A stretch of 64,000 bases of DNA from Eledone cirrhosa (Eukaryota). Location: contig OZ024746.1 of NCBI GenBank assembly GCA_964016885.1, positions 72,416,001 to 72,480,000 on the forward strand, written 5' to 3'. This document shows positions 1 to 64,000 of the stretch, one piece after another; positions within the stretch are counted from its first letter, which is position 1, and every line of letters starts with the position of its first letter. Under the pieces are notes generated by a model. That model was not told the origin of the DNA. It saw only the letters and a list, made by a program, of their open reading frames with translations, and made no database searches. The translations under genes and the position numbers were made by a program.

Positions 1-480
1 ACGAAGGAAAGGCGGTTTTCCTCTGTGTGATAGCTATGGCGAAAGAAGTTGTATGGTGGACAAGGTTGAAAGGGCTGAGGTCAGACACCTTTCTCTCCGG
101 CCAACAACTGGTCTTTTTTTTCAAGTACCACTTTAGAAGAAGGATCAGAATGGAGAGAGAGGTGCTCTGCCCCAACAAGTTTTATGAAAGGTGGGTGAAA
201 GTAGCGAGAATGGCCCGAGTGAATGGGCCTTCTCTCTATATCAGCCTGTAGGTGAGAGAGGAGAAGAATGAGAAGAGGAAGGAAGCACCCGCTCTTTGTG
301 CTCCTGAAGAGGCACATTTTTTCGGCGGGGTGTGCGACCCATGTCAACGCCCCTCCCTATTGAGGACATCGATTGTTAAATTTAATTTGTTATATGTTTT
401 TTACACGTCTTTTTAAATGTATGTAAACCCCCCCCCCCTTTGTATTTGTCCCAATCTTTGATGCCCTGGTGGCAAATAAA
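1..480 (+). mobile_element. 3' end of Tx1/L1-like LINE (ORF2 C-terminus plus 3' UTR)
   Basis: AMAKEVVWWTRLKGL...FFKYHFRRRIRMEREVL...RWVKVARMARVNGP aligns with the ORF2 C-terminus at 48359-48706; stop at 251, AATAAA near 475. Confidence 0.85.
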
Positions 481-504
481 TAGAAACTTATATCATTTAC
501 CACC

Positions 505-673
505 AAACTCTCCCTCTCTATATATCTATATCTCTCCCATCTCTCTCTACATAACATGTACATAAATTGTAGCGCATATACAAATAGATGTGTGTTTTGG
601 TAGTTTAGAGAGAAAAATATAATTATTAGCGGAGGAAAATGCCCCCCTGGCCCCACCAGTTCCACCGCCCCTG
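505..673. mobile_element. Partial non-autonomous DNA element (same family as 35125-35366 and 36400-36573)
   Basis: Shared block acataacatgtacataaattgtagcgcatatacaaatagatg...ccagttccaccgcccctg occurs three times in the window. Confidence 0.7.
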
Positions 674-685
674 TCAATACATAGT

Positions 686-941
686 ATATTAAAATTTCAT
701 ACACTTAACATGTATCAGCGACCTTAGGTTTCTGGGTTCAGTTATAGCCATCACTGTTTAGTGGAAGAGCCATTCCAAAACTGACCTCCCTGTGAAATAA
801 CGGTTTTTCTTTGAATTTTGTCCTTGTGATTGGCGAATGAGGCCAGTTTTAGAACGGCTCATCCACTACACAGTGATGACCATAATTGGACCCGGAAACC
901 TAAGTTCGTGCATACGTGGTAAGTATATGAAATTTTAATAT
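686..941. repeat. Fold-back element/MITE with about 100 bp imperfect inverted arms
   Basis: tatattaaaatttcatacacttaacatg...aaaactgacctc (686-788) is an imperfect reverse complement of gaggccagtttt...gtatatgaaattttaatata (839-941). Confidence 0.8.
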
Positions 942-2034
942 ATAGTAAATAAAGTCTTTTGTACTAGATTACGCATTGTTTTCCTTGGCTTTTTATCTAC
1001 GAGTATCCTGCATATACATACATATACACACAGCATTCACAGAATTTGAAAACAATATATATATATATATTGTTTTCAAATTCTGTGGTTGCTGGGTTTC
1101 TTTTGTCCTTTGTTTTTGTTTTTGCTGCTGTCTTTTTAGCACGCCTGTAATTAAAAGCGTTCTAACCATGACAATCCACTTTTTTATTTCTGAGCATCGT
1201 ATATCTAGGGTTCATTTGAATTTTTTGTTTGAATCCCACCGAGGTCAACTTCACATTATTTTATTATGGCCATCATGGTTTTGATCTCAAATCTAACTGT
1301 AGTAAAATGCGTCTTTTATTTATTTATTTATCAAAATACCAGTTAAGTATTGGATTCGGTATAATCGATTAAATCACTTCGCAAGAATATTTGTGGCCTT
1401 GTAATTATGTTAGAAATCACGTAATCAAGAAATCGATAATACACTCTATATGTTAGGGAAGTTTTTATAAACATTGATTCTTCGTTAGTTTTTAATGTTG
1501 CTGATACGAAAACTTCTTAAGCTGCGCGAAGGACGATGCGGTATGGTTCTTTTCGTTCCTCTCACCATATTGCAGTTTTGGTGGTCTTATTCGCGCAAGT
1601 CTAGACTAATCCAGGACTTTCTCAAACCCGCAAAGACTAGGCTTTTTTAGAGGCGGCCTTTAGTCGCCTCGTTATAGCTACATCACTGTGTTGTGATGTA
1701 GGTATCTCCTATTGTTCCATCTCCCCTAGTAGTTTACCGCTGTTGATCGGGGGCTGCTTATTCGTCCGGCAGCTGCCCGCTTATATTGCAGCTAACCATC
1801 ATATCCGCTGGCCGTATCGCTATCCGCCACCTGTGATCCGTTCTCTAACAGAACAGCTCTACCGAGAAGGGACACGTCCAGGCCTTAAGTAGAGGGGCCT
1901 GTTCGAAAAATATATTGCAGTCTCCATTTCATGCCGCAAAAATTGGTGATGGGCCTTCGACCTGTCCTGGGAGGTGTGGGATGGACGCACAAAGATTGTG
2001 TATCCCGAGATCCCAAAGAGGGTTCGGAAGGGAG

Positions 2035-2335
2035 CAAACTTTGATAATTGGAACCTGGAACATCACAACCTTTACAGGCAATGGAGAAGGCTAGATACTA
2101 CCGGCTAGATCTAGTCGGGGTTTCCTCAACAAAGTTCTGTGGCTCTGATACTGTAGATTTGGATGGAGGATGGAAACTCCACTATTCAGGTGTTGCACCA
2201 GAAATGACTACACAAGCAGGAGTGGGGATACTCACAAGCCCCCAGCTGTCAGAATGTGTTATGGATTTGCCACTTGAAGTTTAGGCTGAAAGGTCTCTGT
2301 GAGTGGTGCAAGTTTGTGAACTTGCACCAAATACA
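2035..2335 (+). pseudogene. RTE-clade (Expander/Rex3-like) LINE APE endonuclease N-terminal fragment
   Basis: LIIGTWNITT, then after a frameshift ARYYRLDLVGVSSTK..GSDTVDLDGGWKLHYSGV...AGVGILTSPQL, typical RTE APE motifs. Confidence 0.85.
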
Positions 2336-3618
2336 ACCACGTTTCTTTACCTTTGCAATCTCATCTTGTGGATGAATTTTTGTTTAGCCCCTGGTCAATC
2401 CTGGTCTGGCCAATCTATGATCAATGACGTTCCAACCTTTACCCGTCTTTATAGGCAGACTTAACATACTCCGAACTACAAGTAAAGCAATGCATTGGAG
2501 TTCCTACATATACAACCACAGCATTCATACATTAGTATTGGGTATCTAGATACGGTGGGTCCCTGAGAAACTGCCTAATATGCCCATGCCTTCAGACGAC
2601 ATTACTATGTCCTATCTGTTTCGTGTCGGTAGGGCGTGTTTTGAGGAAGATTCGACTGCTATTTCTAATAGCCAAATCTCCTTCAAAATATCCTAGCTGG
2701 TATCCGTTCTAATCGGGACTGTTTCTCGATAGTTAAAATTTAAGTAGTAGTTGTTTTTTTCTATAATGGAAAGGAGGACAACAACATGTTCAGCTAAACA
2801 TATATGTAATCTAATAGACTCCTATACTGAACATGAGGTATGTGTTGCTCCATTGTCTCGGTGGACAGATTGGCGAAAATGATACTACAAATGAGGGCGA
2901 AAGACATGTGCTGAAATAGCTAGCCCAACTCATGAGGTTCATTTCCAACATGATCGCAGTAATTAGAGAGGTAGATCGCTAAGGGTTCGATGATAAACAT
3001 ATCGGAAAGCAGTCGGTACTTAATCAGCTTATTTTGTTGTTATTGAGAAGAACTATATTGAAAACCTTTCCAGATGTGACAGTCCTGATTTCTATTTTTT
3101 TTTTAAATTAAATTTAGACATAGTATGTCAACTATTATATAACCCAGTGTATTACTCCTTTTATGAGAATGTAGAGAGCGTTTTCATATAGGTGTGGCCA
3201 GAGGCGTACTGGTCATACGAGCATTGAACCAATATCCACTGGTCCGCTGAGCTGGATTAAAAAAAGAACAGTTGAAAAAATGATTGAAATGTAAATGGAA
3301 CGCTTCTTATTTGAGCAGTGAAAACACGCCCCTGACCGTCAATAGTCAACATTGTTTGTCTGTCACCTTAGCTGAACAGTAAAAATACACTTCTAACACT
3401 CAGTAGTCAGCATTCTGTTAGTCTGTATCATCAGAGTTGAACCGGTTTTAAGACTCAGCACCTCTTCGGGTATGGCTGCTATTTCTAGCAAATCGAGTGA
3501 CTTTGTAGATGTTTTCAAGTTGGATTGATAGGCTTGGCTATCTATCCACGAATGAGAGATCGATTGAAATGAGTGGATTTGTGTCTGAAAATGTTTGAAA
3601 TTATATTCATATAATATA

Positions 3619-3648
<30 letters not shown>

Positions 3649-3650
<2 letters not shown>

Positions 3651-4916
3651 CATTATGAAGAGAGAAGAAACATTTAGATATAATTAGTAATAAAATGTAT
3701 CATACCTAAACTGTTCCTAAATTCCTCGACTACGTAGTTTCGTGGCATAAACAAAAACAATATATCAAAGACATAGAGTCCTTGCGAGGTCTGCCGACTT
3801 ATCAAGAGGATACCTCATTTTACTAGTCTCAAGAACGCGTCTACACGACGCGAGAAAGAATCCCAAAAGGCGGAGGGGGAGACAGTCACGCGATATAACG
3901 GTCGAGAAACAGAGCTAAGCCTCTTATAACCACGAAGAAAATACCACGGAGGCGGAGGGGGTATTCACATCGAGGCCGCAGAAGAGGTAGTGAAGAAGGC
4001 GAGAAGTATGAGTAATGGAAGCTTTCCAGTTGTCCCCACACTTCAAAGATTGCTCGACCAGAGGGAGTTATTAATATATTTAGAAACACACAGATACATG
4101 CGGACACACACATATATACATGAATGCATCCGCACCCAACTGTGAGTTAAGGGTGCCAACTTCACCGATGTTGCTCAATGAATGACTGGGACAGACTAAT
4201 TCAGTTTGAACCAGACTGAACCAGTATCAGAGTTAAAAATACATTATGAAGAGAGAAGAAACATTTAGATATAATTAGTAATAAAATGTATCATACCTAA
4301 ACTGTTCCTAAATTCCTCGACTACGTAGTTTCGTGGCATAAACAAAAACAATATATCAAAGACATAGAGTCCTTGCGAGGTCTGCCGACTTATCAAGAGG
4401 ATACCTCATTTTACTAGTCTCAAGAACGCGTCTACACGACGCGAGAAAGAATCCCAAAAGGCGGAGGGGGAGACAGTCACGCGATATAACGGTCGAGAAA
4501 CAGAGCTAAGCCTCTTATAACCACGAAGAAAATACCACGGAGGCGGAGGGGGTATTCACATCGAGGCCGCAGAAGAGGTAGTGAAGAAGGCGAGAAGTAT
4601 GAGTAATGGAAGCTTTCCAGTTGTCCCCACACTTCAAAGATTGCTCGACCAGAGGGAGTTATTAATATATTTAGAAACACACAGATACATGCGGACACAC
4701 ACATATATACATGAATGCATCCGCACCCAACTGTGAGTTAAGGGTGCCAACTTCACCGATGTTGCTCAATGAATGACTGGTTCAAACTGAATTAGTCTGT
4801 CCCAGTCATTCATTGAGCAACATCGGTGAAGTTGGCACCCTTAACTCACAGTTGGGTGCGGATGCATTCATGTATATATGTGTGTGTCCGCATGTATCTG
4901 TGTGTTTCTAAATATA
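3649..4916 (-). mobile_element. Retrozyme/Penelope-terminal-repeat-like element: two 591 bp tandem units plus an inverted partial copy
   Basis: 3649-4189 repeats at +591; 4781-4916 is the reverse complement of about 4075-4210; each unit carries a hammerhead motif; flanked by (TA)n. Confidence 0.8.
3723..3810 (-). ncRNA. Type I hammerhead ribozyme motif, U3-A8 variant (identical copy at 4314-4401)
   Basis: Minus strand: tcctc TTGATAA gtcggca...tgccac GAAA ctacgtag TC gagga. Confidence 0.75.
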
Positions 4917-4920
4917 TATT

Positions 4921-4998
<78 letters not shown>

Positions 4999-5443
4999 GT
5001 ATATTAGATTCTATACTAGATCAATAGAAGGATATATATATATTTACATAGATATGCACGCACATACACACATACACTTACTCACACACACACATGTATG
5101 TATGGTGACAGTGGACTATTTTTCACTGTTGTCCTCTCGTTATAACACAATAACAGGCTGCGACCTGAGAAGCGGATATATAAATTGTTTGTAACTATCT
5201 GCCTTAAGGATAAATGAAAACATAGACATATACACTCTCTGTCGGAGTAATACATAATTAAGAGAGAGGTAGGAAAACATACAGAGCGGGAGCGAGAGGG
5301 AAGCAGAGTAACATAACGGCAAAAGAATTTATTTTTGAAAAATAAGACAAAAGTAAGATAAAAGGACATGCGAAACTAAGGGATTCATATTACAAATGTA
5401 GTGAGTATTTCTTTATTGTACGTATGTGTGCCGGTGTGCGTAT

Positions 5444-5510
<67 letters not shown>

Positions 5511-5515
5511 CGTAT

Positions 5516-5547
<32 letters not shown>

Positions 5548-5700
5548 GTGTGTGTGTGTGTATACACACAAATTTTCAAGGTGTTAAACTAATATATTTC
5601 TTCAATGTACTGTGTCGTTTGCTTTGTTACTTCTGTTTACGTTTTATATAATCACACACACACACGAGCGCGCGCATATATATATATATATATACACATG

Positions 5701-5755
<55 letters not shown>

Positions 5756-6122
5756 ATGTGGTGTACATTTATGAAGTATGTCAACGAGCAGAAGTCTGTA
5801 CGTGTGAAGTGTGAAAGAGAGACAGAAAAAGAAAACTAAGACAGCAAGAGAGAAAAAGAATCGTGTAAGTGAATCAAATGCTCTTCCTTGCATAACTTAG
5901 GAGCCGTGTTTTCTTTGGAAAGTTATATACACACCTGAAGTCAGGTTCCGGCTGAAAGGTCAAGTGGAATTTATTAGAAATTAACTATACAAACATATGT
6001 CTAATACAGTGTTTGACTGAGTGGCGACCGGTTATTATGAATTGTCGTCTGCCGAGTCAATGTTAATCACTACTGCTGCTACGGTGGTGGTGGTGGTGGT
6101 GGTGGTCACTTATGATCCTAAT

Positions 6123-6237
6123 ATGTATCGGGAAACATACGTACGTGCTTGTGTGTATATACATATATGCATATATATATATATATATATATATGTATCG
6201 GGAAACATACGTACGTGCTTGTGTGTATATACATATA

Positions 6238-6298
<61 letters not shown>

Positions 6299-6337
6299 CG
6301 GGAAACATACGTACGTGCTTGTGTGTATATACATATA

Positions 6338-6374
<37 letters not shown>

Positions 6375-6559
6375 GGAAACATACGTACGTGCTTGTGTGT
6401 ATATACATATATACATATATGCATATATATATATGTGTGTATCGGGAAACATACGTACGTGCTTGTGTGTATATACATATATACATATATACATATATGC
6501 ATATATATATATGTGTGTATCGGGAAACATACGTACGTGCTTGTGTGTATATACATATA

Positions 6560-6628
<69 letters not shown>

Positions 6629-6676
6629 CAGGAAACATACGTACGTGCTTTTGTGTATATACATATATGCATATAT
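6123..6676. repeat. Compound minisatellite: gtatcgggaaacatacgtacgtgcttgtgtgtatatacatatatgc + variable (AT)n, 7 units
   Basis: Direct inspection. Confidence 0.95.
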
Positions 6677-6769
6677 AAGCGAAAACCAACCAAACAGTGA
6701 GTGTGTTCTGTTATTAATTCTGGCAATATTACACAAATATGACCCTCCCCAAGTATAACCATATATATA

Positions 6770-6840
<71 letters not shown>

Positions 6841-6851
6841 ATATATATATA

Positions 6852-7284
6852 GTTATACTTTGGGAGGGTCATGTTGCCAATAAGAAACACACGCACCAGT
6901 TGCTTTGACTCCAGTTTATTATAAATTAAATTTATAAATTTAAGAATTTATAAATTTCCGGTTGGTTGGTTGGTTCTATAACCGGACGGTTGTTCATATA
7001 TTGTCAAAGTTCTTTCGTCACACATTCTGTGACCTCTTCAGTGACAGGGGATTCTTTTCTTTGTTTTCGTGCCTCTCCTTTGTTCTGTCCTACGCCATCT
7101 TGTTTTTTGTGTGTGTTGCGTGCTTAGTTTGCGCATATATGAACAACCGTCCGGTTATGGAACCAACCAACCAACCGGAAATTTATAAATTCTTAAATTT
7201 ATAAATTTAATTTATAATAAATTGGAGTGAAAGCAACTGGTGCGTGTGTTTCTTATTGGCAACATGGCCCTCCCAAAGTATAAC
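6852..7284 (-). mobile_element. Fold-back element with about 149 bp inverted arms and a hammerhead motif in the spacer
   Basis: 6852-7000 is a near-perfect reverse complement of 7136-7284; minus 7002-7046 reads tgtca CTGAAGA g gtcaca gaatg tgtgac GAAA gaac TT tgaca. Confidence 0.8.
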
Positions 7285-7500
7285 AATATTGGTTTCAACA
7301 CACGTTTTCAGATAAAGAATCTTGCTAAACAAATTCAGAAACGAAATATATATATATATATAAGTATGGAACTCTACCCCCTTTTCCAACTATATATATA
7401 TACATACACACGCGCTTACACACACACATATATATAAGTATATGTGTGTGTGTGTGTGTCTGTGTAAGCGTGTGTGTATGTACATATATATATATATATA

Positions 7501-7564
<64 letters not shown>

Positions 7565-7570
<6 letters not shown>

Positions 7571-7741
7571 GGAAAAAGGGGTAAAGTTCCATACAAATCA
7601 AAGAATATAGGTAAAAAGTAAAAGTGAAAAAGCACAGGTGTATATTTAAAGATTACCGCATTTCCCGGTGTCGAAGACGCTATTTTTTTTCCTAAAATAA
7701 GTCTAAAAAACTACTATGCGTCCTGGAGGCCGAAGGTTTAT

Positions 7742-7773
<32 letters not shown>

Positions 7774-9030
7774 CAAATTTTTGGTTATCAAAACCGGGGT
7801 GCGCCCTAAAGGACGAAGCGTCTTCGGCGCCGGGAAATACGGTAATTTTTCTTTAAGCCGACAGGATAAATGTTTTGTCAAATATTACCGGTTTCGATAT
7901 GTATGTTAATCTTAACAAATATTTTAAAAGTTTCTTCTCGTATTCTGTGAGAGGGTAGTACATATCTCTTCTTATATATATGTATTTCATGAAGGTGGGG
8001 TAGGAAAGGAGAAAGTGGAGTTGAACAGATCAGGATTCTATTGATTCACTAGAAAATTCTCTTGATTTGAATAGAAGGTCCAGATGGCATTTTGCTGTTC
8101 CGTGGTGTGTGTGTGTGAGGCGGGGGGGGGGGGGTATGTGTTGTGTATATTTAGGTTGAGTTCCATTCTGTCAAGAGTTCTAGTTATTTTCAGTATTTGT
8201 AAAAATAGCTAAAAGTGGATATAAAGTTTTTCTTTTGTCTTGTGATGCGTGGAGAGGATGGAGCTTCATTGTGTCAAAAGCTCAAGTTTATTTGTTGGGG
8301 TATGCAGATAAAAACAAGAATAAAAGCATGGAGATAGGTAAATAAAAATACAAATATAGATGTAAACATGATTGAAAATGGTCTTTTGATGGGAAGGGGG
8401 TTACATTTGACACAGAATGGGATTCTGGAAAATTTTATTTTAAAAATTCCTTACTAAAAAAAGAAAGAAAGAAAAGGCTTTTTGGTGAAGATTTCTTTAA
8501 AGTTATGGTCTTTCCTCTTATCTTGTGGTGTGTGTGGTTTCATATACATATGTTTGCTCACAGATGTGTGTAGATTGGTTGTTCCCATCTATAAATCATT
8601 ATTCATTGTCTAATATGGGACAATTCCATTTTTAGTTGTGGTTTATATTTGTTAATGTATTGTTTTTCTTTCTTTATTCTCTGTTGTGGAGTGAAAGAAA
8701 ATATGAGTATTTGTAGAATGGAAAAATTTTGAAGTTGGGTAAATCTAATCCTTCACATGTCGCAATGCAACTTCTTAAGAAGATTTGTCTAGTGTTTTTA
8801 TCACTGATTTGTTGGCGGTGTCTGCCCTACGTAATTTTGGAGACACCCACAGCATTTAATCACACAGATTAGGTTTTCCAAGTTGTAGGTGAAATTTTTT
8901 TTGTTTTGAAGGTTTGCCCTTAAATTTGAATTCTGGTCCTTCAATCAGATATAAGCAGGTACCACAGGTTGTTCTTCCGTATTTTGAAACAGTGGAGTTG
9001 GAGATTTCTTTGCGGGTTGTGAGAAAAATA
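7565..9030 (-). mobile_element. Degenerate Penelope-like element 3' part: GIY-YIG remnant (about 8625-9030), 3' UTR, decayed hammerhead (7881-7923)
   Basis: Minus-strand translation across frameshifts: TCGTCLYLIEGPEFKF...NLICVIKCCGCLQNYVGQT..HRQQI...FKIFPFYK...RIKKEKQYINKYKPQL; gat...atc GAAA ccgg TA atatt downstream. Confidence 0.75.
7656..7842. mobile_element. Tc1/mariner-pogo-type MITE with TA target-site duplication
   Basis: TA-ccgcatttcccggtgtcgaagacgc ... gcgtcttcggcgccgggaaatacgg-TA terminal inverted repeats. Confidence 0.85.
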
Positions 9031-9302
9031 TAGCTATGCATAACTTTCTTAATAATAAATACTTTATACAGAGACATCATAAATACAACGATTATATTTA
9101 AAAAAATTAGGAAAAAATATATTTTACAGAAAAGTCTTCGTTGCCTGAAAATGATTACCAAAACTTTATTTACAGAAGATTAACAAACTTTATTTACAGA
9201 AGAAATCTTGCTCATAAAAACATTTACTAACATACTTTTATGAATATATCTAAACATTGACAGATAATTACACATACACGCAGACACAATAAAATTCTAA
9301 AT

Positions 9303-9342
<40 letters not shown>

Positions 9343-9366
9343 AATATATATAATATATAATATATA

Positions 9367-9409
<43 letters not shown>

Positions 9410-10489
9410 CACCCCCCGACCCCACGCACACGAACACATACACCCACTTACATCACCCACTCTACACGCAACTAATATCACTAACACCCCCCGATCCCAC
9501 ACACACCCACTTACACCACCCACTCTACACACCCTACCACCACTGACCCCCACTAACACCCGCATTCAACCCTTTCCCCACCACCAGTATACTAACACCC
9601 ACTAACACCCCTTCACCACACACACAGTCATCCAAACACGCACACACACACCAGTACACTACACCCCTCCATCGGCCCCCACACCTTTCTCTCTACCTCC
9701 CCCTCCACGCTACACTCACACCCCTTCTTACACACACACACATCCCACTAACACCTCTACTAATACACCCCACCCCCCTCCTCACTCCAACTTTCACACC
9801 TACCCGTCCCCTCCCCTGTCCACCGCACCTCCGCACACACTGACACACCGACTTTCTTCACTTACCATTCTCCCCGACTGCTGCTATGCCCTGAATCTCT
9901 GACCACCTCTCCGCACACACAGACACACAACCCTCCTCCTGCCTTGACCCTCTGACCACTTCCTGTTGCTCCCCTCTTCCGACCAACCCAACCACGGATT
10001 ACACACATTGGACATCGCTGCCAAGAATCAACTACATCACAAGGAAATTACTCAGCATCCCACCACATCCTCTACGGAACTACCTTAGGAACTCACCCAC
10101 GGACATACACTCAAAAAAAAAATGTTTCCCACGCGCCACCTACATCCACAACACGTATAAACACTACACACACGTGCGTACCACCACATATTTACACACT
10201 CAGCCTCCGGAATCCTCTCCGCCCACCCCTCTGACCCCTCCCCATCCACACACGCACACACACACCGACCTACACCCCACCCACACACACCTTTTCCTGA
10301 ACATGCAAACCCGTTCTTCCCCCAATTCTTACTTTCACATACACACACACACACGTACACCTACACACACACACACCACCTTCAGCCCTCCCCGCTCAGA
10401 CACCCCGCCACCCTCTCCACCCTCTCCACACTCCACCCGCCACCACCCCTACACGCCCCACACCCTTCCACCACTTGTTTTACTTCCTG

Positions 10490-10608
10490 TTTATTTTTAT
10501 TTTTATTTTTATTTTTATTTTTATTTTTATTTTTATTTTCATTTTTATTTTTATTTTTATTTTTATTTTTATTTTTATTTTTATTTTTATTTTTATTTTT
10601 ATTTTTAT
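10490..10608. repeat. (TTTTTA)n hexamer microsatellite
   Basis: Direct inspection. Confidence 0.95.
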
Positions 10609-10719
10609 TATGCTTTTATATTTAATTTCATTTGTACCGTTTCCTCTCACCCCCTTTTTTCTATATGTCTCTCCACCACTCCCCTACACACCCTTGGAAC
10701 TCTCTTCCCACACACTTTT

Positions 10720-10753
10720 CGCCTGAAGAAGGGCTTATGCCCGAAACGTCGTT
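10720..10753 (+). ncRNA. Minimal hammerhead motif (Penelope-type), stem I decayed
   Basis: c CTGAAGA a gggc ttat gccc GAAA cg TC g, followed by an AATAAA-containing tail and (TA)n. Confidence 0.6.
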
Positions 10754-11012
10754 CCCCACCACCACCCCACTCTCATGAGCGTGAAACTAATAAACCTTTG
10801 TTCGTACTGCATCTCTGTTTTGTTCCCGTTCAATTTTTTACTATATATATATATATATATAACCAAAGATTAGTATGGTTCGTTGATTACTCAACGAATA
10901 CAATTTTACAATAGATTAGAAGCACTCAACAGTGAGTTTATATAATATAAATGATAATGTAATATATTTATATATTACATTATCATTTATATTATATAAA
11001 TATATATATACA

Positions 11013-11074
<62 letters not shown>

Positions 11075-11181
11075 AACCGTCGTTCTTACAAATGTAATTC
11101 TGGTCCGACATTCGTGTTTATAAGGATTTCATTTCATAAAGGAAATTAATACCTAGATAAAGATTTCAGGTCAACAGCTAA

Positions 11182-11225
<44 letters not shown>

Positions 11226-11487
11226 CTATGTGTGTATGCGTGTGTCTTTCTATATACGTGTATTTATACGCATATGAATGAGTGGGTGTGTGCATGTGTG
11301 TATAATGTATTTGTATGTGTTTATGTGTATGTAAGTGGATAAGCCTTTTTATGCACATGCATGTGTATATATAGGTGCATGAGTTCGTATGTTATGTATG
11401 TGTGTGTGTTTCTGAATGTAAGTATTTTTGTACATAAATGTTTGTGTTTTTCTATACATGTGTATATGTGTATGTTTGCATGTATAC

Positions 11488-11518
<31 letters not shown>

Positions 11519-12216
11519 TGTATGTATGTATGTATGTATGTATGTATGTATGTATGTATATTTGGATGTATGCTCGCACATATGTTTGCATGTATACAGT
11601 TTTTAATGTACACGTATCTGTGTGTGTGTGTGTGTGTAGACACGCACACTGTCGATATTTATCATTTGTAACTGTGTGGCTTCTTTACCTTTGACTGTTT
11701 CTCTGTAACACGATAACAAGATATATGTCTAAATATTCTATATTTCGGAAAGAAAATACATCGAGATAATAGACATGACATTGATCCATGATCCAACAAA
11801 AGATAGACGTCTTCTTAGTACACACTTTTTTTTATTGGTTTCAGTCATTAGACTACAATAATGCTGGGGTACTAACTTGATATCCACCCAAGTTCTATTT
11901 CCTGTTATTTTACTATTTTTTTTCTTTTCTTGTTGTTCGTTTATTTGTTTGTTTTTGTCGTTGTTGCTGTTGTTTGTTTTTCATTATACGAGAGATAGTT
12001 TACTGCAACAATATCAACACACACGCGCGCGCGCGCGCGCGAGCCCGCGCACACACATATACACATGCACACACATACACACACATACACACACATACAC
12101 ACACACGCGCGCGCACACACATATACACATGCACACACATACACACACATACACACACATACACACACGCGCGCGCGCACACACATATACACATGCACAC
12201 ACATACACACACATAC

Positions 12217-12279
<63 letters not shown>

Positions 12280-12397
12280 CACACACAAACTACAATAAAC
12301 ATTACCCCAGAACTATATTACCACTCCTTTATAGGGGCAATAAGGGAGAAACGATAATACTATAACACACACACACACATACACACACATACACACG

Positions 12398-12443
<46 letters not shown>

Positions 12444-12517
12444 AACTACAATAAACATTACCCCAGAACTATATTACCACTCCTTTATAGGGGCAATAAG
12501 GGAGAAACGATAATACT

Positions 12518-12525
<8 letters not shown>
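12280..12525. repeat. Local duplication of a unique 75-80 bp segment embedded in (CA)/(CG) microsatellite
   Basis: caaactacaataaacattaccccagaac...gataatactataac occurs at about 12286 and about 12442. Confidence 0.9.
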
Positions 12526-12570
<45 letters not shown>

Positions 12571-12584
12571 GCGCGCGTTGATTT

Positions 12585-12740
12585 TACTGGGTTCTGTCAA
12601 TGGACTGCGGCCATGCTGGGACATTGCCTACAAAGGATTTAGTTGATCATATCGACCCTAGCATTTGTTTGTTTGTTATAGTTTTTTTTACCTTCATTTT
12701 TTTCCTTTTATGTCTGGCACTTATTTCATCGATCTCTATT
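12585..12740 (-). mobile_element. Decayed SINE of a second family (related pieces at about 11830-11900 and 39790-39850)
   Basis: gactgcggccatgctgg...tcgacc...ctggcacttatttcatcga; the reverse-complement motif ccagcatggcc..ag is at 39800. Confidence 0.55.
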
Positions 12741-12806
12741 TATCGATCTATTAAGTTAAAAAGCATAAACACTAAAGAACACCTGTTGATAAGTTGTGTA
12801 GACATA

Positions 12807-12911
<105 letters not shown>

Positions 12912-13109
12912 GCACAAACACACATACGCATACCCACACACACAAACATTAATCATAAACACCCAAAGAAACCACTAATAGTATGGAGCTAAATGGAGCC
13001 GAGTGACCTTTATGACTGCTCCACGCATGCCCAATCAACACACAAGAAAGATCCGTTGAAGGGGAACGCATCGTTTTTCGTTTTAATTTGAAAAGGTGGT
13101 TATTTTTTT

Positions 13110-13650
13110 TACCTTGAAATATTATGATGATACTTGGACATTTGTATAGACACATCAGAGCAGCACGAAGCTGACCATCGAACCCATACTCCTGCACAAC
13201 CTGCCACGGCATGTCTACAAAACAAGAATATACTTCTTGGCAATATTCCCACGATTTCGCGAAAACCTGCCGCAGTGTGAATATGTAGTTGACAGTGGTG
13301 CGTCCGGGGCGAAAACCGCACTATTTATCAGCTAGCTTGGACTCGACTATCTCCCTATATCACTTTGCCTGCCAGACACTTAGCATAGACTTTACCTTGG
13401 AGGCTTATCAAGGAGATCCCTCTCTAACTAGAACAATCTCTCTTTTCTCCTTTTTTGAAAATTGGGATTATCTCTCCCGATTGCCATTGTTTAGGTGCCT
13501 TTCCAGAGATCCAGGCCACCCGGCACACACGAGTCTGCCAGAGAATACCTTCTCTATTTAAGGCTTTTAACATCTCGGACAGATTTTACGGGCAAACCCA
13601 ACCGGCAAGAGACCAATGGTTAGACTCCGAGCAAGAGGGCTGGATAACAC
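13110..13650 (-). pseudogene. RTE-clade LINE reverse transcriptase fragment
   Basis: SEMLKALNREGILW..RVCRVAW.SGKAPKQWQSGEIIPIFKKGEKRDC..RGISLISLQGKVYAK...CGFRPGRTTVNYIFTLRQVFAKSWEY. Confidence 0.9.
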
Positions 13651-13814
13651 CTATATATATATATATATTATATATATATATATATATAATATATATATAT
13701 ATACGTATATATATAATGAGCAGCTTTTCTTTCACAGATATTATATTTAATTCACGTTTGTGATCCTTTCCTAAGCCAGCGATTCTTTGTCTCTGAAAAA
13801 GTACGAGTGTCCTA

Positions 13815-14795
13815 AACAGTGTTTCGTTTTCTGCGTAGGGTCCACCATATGTTGACCTCTGCTGGGATCCTTGTTATTTTTATTTTGTAGGATCTTCTTC
13901 CCATGTATGTGGGGAAGATGTGTTGACTCGTTTTTATTGGGTGAACCGAGTGTTTTTGAGCCAGAGTTTCGCTCTTAAAGAGCACTGACACACTTCCATA
14001 CTGTTTAGCTCTTTGGAGGTATGCCACGTCTGGCATGATATCTTTTAATGCAGCTTCAAAAGTGCTTGTTGGGAGCGTTATGGGTTTTTTTGGTAATAAT
14101 ATCAACTGTTCTGTAGATTAGTTTCTTTTTCTGTGTCATCTCTCTTACTTGTGGGGGTATGTGTAAGTGTGGGGTGTCTCTCTCAAACGTCACATAGTTG
14201 GAAGCTTCTCCAAATATTGGGACTTTTGTGAAATGTCCATGGGGTAATATTTAAAATCCTGTTGCTTAGCAACGGTTGCTGCAAATGAAATTTTGTTATT
14301 GTTGTTGTTCTCATTTATTGTGTTGTTGTTGTTGTTGTTGGTGTTGCTTGTGGTGGTGTTAGTATTTGCTACACATTCTTCCTTCTGTGTGTGGATACAT
14401 GTGACGTTTGTGACGTCATGCGTGTTCAGTTGCTTACAAGCAACTGAAGCTTGTTCCTCTTCTAAATATTGAGGCGATAATGTTGGCATTCCGTTGTTCT
14501 TGTCTGGTCAAGTAGGCATGGCTTTCCCTTCCCATCTTCTTGTATTGACAAAGAAGAAGGTACCTTTGCTTCGGCCAATTTTTTAAATTGAAGTGTTTTG
14601 CAAACGTTTTTTCGAAAATATGTTGGATGTTTTTGCCCTGAGGGGCACGATATTTTGGGAGACTGACCAGATCAAAATTTGACCTGTCAGTCCTTCTACA
14701 AATTGGTATAAAAATAAAAGTTCACAATGACGAATTTCTAAAGAAATTTAAACAAAACATACCGAGCAAGTTTAACACATGTGTCCATCCCAGGA
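13815..14795 (-). mobile_element. 5' part (ORF1 fragment) of a Tx1/L1-like LINE related to 43950-48980
   Basis: EAALK..RAKQYGSVSVLFKSETLAQKHSV...PTYMGRR..KITRIP..VNIWW aligns with EAALK..RAKQFGTISVLFKTEALAIKHSV...PSYVGKR..RVPRIP..MNIWW at 44340-44560. Confidence 0.8.
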
Positions 14796-15149
14796 TAGAC
14801 CCTTAGATAGATAGCTAGACAGATAGATTGACAGATTGACAGATATATAGATATGTGCATATGTATATATATTTATATATATCGTATGTTCCATAAACCC
14901 ATACAGGGATGAAGGCCAGCAAGTCCCATCCAACCACATAGTGCACTTCAGCTATAATAGTGTCCGGGGCTCTTTCGTGTTCCTCCGCTTCACAGCCCTT
15001 CAGGTCGCATGAGTTCAATCAATTCCATTCGTGTGTCACGCGCAACATAGGGAAGAAAGACAGGAAATGTTTCTACCACGATAATTTTGCGTCAGCCCTA
15101 CCAGATGCCAGAGGAAGAACCAGGGGCTTTACACAACAGTGGCCTTGCC

Positions 15150-16025
15150 CAGCTCAACATGAGCGTGATTTTGATAGTGAGTTTCTGTCCCGGTGAGTGA
15201 TCGTCAGGTTCCCGAAAGTTGACGGCTCACTCGCAACTGAAGCGCTAGCGTTGTCAATTGAACTAGTACTTAAAACCAACACACCAACTGTCTCCAAGGC
15301 CGGAGCCCCTTGTTCTGTTTTGTAATTCAAACACTCGGAATCTCGAGGGTTAAGGAAGTCTCGGTCCCTCCCCTGTTTCGAGGCTCAGAGGCAACATCGC
15401 TTCTTTCAGCTATCTCCTTGCAACTAGCTTCACTATTCTCTTAAGCTGCCCGCCCGCGCCGACACCAAACACATAGCCCCCGCACTGTCAATTGCAAATT
15501 AATTAAGGGTGAAGTTTCTGCAGTGATACGTGTGCTGGCTTCGAATGACACAGTTCTCCGGCCCACATCGGATGTCCTGGCTGCTCTCTGCTGTAAACAC
15601 CCAAGCTTCCTGACCGATATCAGAGACGTCCAAGCTCTAGTCAGGAATATTGCCTTAACCACCTTCAATGAAGAGGTGATAGCTTCCATGAGATCCTTCT
15701 CAGAGAGCATCAATGGTAGATTGGATGACCTGCGATCCGTCCACCTTAAAGATTTAATCTCGCTATCCTCCACTGAGGCCGGAGTGCATCTGCTTCGATG
15801 ACTGCTCTAAACAACAATCTTTTACGAGCCGACCTCCCCCGTCATTTCCGCATTCTTTTCTTCTCAATCTATCTGACTGCGTTGAATAAGAATTCCGAGG
15901 TATCCGACCCATCATATTGGGCAACGTTTTTCAACGACGTGGGGTCGATAGTCTGCATGTCAGTTATGGAGGACCTCAACGAAAAACTGCACTATGCGAA
16001 TGTGAAACTGCTGTCTCTTGGCTAG
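15150..16025 (+). pseudogene. CRE-clade non-LTR retrotransposon pre-RT/RT N-terminal fragment
   Basis: KGEVSAVIRVLASND..VLAALCCKHP; SF...GRLDDLRSVHLKDL...EAG..LL; LTALNK then frameshifted GIRPIILGNVFQR, resembling CRE-type motifs as I recall them. Confidence 0.7.
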
Positions 16026-16302
16026 ATTTTTCATTGAGTATACACTCCCATTGTTACCTCTTTCTTTTGATGTACACAATTCTATACCTTTAGGAATCCA
16101 TAAGACATGTAAATCATTGATCTTATAATGGGTAAATCAGATCATAAAGTAACAGCTGTGATATATAATCGTTGTACATTGTCAAAATATAATAGAACAT
16201 GTGTTGTGTGCTGTCCTGTGCTGTTCTCGGTATCTTGATAGCAAGAAGTATCTGCGGGATACTTAACTCTATAAACAGCAGTAAATAAGATATTTGTGTG
16301 TG

Positions 16303-16460
16303 GAGGCAACAAATAGGCAGAGTCAGTAGAATGCCTTGGAGTATTTCTTCCAGCTCTCTGCGTTCTGAGTTCAAATCACGCCAAGATCAACTTTGCACTT
16401 TCATCCTTTCGTGGTCGATAAAAAAAAATGCCAGTCTCATACTGAAGTTAATTCTTCCTC
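16303..16460 (+). mobile_element. Diverged tRNA-derived SINE (main family)
   Basis: gttctgagttcaaatc B-box, ctttcatcctttcgtggtcgataaaa core. Confidence 0.8.
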
Positions 16461-16467
16461 TATATCA

Positions 16468-16524
<57 letters not shown>

Positions 16525-16793
16525 AAATCGGCTGTATTCATGCCTGGAGAGGAGATAGGATCTGCCAGGTTTAAAAAATGCCCAAGAAACGCCGTATGTC
16601 ACTACGGTGCCCATACGATTCCATCAAAAGTTACGGGTACATATATATATGTTGGTGTGAGTATAACAGAAGGAGTGAATTTGTGTGAGTTTGTGTCCTT
16701 ATATAATATATATGTACGTAAAAATATATGTATGTATACAGGTGGAGGGCGCATGGATGTGTGTCGTGTGAGTCTGTGTTTATATATATATTG

Positions 16794-17110
<317 letters not shown>

Positions 17111-17130
17111 TATATATATATTATTATTAC

Positions 17131-17166
<36 letters not shown>

Positions 17167-17935
17167 TTACTTTTACATACATATATATATACATCTCTGT
17201 GTGTGTGTGTGGTTTATCCCTGAGATTGTCTAACGTCCTGTCCAGCGAGATGCATTGTAGTTTCAGTCGCTTAAGACTCGTGAAACCGGGATCAGCACCG
17301 GACTAATGAGCTTCCGTCCTTCAAACACACTTTAGACTTTTCATATCTATACCCTTATAAAAATGAAGATTGTTTGTTTGTATGTTGACCGCTAATAATA
17401 CAAAATATAATTGATAATAAAGTTTTTTCGTGTTTTCAACTATTTTGAGCTCCTTCAAGCTCGCTGTCGATTTATATTCCGAAAATGGATGGGGGGGGGG
17501 GGAAGTTGGAGGGGAATTTACTGCTATTTCTAGCACAGTGATACTGTTTGTTCGTCCCTCATACTATCTATAAATAAAAAGTGAAATATTACTTCACCTC
17601 TCACTCAATCCACCTCCCCCTCTCCCTAACTAACTAAAATTTTCTACCGTTTCTTTTCGTTTGTTGTCGGCCGGTCAGACGTCTGGGGTCCTTAAAAATT
17701 CTTGGCTTAAGTGTATCTCGAAAGTTGTTACCTTAACAGGGGATGTAAGGCCGCTGCAATAAGTGTGTTAATCTGAGAGGTGAATATGTTGAATAAAATT
17801 ATAATTAACCCATCCTCGTGTATTTTCTTTTACCCAAAACCAGGAACTAAAGAGCAGATCGAGCTGGAGTTGGGTATATAGCATTAACCTAGATCCTGAG
17901 CCACCCATCTGTGAAACGGTCGTGAAACCTCGCTT

Positions 17936-17993
<58 letters not shown>

Positions 17994-18031
17994 ATATATA
18001 TGTATATATGTATATATATATTTATATATAT

Positions 18032-18460
<429 letters not shown>

Positions 18461-18680
18461 ACATTTCATAAAATTGTAGGAATCTCAGCGCGGGGATAGC
18501 TGTGAACAGCTGATTGCTATGTGCACAGCAAAAAGTCGGGTTAAAATGAAACGACATATTGAGCGGAAGAATGGAGAGAGGGAAAGAATGGAGCAAAGAA
18601 AATCTAAAGCATGAGACGAGAAATGAGAGGTGGATAGAGAGAGGAATATATATATATATGTGTGTGTGTGTGTGCATATA

Positions 18681-18870
18681 CGAGGGTCATCTGAAAAGTT
18701 CATAAACTAACTATGAAGCAATGATGCTAGGACTCCGAAATCTTGCATGCATTAATTTCAACACTTCTTATTAATAACTGCATTATTTCTTTCCAGGGAC
18801 TATGTTGACAAATAAACCTCTTTTGGGCAATCCTCGAAGATTATCTTGGTCAGCCTATGAACTTTTCAGC
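18681..18870. mobile_element. Mariner-type MITE (right end eroded)
   Basis: TA-cgagggtcatctgaaaagttcata ... tatgaacttttcag; homologous to 28709-28907. Confidence 0.8.
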
Positions 18871-18928
18871 ATATATATATATATATATATATAATATAAG
18901 ATCAAAAGATCGTTAAAAGAGTTCCATG

Positions 18929-18999
18929 TATTTTATTATGCGCATTTCAAAAACAAATATCATTATGGGATGATATTTGCGTTCTCATCAGATAAAATA
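18929..18999 (-). ncRNA. Type I hammerhead ribozyme motif, intact core
   Basis: Minus strand: tattttat CTGATGA gaacg caaatatcat cccata atgatatttg ttttt GAAA tgcgca TA ataaaata. Confidence 0.8.
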
Positions 19000-19039
19000 G
19001 GGAGACATGATATGAAGCTTAAAAAACACCTGCGAGCAG

Positions 19040-19078
<39 letters not shown>

Positions 19079-19112
19079 ATGTATTATATATATATATATG
19101 TGTGTGTGTGTG

Positions 19113-19174
<62 letters not shown>

Positions 19175-19275
19175 TGTATATATATTTATATAATATAAAT
19201 AATAATGTAATATATATATATATATATATAATTTATATTATATAAATATATATACATGCATATATATATATATGC

Positions 19276-19336
<61 letters not shown>

Positions 19337-19373
19337 AATATATATATGTGAGTCCTGGATTCAATCGGGGGTA

Positions 19374-19548
19374 GCCACAGTAAGTAAGGTACTCAATACA
19401 TTCGTAGAGTGTACACAACAAATTTAATATAGAAATGGCTTCTATAGGACTAGAACTATTTCATTCGAAGGAAATCATCAGGAAAGCTCTGATGATTTCC
19501 TTCGAATGAAACAGTTCTAATTACTGTAGAAGCCATTTCTATATTAAA
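19374..19548. mobile_element. Fold-back of two divergently oriented hammerhead motifs (family of 31136-31866)
   Basis: 19423-19548 is palindromic; plus strand CTGATGA tttccttcgaat GAAA cag ttctaatta ctg TA gaagc; mirror copy on minus. Confidence 0.8.
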
Positions 19549-19616
19549 GCTGTTATATACATATATATATACATATATATATATACATATATATATATAA
19601 ATATGTATATATATAT

Positions 19617-19717
<101 letters not shown>

Positions 19718-19718
19718 C

Positions 19719-19777
<59 letters not shown>

Positions 19778-20009
19778 CGTTTGTGTATGTATGTATATGG
19801 GTGTTCGCGCGTGTGTATGTGTGCTGTAAACATGCGCAGACAGAAGTTGTGAGTAAGTTTGTACCTTTCTACAGAGGAATCTGTTCTATTGATCATGGGA
19901 AGTAGAGCAAGGTCACCTATAGTGCCGTGTGCAGAGGTTTCTCGTACTGTTGACGGTATAGGTGGGAGGGGTACAGTAGAAACTATAGGTGATGTTGGGG
20001 GGGGAGGTA

Positions 20010-20067
<58 letters not shown>

Positions 20068-20073
20068 TATATA

Positions 20074-20105
<32 letters not shown>

Positions 20106-20236
20106 GGGGGTGAGAAAGAGAGAGAGCGGGGAGGAGGAGAAGAGGAAAATAGGCAGAGAAATAGAGAGCGGGGAAGTGACGTAGAGAGAGATGATACAAC
20201 ATATGATTGCGTGCATGTTTGTCGATGTGTATGTCT

Positions 20237-20343
<107 letters not shown>

Positions 20344-20664
20344 ACGTTGTTGCTGTTGCATACCGCCAGATCCTTTATTTTGCAGATCTATGCTCAAATT
20401 TCAGAAACGTTCTAGCTTTGAACACCCCATCATTATTTCAGACATTGTATGCTTTTCACTTTTCTTTTAAGATGGTACAGGGTGTGATATAAATGACACT
20501 TGCCTGCTAACTTTAGCAGGGCTAATGATGCCCTGGCGAAAAATTCTTGATGTAATCTGTGTCGAATTGGCAGTGTCTTTAATTAGAAATATGGTAACAA
20601 AGATGTGAAGATTTCTTGCAGAGAAGGAGGGAGTGAGTGATAGGGAGGAAGTGAGAGAGAGATA

Positions 20665-20810
20665 TAGGAAGAATCGACCCCAGCACTGGACTGATACTTT
20701 TTTATCGACCGTGAAGGATTTAAAGGCAAAGTTGATGTCGGTGGGATTTGCACTCAGAGCTCAGAGAGCCAGAACAAACACCGATGTTCAAACGACTCCG
20801 CCAATTTGTT
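20665..20810 (-). mobile_element. Diverged tRNA-derived SINE (main family)
   Basis: tttatcgaccgtgaagg..aaaggcaaagttga..ggtgggatttgcactcag is the reverse complement of the family core. Confidence 0.8.
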
Positions 20811-21414
20811 TCTTAGAAATACGGTAACAATTGGGTGAAGATAGTATAGGGTATATTTAGCAGGTTCATGACGCCCCAATATAGAATCCTTGGCCTAGTA
20901 AAATGGTATATGAGGAACATACGGTTGCCATTTTTAGCAGGTTTGGTGATGTCCCGAAATTGAATCCCTGATGTGGGAAGACGAACCTGATATCTATGTG
21001 GTTTTGAGGGATAGTTAGCTGCTATTTTTATCGGGTTTAGTGATAGCCTGATATAGAATCCCTGGTGTAGTGTTTCGTGTATTGTAGCAATATGTGTGGA
21101 GAGAGGGGAGGTAAAGTGGGGAGGGGCTGCGATATCGACCTTTCTTTATTGATTTTTATTGTTCTAATTTTGCTTATTTTCGTCATGGGATCTTACAAAG
21201 TGTGTTGCTGTTGGTGTTGTTATTGCTGATACTACTACTGTTTGTTGTTGTTGCTGCGACTACTACTGTATGATGTTGCTGTTGTTGTTGTTGTTCTTTA
21301 TTTCTGAGGTTGTTGCTGCTTTATTTCTATTTAGTTATTTTTTTCTTGAATTTTTATTCGTTTTGCTTTTATTGTTCTCTTTCTCTTTCTCTCTATCTCT
21401 CTCTCTCTCTCTAA

Positions 21415-21447
<33 letters not shown>

Positions 21448-21458
21448 GCACACACATA

Positions 21459-21491
<33 letters not shown>

Positions 21492-21597
21492 TCTCTCCAC
21501 TTTTCCCTCTGTCTCTCGCTCTCTCCCTCTTTCATTTTCTCTACTTATCTAAATATCCCTATCTCACTTTCTATGTATCTATCTACCTAATTCTCTC

Positions 21598-21702
<105 letters not shown>

Positions 21703-22011
21703 CTATATATATATATATACCATTTTTGCTGTGTGACTTACCAATGAGTAGAACTGGTCATTCTGGTTAGCAAATCATGATGTGAGAAATTAAACCACTC
21801 GACATTACGCAAATCATCCATCGTAGATGTGGTATCCCGTGTAAATTTCTGTCGTCACCAAACGACTTCAAACCCTCACCCCCACCCTCCGGTCATGCCT
21901 ACCAACCCACAATAACACTGAATTGGCGGGTCATCTCCAAATGAAATATATTCTCTATTCTCTGTTTGTGTTTACCATAATCATGTTATCAATTAATTTA
22001 TTTTGCAATCC

Positions 22012-22085
22012 ACACCTGATGAAATCGCCAAAGTCTTACGTCATGATCGGATCATGTAACTAGGCCATTGAAATACGTATAGTAA
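22012..22085 (+). ncRNA. Hammerhead-like motif with long stem II
   Basis: ac CTGATGA aatcgcc...catgatc g gatcatg...ggccatt GAAA tacgta TA gt. Confidence 0.6.
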
Positions 22086-22176
22086 AAGAATATTTCCTGT
22101 TGTTTTTAAATGAATGTGTGTGTGTGTGTAGATATATATATATATATATATACATATATGTGTGGGTATATATACA

Positions 22177-22294
<118 letters not shown>

Positions 22295-23121
22295 AGTTTT
22301 ATGCTACAAGCAAACTACAAATTGCTCAATGCGTCGAGTTGATATGATATATTAATATATTGATGCTGGATCTCTATAAACTCGTTTCTTTTGCGCAACT
22401 TCTGCGTTGAACTGTATATGTACTGGCGACATAGATATTCAGATTTGATAAATAAATGAATGAAGAAAGAAAGAAAAATAGAAAGAAATTTGGCTCAGAT
22501 CTAGAATTACAGCTTTTACAAAAGAGGGGCCGCGCAGTTTCAAAGGAAAATCTTTTTTTATATATACTTTTTAATTTTAACAAATATATGGATTATTTTT
22601 AAAAACTTAAGTTGTTGTTATTTATTCTCATGTCAAACTTAATCTAACAATCTATGATCAGACATCCCAACCATGACCATCCCGTATTTGTTCCAATCAT
22701 AGATCATCTTAGACTAAATTATCCATTATATTTTTATACGTTTTGAAAAAGGTAGATAGGGTGTGACTTGAGCGAGATGTCGTTACTATTTCTTGTACGA
22801 TACTTAGAGAAAGCAGTTATCATAGCAATGAGAGTAAATTGTAGGCGTCGTTATATTGCAAGTTAAAAGCTGTTGATGGGTTGATTAAATAATTGACAAA
22901 CTCATTGTTAATACTTTCAGCGTCTAACTTCCTAACTACGAAGAGAAAACAAAAACCAGAAAGGGAAGCTTTACTAAGTGGTTTTCTCTACTAGGAAGAA
23001 TGGCCAAATACTCTTAACATATGATATACATTGGGATGCACTATGCTTGAAGAAAAAAGACATGATGGCCATAGTTTAAAAAATCTTTGATTATAAGTCT
23101 ACTCGATAAAGCATAAAGACG

Positions 23122-23400
23122 CTTGACCTAGTGCATAGGGCGTTTGGGTTCACAATTGTAAGGGTAAGGTTTCGATTCCCAGACTGGGGGGGCACGTTGT
23201 TTCCTTGAAGCAAGACACTTCATTTCACATCGCTTCTGTCCACTCAGCTGAAAATGGCTACCAACAGCAATAGCTGGGAGTTAACTTTGTGACATCCAGG
23301 GTGGCGTGGAGATATTCTTGTATTTTCAGTCACTTAACGGGGATTAAACCGGAATGAATACCGACATGATTAGCCTCTAAAGATTTTAACGTTTTTATAA
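23122..23400 (+). mobile_element. tRNA-derived SINE of a different family (CORE/V-like central motif)
   Basis: B-box ggtttcgattcc followed by ttgtttccttgaagcaagacactt...tccactcagctg. Confidence 0.65.
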
Positions 23401-23404
23401 CTTT

Positions 23405-24690
23405 AGTGCGGTACAAGCAGAAGCTAAAACTAGCAGCAAAGACATCCAAGGTTAAATCAGAGAAGGTCTTTGGGGCTAAGATGGAATCTGACTTTAGATC
23501 AGCAAATATTCTGGTAGATCATCCCACCGAATTCGTAATAAAAAGTCCATTCCCTTACGCCTACAATCAGGAACTCGTCTGGATTTCTTCTCTTTGAAGA
23601 GAGGTACATTTTTGCAATGTGGTGAAAATACTATGGTGATCTCCTAAATCCGGTCACAACAGCATCACGAGGTGCAACTGATAGTTAAGATAAAGAGACT
23701 AGAGAGATTGCAAGAGTTAAAAAAAGAGACAGAAGAGGGTTGCTCTAATTATAATGTCTACCGCGAGTATTCGGAAAAGAGATGAGATATTGTCGACTCC
23801 AAGCTAGCTGATGAACAGTGTAGTTTTCGTCCCGGGTATATTCACTCCGGGGCAGATCTTCGAGAAATTGTAGGAGTATTACTAAAAGAGTTGTATGCTT
23901 GTTTCACGAACCTCGAAAAGGCATACCACTGAGTGTCACAGGAATTAATGTGGAAGGTTTTGCAAGAATATGGGATCGACGCACAGCTTCTTGAAGACCT
24001 TGTATGAATGCGCTAGTATTTTTGTCGGATAAAAGTAAAAAATGTTCAATATAGGTTTTGGACTCCGCGTGGAGTACGTATTGTCACCTGTCGTGTTCAT
24101 AATCTTCGTGAATAGAATTAAGATGCGCAGCCAGGATGGAGATGGTGTCAAAACCGGTTGGTGTAGGATCAGTAGGCTGATATTCGCAGACGACAGGGTG
24201 CTCTTTAACTCATTGGAACATGATCACCGGCAGGCACTAATAGGTTTTCTGCCGAGTATTGAAAGGCAGTAATGAATATTAGAGCTATGAAAACTGGGAT
24301 AATCTTCCTCTCGGGAGAACCCGCGATATGAGTGGAGTTACACTGAAGCAGATGGAGAAGTTGGAGAGTCTCGGGGCCATTTTCATGAGTGATGGAAGTC
24401 AGGAGGCTGGGGAATAATGCACCAGCTTCAGCACTTGGTCATCAGAAGAGTAGGTGTAAAAGCTAAACTCGATATCTTCAATTTGGTATTCGTGTCTACC
24501 CTTAACAAGTGTCAAGAATTTGGGATAAATGACAGAAAGTATATGATGGCGAATAGATGCAACCAAAACAGTGTTCCTCTGAAGGGTTTTTAAAGTAACG
24601 TTACTTGATTGAGCTTGTAGTTCGGAGATCAGTGAACTGTTCCAAGTAGAACCACTACTTCTCAGCATCGAGATTACAGCAACGATACTA
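23405..24690 (+). pseudogene. Degenerate RTE-clade LINE RT region
   Basis: VDSKLADEQCSFRPG; LEKAY; WKVLQEYGID; GLR..VLSPVVFIIFV; RLIFADD; multiple stops and deletions. Confidence 0.9.
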
Positions 24691-24721
24691 TTAGGTAAAA
24701 CAACAAAAATAAGATATAATA

Positions 24722-24830
24722 CATACGACGGGCTGCCACACATTTGCCCTCTACTAGATTCCACTCACAAGACACATTAGTCAACCCGAGACGATAGTAG
24801 AAGACACATGTCCAAAGTACCATGCAGTCT
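24722..24830 (-). mobile_element. Decayed SINE fragment (further family)
   Basis: Reverse complement tgtcttctactatcgtctcgggttgact..tcttgtgagtggaatctagtaga...gcccgtcg resembles a common octopus SINE 3' part (from recall). Confidence 0.5.
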
Positions 24831-24972
24831 AAGTTATATTTTAACATTAAACAGTTTTATGCCATTTCAATGTTGACTAAATCGTGTGTATGTAACAGCT
24901 GGTCGGCTTATCAACAAATTTATATATGCATTCACACCCACACACACACACACATATATATATATAATTACT

Positions 24973-25046
<74 letters not shown>

Positions 25047-25051
25047 GTATG

Positions 25052-25094
<43 letters not shown>

Positions 25095-25283
25095 AACTTT
25101 TATTGTCAAACAATATAGTACAGTGATGGTTGTATTGATTCGACTTTGCGTTCCGTCCATGTGTCTCCAATTTCTTATAGATGTCTCTTTGCTTGATTCT
25201 CTTTCTTACTTTCTTACCATCCACGCTCATTCGTTCAAACTTTTTCTGTCGCTATATTCTCTTTATTTCTCTTTCTATACTGT

Positions 25284-25438
<155 letters not shown>

Positions 25439-25619
25439 TATATAGATATAGATAGGTAAATATACACGGGTGTGTATGATTGTGTATAGAAGATTATATT
25501 AATAAGAGGAATTCCAACTTTGTCTGATTTGCTCGTTTTATTTACAATCCTTTAAAATATATATAATATGGTATTATAATGAAATAGTATGATAGAATAT
25601 TAAATTCTAAGTGTTAATT

Positions 25620-25657
25620 GAACAAGTACTTTCATGCTTTCGCAATCTTCAGGTTCA
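25620..25657 (-). ncRNA. Minimal hammerhead motif
   Basis: Minus strand: gaac CTGAAGA t tgc gaaa gca t GAAA gtac TT gttc. Confidence 0.7.
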
Positions 25658-25714
25658 TGATATGTGGTGACAGTCGAGTTTGCAATTTTCATATATATAT
25701 ATGCAGAGGTTATA

Positions 25715-25928
25715 TTTAATTTGTTGGGATTCAACAAGCTTAAAAACTATCCAGGAAGCTCCAACCGTTAAGGTTGTCTTTTTTTCCGGGTATGTCAATA
25801 TTTATTTATAAAATAAATCTGTATTTTATCTGATGAAAGCGCACCATAATTTGCCTTAGTTGTCCTTGAAATATGTATAATAAAATAAATATCGGTTTAT
25901 AAATATAGTTTCCATTTATTAATATATT
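25715..25928 (+). mobile_element. Short hammerhead-bearing element (second copy 30858-31105)
   Basis: attttat CTGATGA aagcgcacca...gtcctt GAAA tatgta TA ataaaat at 25823-25886; homolog has CTGAAGA aag.acacca...tggtgt.ctt GAAA tatgta TA at 31001-31063. Confidence 0.75.
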
Positions 25929-26029
25929 GTATATATATATATATATATATATCTTTTACCCCCTCTGCCAGTCACTCTCTCTGTTACCCTCTTCCTCACA
26001 CTTTCACTTACTCACTCTCTGCTACTCCC

Positions 26030-26385
26030 TCTCCTACTTCCTCCCATTTGACCTGTGCGAAATTCTTTCCTCACTCACATTTCGACCAGGTTTGATGGTC
26101 TTCATTCTCTCTCGTCTACGATTTCACAGAACTTATATTCATCGATTTCAGGGACTTGACTCCTTCTTCCTCACTTTTCATTGCATTACCATCTTTGTTT
26201 GTTTACTGTCTGGCTCGTTCCCCCTATTTACGTGTCCCAGCGACTGTCTTTAGCCGTTGCTCGCACCAACCAGAGGTATATGGTCTATAAAGCGATGAAA
26301 TACCAATGAAGGCTGGAAGATCACTGATGAAGGACTAAATTTATTCATATGTAACCCAGCTGCAACCACGCAGCACGCCATTTCT
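26030..26385. repeat. Dispersed repeat of about 350 bp (second copy 30141-30510), between (TA)n tracts
   Basis: tttgacct.tgcgaaattctttcc.tcacatttcgaccaggtttgatggtc...gcaaccacgca.cacgccat shared by both copies. Confidence 0.85.
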
Positions 26386-26485
<100 letters not shown>

Positions 26486-26980
26486 CTCCTCCCCTCTTTA
26501 TCTCACTTCCTCTCCTTCTCTTTCCCTGTCACCTTTTGAATATATGTTTATATGTTTTCTCTTTCGCTTCCTCTCTATTTATCTATCTGTATTTTCCTCT
26601 GTTTGTCTCGGTGATTCTCTCTGTTTCTTTGCCTCTCACTCTCAGTATATCTGTTTCTATATCATTCTATGTCTGTGCCAGTCTTTCTCGTTCTTTGGCA
26701 TTTTAAACCTGGCAGAGTCCAATCCTCTCTGCATCTGACCAAAGCCGATTTATTCCAGAAAGAAAAAAAACAAAGAGCGAAGTGAAGAATATTTAATATA
26801 TGATATCTTAACGCTTTTGATACCAAACCACTTGAAACTACTTCTGGTTCTATGATATAAGACTGTGTCATTAAAAGTGTTTCTAGTTATCTCAAACTTT
26901 CCATCAGGATTTTATGAAAGTACCTTTATGTTCCAAACGCCAACTTAACATACAAAAAGTTAGTTATATTATTAAACCCT

Positions 26981-27166
26981 TGGATTGGCAGTATCGGTAG
27001 AGGGTCGGACGCCATGCTTTCCAGCATAGTTACGTCCCTTTACGATCTGAGTTCAAATCCCGCCGAGGTTGACTTTGCCTTTCATCCTTACGGGGTCTAT
27101 AAAATAAAGTACCAGTAATGCACTGGGTAATTGCTGGCCTTGTGCCTAAAGTAGAAACAATTATTA
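26981..27166 (+). mobile_element. tRNA-derived SINE, main family (Meta-domain-like core)
   Basis: A-box-like tggcagtatcggtaga, B-box gagttcaaatcc, core gcctttcatccttacggggtc.ataaaataaagtaccag, 3' gctggccttgtgcctaaagtagaaac + (ATT)n. Confidence 0.9.
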
Positions 27167-27754
27167 AACCCTTGACAACTTTCAAAATTATTTGAAAATC
27201 AAAAGCAGTGCTTCTCGTTAAAAATATATGAAAATGATAAGATTAAGCGGGCGACAGATTCAGCTTAGCACTGTATGTGGAACGAGAATGTTTCAATTGA
27301 CCTGAGGCTAAAAGAGAACGTTAACAGCAACAACAACAACAACAACAACAAAAATAACCATATCACAAACAATGACTATAACAAATAAGCTACCACTACA
27401 GAAACAACAGAAAGTAACAAACACACCACTACCACAACAACAACAACACCACCAAAAACCCAACAACAACAATAACAACAACCACCCCAAAAACAACAAC
27501 ACAAGGAATAAGATAGTGGTCCTATCTGATAACCTTTATCTACACCGAGCTTTCCAATCTTTGATGTTTTGTTGGTGGTGGTGGTGGTGCTGATGAGGAT
27601 GATGCTGGTGCTGGTTTTAGTGCTAGTGGTAGTCGTGCTGGTGCTGGTGGTGATGGGCTTGGCAGTAGTAGTAGTGGTGGTTCCGGTGATAGTCGTCGTC
27701 GTCTTGGTTGTTGTTTTTTGTTGTTATTGCTGTTGTCGTTTTTTGTTGTTCTTG

Positions 27755-27930
27755 TAGTTTACGTTCTGATTTCAAATCCCGCCGAGGTTAGCTTTGCCTT
27801 TCATTCTTACGGGGTCGATAAAATAAAGCACCAGTGATGCAGTGGGGTTGGTTTAATCTACTTTTCTCCCTCCACTAAAATTGCTGGCCTTGTGCCTAAA
27901 TCAGAAATCACTATTAATATTATTATTATC
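27755..27930 (+). mobile_element. tRNA-derived SINE, main family, 5' truncated
   Basis: Same core and tail. Confidence 0.9.
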
Positions 27931-28228
27931 GTTTTATTCCTCTTTGATAATTCATGATATTAAAATTTGACATTTCATCCTGTCGGCTGGACATCAGAGA
28001 CTAATAAGCCAGCGAACCACATTGCTTTGAGTCCCTCATGAAAGCGACTTTTCGCAGTAGATATCCACGGCTAAAGTCCAACATTAACTGACTTCTAAAT
28101 GTTTTGTATTTCTCTTCGTAGAATAAGACATCAAAGATAGACATCTTAAATTATCGACTAAATGTTTTGGTAAATATCACTGGAGGAAAGGATATGTGCG
28201 TGTATGTATATATACATATAAATATGAT

Positions 28229-28337
<109 letters not shown>

Positions 28338-28520
28338 GTTATGTAGTAAGGTGCATTATTGGTTGTGTAAAATGGTCCAATAACTTTATGTTAGCAATAT
28401 TAAGTTCTCCACGCTTTTGTATATCTCCAATTCCATTCAAGGGAACAGCTAGATGATGTAAAACGGAGTATAAGTATCAAAATGAAAATCCGAAGGCAAG
28501 GTAAAATTCCAATCACTTAA

Positions 28521-28594
28521 TCACGACACATGTTTCAATAAGAGATAGATCGATTGTGAAGCCATGATCGATTATCACTGATCTTATCAGGTGA
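28521..28594 (-). ncRNA. Hammerhead-like motif with long stem II (G8 altered)
   Basis: Minus strand: tcac CTGATAA g...gataatcgat...atcgatctatc...GAAA catgtg TC gtga. Confidence 0.55.
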
Positions 28595-28708
28595 AAATGA
28601 ATTGATATATTGATATATATATATATATATATATATAGATAGATGCAAAACCATGGCCATTCGTGACCGAAGAGGGCCTACGTTTATATATATATATATA
28701 TATATATA

Positions 28709-28907
28709 CGGGAGTGGGCTAAAAAGTTCATAGGTTGACTATAAAGGAGTGATGCTTGAGCTGTGATATTTTACATGTATTAATTTCAACTCTTTTTTGT
28801 AAATAACTGCATTGTTTCTTTCCAGGGACTCTGTGGGAAAATAAACCTCATTTGGTCATTCGATGAGACTATTTTAGTCAGCCCATGAACTTTTCACCCG
28901 AGCCTTG
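28709..28907. mobile_element. Mariner-type MITE with TA TSD
   Basis: TA-cgggagtgggctaaaaagttcataggttgact ... agtcagcccatgaacttttcacccgagccttg-TA. Confidence 0.85.
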
Positions 28908-29112
28908 TATATAATGTAATTGCAGATTAAGTGTAGTCCATGAAGTGGAGAGGATCACAAATAGCCGGCAATGGATGCTAAGTGACGTGGTGTTTAGAAT
29001 GTTGTCGTGTTCACGGTTTAACTCAAAAGCATAAATGGAGTAAACGAATGGCTACAACGCATTGCAGTGTCGGTTATCGGGTATCTTACCAACCACGCTA
29101 GAAACCCTTTCA

Positions 29113-29208
<96 letters not shown>

Positions 29209-29223
29209 ATGTATGTTTGTATG

Positions 29224-29269
<46 letters not shown>

Positions 29270-29313
29270 TATGTATATACTTTCAGACGTTCAACCATCT
29301 GGCAGGAAGATAT

Positions 29314-29356
29314 ACGTTGCTGACGATAGCTAATAAGCTTGAAACTAGTACAGCGT
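29314..29356 (+). ncRNA. Minimal type I hammerhead ribozyme motif, intact core
   Basis: acgttg CTGACGA t agc taataa gct t GAAA ctag TA cagcgt. Confidence 0.8.
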
Positions 29357-29484
29357 TCCTTTGTCAGTGTTGAACAAATGAGCAACGATGGTTGCTAGAC
29401 ACTGTACGGCTTAATTCACCGAGCATTATAATAAATATTCGGTGAATCCATGTGTACATATATATATGTGTGCATGTATGTATG

Positions 29485-29530
<46 letters not shown>

Positions 29531-29647
29531 CATACTACTGTACGTCTGTATACATATATGTATGTACGTATACATATATACATACTTATATTTAAGTAAC
29601 AGCCGTACTAAGAGTGAGAAATGAAATTTCGCTTCATTTTTTCCGTT

Positions 29648-29728
<81 letters not shown>

Positions 29729-29817
29729 CTATATGTATATATGTATATATATACGTGTGTGTATATATGTATATATATGTATATATGTATATATATATAT
29801 ATACGTGTGTGTATATA

Positions 29818-29914
<97 letters not shown>

Positions 29915-29999
29915 ATATATATATATATGTATGTATATATATATATATATGTATGTATATATATATATATATGTATGTATATATATATATATATGTATG

Positions 30000-30061
<62 letters not shown>

Positions 30062-30072
30062 TATATATATAC

Positions 30073-30118
<46 letters not shown>

Positions 30119-30520
30119 ATATATATATGTATATATATATTTTCAGGGACTTGACTCCTTCTTCCTCCCGTTTGACCTTTGCGAAATTCTTTCCTTACTC
30201 ACATTTCGACCAGGTTTGATGGTCTTAATTCTCTCTCATCCACGATTTCACAGAACTTATGTTCATCGATTTCAGGGACTTGACTCCTTCTTCCTCACTT
30301 TTCGTTGCATTACCTTCTTTGTTTGTTTACTGTCTCTCTCGTTCCCCCGATTTACGTGTCCCAACGACTTTCTTTAGCCGTTGCTCGCACCAACCAGAGG
30401 TATATGGTCTTTAAAGCAATGAAATACCAATGAAGGTTGGAAGATCACTGATGAAGGACTAAATTTATTCATATGTAACCCATTTGCAACCACGCAACAC
30501 GCCATCTTTTCATATTTTTC

Positions 30521-30568
<48 letters not shown>

Positions 30569-30759
30569 TAATAAAAACAATGAAATTAAAACAAAGAGCA
30601 AGTTCCTTATATTAAAATTTCATCATTTTACGATCATTTCTGGGATGTATATGTGTGTTGGTATGTATATCATATAGATCTATGTAAAAATATTACAAAT
30701 TATCAGAGGAAATATACACACCCTCATATATACATGCCGTATATTTTGGTAGATTTATC

Positions 30760-30853
<94 letters not shown>

Positions 30854-31104
30854 AATTCTATTTAAATTGTTGGGATACAACAAGCAAATATTTTTATAAC
30901 TGATATAAAGCACTCAACAAATAATCGGGAGCGTCCAACAGTAATGGTCGCATTCTTTAAGGGTATGTCAATATTTATTTATAAAACTGCTCTATATTAT
31001 ATTTTATCTGAAGAAAGCACACCATAATTTAACTTGGTGTCCTTGAAATATGTATAATGAAATAAATATGGTTTTATAAATATAGTTTCCATTTGTTAAT
31101 ATCG

Positions 31105-31135
<31 letters not shown>

Positions 31136-31137
<2 letters not shown>

Positions 31138-31886
31138 AATATAGAAGAGCTTCTACAGGACTATAACTGTTTCATTCGTGAGAAATCATCAGGAAGCTGA
31201 CTGTCCAAGTAAATTTGGTGGTATTTATATCTTTTTTGGTGGTAGGAGAGGGTGGGGAGTGGGATGGGTGGAGGTCATTGGTTGAAAGAAAAGGGAATTC
31301 TTTAAAAGCTAATTCTTTAAGGCTATAATGTATATTTAGAGTGACAAAGGCAGAAAGAATTCTATAAACAAGTTCAAATTGGAGTGCCACTCGACAATAA
31401 GGAGAGGCACCCAAATTTGAACTTGTTTATAGAACTCTTTCTGCCTTTGTCACTCTAAATATAAATTATAGCTTTAAAGGATTAGCTTTTAAAGAATTCC
31501 CCTTTCTTTAAACCTACCAACCATGACTGACCTCCACTCATCTTGTAGTCACCTGAAATATAGTCATTGTTAGCTTAAGAGAAACTTAAAAATAAGGAGT
31601 ACCACTCCAATTTGAACTTGTTTATAGAATTCTTTCTGCCTTTGTCACTCTAAATATAAGAGAATTAGCTTTTAAAGAATTCCCTTTTCTTTCAACCAAT
31701 GACCTCCACCCATCCCACTCCCCACCCTCTCCTACCACCAGAAAAGATATAAATACCACCAAATTTACTTGGACAGTCAGCTTCCTGGTCATTTCTCGTG
31801 AATGAAACAGATCTAGTCCTGTAGAAGCTCTTCTATATTAAAACATTTATACTCTGCTATGCATTGAGAACCATACTTACTGTGGT
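31136..31886. mobile_element. Penelope-like terminal repeats in inverted arrangement, each with a hammerhead (31148-31198 minus, intact; 31779-31829 plus, core mutated)
   Basis: 31136-31390 is the reverse complement of about 31600-31843; an extra partial copy at 31410-31540; minus strand agcttc CTGATGA tttctcacgaat GAAA cag ttatagtc ctg TA gaagct. Confidence 0.85.
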
Positions 31887-31925
31887 TATATATATATATA
31901 GGAACAATATAGGAACAATATATAT

Positions 31926-33200
31926 AGGAACAATATAAAAATATCCTTCTTTACTACTCCTAACCTAGCAAACATCATAGGAACAACGAACCACAGTAAG
32001 ATCACCAAGACACAGCACCTCGACACAGATGCACCTACACCTGACAATAACTATATCGGCCTTAACAACTCCCTGGCAGCATCCAATAGTGTTGGCAACG
32101 GCATCCGCAGACGCAACCAGCATAACCGCGAAATGACTGGGGAACATGCAGGACATGACGTGCGGAATAACAATCGCACCACCCCGTGTGCTGTGGGTTG
32201 TAATGGTGCTAACGACAGCTGCGGTAGCGTAGGTAACAACGTAGGCAGCAACAATGATAGCCTTACCGTGGGAAATAGACGGAACCGTGACAGAAATTGC
32301 AACTGCCGCGACAGAGGACGCTGCCCCCTTAGAGGATACTGCTTGACTGATAGGGTTATATATAGATGCACTATTACTAGCCACAATAGCGTTAAACATT
32401 ATATAGGGGCTACCTCCGGCCGGTTCAAAATTAGGTTTCGAACACATCTCCACTCTTTTACAAATAGAAAACTAAGGCACTCCACTTCGCTCGCGGACTA
32501 CATCACATCACTAAAGGACTTAAACATCAGCTTCTCCACGCACTGGGAGATTGTCGGCAGGGTTGCACCGTACAACTTCAAGAGGAAATGCGATCTTTGC
32601 CTCATGGAGCTCTACCACATCATAACTGCACCCCCACGAGCTCATCAACAGCAGAGCTGAAACAGATGGGTTAAGGATGAGGAGTGAAACCGTGCACCGG
32701 ATCTCCCTGCAACAAGTCTTAACACCCCGGCGGGCAGGCGCTGCAAAATAACACCCAGGAAACAATCCTTGCATACCCGACCCAGCCTCAAACGACTCAG
32801 AAAACAGATGCGGCAAAAAAAACTCTCAAATTAAGCGTTGATTACATGCGTATCGACAATGGTAAGGTTGTAACCTCATCTCGTAGCAGATAAAAAAAAT
32901 TTGTCCGGGAAAGACTGCCCTAACACCGGCCAGAGTTACCTCCCTTGACCTGGTGCAAAATCAAAACAAGCCATTTTTGCGAGCAATGAACCTTGACGTG
33001 GATTTAACCCCAAAAACTCTTTCCGAGCAATGTAAGGAACACTTTTGATTATTTATGCCCTTGAGAAGCCCAACTGGGCGAAACGTACGTAGGTGCTGTT
33101 TTAAATAAACATGTTTTAACGGTCTATTCTCCGATTTCTTACTTTCCCACGTGCTTACGCTCTGCTAACTCTCTAGCCCACTAAATATTAACACTTCGAA
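31926..33200 (+). mobile_element. 5'-truncated Penelope-like element: RT-thumb end, linker, GIY-YIG endonuclease, 3' UTR with hammerhead (33057-33096)
   Basis: Open frame RNNIKISFFTTPNLANII...CNCRDRGRCPLRGYCLTDRVIYRC...YIGATSGRFKIRFRTHLHSF...STSLADYI..LK...WEIV...CDLCLME; frameshift to LINSRAE; downstream ccc TTGAGAA gccca ac tgggc GAAA cgtacg TA gg. Confidence 0.9.
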
Positions 33201-33298
33201 TATTTAATACTGCCGGCACCTTTTGCATACGCTACTTGGCAAATAACTATATGTATCACCTAACCTCCCCTCTTTTTCTCTCTCTCGATACGTAAATA

Positions 33299-33376
<78 letters not shown>

Positions 33377-33378
<2 letters not shown>

Positions 33379-33578
33379 CAAAGAGGGTATGGTAAGATAC
33401 CAGGTGGACCATAACGCATTAGAGTACTCGACACTTGGGGTAATAGAGTGGATAATAGGAAAAGATTCAGGACCCTGACGGCTTAGCTCCAACCGTTTCG
33501 ACAGCTAGATCCGAACTGAGTTCGGATCTAGCTGTCGAAAGGGCGGGAGCTCAGCCATCGGGGTCCTCTCTCTTTTCA
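33377..33578. mobile_element. Fold-back half-hammerhead element (family of 18151-18345)
   Basis: tttcgacagctagatccgaac tga gttcggatctagctgtcgaaa hairpin; shared tail accaggtggaccataacg..agtactc. Confidence 0.8.
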
Positions 33579-33781
33579 TATATATATATATATATATATA
33601 TATGGGGTAGGGGTGAGATAGTGTGTAAACGTATATTCATGAATAAATTAGCAAAAATATATATCAATATAAACAAATGTAAATATATGTATGTGAGTGT
33701 GTGCGTGTGAGTGTACGTGTGATGTTTTTGAATGCATCTTTGAATGTATGTTTGTATATATATGTATACACGTTTATTTGC

Positions 33782-33813
<32 letters not shown>

Positions 33814-33873
33814 TCATATATTTATGATGCAAGTAAGTGTTTATGTCTGTCTATATTAGTGTATGTATGCATG

Positions 33874-33964
<91 letters not shown>

Positions 33965-34484
33965 ATGCATTCATACAAAAATATATAAAGATGAATTGAT
34001 GGCTTGCGTGTGTATGTATGTATATATGTTAATGTCATGACCAGAAAGGAACTCGTAATTTTCCAGCCAATTTTGTGCAAACAGATAAATCTTAGAAGAA
34101 AGTAATGTGTGACGGTGGGGCTGAGGAGAAGAGAAACGGCTGATGGGGAGGTGGTAGTGATGAGAAATGGTCGTAAACAACATTATTGACCAATGAACAA
34201 TACTGCAGTTTACGCGGACTAAATATTGTTAACCCCCTTGATCAATATAGAAGTGTGTTACATTGCACAATCCAGCCTAGTCTAACGCGGAACCTAGAAA
34301 AAACTATGCGGAAAACTACAGAAAAACAATTCATAGATATATCATATTTGCTTCCATATCAGACAGAGTTTTGATGATTCGTGAATGGAATTTGTTTAAA
34401 AGAAAGCTTAGAAAATGTGTATTTATGTTGTTGCACATGTATGATAAATGTTAATATTATTAATGATTTTGTTTTTTTTTTGTT

Positions 34485-34521
<37 letters not shown>

Positions 34522-34629
34522 GTATTTTTTTTGGGGGGGGGGTGATTTCTGTGTGTGTGCGTATGTGCGTGTGTGAATATGTGTGTGTGGGGGGCGTGGT
34601 GGATGTGTGTGTGTGGGGCGTGGGAGGAG

Positions 34630-34663
<34 letters not shown>

Positions 34664-34832
34664 TTCTCTTTGTCAAGATAACATTAATATGTAGCAGCAA
34701 TTTGCAATGCAGCACGAATTTATAATTATATAGTTACCGAATATTCTCGTGTATAATACGAGTATGTTTTAATCGAGAACACGTTTTCAGGCATTTTTAC
34801 TGAGCTTAAAAATATTCGTTTCAAATAGCAAT

Positions 34833-35055
34833 GTGGATTGGCAGTACCGGTAGAGGGTCGGGCGCCATACTTTGCAGCATAGAGTTACGGCCCTTTATGA
34901 TCTGAGTTCAAATCCCGTCGAGGTTAACTTTGCCTTTCATCCTTACGGGGGTGGATAAAATAAAGTAACAGTCACGCACTGGGGTCGATTTAATCGTCCC
35001 CCCCCCACCTTCCATAAAAATGGCTGGCCTTGTGCCTATATAAGAAACCAATATT
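34833..35055 (+). mobile_element. tRNA-derived SINE, main family
   Basis: Full head, core and tail. Confidence 0.9.
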
Positions 35056-35124
35056 GAAAATACACTCAATAGACATTTCCACACAAAATGCTAAACATCT
35101 GATTGTTTTACATTCTTTAACGTC

Positions 35125-35366
35125 CAAGGGCGGTGGAAGCATTTCGGAATTGGGGAAGCCATATTTCGTCAATTTAGTCAGTCGTAGCGATTAGTTTAGC
35201 TCTTTGCACTCTAAAATGGTCAGAAAACTTCGCTATGCGATAAACATAACATGTACATAAATTGTTGCACATATCCAAATAGATGGGTTTTGGTAGTTTA
35301 GGGAGAAAATTATAATTATGGGGGGGGGGGGGCATGCCCCTCCTCCCCCCAGTTCGACCGCCACTG
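35125..35366. mobile_element. MITE with imperfect CAG(T/G)GGCGG termini (hAT-like, superfamily uncertain)
   Basis: caagggcggtggaa ... ttcgaccgccactg; right part shared with 505-673 and 36400-36573. Confidence 0.65.
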
Positions 35367-35482
35367 TATATATATAAATATATATATAATTTGTTTAAAT
35401 TAGTATCTGTACCCGATCCTAAGGGGTTAATATATCTAGCTTCTCATTTGGTAAGAAACTGGTATTATACCCAATATTCATC

Positions 35483-35519
<37 letters not shown>

Positions 35520-35657
35520 ATATATATATATATAGTAATAATAATAAATTTGAAGACTAAAATCCAAAGAGGGCTCAGATTGACTTTTTTAGTTGCAGAA
35601 GATCCCGTTAAGGGTAAAAGCAGCGATTCTTTGCTTAAACTTTAATCTGTTATTTTA

Positions 35658-35740
<83 letters not shown>

Positions 35741-35783
35741 GGAATACTGTTGGCTTTTCGCTACAATGTTTCCTACACCTTTC

Positions 35784-35841
<58 letters not shown>

Positions 35842-36159
35842 TATAAAATATGTCCATAGAATCATTTAATAAGATATATACACCATCTCCTCTCCCAATC
35901 AGCATAATCAACCACACAAAAAATACAATTAAACCAGACTATAAGATTAAAAGGCAACTATGAAGAAATAATAGATAAATAAACGACACCCATCTATTCG
36001 CGATCAACAGCTATAGAACATTTACCCAGCATTTCAATAGCACGTGGAAATCGATTAAATATATCGTCAACCATACACAATTAGGTATAAAATTAAAGTT
36101 AGAAGAAAAAATGTATATAAACATACCAAGATTATATATATATATATATATATATATAC

Positions 36160-36309
36160 ATTCATTTATTATGGCTATTGGTGAGATTTGTTACTCTAAA
36201 GTTTCACCAGCGCACTCACAGGAATACCAGCCCTGCCTGATGATTGTGTGAGAACCCAGATAAGGCTCCAGAGTAACAAAGCTGATCACTTAGCCATAAT
36301 AAATGAATA
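36160..36309. repeat. Small fold-back element
   Basis: attcatttattatggcta / tagccataataaatgaat 18 bp perfect termini, plus internal tttgttactct / agagtaacaaa. Confidence 0.8.
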
Positions 36310-37154
36310 TTTAAACTCTACTTCGGTATTGACTTTTGGGACCCGAGAGTAACACCAAACTCTCGTATTCTCTATGTCTATCACAAAAAAGTATCCCCCC
36401 CCCCCCACCCTCTCTATATCTATATCTACCTCTCCTATCTATCTCTACATAACATGTACATAAATTGTAGCGCATATACAAATAGATGTGTGTTTTGGTA
36501 GTTTGGGGAGAAAATATATAATTATTGGGGGAGGGCATGGCTTACCCTGGCCTCCCCAGTTTCACCGCCCCTGATGCCCTGAGAAACCGAATGATGTAAT
36601 GAAATATATCTTCTCGTATGTGTGAGATCGAGATTTTCATGGTTAACATGGTAAAAGTTTACAAAAAAATAAACATCGCTGTACTCTGAGGCGTATTATA
36701 CACAGAATGTTATTTATTTCCCGTTTTTATTGTCAAATAAACGTGTCATATTAAACTCAACTCGTATTATGCACAAAGAAATACGGTAGTACTGTAAAAG
36801 ATGGTACGTATCTTCTTTCTGTTTGTTGGTGTAATATGCTCCAAACTTTCGATAATACAAAAGACAATATATATATACAAAAGACTATATAATACATAAA
36901 ATGATTTATAATACATAAGATTGTATATAGAATATAAGACTATATATAAGTACATAATAAGACTATGTATAATATATTTAAAAACTACTACAGCCATCAC
37001 TCGTCATCGAGTATGACTTGGTAGCTTTTACTATACTTTCGTTCAAGGCTTTAGGTCTTCATGCAGTCGCAAGCAGACACATACACATTTTCGACCCTCC
37101 CTCCTTTGATCCAGCGGAACATCCAGGATATGACAGCTGGAAAGGTAGAGGACT

Positions 37155-37245
37155 GCACCAGCACAGGGCTGGTACTTTCTTTATCGACCCCCAGAAATGT
37201 GAAAGGTAAAGTAGGATTTGAACACAGAACGTAGAGACAAGGACC
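37155..37245 (-). mobile_element. Decayed main-family SINE fragment
   Basis: ctggtacttt..ttatcgacccc.gaaatgtgaaagg..ggatttgaac. Confidence 0.7.
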
Positions 37246-37344
37246 CGCCTTATATAATATATGAAACTATGTATAATACATAAGACTGTACATAAGACTG
37301 CATATAATACATACAACTATATAATAGGAAAGAATTGAAGGAAT

Positions 37345-37725
37345 TGACTTCCGTCTGTGTCGACGGTGAGCGTTCCAGTTGTTTGAGCAACAGATCAATC
37401 TGCTTGTGGGATTAACGTGCAAGTGGTTAAGCAATCCACAAACTTTTGTACCCTTAATGTAATTCTCAGGGAGATTCAATGTGACACGGTGTATCTAAGT
37501 CTGGCCTTTCGAATTATGGGTACAACTCATTTTTCCAGCTGAAGGAACTGGAGTAATGGTACTTAGTATTGCACATCCATGTATACTCTTAACACAGATC
37601 TAAGGGAGATCCAGCATGGCACAATGTATGATATGACTGGCCCTTTATAATTATACAACGCGCCGCCGGGAATCGAACTCACACTCGTATGATTATGAAC
37701 TGAAACACCGTAAGAGCCAAGCCAA
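37345..37725 (-). mobile_element. tRNA-derived SINE related to 23122-23400
   Basis: Minus strand has gagttcgattcccggcggcgcgttg B-box region and cagctggaaaaatgag motif. Confidence 0.6.
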
Positions 37726-38016
37726 ATATTTTCTTATACGAAATATTCTTCCTTCGCTCTGCAGAATTTGCGTCGAAATAATCACATATTCCATAATTAC
37801 ACATTCCATAATTCCAGGATTCTATGATTCTATGACATCCCGCTGTTCTTCTCTTTCCTGTTTCCTTTCAATGTTAGAAATATAGGAATGGTTGGTGGAA
37901 CAGTTGGAGTAAACTAATTAAAGCTTCTGTTGAAATACTGAAGGTGTGAGTATATGTATGTATGTCTATATAGATATATATATATGTGTGTGTGTGTGTG
38001 TCTATATATATATGTA

Positions 38017-38057
<41 letters not shown>

Positions 38058-38093
38058 GTTTGTATTCATACAAATACAGGTGTGTGGATCTGT

Positions 38094-38124
<31 letters not shown>

Positions 38125-38175
38125 GATATGTGTGTGTGTGTGTGTGTGCGTGTGCGTGTGTGTGGGTGTGTGTGT

Positions 38176-38252
<77 letters not shown>

Positions 38253-38489
38253 GTATAACATGTGAGTACTAAATAACTGTCATCTAACTAGAAATTTCCA
38301 TAAATGGTTTTAAATTATTAGACAGAATACATATCCCGCAGTATAAATACTAGGCCAGATAATGATGTGTTCCATGTAAGAAAAGTATTCAATCTTCCTC
38401 TAAAGTGAGAGAACATATTTATCATCCGGAATGATGGATCTTCCGTCGGTTTCGACGATGAGCATTCAGTATTTCAATCAACTGAACAT

Positions 38490-39155
38490 TACAGGGTCGG
38501 GCCGAATGCTTTGCGATATTTGATCCGGCTCTGCGCGTGCTACGTTCAAATCCCACACCCGTCAACTTTGCTTTTCATTCTTTCGGGGTCGATAAATAAA
38601 GTACCAGTTTAGTAGCGGTTTTGTTAAAGAGCTGGGGCGGGGGTGGGGGTTAAGACATCTGTTCGATTCTTTGAGTTCTGAGTTCAAATCCTGAATCTTG
38701 TCGACGGAAAAGCGTTGACGTTACTTCCAGGAGTTGCGACCAGAAGATAGAATCAGCAATGAAAAGATTATTGTTTCCTTCGTCTCAACTGACGATCAAC
38801 TATTTTCCATTTTTTTTTTTCTTTTGAAACTCCTCACAAATTAAGTGGTAGCTTGGGGGGTCTACTGTATTACTGGTAAACTGACTCCTTGCAGCATGTA
38901 ACCTGTTGAGTGTGACACTAAAAGGAAAAATGTTGACCACGATAGGATTTGAACTAAGAATATAAAGGACCGTGACTGAATACGAGAAAACATTTTATCC
39001 ATCGCCCTACTAACTCTCCCTACCAGAAACATACAGTCTAGGACACTGAGTGAGACAGGCAAATAAATGTTTATACCATTATATTCTTAAAATAAAGTAC
39101 CAGTAATACACTGGGATAATTGCTGGCCTTGTGCCAAAAGTAGAAACCATTATAT
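38490..39155. mobile_element. Cluster of decayed main-family SINE pieces (38490-38610 +, 38900-39025 -, 39088-39155 +)
   Basis: Core motifs gttcaaatccc, ttttcattctttcggggtcgataaataaagtaccag and gctggccttgtgccaaaagtagaaac. Confidence 0.75.
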
Positions 39156-39601
39156 TCTTAAAATAGGAACGGTTTAAACAAAATGTAAAAGACACAGAGA
39201 CGCACGCACGCACGCACGCACTCGTACAGACAGATACAGTCACACATAGATACAAGAACAGAAACACACACACACACATGGACACAGACACAGACACAGA
39301 CACAGACACAGACACAGACACACGCATAGACACAACCACACAGACAGACAGACAGACAGACAGACATTCATATTGACGTACACACACACACAGGCACACA
39401 GACTCATACCCACACTCACATAAACATGTACATGTATTGAAGTCACCCAGTCGGAATGTACTTACTTTAATTAACGGTAGGTTGCAGGAAGCTAGCACTA
39501 CCAAGTACACTGAAAGACATCACACTTAGAATGTTTTGGATTCTAAAAAAGGCCGGAACATAAGAGAAGAAAAAAAATCAATCTTCCACACTATTTCTTC
39601 T

Positions 39602-39681
<80 letters not shown>

Positions 39682-39876
39682 CTCTATCTATCTATCTCTC
39701 TCTCTCTCTCAATTACATGCAAACTAACGTTGGAGCACGTGTCCACTCCCCTACACCCCGAACACATACACACTATATATATAATATAAGGGCGGTGCCC
39801 CAGCATGGCCTCAGCCGGATGGCTGAAACAGGTAAAAGAGTAAAAGAGTAAAATATATATGGTATATATATATATG

Positions 39877-40467
39877 GTATTGGTGCTCTGAAATAGCGAT
39901 GTATACATGAATGCATGTATAGTATATTTGGCAATATACAGTATGTTTAATTAAAAACATTTTGAAGACCATACGCTATCGGTTTTAAAGTAGTGACTAT
40001 GTCACTTACTTCTTTTCAGCGAAAGAAGGGAGAGAAGCTAACAGTCTGTTTCACCCTGTTTGGCGATCATGAGAGCACGCACTCCCTGCTTCCGCCGAAA
40101 ATATTTTTAATTAAACATACGGTATATTGCCAAATCTACTATACATACATTCATGTATACATCGCTATTTAAGAGCACCAATCCTAAGACCTAATTTTTG
40201 CTGGACTGGCAATCGCTCTGTATAATCAGCTCCTGATTATTACTGGGATTCTATAAGAATCCAGCTTCTATCATTTTCGGCGGAAGCAGGGAGTGGGGGG
40301 CTCTCATGATCGCCAAACAGCGTGAAACAGACTGTTAGCTTCTCTCCCTTCTTTCGCCGAAAAGAAGTAAGTGACAGAGTCACTACTTTAAAACCGATAG
40401 CGTATGGTCTTCAAAATGTTTTTAATTAAACATACGGTGTATTGCCAAATATACTATACATGCATTC

Positions 40468-40468
<1 letters not shown>
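39877..40468. mobile_element. Complex inverted-repeat element with two opposed hammerhead motifs (40034-40078 minus, 40297-40342 plus)
   Basis: 39909-40102 is the reverse complement of 40273-40468; 40101-40182 is the reverse complement of about 39878-39960; ggggct CTCATGA t cgc caaaca gcg t GAAA cag a ctg TT agcttc. Confidence 0.8.
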
Positions 40469-40537
<69 letters not shown>

Positions 40538-40541
<4 letters not shown>

Positions 40542-40636
40542 AACAACACAATATAACTACTATAACGACGTATGTTAATATTGTCTAGGGTCCTGAAACC
40601 TTTGGTAATGGAGTAGTTATATTGTGTTGTTTACTT
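40538..40636. repeat. Short fold-back with 24 bp perfect arms
   Basis: agtaaacaacacaatataactact / agtagttatattgtgttgtttact; the spacer contains cct GAAA cctttgg TA. Confidence 0.8.
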
Positions 40637-40737
40637 TCTAATCGAATAACTCCGTATTATATATAGAGCACTCTTTTTCCTTTGCTTTTTTTCGGAAATA
40701 CTTAACATATATATTATAAGTGTGTGTATATACCCGT

Positions 40738-41310
40738 AGCTTAGTCTTAGACTTAGTAGCTCTCGCATCTTGAGACACATGAGGCAGCCAAAGTGCTCCA
40801 ATGATCACGGTCAGTTGCATCTATCAATTTTTGTTGACAGGTTTCAGGTCTGTGTCGATTGTCTGCCGCCAGTTCATCTTTTCGTCTCTTTCTATAGGAG
40901 TATCAATACAAGACCTGATTAGCATATCTCACTTGGGAGTCGACGCTTGCACATAATGTTAAACACCCGTTGTTGGTGGGTTCGTTGACGGACTTCTTTG
41001 TTGGTGATGAGTCATCCTACCTGATTCCAAGGATTTTGTGTAGGTGTTTGGTGTAGATGTTTTATGTAGGTGTTTGGTGTGTATGTGTTTGGTGTAGATG
41101 TTTTATGTAGGTGTTTGGTGTGTAGGTGTTTGGTGTAGATGTTTTATGTAGGTGTTTGGTGTGTAGGTGTTTGGTGTAGATGTTTTATGTAGGTGTTTGG
41201 TGTGTAGGTGTTTGGTAGCATCTAATTTGTTCTCTTGACTGGTCTTCACAAACTCCAGTTGACATCCATACTGGAGCATTGAAAGCACATTGCTGTTATG
41301 AAATCTAGCC
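40738..41310 (-). pseudogene. RTE-like LINE 3' end with (CTAAG)-type tail, interrupted by a tandem expansion
   Basis: Minus strand: VLSMLQYG...QENKLDA / KILGIR*D..ITNKEVRQRT...NWRQTIDTDL...ATDRDHWSTLAASCV, ending ctaagtctaagactaag. Confidence 0.7.
41037..41217. repeat. About 41 bp tandem repeat (tgtaggtgtttggtgtagatgttttatgtaggtgtttggtg), about 4.3 copies
   Basis: Direct inspection. Confidence 0.9.
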
Positions 41311-41332
41311 TTCTGCCTAAATTAGAATCATT

Positions 41333-41930
41333 AGGGTCGGACGCCATGCTTTCCAGCATAGTTACGTCCCTTTATGTTCTGAGTTCAAATCCCACCAAGG
41401 TTAACTTTGCCTTTCATCCTTACGGAGTCGATAAAATAAAGTACCAGTAATACACTGGGATAATTGCTGGTCTTGTGCCAAAAGTAGAAACAATTATTAT
41501 TGTTGTAATATCGGTAGAGCGTCGGACAACAAACTTTGTGGCATATAGTTACGGCCCTTTACGTTCTGAGTCCAAATCCCGCCGAGGTTAACTTTGCCTT
41601 TCATCCTTACGAGGTCGATGAAATAAAATACCAGTAACACACTGGGGTCGATTTAATCTACTTTCCCCTTTCCCCAAATTACTGGCCTTGTGCCTATACT
41701 AGAAATCATTATTGTTGTTTAATCGGTAGAGCGTCGGACAACAAGCTGTGTGGCGTAGAGTTACGGCCCTTTACGTTCTGAGTTGAAATCCCGCCGAGGT
41801 CAGCTTTACCTTTCATCGTTACGGGGTCGATAAAATAAAGTACCAGTAATGCACTGGGGTCAATTTAATCTACTTTCCCCTCTCCCCAAAATTGCTGTCC
41901 TTGTGCCTATACTAGAAACAATTATTATTG
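41333..41930 (+). mobile_element. Three main-family SINEs head-to-tail (about 41333-41500, 41508-41715, 41722-41930)
   Basis: Three successive B-box/core/tail units separated by (ATT/GTT)n. Confidence 0.9.
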
Positions 41931-42042
41931 TTGTTACCTTAGTTGGTATTTGTCATTGTTGTCATTGTTGTAGTTGATATTACTCTTATCATTGTCTTTG
42001 ATAAGTTTCCTTTACCTCATAGACAACAATTTTCTATATAGA

Positions 42043-42295
42043 TAATTGTTTCTACTTTTGGCACAAGGCCAGCAATTGTCCCAGTGTATTACTGGTACTT
42101 TATTTTATCGATCCCGTAAGGATGAAAGGCAAAGTTAACCTCGACGGGATTTGAACTCAGAATGGCAAGGGCCGTAACTCTTTGCTGCAAAGCATGGCGT
42201 CGGACCCTCTACCGATACTGCCAATCCACTATATAAGTAATTGTTTCTACTTTAGGCACAAGGCCAGCAATTACCCAGTGCATTACTGGTACTTT
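42043..42295 (-). mobile_element. Main-family SINE (42043-42229) plus a 3' fragment (42238-42295)
   Basis: Reverse complement of the family consensus. Confidence 0.9.
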
Positions 42296-42411
42296 AAATC
42301 CACTATATAAATAATAATCACAACCACAAGAATATGGTCCGAACACGGAAGAGCCGAACTCCCACTGTCATCGCCTCCATCTCTCTCGCCATCCCCATCT
42401 CTCTGTATCAT

Positions 42412-42600
42412 TTTTCTTCTTCTTCTTCTTCTTCTTCTTCTTCTTCTTCTTCTTCTTCTTCTTCTTCTTCTTCTTCTTTCTTCTTCTTTCTTCTTCTTCT
42501 TCTTCTTCTTCTTCTTCTTCTTCTTCTTCTTTTCTTCTTCTTCTTCTTCTTTTTTTCTTCTTCTTCTTCTTCTTCTTCTTCTTCTTCTACTTCCTCTTCT
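42412..42600. repeat. (TTC)n microsatellite
   Basis: Direct inspection. Confidence 0.95.
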
Positions 42601-43063
42601 TTCCCCCAATCTTCTCTAATTTTTTCTTCTTTTCTTTATCTTCTTCTTAGCTAATGAAAAGACAATATCTCGATACATTACACATTGCTCAAGGCCTGCT
42701 TTATTGTGGTTCCTATTATATTTTCTCCTCTCGGTTGTATTTCTCTAACGTCTGCAATGTTTTGTCGCTGTTTTGTTGCTTTTTTGTGGTTTGTTTCTCC
42801 ATATTTTCTTTCTTTGGTTGATTGTGTGGTTGTTGTTATTGTTGCTGTTTATGTTTCCTTGTATTTTAGTAGTTGCTTTTTTTTTGTTGTTGTTTTTTTT
42901 TTTGTTTTTCTTTTCATTATTTGTTGCTTTTTTTAAAATCATTTTTAGATAAAAAAAATAAATATCCAGGCAGACCTCGATATGGAATAATTGATATTAT
43001 GGGAGAATAAGGCAAATTCAATGATTTACTTGGATACATGTGCGTGTGTGTATATATATATAT

Positions 43064-43151
<88 letters not shown>

Positions 43152-43164
43152 GTGTGTGAGTATG

Positions 43165-43404
<240 letters not shown>

Positions 43405-43411
43405 TAAATAT

Positions 43412-43495
<84 letters not shown>

Positions 43496-43513
43496 TAAAT
43501 ATATATATATATA

Positions 43514-43585
<72 letters not shown>

Positions 43586-43625
43586 CTGTCGAAACGGTGA
43601 GAGCTCAGCCGTCGGGTCCTGAATT

Positions 43626-43670
<45 letters not shown>

Positions 43671-44014
43671 GCGCGTGTGTGTATATATATATGTATATAT
43701 GTGTGTGTGCGTGTGTGTGTTTTGTTTAGTTCATTTGTTTTATTCAATCAGTCATTCGTGTAATTGCCATATCTCAAGTATGATATAGAAATCCAGAACT
43801 CTTTCTTATAGTTGTTGTTGTCTTTGTTGTATTTATTGTTGTTGTTGTTGTTGATGTCTTTTTTTTTGGGGGGGGGGGGGGGGGGTAATCGACTTATCCC
43901 TCCTCCCCCTAAATTGCTGGTCTTGTGCCAATGTTAGAAAGAAACCACCACCACCACCACAACAACAACAACAACAACAATTCAGTACAACAACAATAAC
44001 ACCGACAGCCTCAA

Positions 44015-45715
44015 TGTAAACACTGATGGCGGTGGCAACAGCAACAACAAACAAAACAACAACACCAGCAACAACAGCAAGAACGACAACACCAACAACA
44101 AGAGCAACGGAGGCGCCACCTTTGCAGCGGCAGCAGCGAAAACAAAGCGCTTCTTCAATGTAGATATTAGCGATAAGGAACAACATTTGGCCCAGGCGTG
44201 GAGGCGAATTAAACGAGAGATGTCCTGGGCAAACCGGACCATCCCGGACGGGGCAATAGCGGCCATGCAAAGGAGGGCGGTGTACTTTCGATGCATTTCA
44301 GTGCAAACACGCAAAGTGGAACTCGCCAGCCAAGCAGAGGTCGAGGCTGCTTTAAAGTGCATCGGAAGTGACATCGAGTACAAAGCAAGGGCCAAGCAGT
44401 TCGGTACCATCTCGGTACTGTTCAAAACCGAGGCCCTTGCTATTAAGCACTCGGTGACTCCTGCAGAACGGAGCGCATTATCATGCACCCGTCCTACGTG
44501 GGCAAAAGGACAGTAAAGGTCCGCGTTCCCAGGATCCCACCAGGAATGAACATATGGTGGCTCCTGGGATGCGTCATCGAGGAGGGGGCAGACACTACCC
44601 TCCTGCATATCAAAAGGACAGAAAGAGAAGACTGGTCCGGAATGAATTTGGAGATTCTTCTCCAGATGAAACCAGAGGACATCAACAACATACCGGATTT
44701 TTCCCGCCTGCAGGACGGGACAACAATCCAATTAATCACTGAGATAAGAAGGCCGCACTGCTTCGTCTGCAGAAAAGCAACGCATCTACAAGCCTTCTGC
44801 CCTTAGCTCAAAAATGCAGGGGGTCGCAAACCTCCTTTGTTGCCAACGCCAGTGTCAGCATGGAAAGCTGCACCACCACCAAAAACAACACCAACAATGA
44901 CACGGGTAGCCCCACGAACATCAAAAACAGTCGGACCACCACCAGCACCGAAACCTGTCCAAGGGTAAATCGAGGAAAGCTCTCCCACTCCCCCTACCCC
45001 TCCAATTATACACATAGACAAAACAATAAATGCACACACAGACACAGTCACAGATACACTCACAGCCACAGACCCTTTGTCTTCCAGCAGTAAAGATGAA
45101 GGAAAGCCCAAAAGTACCAAAAAACAAGAGAAAACTCACCAAAAAAAAGCCCCAACAAAACAAAAACATACACAACAAAAAATACAGACACCACTAACGC
45201 AAACAGCTCCCCAATAACATCAACACCAACATCAACACCACCCCCACAATCCCCGAAACGCAAACAACCTAAACAAACACAAAAACATAAACACAGACAC
45301 CTGAAATTGCAGACACCACACCTACAACAAACACAGACATACCCGAAACAATACCACCAAAACCATCACCACCACAGTCACCAAAACGAAAACAAATAAA
45401 ACCACACCAACAAAACATTAAAAACTTCGTGCTTGTCAGAAGGGCCAACGATAAATTGATGACCCTCTTAGCACGAAGCGAGGACATCCAAACAGAGGGG
45501 GAGATCTTTGAATTGAACACATTTTGCGTGCCAGAAGATTTGTTTCTGGTGCGAATGTCGCTCGATTCCTACAAAGAAATTTGAAAGAGCTTTCCTCAAG
45601 ACGTGGGAACCCCGAACGTGAAACCCACATCGGGACTTTTAAAGGGGTTCCCAAAAGAAACCCTACCAACCATGGAGGTCGAACCACCCGACCTTCACAA
45701 GACCCCAGGAGGTAA
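44015..45715 (+). pseudogene. ORF1 (nucleic-acid-binding, zinc knuckle), frameshifted
   Basis: TFAAAAA; RAKQFGTISVLFK; CFVCRKATHLQAFC = CX2CX4HX4C; followed by a Pro/Thr/Lys-rich region; boundaries approximate. Confidence 0.75.
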
Positions 45716-45748
45716 GTAAACCTTCCCTCTCTCTTTTAGCTTGCCAAC

Positions 45749-48706
45749 ATGGCCATATTAAGAGTAGGAAGTTTAAATGTTCGCGGCCTGGGGTCACCCT
45801 GGAAGCAGAGTCGCCTGCTCAACGACCTCAGGTCTCTGGAAATGGATGTGATTGCCGTCAGCGAGACCAGAATTTCCGACACGCGCGCACTAGCCCACAT
45901 TTTCGACGACTATCAGATCTTCGCATCTGTTAGCAGGTCGGGAATGGGAGGTGAGGTGGCAGTGCAGTTTAGGAAAGGTCTGGATCTCGAGGTAAGGTCG
46001 ATCTTCCGAGACCCAGACGGTAAGTCGGTGGTCCTAGATGTGAGCAGTAGCCAAGGTGATGCTTTTAGACTGCTGGCCGTCTACGCCCCCCTGGGACCGG
46101 ACGACCGGAATTCTTTAGGCGCCTGGAAATCTTTCTGGGTACGTCTCGCCCTCTACTGTTAGCGGGGCACTGGAACGTCATCTTTGACGCACGCTGGGAT
46201 TGTGTGGGAGTAGCTGATAGGAGCGGGAGGTGCAAAAGCCTCAAACACCTAATCCGCCAGTTCCAACTGTCTGACAGGTATCGACTAGATTTACCCAATG
46301 CGCCAGTGTGAGCGTAGCCCAACCGCATAGGGTCATCTAGATCGTATATAGACAAGATCTCCATTAGGAAAATAGATAGAAATAATGTAGGGTGCCCAAT
46401 TTTTAAAACGGTCGCCTATTCAAATCACAAATTTGTGATCTGTATAGTCGACCTAGATAAAACGCGTAGGTTGGGACCGGGTTACTGGAAGCTGAACATG
46501 TCATTTCCAGCATGTAAGGCTTACAGGGACCGAGTCAACAATTTAGTTAAGCAAAAGTTGACGGGGGGGGGGGTTCATCAACAACAGATGGGGGGGGGGG
46601 GGCTCTCAAAAGAGAGATTAGAATAACTTCGATAGAGTTCAGCAAAGAACTAGCGTTAGAGAGAAATAGAAAGGAGCGGGAGCTGGTAGATAAGTTAGAC
46701 AAGGCTATTTGTAGTGGCATTGCAACTGACGTGCTAGCGGCGAGAATGGCATTAGACCATTTCTTCAATCCGAAACACGAAGGTTGCATTTTCAGAGCTA
46801 AGGCGCGTGCGCTGAGAAACGAGGGAACCAAAGCTATCCGATGGGCCTGCGTAGCGGAAGCGCAGCGTTGTAATAAAACCACAATTCGGTCTTTGGCGGA
46901 CCGAGACGGACACGAGATAAGCGATTCCAAGCGGATGTGTGAGGCCTTTCGCTAGCACTTTTCTCGGTTGTTCGGGGAGAGTGGCGAGTCAGAGAGAGTA
47001 GCGGATTTCAGTCCCTACCTTGACGGCTTGCCGCGCATCTCGACGGTCGACGCTGAGCGCTGCGAAAGGTCGATTACTTCAGCCGAAATTCAGGACGCCC
47101 TTGTCGGCTGCATGAGGCGCAAGTCACCCGGTTTGGATGACCTGCCCTACGAGCTTTACGTAAATATGCTAGACTTGTTCTCCGATCTCCTCGAAGCACT
47201 CTACTGCAACTGGCAATAGAATGGGAGTATTCCCAGTTCTGTGAGCGGGAGAGTGGTGACGCTGATAAGGAAAGACAAGAACAAGAGGGATACAATAGAC
47301 AACTTCAGGCTCATAACTCTGCTCAAAACAGAGTTTAAGATTTTGGCCAAGGTGTTAGCAAAGAGATTGGCGCTTGTCGTCGAGGATTTGGTTGGGGAGG
47401 CGCAAACTTGTGCAATACCAGCTAGGTCCATACACGACAATCTCCACCTCATGCGATACATCATAGAGAGGGTAGGGTGTAAACCTGGCTTCGGCGGGGC
47501 ACTGATTAATTTAGATCAATCGAAAGCATTCGATAGGCTCGACCATCGGTATCTGGAGTTTGTATGATAGCTTGGTTCGGACCAGACCTCTAGGTGGAAA
47601 AGAATTGGGATGAAGTAACGAGCAGGGTAGCCAGTCTCACCCAAAAATGGGCTGGGAGGAAGATATCACTGAAAGGTCGCGCGGAGGTGGTGAATGCGTA
47701 CATCGCGTCCGTCATCTACTACCGCCTGACCGTCATGCCTTTCCCCCGTCCGCGCCTCGTCAAGTTGGAACGGCTCCTCTTCAAATTCTTGTGGAGAGGA
47801 CAAGTTCCGTTGGTGAGGTGGTCCATCTGCTGCCAGCACCCTCTACGCGGAGGGCTGAGCATGCCGTGGCTAATGATGCGCAGACATGCGCTGAGGCTGC
47901 GACATCTCCAGATATTCTGTCTAAACGGTGAACAGGTGTGGTCGCCGTTTATCTGACGGGCCTTTCTGCAGCTCGTTTCTTTGACTGAGCTGCAGTCCTG
48001 GGTCAAGAAGAGACCGAGACTGGGTGACTGGCACCTGGAATGTTGCCAGGCACTCACTGCCCTCTACCAAGCGAGCAATGCAATCGGTGCAACTTCCACT
48101 CTCGAGTTCTATAGAGGATTAGTGGTGGGCAAGTGCGATAACGCACTCGGGGGAGTTTTGGGCCTCGACGAAGTCAAACTGACCAGTCTGTTCCGGAGAA
48201 CTTTCGAGCCGGGGACGATGGACAATTTCCAGAAATCCCTCGCTTGGCAGTTCATACCGGGGGGAACTGCCGGTTCGGCATAAACTCTACAGGCAAGATG
48301 CGCACAGAGCGAGGAAACCGTTCTGCACGCACTTGTCCAATGTCTGTGCATTACTGACTTGTGGAGTTATGTCGAACAGCTACTGTCGCGTGTGGAACGG
48401 ATCCGGTTATCGGCCGAGTCCATAGTGAAGATCGACCTGACGCCTTCCTTTGGTCAGGAAGAGCAGGCAATTTTCCTCTGTCTTGTGGCAGTTGCGAAAG
48501 AGGTTATATGGTGGACCAGATTGGAAGGACTGAAGACAGACTATTTTCTCTTCGGCCAATCCCTCATCAACTTCTTCACGTTTCACTCGGAAAGGAATGT
48601 GAGGATGGAGAGAGAAGTGCTGCCCCCTAATACATTTGCTAAAAGGTGGATGAATGTGGCGAGAATGGCCCGTGTGAATGGGCCTACTCTGACCATGCTC
48701 CTATAG
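45749..48706 (+). pseudogene. ORF2 APE endonuclease + reverse transcriptase, multiple stops/frameshifts, internal deletion
   Basis: SLNVRGL, VSET, AVYAP, GYWKLN, KSPGLDDLPYELY, NFRLITLLKTEFKILAKVLAKRL, LDQSKAFDRLDHRYL, SLKGRAEVVN, GGLSMP. Confidence 0.93.
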
Positions 48707-49002
48707 GCTAGCTAATTTGAGGAGAGGGGTTCTCTCCCTGGGTTCGCTAGAAGTGCAGGGTGGTTCAGGATTGGTGGGGTACCTGAGTCACCCCTGGGTC
48801 GTCCACCTCCTATAGAGGAATTTATTTTGTTATATTTATGCATAGTTTATTTTATGTTTTATATCTTCATTGTTAAATTAGTCTTGCCATTGTGCACTTT
48901 TACTCGACCTTATTGTAAACCCCCACTGTCCCTGTCTTTGTATTGTCCCCTACATGTGGGCCCCTGTGGCCAATAAATAAAATCATTATTATTATCATCA
49001 CA

Positions 49003-49200
49003 GGGCGGTGGATTGGCAGTATCAGTAGAGGCTCGGACGCCATGCTTTCCAGCATTGTTACGTCCCTTTATGTTCTGAGTTCAAATCCCGCCGAGGTTGA
49101 CTTTGCCTTTCATCCTTACGGGGTCGATAAAATAAAGTACCAGTATTGCACTGGGTAATTGCTGGCCTTGTGCCTAAAGTAGAAACAATTATTATTATCA
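49003..49200 (+). mobile_element. tRNA-derived SINE, main family, full length
   Basis: ggcggtggattggcag head through the (ATT)n tail. Confidence 0.92.
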
Positions 49201-49227
49201 TCACAATTACTATTATCATTATTATTA

Positions 49228-49605
49228 TGATTAACTTTTTCAAATTTCATTTGAAAAGGAAAATCAGGGTAGAGAGGGAAGTGCCCTCTTCCCAGCATTT
49301 TGTTAAAAGATGGGTGAGAGAGACAAGAATGGCCCGAGTGAATGGGCCTACTCTGAGTGTGTGCCTGTAAACTGGGAGAGGGCACATGCCCTGGTGGTCA
49401 GGGTCACCGTGGCTTTTTTAATGGGCTTTCTCCACGAGTGTCCCTCGGAAGTCTTCCCCCTATTGGGGAATTTTTCATTGTTTCTCTTTTGTTACATCCT
49501 CTGTTTTTGTTTTTTACACGCAGAAATGCCCATTTGTACCGTCCTGTATTGTCCTGCACTGTCCTTAATGTCTACTTTATATAAAGCCTTGTGGTTAATA
49601 AAGAA
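49228..49605 (+). mobile_element. 3' fragment of a Tx1/L1-like LINE subfamily
   Basis: INFFKFHLKRKIRVEREV...KRWV..RMARVNGPTL, then a distinct 3' UTR with AATAAA. Confidence 0.85.
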
Positions 49606-49638
49606 ATCATTATTATTATTGTTATTATTATTATTATA

Positions 49639-49840
49639 GGGCGGTGGATTGGCACTATCGGTAGAGGGTCGGACGCCATGCTTTGACGCATAGAGTTACG
49701 GCCCTTGCCATTCTGAGTTCAAATCCCGCCGAGGTTAACTTTGCCTTTCATCCTCACGGGGTCGATAAAATAAAGTACCAGTAATACACTGGGTAATTGC
49801 TGGCCTTGTGCCAAAAGTAGAAACAATTATTATTATTATT
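49639..49840 (+). mobile_element. tRNA-derived SINE, main family, full length
   Basis: Consensus match. Confidence 0.92.
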
Positions 49841-49860
49841 GTTATTATTGTTATTGTTAT

Positions 49861-50950
49861 TCCTTGAATCTCAGTCATTGATGTTGGTTAACTGGAAAGT
49901 CCGTTGGATTGAATATCAAGCCACTACCTGCAGCCTCAGATATTCAGGACGTATCGGAGGGTTCTTGCCGTTCCAAGCAAGCATGCCTTTTGAAGCGTTC
50001 CAAAAAGCGTGAAGGGGCCGATTTTCTTTAACCATCCCTGGAAACCTTTGGAGATAGTCCCCAGTGCGCCTATGACAATCGGGATCACTTTGACTTCATG
50101 GCAGTTCCAAATCCTTTTCACCTCCCACTTTAGGTCCTGGTATCGGTTAATTTTCTCCCTCTCCTTCTCTTGCACTCTCGTGTCGAACGGGCAGGCCACA
50201 TCCACAATCAGGCACGATCTTTTTTCTTTGTCCACAACCACCAGGTCAGGTCTATTGTGTTCCAGTTTTTTGTCCGTCTGTATCCTAAAATCCCACAGCA
50301 CCTTCACCTGACTGTTCTCCATCACCGCCTCTGGCCTATGCTCATACCATTTCTCAGAATGTGGTAGATTGTTTACTTTGCACAGGTGCCAGTGGATCAC
50401 CCTGCCCATCACATCGTGTCTCCAGCCCTTATAGTGGGTCTGGGCTAGGTGTTTACACTCGGACACAATGTGAGCCACAGTCTCCTCTCTCTCTCCACAG
50501 ATCCTGCACAGTGGGCTAGCCTCCTCCTTGTAGATATGGTGCTTCAACCACTTCGTTTTGAGGGCCTGCTCCTGCGCAGCCATTAGCATTCCTTCTGTAG
50601 CCTTTTTGAGGTCTCCTCTTCTCAACCAGTTCCATGTCTGTGGATCTCTAAATTCAGTTTTCTCAAAGAAGGTACTATGAAGGGATTTTCCCTTAAGGCT
50701 GCTCTTCCTCCTTGATGTTATTTCCTCCTTGGGTATCCCCTGGCCTACTCTCCCCTCCTTCAGTACAGCTCTGAGCATTGGCTCCTTACTATAGGTCACG
50801 TATTTGTATAGGTTGTTTTTCTCCATCTGAACACAGTCCTCTATGCTGATAAGACCTCTTCCACCCTCAGATCTCCTTAGGTAGAGTCTATCGACATCAC
50901 TCCTCTTGTGGAACATGTTGTAGATAGTCAATAGCTTCCTAGTCTTCCTA
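49861..50950 (-). mobile_element. 5'-truncated R4/Dong-clade retrotransposon: post-RT region, CCHC finger, restriction-like endonuclease (open frame to stop at 49936)
   Basis: RLYLRRSEGGRGL; AAQEQAL; CRICGEREETVAHIVSEC; RHD; LWDFRIQTD..HNRPDLVVVD...IVDVACP...EKINRY; PIVIGALG; (TAA)n-type tracts on both flanks. Confidence 0.93.
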
Positions 50951-50997
<47 letters not shown>

Positions 50998-51195
50998 GGC
51001 GGTGGATTGGCAGTATCGTTAGCGGGTCGGACACCATGCTTTGATGTATAGAGTTACGGCCCTTACCATTCTGAGTTCAAATCCCGCCGAGGTTAACTTT
51101 GCCTTTCATCCTTACGGGTTCTATAAAATGAAGTACCAGTAATACACTGTGATAATTGCTGGCCTTGTGCCAAAAGTAGCAACAATTATTACTAT
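50998..51195 (+). mobile_element. tRNA-derived SINE, main family, full length
   Basis: Consensus match. Confidence 0.92.
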
Positions 51196-51867
51196 TGTTG
51201 TTGTAGTTGTTGTTGGTTTCTTCTTGTTTGTATTGACGTTGTTGTTGTTGTTGTTGTTGTTGGCGGTGGTATTGTTGTTGTTGCTGTTATATATGAAGAA
51301 AAGTTTTTCTCAGATCAGAAACATGTATCGATTTTTTATCTTTTCTTTTTCTTTGTTTATTTCATGCGGTCCTGTGTTTCGTTTATTTACTTTCTTTCTT
51401 TCTGAGGGGGGCGGGGGGGGGGGGGTTATGAAGGAGTAGGAGGGGTTTGTTTGTTATTATTGACCTTCTTATTATGACTTTCTTTTGTCTTTAAATAACA
51501 GCGTGGAATGTGAGTAGGAGAAGGAGGAGGAGGGGGTTGTTATGAGGGGAGAAAATATGTAGGAGGGAATTGGGAGGAGGAGGGGGTTGTTTTGAAGGGT
51601 GTGTAGGAGGGAATGGGAAATAGGATGAGGGGGGAAGAGGGGGAGGGTTGTTATGAAGGGAGAGGATGTGTAGGAGGAATTGGGGAGGAGGCGGGGGAGC
51701 AATGGTTGTTATGAAGCGAGATGATGTGTAGGAGGGAGTAGGAGGGGGAGGAGAGGGAGGGAGGGGGAAGAGAAGGATGAGGAGGGTTGTTATGAGGGGA
51801 GAGGATGTGTAGGAGGGAATGAGGAGGGGGCAGGAGGAGGGAAGGAGGAAGGGAAGAAGGTAGAGAA

Positions 51868-53420
51868 GGTGATGGTCATCGTCCCGGCGATAATGATGGA
51901 GATGATGATGGTGATTGTAGTCGTGGTGATGGTGATGGTAGGGATGGTGATGGTGGTGATAGTGGTGATGGTGGTGATGGTGATGGTAGGGATGGTGATG
52001 GTGGTGATGGTGGTGATGGGGATGGTGGTGATGGTGGTGATGGTGGTGATGGGGATGGTGGTGATGGTGGTGATGGTGGTGATGGGGATGGTGGTGATGG
52101 TGGTGATGGTGATGGTGGTGATAGGGATGGTGGTGATGGTGGTGATGGTGGTGATGGGGATGGTGGTGATGGTGGTGATGGTGGTGATGGTGATGGTAGG
52201 GATGGTGATGGTGGTGATGGTGGTGATGGTGGTGATGGTGATGGTAGGGATGGTGATGGTGGTGATGGTGGTGATGGTGGTGATGGTGATGGTAGGGATG
52301 GTGATGGTGGTGATGGTGGTGATGGGGATGGTGGTGATGGTGGTGATGGTGGTGATGGGGATGGTGGTGATGGTGGTGATGGTGGTGATGGGGATGGTGG
52401 TGATGGTAGGGATGGTGATGGTGGTGATAGGGATGGTGGTGATGGTGGTGATGGTGGTGATGGTGATGGTAGGGATGGTGATGGTGGTGATAGGGATGGT
52501 GGTGATGGTGGTGATGGGGATGGTGGTGATGGTGGTGATGGGGATGGTGGTGATGGTGGTGATGGTGGTGATGGGGATGGTGGTGATGGTAGGGATGGTG
52601 ATGGTGGTGATAGGGATGGTGGTGATGGTGGTGATGGTGGTGATGGTGATGGTAGGGATGGTGATGGTGGTGATGGTGGTGATGGTGGTGATGGTGATGG
52701 TAGGGATGGTGATGGTGGTGATGGTGGTGATGGTGGTGATGGTGATGGTAGGGATGGTGATGGTGGTGATGGTGGTGATGGGGATGGTGGTGATGGTGGT
52801 GATGGTGGTGATGGGGATGGTGGTGATGGTGGTGATGGTGGTGATGGTGATGGTGGTGATGGTGGTGATGGTGGTGATGGTGGTGATGGGGATGGTGGTG
52901 ATGGTGGTGATTGGGATGGTGATGGTGGTGGTAGAGATGGTGGTGGTGGTGGGGATGGCGGTGATGGGGATGGTAATGGTTATGGTGGTGGTGATGGTGG
53001 TGGTAGGGATGGTGATGGTGGTGGTGATGGTGGTGGTAGGGATGGTGATGGTAGGGATGTTGATGGTTACGGTGGTGGTGATGGTGATGGTGGTGATGGG
53101 GATGGTGGTGATGGTTGTGATGGTGGTGATAGGGATGGTGATGGTGGTGTTGATAAGGATGGTGGTGATGATGGTGATGGTGATGGTGGTGGTGGTGATG
53201 GTGGTGGTGGTGATGGTGATGGTGGTGATAGGGATGGTGATGGTGGCGGTGGTGGTGGTGATGGGAATGGTGGTGATGGTGATGGTGATGGTGGTGATAG
53301 GGGTGATGATGGTGATGGTGGTGATAGGAATGGTGATGGTGGGGATGGTGATGGTGGCGGTGGTGGTGGTGATGGGGATGGTGGCGATAGTGATGATGGG
53401 GGTGGGGATGGTGATGGTGG
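51868..53420. repeat. Compound (GAT/GGT)n triplet satellite
   Basis: Direct inspection; produces the spurious 536 aa M/V/G ORF. Confidence 0.95.
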
Positions 53421-54320
53421 TTAGAATGAAATGGTGTAGTGTAGTGTGGTGTGGTGTAGTGTGGTGTCGTGTGGTGTAGAGTGGTGTGGTTTGGTGTAGT
53501 ATAGTGTGGTGTGGTGTGGTGTAGTATAGTGTGGTGTGGTGTGGTGTAGTGTGGTGTAGTGTGGTGTAGTGTGGTGTAGTGTGGTGTGGTGTAGTGTGGT
53601 ATAGTGTGGTGTAGTGTGGTGTGGTGTAGTGTGGTCTCGCGTGGTGTAGTGTGGTGTGCTGTGGTGGTTAGAATGGAATGGTGTAGTGTGGTGTAGTGTG
53701 GTGTAGTATAGTGTGGTGTGGTGTAGTGTGGTGTGGTGTAGTGTAGTATAGTGTGGTGTGGTGTAGTATAGTGTGGTGTAGTGTGGTATGGTGTAGTATA
53801 GTGTGGTGTGGTGTAGTATAGTGTGGTGTAGTGTGGTGTGGTGTAGTATAGTGTGGTGTGGTGTAGTATAGTGTGGTGTGGCGTGGTGTGGTGAGGTGTA
53901 GTGTGGTGTGGTGTAGTGTGGTGTGGTGTAGTGTAGCGTGGTGTGGTGGTTAGAATGGAATGGTGTTGTGTGGTGTAGTGTAGTGTAGTATAGCGTGGTG
54001 TAGTGTGGTGTGGTGTAGTGTAGTATAGTATGATGTAGTGTGGTGTGTTGTGGTGTAATATAGTGTGGTGTGGTGTAGTATAGTGTTGTGTAGTATAGTG
54101 TAGTGGGGTGTAGTGCGGTGTGGTGTAGTGTGGTCTCGTGTGGTGTAGTGTGGTGTGGTGGTTAGAATGGAATGGTATAGTGTGGTGCAGTGTGGTGTAG
54201 TATAGTGTGCTGTGGTGTGGTGTGGTGTAGTGTGGTGTTGTGTGGTCTCGGGTGGTGTAGTATAGTGTGGTGTGGTGTGGTGTTTAGAATGGAATGGTGT
54301 GGAGTGGTATGGTAGTAGGT
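53421..54320. repeat. (GTGTA/GTGTG)n pentamer satellite punctuated by ttagaatggaatgg
   Basis: The punctuation motif recurs at about 53421, 53668, 53950, 54162 and 54284. Confidence 0.92.
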
Positions 54321-54650
54321 TACGTTGTAGTAGTGTGACCTAGTAATGGTGTGGTGAAGTATTGGTGAGGAGGACTGGTGTGATGCAATGATAGACTGGT
54401 GTGATGTAGTGGTCTATGTTTTTCTTATTTTATCCATCCGTCTGTGTCTGCTATAACAACAACAACAAAACACACACCCAACCGAACGCCAAATAAAAAA
54501 CAACAGGATTACTTCACTCATATTGCTAACATCTCTTCATTCCTGCGAAAATTGATCATGTGCCAATCATAGTGCTGGTGGTGCTGGTGGTGGTGGTGGT
54601 GGTGGTAGTGGTGGTATGGGGGGGGGGGGTCGTCGTCGTCGTCGTCATAG

Positions 54651-54704
<54 letters not shown>

Positions 54705-54815
54705 CTAAGTTCAAATCCCGCCGAGGTTAACTTTGCCTTTCATCCTTTCGGGGTCGATAAAATAAAGTACCAGTAATACACTGAGGTAATTGCTGGCCTT
54801 GTGCCAAAAGTAGAA

Positions 54816-54855
<40 letters not shown>

Positions 54856-55075
54856 GGGCGGTAGATTGTTAGTATCGGTAGAGCATCAGACACCATGCTT
54901 TGCAGCAGAGAGTTGTGACCCTTTGCGTTCTAAGTTCAGATCCCGACGAGGTTAGCTTTGCCTTTCATCCTTACGAGGTCGATAAAATAAAGTCCCAGTC
55001 ATGCACTGAGATAGATTTAATCGACTTTCCGCTCCCCCCAAATTGATAGCCTATAGTAGAAATCATTATTATTAC

Positions 55076-55136
<61 letters not shown>

Positions 55137-55235
55137 ACATTAGCAGCAGTAATGTTCTTACATATATATATTTGTTCAAATCCACCCATGGTCAACTTTG
55201 CCTTTCATCATTTCGAGATTCGATAAAATATAGTA
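54705..55235 (+). mobile_element. Three main-family SINE copies/fragments (54705-54815, 54856-55070, 55172-55235)
   Basis: Core motif repeated, separated by (ATT)n and (AGT)n. Confidence 0.88.
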
Positions 55236-55364
55236 ACAGACCAAGGGTCAAAGATTGGCTGAATTACTAAGGGTGCCGGTCGATATTTCTTGTGGTATTT
55301 ATTCACGTCCTTTGTGTTCTCGGTTTAGTATCATTTAGCATCATTTACTTGTTTAGCATCACCC

Positions 55365-56248
55365 GAATGTGCAGGAGTTTTCACAGTTCTCGCCAGCAAC
55401 GTTGTGTAGTTCTCATCGAAGTACAGGATCTCTCATCAAAGTGAAGAATCTCTTATCAAAGTATACGAGCTCTCACCCCAAAACTGCAAGAACTTTCACC
55501 GACGTACAAGAACTCTCGTCAACATACAGGAACTCTCGCCACCAATATACAGGATCTCTCACCACCAACGTGAAGAGTTCTCGTCAATGTGCAGTAGCTC
55601 TCACCACCAATGTACAGGAATGCTCAGCAACGTACGGGAGCTCTCATTACCAACGTACTGTAGCTTTCGTCAACGTACAGGAACTCTCCCCACCAATGTA
55701 CTGTAGTTTCTTTTCAATTTCAAGCAGCTCTCACCACCACCGTACATGAGTTGTTATTAACGTACGCGAAGTCTCATCACCATCTTACAAGTGCTCTCCC
55801 CACCTGTGTATAGGAGTTCTCATCACCAACACTCAGAAGCTCTTACCATCGTTCAAGAGCTCACGCCAACGCAAAAGAGCTCTCATCACTTATACGAGAA
55901 CTTTTTGTAATGTACAGTCCCTTCACCAATGTACAGAAGCTCTCAGCAACATGCAATAAATGTTGTCAACGTGCAGTTTGTTTTCGTCAACGTACAAGAG
56001 TTCTCACCACCAGGGAATCTCAGTAAAGTATAGCAACCCTCAACAACTTACAGGAATCACCACCACTTCACAGGAGGTCTCTCCATTGGACAAGAGCTCT
56101 CACCACAATACAAGGGCTCTCGGAGTTCTCATGACCAACGTAAGTAACTCTTACATCCAACGTACACCATCCAGCTCTCATCAACTCACAGGTACTCTCA
56201 CCAGCATACAGGGAATCTCGTCAACGTAGAGGAACTCTCGCCACCAAC
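55365..56248. repeat. Highly degenerate tandem repeat (aacgtacaggaactctc(a/g)cc(acc)), unit about 20-23 bp
   Basis: Recurring tacaggaactctc / caccaacgtac motifs. Confidence 0.8.
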
Positions 56249-56252
56249 CTTC

Positions 56253-56293
56253 CTCATCGGAGGATTGTTCTCGGCCTGAAACTGTGTAATGAG
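56253..56293 (+). ncRNA. Decayed hammerhead-like motif
   Basis: ctcat CGGAGGA ttgttctcggcct GAAA ctgtg TA atgag; stem I perfect, core and stem II mutated. Confidence 0.45.
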
Positions 56294-56725
56294 ACACGAA
56301 TGAGTGAAAATTTATAACATCCACAGTAAATTTACTTTTACTCAAGAACTTGAGTTCTTTTCAGTTTGTCCGTAAAGTTTTGTAAGTAGTAATAGTTGCA
56401 AACACGATCCTATGACTGGTTACATGTTTGAAGCTTCTGGTATAATTATGTTATATAATTTCCGTTACTGAACTGTGTTAAAACCACTGCCGGCTTAAGG
56501 TCATGTTATGATGGTAAATATATTTAGGAAAGGCATGTTGGCGAGAGCATCCCGTTATTGAATTACAAGATGTCTGATATTCGTTCTGTTTTTATGTCAG
56601 TGTGTCATACATACACGCGCACACACAGACCCACGTACAAAGATGCGTCATACACAAATACATACGCACAAACGCATGCACACATATACACCACACATAC
56701 ACACACGCGCGCGCGAATATATATA

Positions 56726-56877
<152 letters not shown>

Positions 56878-57524
56878 TTATATATATATATAGATATAGA
56901 TATATATATATACATATTTTCATATATATACAAATATACATATATATATATATACATATTTATATATATATATATATATGCACATATACATATATACGCA
57001 CATATACATAAATATATACACACATATACATAAATATATACACACATATACATAAATATATATATATATTCATATTTATTCGCATACGTGCGCGCACACA
57101 TTCACATTACATTTCTAAGAAAGCAGAAATCAATAAACTAAGCAAGTTGCGATTCGATACGGTTTCAAAATGGGAAGACGGCTGGATTCAAGGTTGATTG
57201 GATGGGAGGGTGAGATGGAGGAAAGAGAGGGAGAAACAAAGAGAGAGGGGGTGAGGTGAGAAAGGGCGTGGGGGAAGGAGGGAGAGAATGAGAGCGGAAG
57301 TAAAGGAAAGGAAAGAGAATTGTGGGAGACAGGTAGATATAAAGATGAGACGGAAGGATGATGGGAGGTGGTGGAAGTCAGTGAGTGAAGAGAGGAGAGT
57401 CATAGGGGGAAAGATAGGGAAAGTGTAAATAATGGAGAAGAGAAAAGGAGAAACAGAAGAAAGAGAAGGGGAGAGAGTGTTATTAACTCCCTTCCTTCCA
57501 TGTTTTATGTTCCTCACCCCTTCC

Positions 57525-59562
57525 ACAACCACCATTATTACAACCATCACCAGTATTACTACCATCACCAGTACTACTACCATCACTAGTATTACAACCA
57601 TCACCAGTATTACTACCATCACCAGTATTACAACCATCACCAGTATTACAACCATCACCAGTATTACAACCATCACCAGTATTACTACCATCACCAGTAT
57701 TACTACCATCACCATTATTACTACCATCACCAGTATTGCTACCATTACCAGTATTACAACCATCACCAGTATTACTACCATCACCAGTATTACAACCATC
57801 ACCAGTATTACTACCATCACCAGTATTACAACCATCACCAGTATTACAACCATCACCAGTACTACTACCATCACCAGTATTACAACCATCACCAGTATTA
57901 CAACCATCACCAGTATTACAACCATCACCAGTATTACTACCATCACCAGTATTACAACCATCACCAGTATTACTACCATCACCAGTATTACTACCATCAC
58001 CAGTACTACTACCATCACCAGTACTACTACCATCACCAGTATTACTACCATCACCAGTATTACTACCATCACCAGTATTACTACCATCACCAGTATTACT
58101 ACCATCACCAGTATTACTACCATCACCAGTACTACTACCATCACCAGTATTACTACCATCACCAGTACTACTACCATCACCAGTACTACTACCATCACCA
58201 GTATTACAACCATCACCAGTATTACAACCATCACCAGTATTACTACCATCACCAGTATTACTACCATCACCAGTATTACAACCATCACCAGTATTACTAC
58301 CATCACCAGTATTACAACCATCACCAGTATTACTACCATCACCAGTATTACAACCATCACCAGTATTACAACCATCACCAGTATTACTACCATCACCAGT
58401 ATTACTACCATCACCAGTATTACTACCATCACCAGTATTACAACCATCACCAGTATTACTACCATCACCAGTATTACAACCATCACCAGTATTACAACCA
58501 TCACCAGTATTACTACCATCACCAGTATTACTACCATCACCAGTATTACTACCATCACCAGTATTACTACCATCACCAGTATTACTACCATCACCAGTAC
58601 TACTACCATCACCAGTATTACTACCATCACCAGTATTACTACCATCACCAGTATTACTACCATCACCAGTATTACTACCATCACCAGTACTACTACCATC
58701 ACCAGTATTACTACCATCACCAGTACTACTACCATCACCAGTATTACTACCATCACCAGTATTACTACCATCACCAGTATTACTACCATCACCAGTATTA
58801 CTACCATCACCAGTACTACTACCATCACCAGTATTACAACCATCACCAGTATTACTACCATCACCAGTATTACTACCATCACCAGTATTACAACCATCAC
58901 CAGTATTACTACCATCACCAGTATTACAACCATCACCAGTATTACTACCATCACCAGTATTACTACCATCACCAGTATTACTACCATCACCAGTATTACT
59001 ACCATCACCAGTATTACAACCATCACCAGTATTACTACCATCACCAGTATTACTACCATCACCAGTATTACAACCATCACCAGTATTACAACCATCACCA
59101 GTATTACTACCATCACCAGTATTACTACCATCACCAGTATTACAACCATCACCAGTATTACTACCATCACCAGTATTACTACCATCACCAGTATTACTAC
59201 CATCACCAGTATTACTACCATAACCAGTACTACTACCATCACCAGTATTACTACCATCACCAGTATTACTACCATCACCAGTATTACTACCATAACCAGT
59301 ACTACTACCATCACCAGTATTACTACCATCACCAGTATTACAACCATCACCAGTATTACAACCATCACCAGTATTACTACCATAACCAGTACTACTACCA
59401 TCACCAGTATTACTACCATCACCAGTATTACAACCATCACCAGTATTACTACCATCACCAGTATTACTACCATCACCAGTATTACTACCATAACCAGTAT
59501 TACTACCATCACCAGTATTACTACCATCACCAGTATTACTACCATCACCAGTATTACTACCA
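57525..59562. repeat. 18 bp minisatellite accatcaccagta(t/c)tac(t/a), about 113 copies
   Basis: Direct inspection; three main unit variants. Confidence 0.97.
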
Positions 59563-59927
59563 CAGACATATCTACCACCATCGCAATCATAATCATCATC
59601 ACCATCATCATTATTATTATATGTACAATTATTGCTGTCTTCATTATCCCCATTGTGATAACCGTCATCACTACCATTATCTTCATCGTCGTCATCATTG
59701 TTATAATCATCACCACCACCATCATCATCATCATCATCATCCCTATCTTCAGCATCAGAAGCGGCAGCATCGTTACTGAGAAAGAAAGAGGGGGTGGGGA
59801 GATTAAACACTACTCTTTCCTAAAATATAGGCAGAAAGCCAATATTTGCAAAAAAGATTTTATTTCGACAAAGAACTATGACATTACACACTCTTACACA
59901 CAGCAGTCAACACATACACACACACAA

Positions 59928-60010
<83 letters not shown>

Positions 60011-61329
60011 CGTGTGTGTGTATGTGCGTGTGTGGATATATGTATATATGTATATTTGGTCATTCATATTCTTCCATTGATAGCTTGCATATCAAGAACC
60101 TTCTTTTTTCACTTCAATTTTCCTAATACATACAGTAGTACCCAAAACATTAACACAGAGATATACGTATGCTGTTATGTTTTAATCCCAAAATGTAGTT
60201 CAAAGTAACAAAATAATCTAACTTTGACATGTCGTTGAAATGGATTTAGCTCCGCTTTCAAAGTTGGTTTGAGTGCTAACGTGTTGACTTCTTACTGCAA
60301 GATCTTGTAGCCGGGGAAGTACGTAAAAATATTTTTTTTTAAATACGTAGGAAGCAGTGAATTAAACTATTCATGAGTCTATGTAAGGGTGTTTTGTTCT
60401 CGTTGCTGTTTGGTGGCGTTTGTGGTGTTGTCGTTATTGTTAATGATATTGTTGTTGTTGCTGTTTTTTTTGGTATATATGTTAGTTGAAGAGGGGTCAA
60501 ATCATCCCAATCGGGTTGAGATGCTGCCAAAGACCTGCTTGAGTATCTCCAGGTCAGTGTTTCCATGGTGGTGAGAAAGCAAGGGAAGAATCTTCTTCCA
60601 ACAGAGTGAAATCTACAAAATATCGCTCAAGCCATGTGATGGCAATGGTGGTTTAAAATATGTCTTGCAATACTAAGGTCGTCATATGTGTGGCGAAAGT
60701 TAAATGGGCAAACTCCCGCCTTGAAGCCACATTCAAGCGCTACATTAGGACCTTTCAAAAAACCGTTTTTAAGCACTCTACTTTTTTCAGAAAACATTGA
60801 TCAACAAAATGTATAAGACTTTTAAGTTACATCTGACACGATTCTAGTTTCCCAAAACAGAAACCAAACATTGAACATTAGTCAAACATTGAACCAAAAT
60901 TCGTATATAGGTGTATGTTACCCCTATTTCTAAGCTATTGTTTATAACAAACTGTATTTACAATTTTCTGCTTTTGAGTTTTCTACATTTTCTATGAACT
61001 TCTAAATTCATCATCGATTCGAAAGTTCGATTCTTTGTATACTATGTTTTTTTACATTCAAAACGCTGTTTTATTTAGTTTTAGACGGCGATTGTTATCA
61101 GAGGTCGTTTAGCCCAATTGTTAGAGCTGTCAGCCGACTAATTTTTCTGTCTATATGGTATTTTACTCGATTTTCTGAGCTATTAACTATAACAAACTGC
61201 GTTTACAGTTATTTTCTGCGTCTGAGTTTTCTACATTTTCTATGAACTTCATAAACCCTCAGCGCTTCGAGAGCTATGATATTTTGCATACTATTCCAAA
61301 ATGGCTGACTGAATACGCACGTGTGATTT

Positions 61330-61535
61330 TTTCCTCCCCTTTTTTTATCTCATTTTTTCCCGTTTCTTCCTCTTTTTACTCTTCTTTCTATTTATCTTCT
61401 ATTTCTAACTCTATCTTCTGATGAAGGATTAGTATCCAAAAGGTTAAGACTCTCTTCCTGCTATTTCAGGCATTAAACTAATATATTTCTTCAATGACTG
61501 CATTGATTGCTTCGTTATTTCTGTTTACATTTTAC
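61330..61535 (+). mobile_element. Hammerhead-bearing short element, decayed (related: 63265-63430 minus; tail only at 5575-5647)
   Basis: tctt CTGATGA a gga ttagta tcc AAAA gg TT aaga (61414-61449); tail ttaaactaatatatttcttcaatg...ttctgtttac shared; 63350-63376 minus reads aaggac tagc gtcc GAAA cg TT aagac. Confidence 0.6.
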
Positions 61536-61547
61536 ACACACACACAC

Positions 61548-61619
<72 letters not shown>

Positions 61620-61772
61620 CAAGTAAGTATGTTTTGAAACAGCGAGCAAGTTTGAAATTAGAAAATAAAAGCTTTCATCGTATTTTTTTACTAAAGAAAT
61701 TTTAGCCTGATAGTGGGGTTTAGAACCCTCAGAGAAATGGAAAAAGATCAGTATTGATGTACACATATATAT

Positions 61773-61905
61773 ATAATTGTTTCTACTTTTGGCACAGTAC
61801 ATTACTGGTGCTTTATTTTATCGACCCCGTAAGGATGAAAGGCAAAGTTAACCTCGGCGGGATTTGAACTCAGGCCGTAAAGGGGCGTAACTGTATGGTG
61901 CAAAG
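61773..61905 (-). mobile_element. tRNA-derived SINE, main family
   Basis: Reverse complement of core and tail. Confidence 0.88.
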
Positions 61906-61913
61906 CTTGGTTT

Positions 61914-61944
<31 letters not shown>

Positions 61945-61952
<8 letters not shown>

Positions 61953-62290
61953 TGCCCCTTCGTTATCGAGTATGGCCATTGCCCGATATACCATTATTAA
62001 TAATTATTAATTAATTCTATTAATGCCTGTGTCTGAGATATTTTAAAGTGAGGAAAGACGGTGCACTGAGCCAATCCCACTCTCTGAGTGACAGTAGCTA
62101 TAACCCGAAAAGAAGAAAAGATCAACATCATCGGTAACTACTGAGCCGCAGGTTTTATATCGGAGTTATCCCAGTTTCCTGAGTTGCCTTCTCCTAGAAG
62201 AATGCCCTGACAAAGGCTAGGAATACTTCGCTCCCAGTGGTTTAACCGCGCGATCGGGTGTCCAACCCGACTATTTCTATGACCCCGCGC
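61945..62290 (-). mobile_element. Short non-autonomous RTE/BovB-related element (5' UTR motif joined to a 3' tail)
   Basis: Minus strand ggcattcttctaggagaaggcaactc resembles the conserved RTE 5' UTR motif (from recall); ends ggcagccatcat before (TA)n. Confidence 0.5.
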
Positions 62291-62519
62291 ATATACATAT
62301 GTATATATGTATATACATATTTACACACTTTTGGATGGCCGTTGACTCTTATGAGTTCTTCCGCCTTTGTCAGGTTTTGTTTTTTTGTCCTGCAGGGTGT
62401 CCAAAATCACCCTCCTCACCAAGTAAACTTGGTGGGGTTGCCGGCTTAGTCGCCGACGACCCGAACATGCGACAGGTTGTATTGGGTTACATGTTACCAG
62501 TAGCACTCAAGAGTGACCC

Positions 62520-62580
<61 letters not shown>

Positions 62581-63185
62581 TTAGCGATAATTCGGCGGGT
62601 AGAAATTAGCGAAACGCAACTTCCGTATTGTGCAGACAAGCGCTCCATGGATATGAAGAAGATACCAGAGCTATAAACACAAGTTAAAATTGTCATACAC
62701 GCTGAGACGATGGTTAAGAAGCCATTAACCACCTTAGCCAAAAAAGCGAACAAGCTAAACGGGTCAAACAAAATGAGATATAATTGAAATAGTTACCCGG
62801 ACCCTCGGGGAAGATGGAATACTCCGAAATTGGGTTCTGCAACACCTAAATCAATAATACTGTCTGCTTATAAAAAATAAGCTTTTGGTATAATGATCGA
62901 ACAAGGCATCGCTTTCTCAACAGGTTTTTGTTCTTCGTGCGCCAGAATCTCACAGGTTATGAAAGCACATGTGAGGTTCTAAGGGGAGTGAATTCAGCAT
63001 GAGTAGTTATTGCAAAATTTTGCAAAAACCGCACTAAACGAATTAAGCTCTCGACCGAGTTGTTTTTAAAATGAACTTAAACGATTAATCAGTCAAAACT
63101 AAAAAGCCAAATAAAATTAACTGGTTAATCGCTTGACTTGGGAGATTAATACAAATATAAATTTAGCGAGAATCGCATTTCGGCG

Positions 63186-63254
<69 letters not shown>

Positions 63255-63615
63255 TGTGTGTGTGTAAAAGGTAAACAGAAATAACAACACAATCGGTACA
63301 GTATATGGAAGGTATATATTAGATTAACGCTTGATATAGCAGGAAGATGGTCTTAACGTTTCGGACGCTAGTCCTTAGTGAAAAATAGACTGGTGAGAAG
63401 AAGAAGGTGGTGTAAGAAGATTGTAGTAGAAGAAAAGTGGTAGAGAGTTGTGGAATATTTAAATGCAAGAAGCCAAGAAAATTTCAAAGATTCGAAAGAT
63501 TTCCTGGTGGAAGTTCGGGTGTACTCCGAGTTGGTATCCAGTTTCGAGGTGAAAATGTAATCAGAAAATCCAACGAATTTTGAGAGGTCCACGTAAGCGT
63601 TGATATATATATATG

Positions 63616-63674
<59 letters not shown>

Positions 63675-63679
<5 letters not shown>

Positions 63680-63868
63680 AAATGTAAGACCCCGACGGCA
63701 GAGCTCAAGCCGTTTCGACGGCTATTTCAGTCCAGAAATAGCCGTCGAAACGGCTTCAGCTCTGCCGTCGGGGTCTTACATTTTCCTATTACCCACTCTG
63801 CTACCCTAAGTATTGAGTACTCTGGTGCGTTATGGTCCATCTGGTTCCTTACCACAACTCCTTCGTTA
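63675..63868. mobile_element. Fold-back half-hammerhead element (family of 18151-18345, opposite orientation)
   Basis: 63675-63788 palindrome with tagccgtc GAAA cggcttcagctctgccg TC ggggtc, followed by the family tail. Confidence 0.8.
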
Positions 63869-64000
63869 TATATATATAAATATATATATATAGTAGAATA
63901 ATCGAGTATCGAAAAATCGGCGCACGAGTTCACGATAAACAAAATTCGATATGAGCGGCAGAGGGCTCAATAATTTAGATAAATCAGAGCTATAACTATC

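Follow-up and report, generated by a model that had tools for sequence, protein, structure and literature searches.

The window, a 64,000-nt stretch of the 3.0 Gb genome of Eledone cirrhosa (C6:72416001-72480000), carries at 3648-4917 an insertion in which a 591-nt non-coding repeat runs head-to-tail for 1.9 units and is joined to a 141-bp head-to-head arm. Positions within the unit (q) are counted along the reverse complement of 3649-4239, the 591 nt of the ribozyme-bearing strand that form unit 1 (3649-4239, minus strand, non-coding). Unit 2 (4240-4780, minus strand) is 5′-truncated, beginning at q51 and so without its first 50 nt, and over its length is identical to unit 1, the two together forming a long arm of 1,133 nt (3648-4780, minus strand). 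The direct repeat at an offset of 591 is exact across 542 bp with no mismatches (3648-4189 against 4239-4780), such that the spacing and identity described in an earlier, sequence-only reading of this DNA are borne out, whereas the two units that it described amount to 1.9. The short arm (4777-4917, 141 nt, sense on the plus strand) is the exact reverse complement of 4074-4214 (q26-166), making the inverted copy 141 bp and not the 136 bp given previously, and it meets the long arm head-to-head in a 4-nt microhomology overlap (CTGG/CCAG, 4777-4780).

The short arm terminates at a 3′ end site termed A (TTTCTAAATATAT; 4905-4917, plus strand), which is the right terminus of the insertion, while the left terminus is a 3′ end site termed B (CATAATGTAT; 3648-3657, minus strand). 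An internal, unused copy of site A is present in unit 1 (4074-4086, minus strand), the 166 nt between sites B and A (4074-4239, minus strand) constituting a "tail". The left edge is assigned as the B end and the inverted terminus as the A end because 3′ ends throughout the family fall at A or B (see below), and as such the inverted piece is the second fixed 3′ end of the element rather than an oddity of its 5′ end. As had been noticed at the outset, (TA)n flanks the insertion on both sides. The left (TA)n target, which has a TTT interruption, includes a candidate 17-nt target-site duplication (3634-3650, plus strand) that overlaps the element end by 3 nt, and the same 17-mer recurs at 4912-4928 in the right (TA)n target, which is followed by (TG)29 (4912-4995, plus strand). 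The longest frame in the insertion is 86 aa from stop to stop and 75 aa from an ATG, in keeping with the previous view that there is no credible ORF. The ends are not LTRs, no tRNA-derived head was found in 3000-5200, and the two 1-kb bins at the insertion have a G+C of 0.375 and 0.417.

One type I hammerhead is predicted per unit on the minus strand, at 3723-3810 and 4314-4401, with the predicted cut after q512, that is between 3728 and 3727 in the first and between 4319 and 4318 in the second. Both the single minus-strand hammerhead in each unit and the predicted 591-nt monomer between the two cuts (3728-4318, minus strand) had been proposed before and follow from the sequence. Helix I is UCCUC/GAGGA (5 bp) and the core reads UUGAUAA...GAAA...UC, with the covariant UUGAUAA (U3:A8) in place of CUGAUGA, while helix II opens with a G-C pair and a bulged C and extends to 57 nt. 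Helix III (ACUACGUAGU) is self-complementary, again as proposed, forming 2 bp as a monomer with two copies predicted to pair in a 10-bp duplex of -12.9 kcal/mol. The geometry is not that of the canonical hammerhead (6-bp helix I, 4-bp helix II and a loop 1-loop 2 contact) but that of a variant known from Penelope-like elements (PLEs), in which U3-A8 covariation, a bulge at the start of helix II, a short helix I and a palindromic helix III have been described (PMC4209133). Judged by its U3:A8 core and palindromic helix III, the predicted ribozyme is of the PLE kind of type I hammerhead. Among the best 150 of 156 Rfam matches there was no hammerhead family, these being microsatellite-driven matches to miRNAs.

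The predicted ribozyme fold lies 2.4 kcal/mol above the free minimum of a 91-nt fragment, which counts against cleavage as proposed here. PLE-type minimal hammerheads are reported to cleave poorly in vitro, a related U3:A8 case having low activity (PMC4209133), and eight of nine Xenopus retrozyme dimers were reported without cleavage (10.64898/2026.07.22.740005). The 591-nt monomer has a predicted circular fold of -177 kcal/mol (z -8.1 against 40 dinucleotide shuffles) compared to -132 kcal/mol for the antisense. Across the family, U3, U4, G5 and A6 are invariant in 77/77 loci and lie outside the motif used for selection, A8 and A9 have one variant each, and helix II has 25 variants, its fold being retained while the sequence drifts. 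No indel was found at the cut site in 78 loci, a biased sample. On sequence grounds, an ACCUC within the bulge of helix II (3783-3792, minus strand) might rival helix I in pairing with GAGG, which could turn the ribozyme off.

The insertion belongs to a large dispersed family, a 20-nt ribozyme motif having 7,592 exact matches in the genome and its reversed control none. Searching with the unit yielded 1,057 candidates, the 40 that were scored being 99-100% identical, which upholds the initial description of the element as retrozyme-like and young. End motifs joined to (TA)n numbered 2,736 for one end and around 2,000 for the other (1,016 forward, the reverse count of 1,888 being inflated by double listing), from which the size of the family is roughly estimated at 3,500 loci. 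Arrays are short, dispersed and 5′-truncated, reaching up to about 4.5 units, and about half have an inverted arm. The tandem joint is also present in a contig from another public run, and the artefact of assembly against which the sequence-only reading had cautioned, suggesting a genome copy count as one check, is not what is seen. Candidate target-site duplications occur at 19/77 loci against a shuffled mean of 11 and maximum of 18, a marginal excess. Divergence between subfamilies reaches about 20%, and the retention of the ribozyme core and head-to-head layout by older subfamilies at 80-87% identity (L172, L163 and L154:1516-1830) indicates that the family is long-lived. At one locus (L160) a second copy of the entire head-to-head insertion, with identical joints, lies 2,554 bp away. 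A hot spot of 5′ truncation is apparent at q288-297 (3943-3952 in the window), where 7/40 one-armed copies stop beside C-rich runs.

The ends of these copies were mapped in two sets of loci. The first consisted of the window and its 38 best-matching loci, selected by similarity to it, and the second of 40 of the first roughly 47 motif-bearing loci along C1, chosen by an exact cut-spanning motif, a choice that favours clean junctions. Sites A (q165-168) and B (q587-q1) each run into (TA)n, B lying 80 nt past the predicted cut and A 166 nt beyond B. In the first set all 57 visible 3′ ends are at A or B with the 5′ ends scattered, and of the two-armed loci the 18 showing both ends are without exception A+B, a 19th (L050) having run off the stretch, while the one-armed loci comprise 10 A and 10 B. 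In the second set 18/20 two-armed loci are A+B, including one with a worn A end (L169) and one with a complex centre (L183), with neither A+A nor B+B being found; in the two exceptions (L156 and L174) one arm ends elsewhere, which counts against the proposal set out below. The one-armed loci of this set are 9 A, 10 B and 1 too divergent to class. Lists of end motifs covering 0-91 Mb of C1 (88 B, 69 A) gave 39/39 head-to-head pairs within 6 kb as A+B where 49% would be expected (p 1e-12), a count that overlaps the second set and so is not independent of it, with a p value that assumes independent ends. None of the 40 one-armed copies in the two sets starts at the ribozyme cut, which also counts against the proposal. 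The tail of PLEs is described as being present at one end only (PMC8557442; PMC3846280), and the A/B pattern is this same feature, here 166 nt long and nearly exceptionless.

The way in which the two arms are paired bears on their origin. After exclusion of L050, L156, L174, L183 and the duplicate in L160, 35 two-armed loci were compared, in 21 of which the arms are nested while in 14 they are non-nested with 20-267 nt missing, the two arms at L169 and L184 having no sequence in common. Fold-back of a single cDNA would nest the arms, and the 14 non-nested pairs cannot as they stand derive from it. In 9/35 pairs both arms are longer than one unit. Joints have a 1-5 nt overlap in 26/38 pairs, and the 5′ ends of the two arms are closer on the circle than in shuffled pairs (mean 114 nt, p 0.0045), being within 35 nt in 11/38 pairs where 4.8 are expected (p 0.006). 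Some of these close 5′ ends are separated by one or two full circuits of the unit, which counts against the proposal. The non-nested arms, close 5′ ends and short joints fit a single template primed by both target strands, and the PLE protein of anole is reported to nick and extend both strands from two internal start sites that define the tail, with a dimer predicted (PMC11167929).

That one template served each insertion is suggested by the sharing of haplotypes between the copies of a locus. With arm ends and gap margins masked, 29 alleles occurring in at least four of 79 loci gave 151 cases of fixation in every copy at a locus against 5 of mixture, with 74 fixed against 3 mixed for alleles spanning both arms. 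The arm-to-arm distance within a locus is 0.53% (26/4,931 columns, 16 loci) compared to 3.0% between loci. Without masking, 58 lineage sites were mixed, to which alignments running past the joints contributed many, as were 95 private sites, the latter being read as later mutation. In addition, 24 private alleles found at a single sampled locus are present in all copies of that locus. A new allele arises in one unit, so its fixation in all units and both arms means that one unit was copied repeatedly. A circle would supply such copying of one unit into many, with gene conversion, or repeated jumps along a linear monomer template, as rivals, and the homogeneity of haplotypes across the family indirectly supports a circular or monomer-derived template, as has been proposed for both PLEs (PMC4209133) and retrozymes (PMC7229834).

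Taken together, the window holds a recent retrozyme insertion, which was probably mobilised in trans by a PLE, itself probably of Neptune type, and probably from a 591-nt RNA circle with both nicked target strands primed. That the retrozyme is a non-autonomous element mobilised by PLEs is very likely; passage through a monomer and circle is likely, and priming of two strands at two sites only slightly less so. As the anatomy suggests, the hammerheads, probably acting as a dimer, would cut a multimeric transcript into 591-nt monomers, which may then be ligated into circles, in line with the haplotype patterns and with known retrozymes. The RT-endonuclease of the PLE would nick (TA)n and the freed 3′ ends would prime at the TA-rich B or A, the two positions at which the ends are observed. 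Repeated circuits of the template by the RT would generate the 5′-truncated arrays of up to about 4.5 units. Where both strands prime, one at A and one at B on the same template, the cDNAs would be joined head-to-head via microhomology; the A+B rule and shared haplotype are observed, and it is the order of events that is conjectural. In the window, priming at B would have given the 1,133-nt arm and priming at A the 141-nt arm. A more specific form of this scheme, in which PLE integration is two-handed, one RT-endonuclease dimer gripping one RNA circle at the two fixed start sites, with A primed from one target strand and B from the other, is put forward tentatively and is somewhat doubtful.

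A PLE could also have copied linear RNA, either a multimer left uncleaved or a monomer with template jumping, there being no circle and the homogeneity being due to young masters or gene conversion. In keeping with this, cut sites are found intact within copies, slow cleavage is described for PLE-type hammerheads (PMC4209133), and the anole PLE is reported to work in vitro without it (PMC11167929). However, the fixation of the 29 lineage alleles across units (151 against 5) needs a step from one unit to many, linear templates can only shorten while both arms often exceed the unit, no indel is seen at the cut in the biased sample of 78 loci, and the predicted circular fold is strong and specific to the sense strand, all of which make a purely linear route unlikely. 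More improbable is the formation of the inverted arm by fold-back (self-priming) of the cDNA or from an antisense template, with the endonuclease cutting the second end at the other site. Self-priming (PMC3846280) and resolution of the tail by the endonuclease (PMC8557442) have been proposed, as has an antisense template for rotifer PLEs, and the nested arms in 21/35 pairs, the perfectly symmetric centre of L185 and the 5′ ends lying nearer than chance would accord with such a route. Against this, 14/35 pairs are without the 20-267 nt that fold-back requires and the arms of L169 and L184 share nothing, such that a later deletion at the centre of the palindrome would have to account for all 14 non-nested pairs.

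Growth of a satellite in place from a solo pLTR by unequal crossing-over, or an artefact of assembly, is scarcely credible. Local tandem growth has been proposed (10.64898/2026.07.22.740005) and the local duplication at L160 speaks for it, but it is already contradicted by the pattern of the ends, the 3′ ones being fixed, the 5′ ones scattered and the joints different across loci dispersed in their thousands. The shortness of the arrays and the recurrence of the tandem joint in the contig of another public run also speak against it.

In its workings the element resembles a non-LTR retrozyme, and in its manner of insertion an EN+ PLE. With the non-LTR retrozymes of animals it shares non-coding head-to-tail repeats with one type I hammerhead per unit, a highly self-paired monomer, a helix III of the dimer type and co-occurrence with PLEs (PMC7229834; 10.64898/2026.07.22.740005). 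The monomer of 591 nt compares to 150-450 bp in one description (PMC7229834) and 51-972 bp in another (10.64898/2026.07.22.740005). The family has a hammerhead in at least two consecutive tandem units, no ORF or LTR, dispersed multicopy occurrence and low G+C, and as such falls within the working definition of a non-LTR retrozyme in the 2026 preprint (10.64898/2026.07.22.740005), while departing from the canonical hammerhead of the 2020 description (PMC7229834). It differs from these retrozymes in its PLE-type U3:A8 ribozyme, 57-nt helix II, short dispersed arrays and two fixed 3′ ends, and the word "inverted" is absent from the main text of the 2020 paper (PMC7229834).

With EN+ PLEs of the Neptune clade the element has in common 5′-truncated partial tandems, an inverted 5′-truncated copy, a tail at one end and (TA)n targets (PMC8557442; PMC3846280; PMC4209133), together with a minimal hammerhead with the U3-A8 covariant and a bulge opening helix II (PMC4209133). 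The insertion has several features of PLE mobilisation, namely a 5′-truncated tandem with an inverted copy, a one-end tail and a microsatellite or AT-rich target. Since it carries no RT and GIY-YIG ORF, it is not an autonomous PLE; it further differs from the EN+ PLEs described in having a tail of 166 nt where theirs is 30-40 nt, and no homology to a host pLTR among the PLE loci compared. MRC1 and similar non-autonomous Chlamys elements are likewise derivatives of PLEs forming multicopy head-to-tail insertions, but unlike the present family they are described as having 3′ sequence in common with autonomous partners, and their clade as being without canonical hammerheads (PMC8557442). For the Poseidon element PAc of the green anole, two internal start sites setting the tail, nicking and extension of both target strands and AT-rich targets are reported as here, although its sites are adjacent, non-homologous to the target and without strand difference (PMC11167929), as opposed to 166 nt apart, TA-homologous and one per end. 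Priming in the present family appears to use TA homology, and this contrast, like the length of the tail, counts against the proposal. Twin priming of LINE-1 resembles the present element in its head-to-head inversion, short microhomology and priming by both target strands, but the second primer acts at variable internal sites on a linear RNA, whereas here both sites are fixed and the arms can exceed the unit.

The genome contains at least 10,595 GIY-YIG candidates, the long PLE frames having an RT, a CxxxxCxxC linker and a GIY-YIG domain in the Neptune layout, for which this linker has been described (PMC8557442). One young and abundant Neptune-type family, named for the locus L129 (G000:C1:145868500-145877500), is a possible helper, at somewhat less than even chances. 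The hammerheads in its pLTRs have the core UUGAAAA (U3:A8), its targets are (TA)n, its cut-to-B spacing is 82 nt compared to 80 nt in the retrozyme, and its second end lies 66 nt further on (TTTCTAATATA vs TTTCTAAATATA). Head-to-head arms with an end in view among 36 loci examined, in a search biased to loci with an A end, were A+B in 8 cases and A with a third site in 1, with no A+A. Of the copies scored, 53/70 are stop-free over 630 aa at 98-100% identity. Most scored copies of this family have a 775-aa RT-endonuclease frame after a T-rich tract, separate from an upstream frame, possibly reflecting a programmed frameshift or an intron, while L131 of another family has a single 1,096-aa frame.

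No similarity was detected between the unit and the L129 end by local alignment (p 0.68). A partner was also sought by BLASTN of the unit against 50 PLE loci of the at least 10,595 candidates, returning only a neighbouring retrozyme copy and simple repeats, and by a pattern that kept helix I and the core but shortened helix II, which gave two matches, one a deleted copy of the retrozyme family. Among nine other PLE 3′ regions, local alignment scores were raised for L147 (62 vs 38 +/- 5) and L141 (41 vs 31 +/- 4), which are put down to TG/TA tracts from BLAST positions alone. Since the unit aligns with none of the PLEs examined, the assignment of a helper rests on geometry and not on descent, which counts against the proposal. 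L129 is no more than a candidate, given this result and the U3:A8 ribozymes of other host families. By eye, U3:A8 hammerhead-like motifs are apparent in the 3′ regions of L141, L146 and L147, the core in L146 being UUGAUAA as in the retrozyme, while L132 and L139 have the core CUGAAGA. At L164:2020-2146 a retrozyme 5′ end meets the B end of a tiny head-to-head L129-type insertion with no (TA)n between, a junction that may reflect a template jump or a nested insertion and was dropped as proof of a helper since insertion into an older copy explains it equally.

The tail, inversions, circles and help from PLEs are already in print as descriptions or proposals. The origin of the tandem and inverted insertions of PLEs and of their one-sided tails has been called unresolved (PMC8557442), and the case for animal retrozymes using PLE enzymes has so far been built on relatedness and on their occurring together (PMC7229834; 10.64898/2026.07.22.740005). 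In the main texts searched, largely of open papers, neither a tally of A+B pairing nor a test of haplotypes was found for retrozymes, an earlier description elsewhere, as in the PLE reviews of 2005-2006, being possible. Were the two-handed reaction true, a single rule would explain the tandem arrays, head-to-head inversions and one-sided tail of PLEs. The family, whose dated products number in the thousands and whose intact helper would reside in the same genome, would then show directly, at the level of the genome, that a Neptune PLE copies animal retrozymes from circles although the two have geometry and not sequence in common. The family offers a protein-free substrate of 591 nt whose two start sites are mapped and strictly paired, a haplotype signature pointing to the monomer step and an intact candidate helper, which brings such questions within reach of a test using one RNA, one protein and a (TA)n oligonucleotide. 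The family is in addition an active mutagen of the host genome at thousands of sites.

Parts of the unit are present in the data of 17 other organisms, and 8/24 of the runs were examined. No RNA data set was listed as containing it, which speaks neither for nor against expression. The unit is at a depth near 200,000 in run X2 and at about 3-37, as the commonest variant, in X1, X5, X6, X8 and X11, three of which have it in one contig of about unit length, while in X9 it is at a depth of 100-500 with a loose end matching the host L129 PLE. Raw reads of X22, from the same organism as X9, gave no match in the roughly 1/100 of reads sampled, a sample too thin to count as absence. The occurrences in other organisms are read as cross-contamination and horizontal transfer is not claimed. 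The low-depth unit in X1, X5, X6, X8, X9 and X11 is probably carry-over, and the family could serve as a marker of cross-contamination.

Elsewhere in the window, the sequence at 25359-25691 matches the L132/L135 PLE family at its 3′ end (89%). The frame at 31902-32660 (plus strand), for which there was no Pfam match at E 0.1, is presumably akin to the endonuclease end of a PLE, judging by its motif. Two broken remnants are taken to be LINE-like, one at 44000-48706 (plus strand) with endonuclease and RT pieces, presumably L1/Tx1-like, and one at 49936-51018 (minus strand) with what we take to be a restriction-like endonuclease end of R4-like type. Long simple tandem arrays are found at 57530-59562 (an 18-bp unit x113), at 51894-54283 (GGT/GAT-rich) and at 6121-6600 (70-100-bp units with variable TA).
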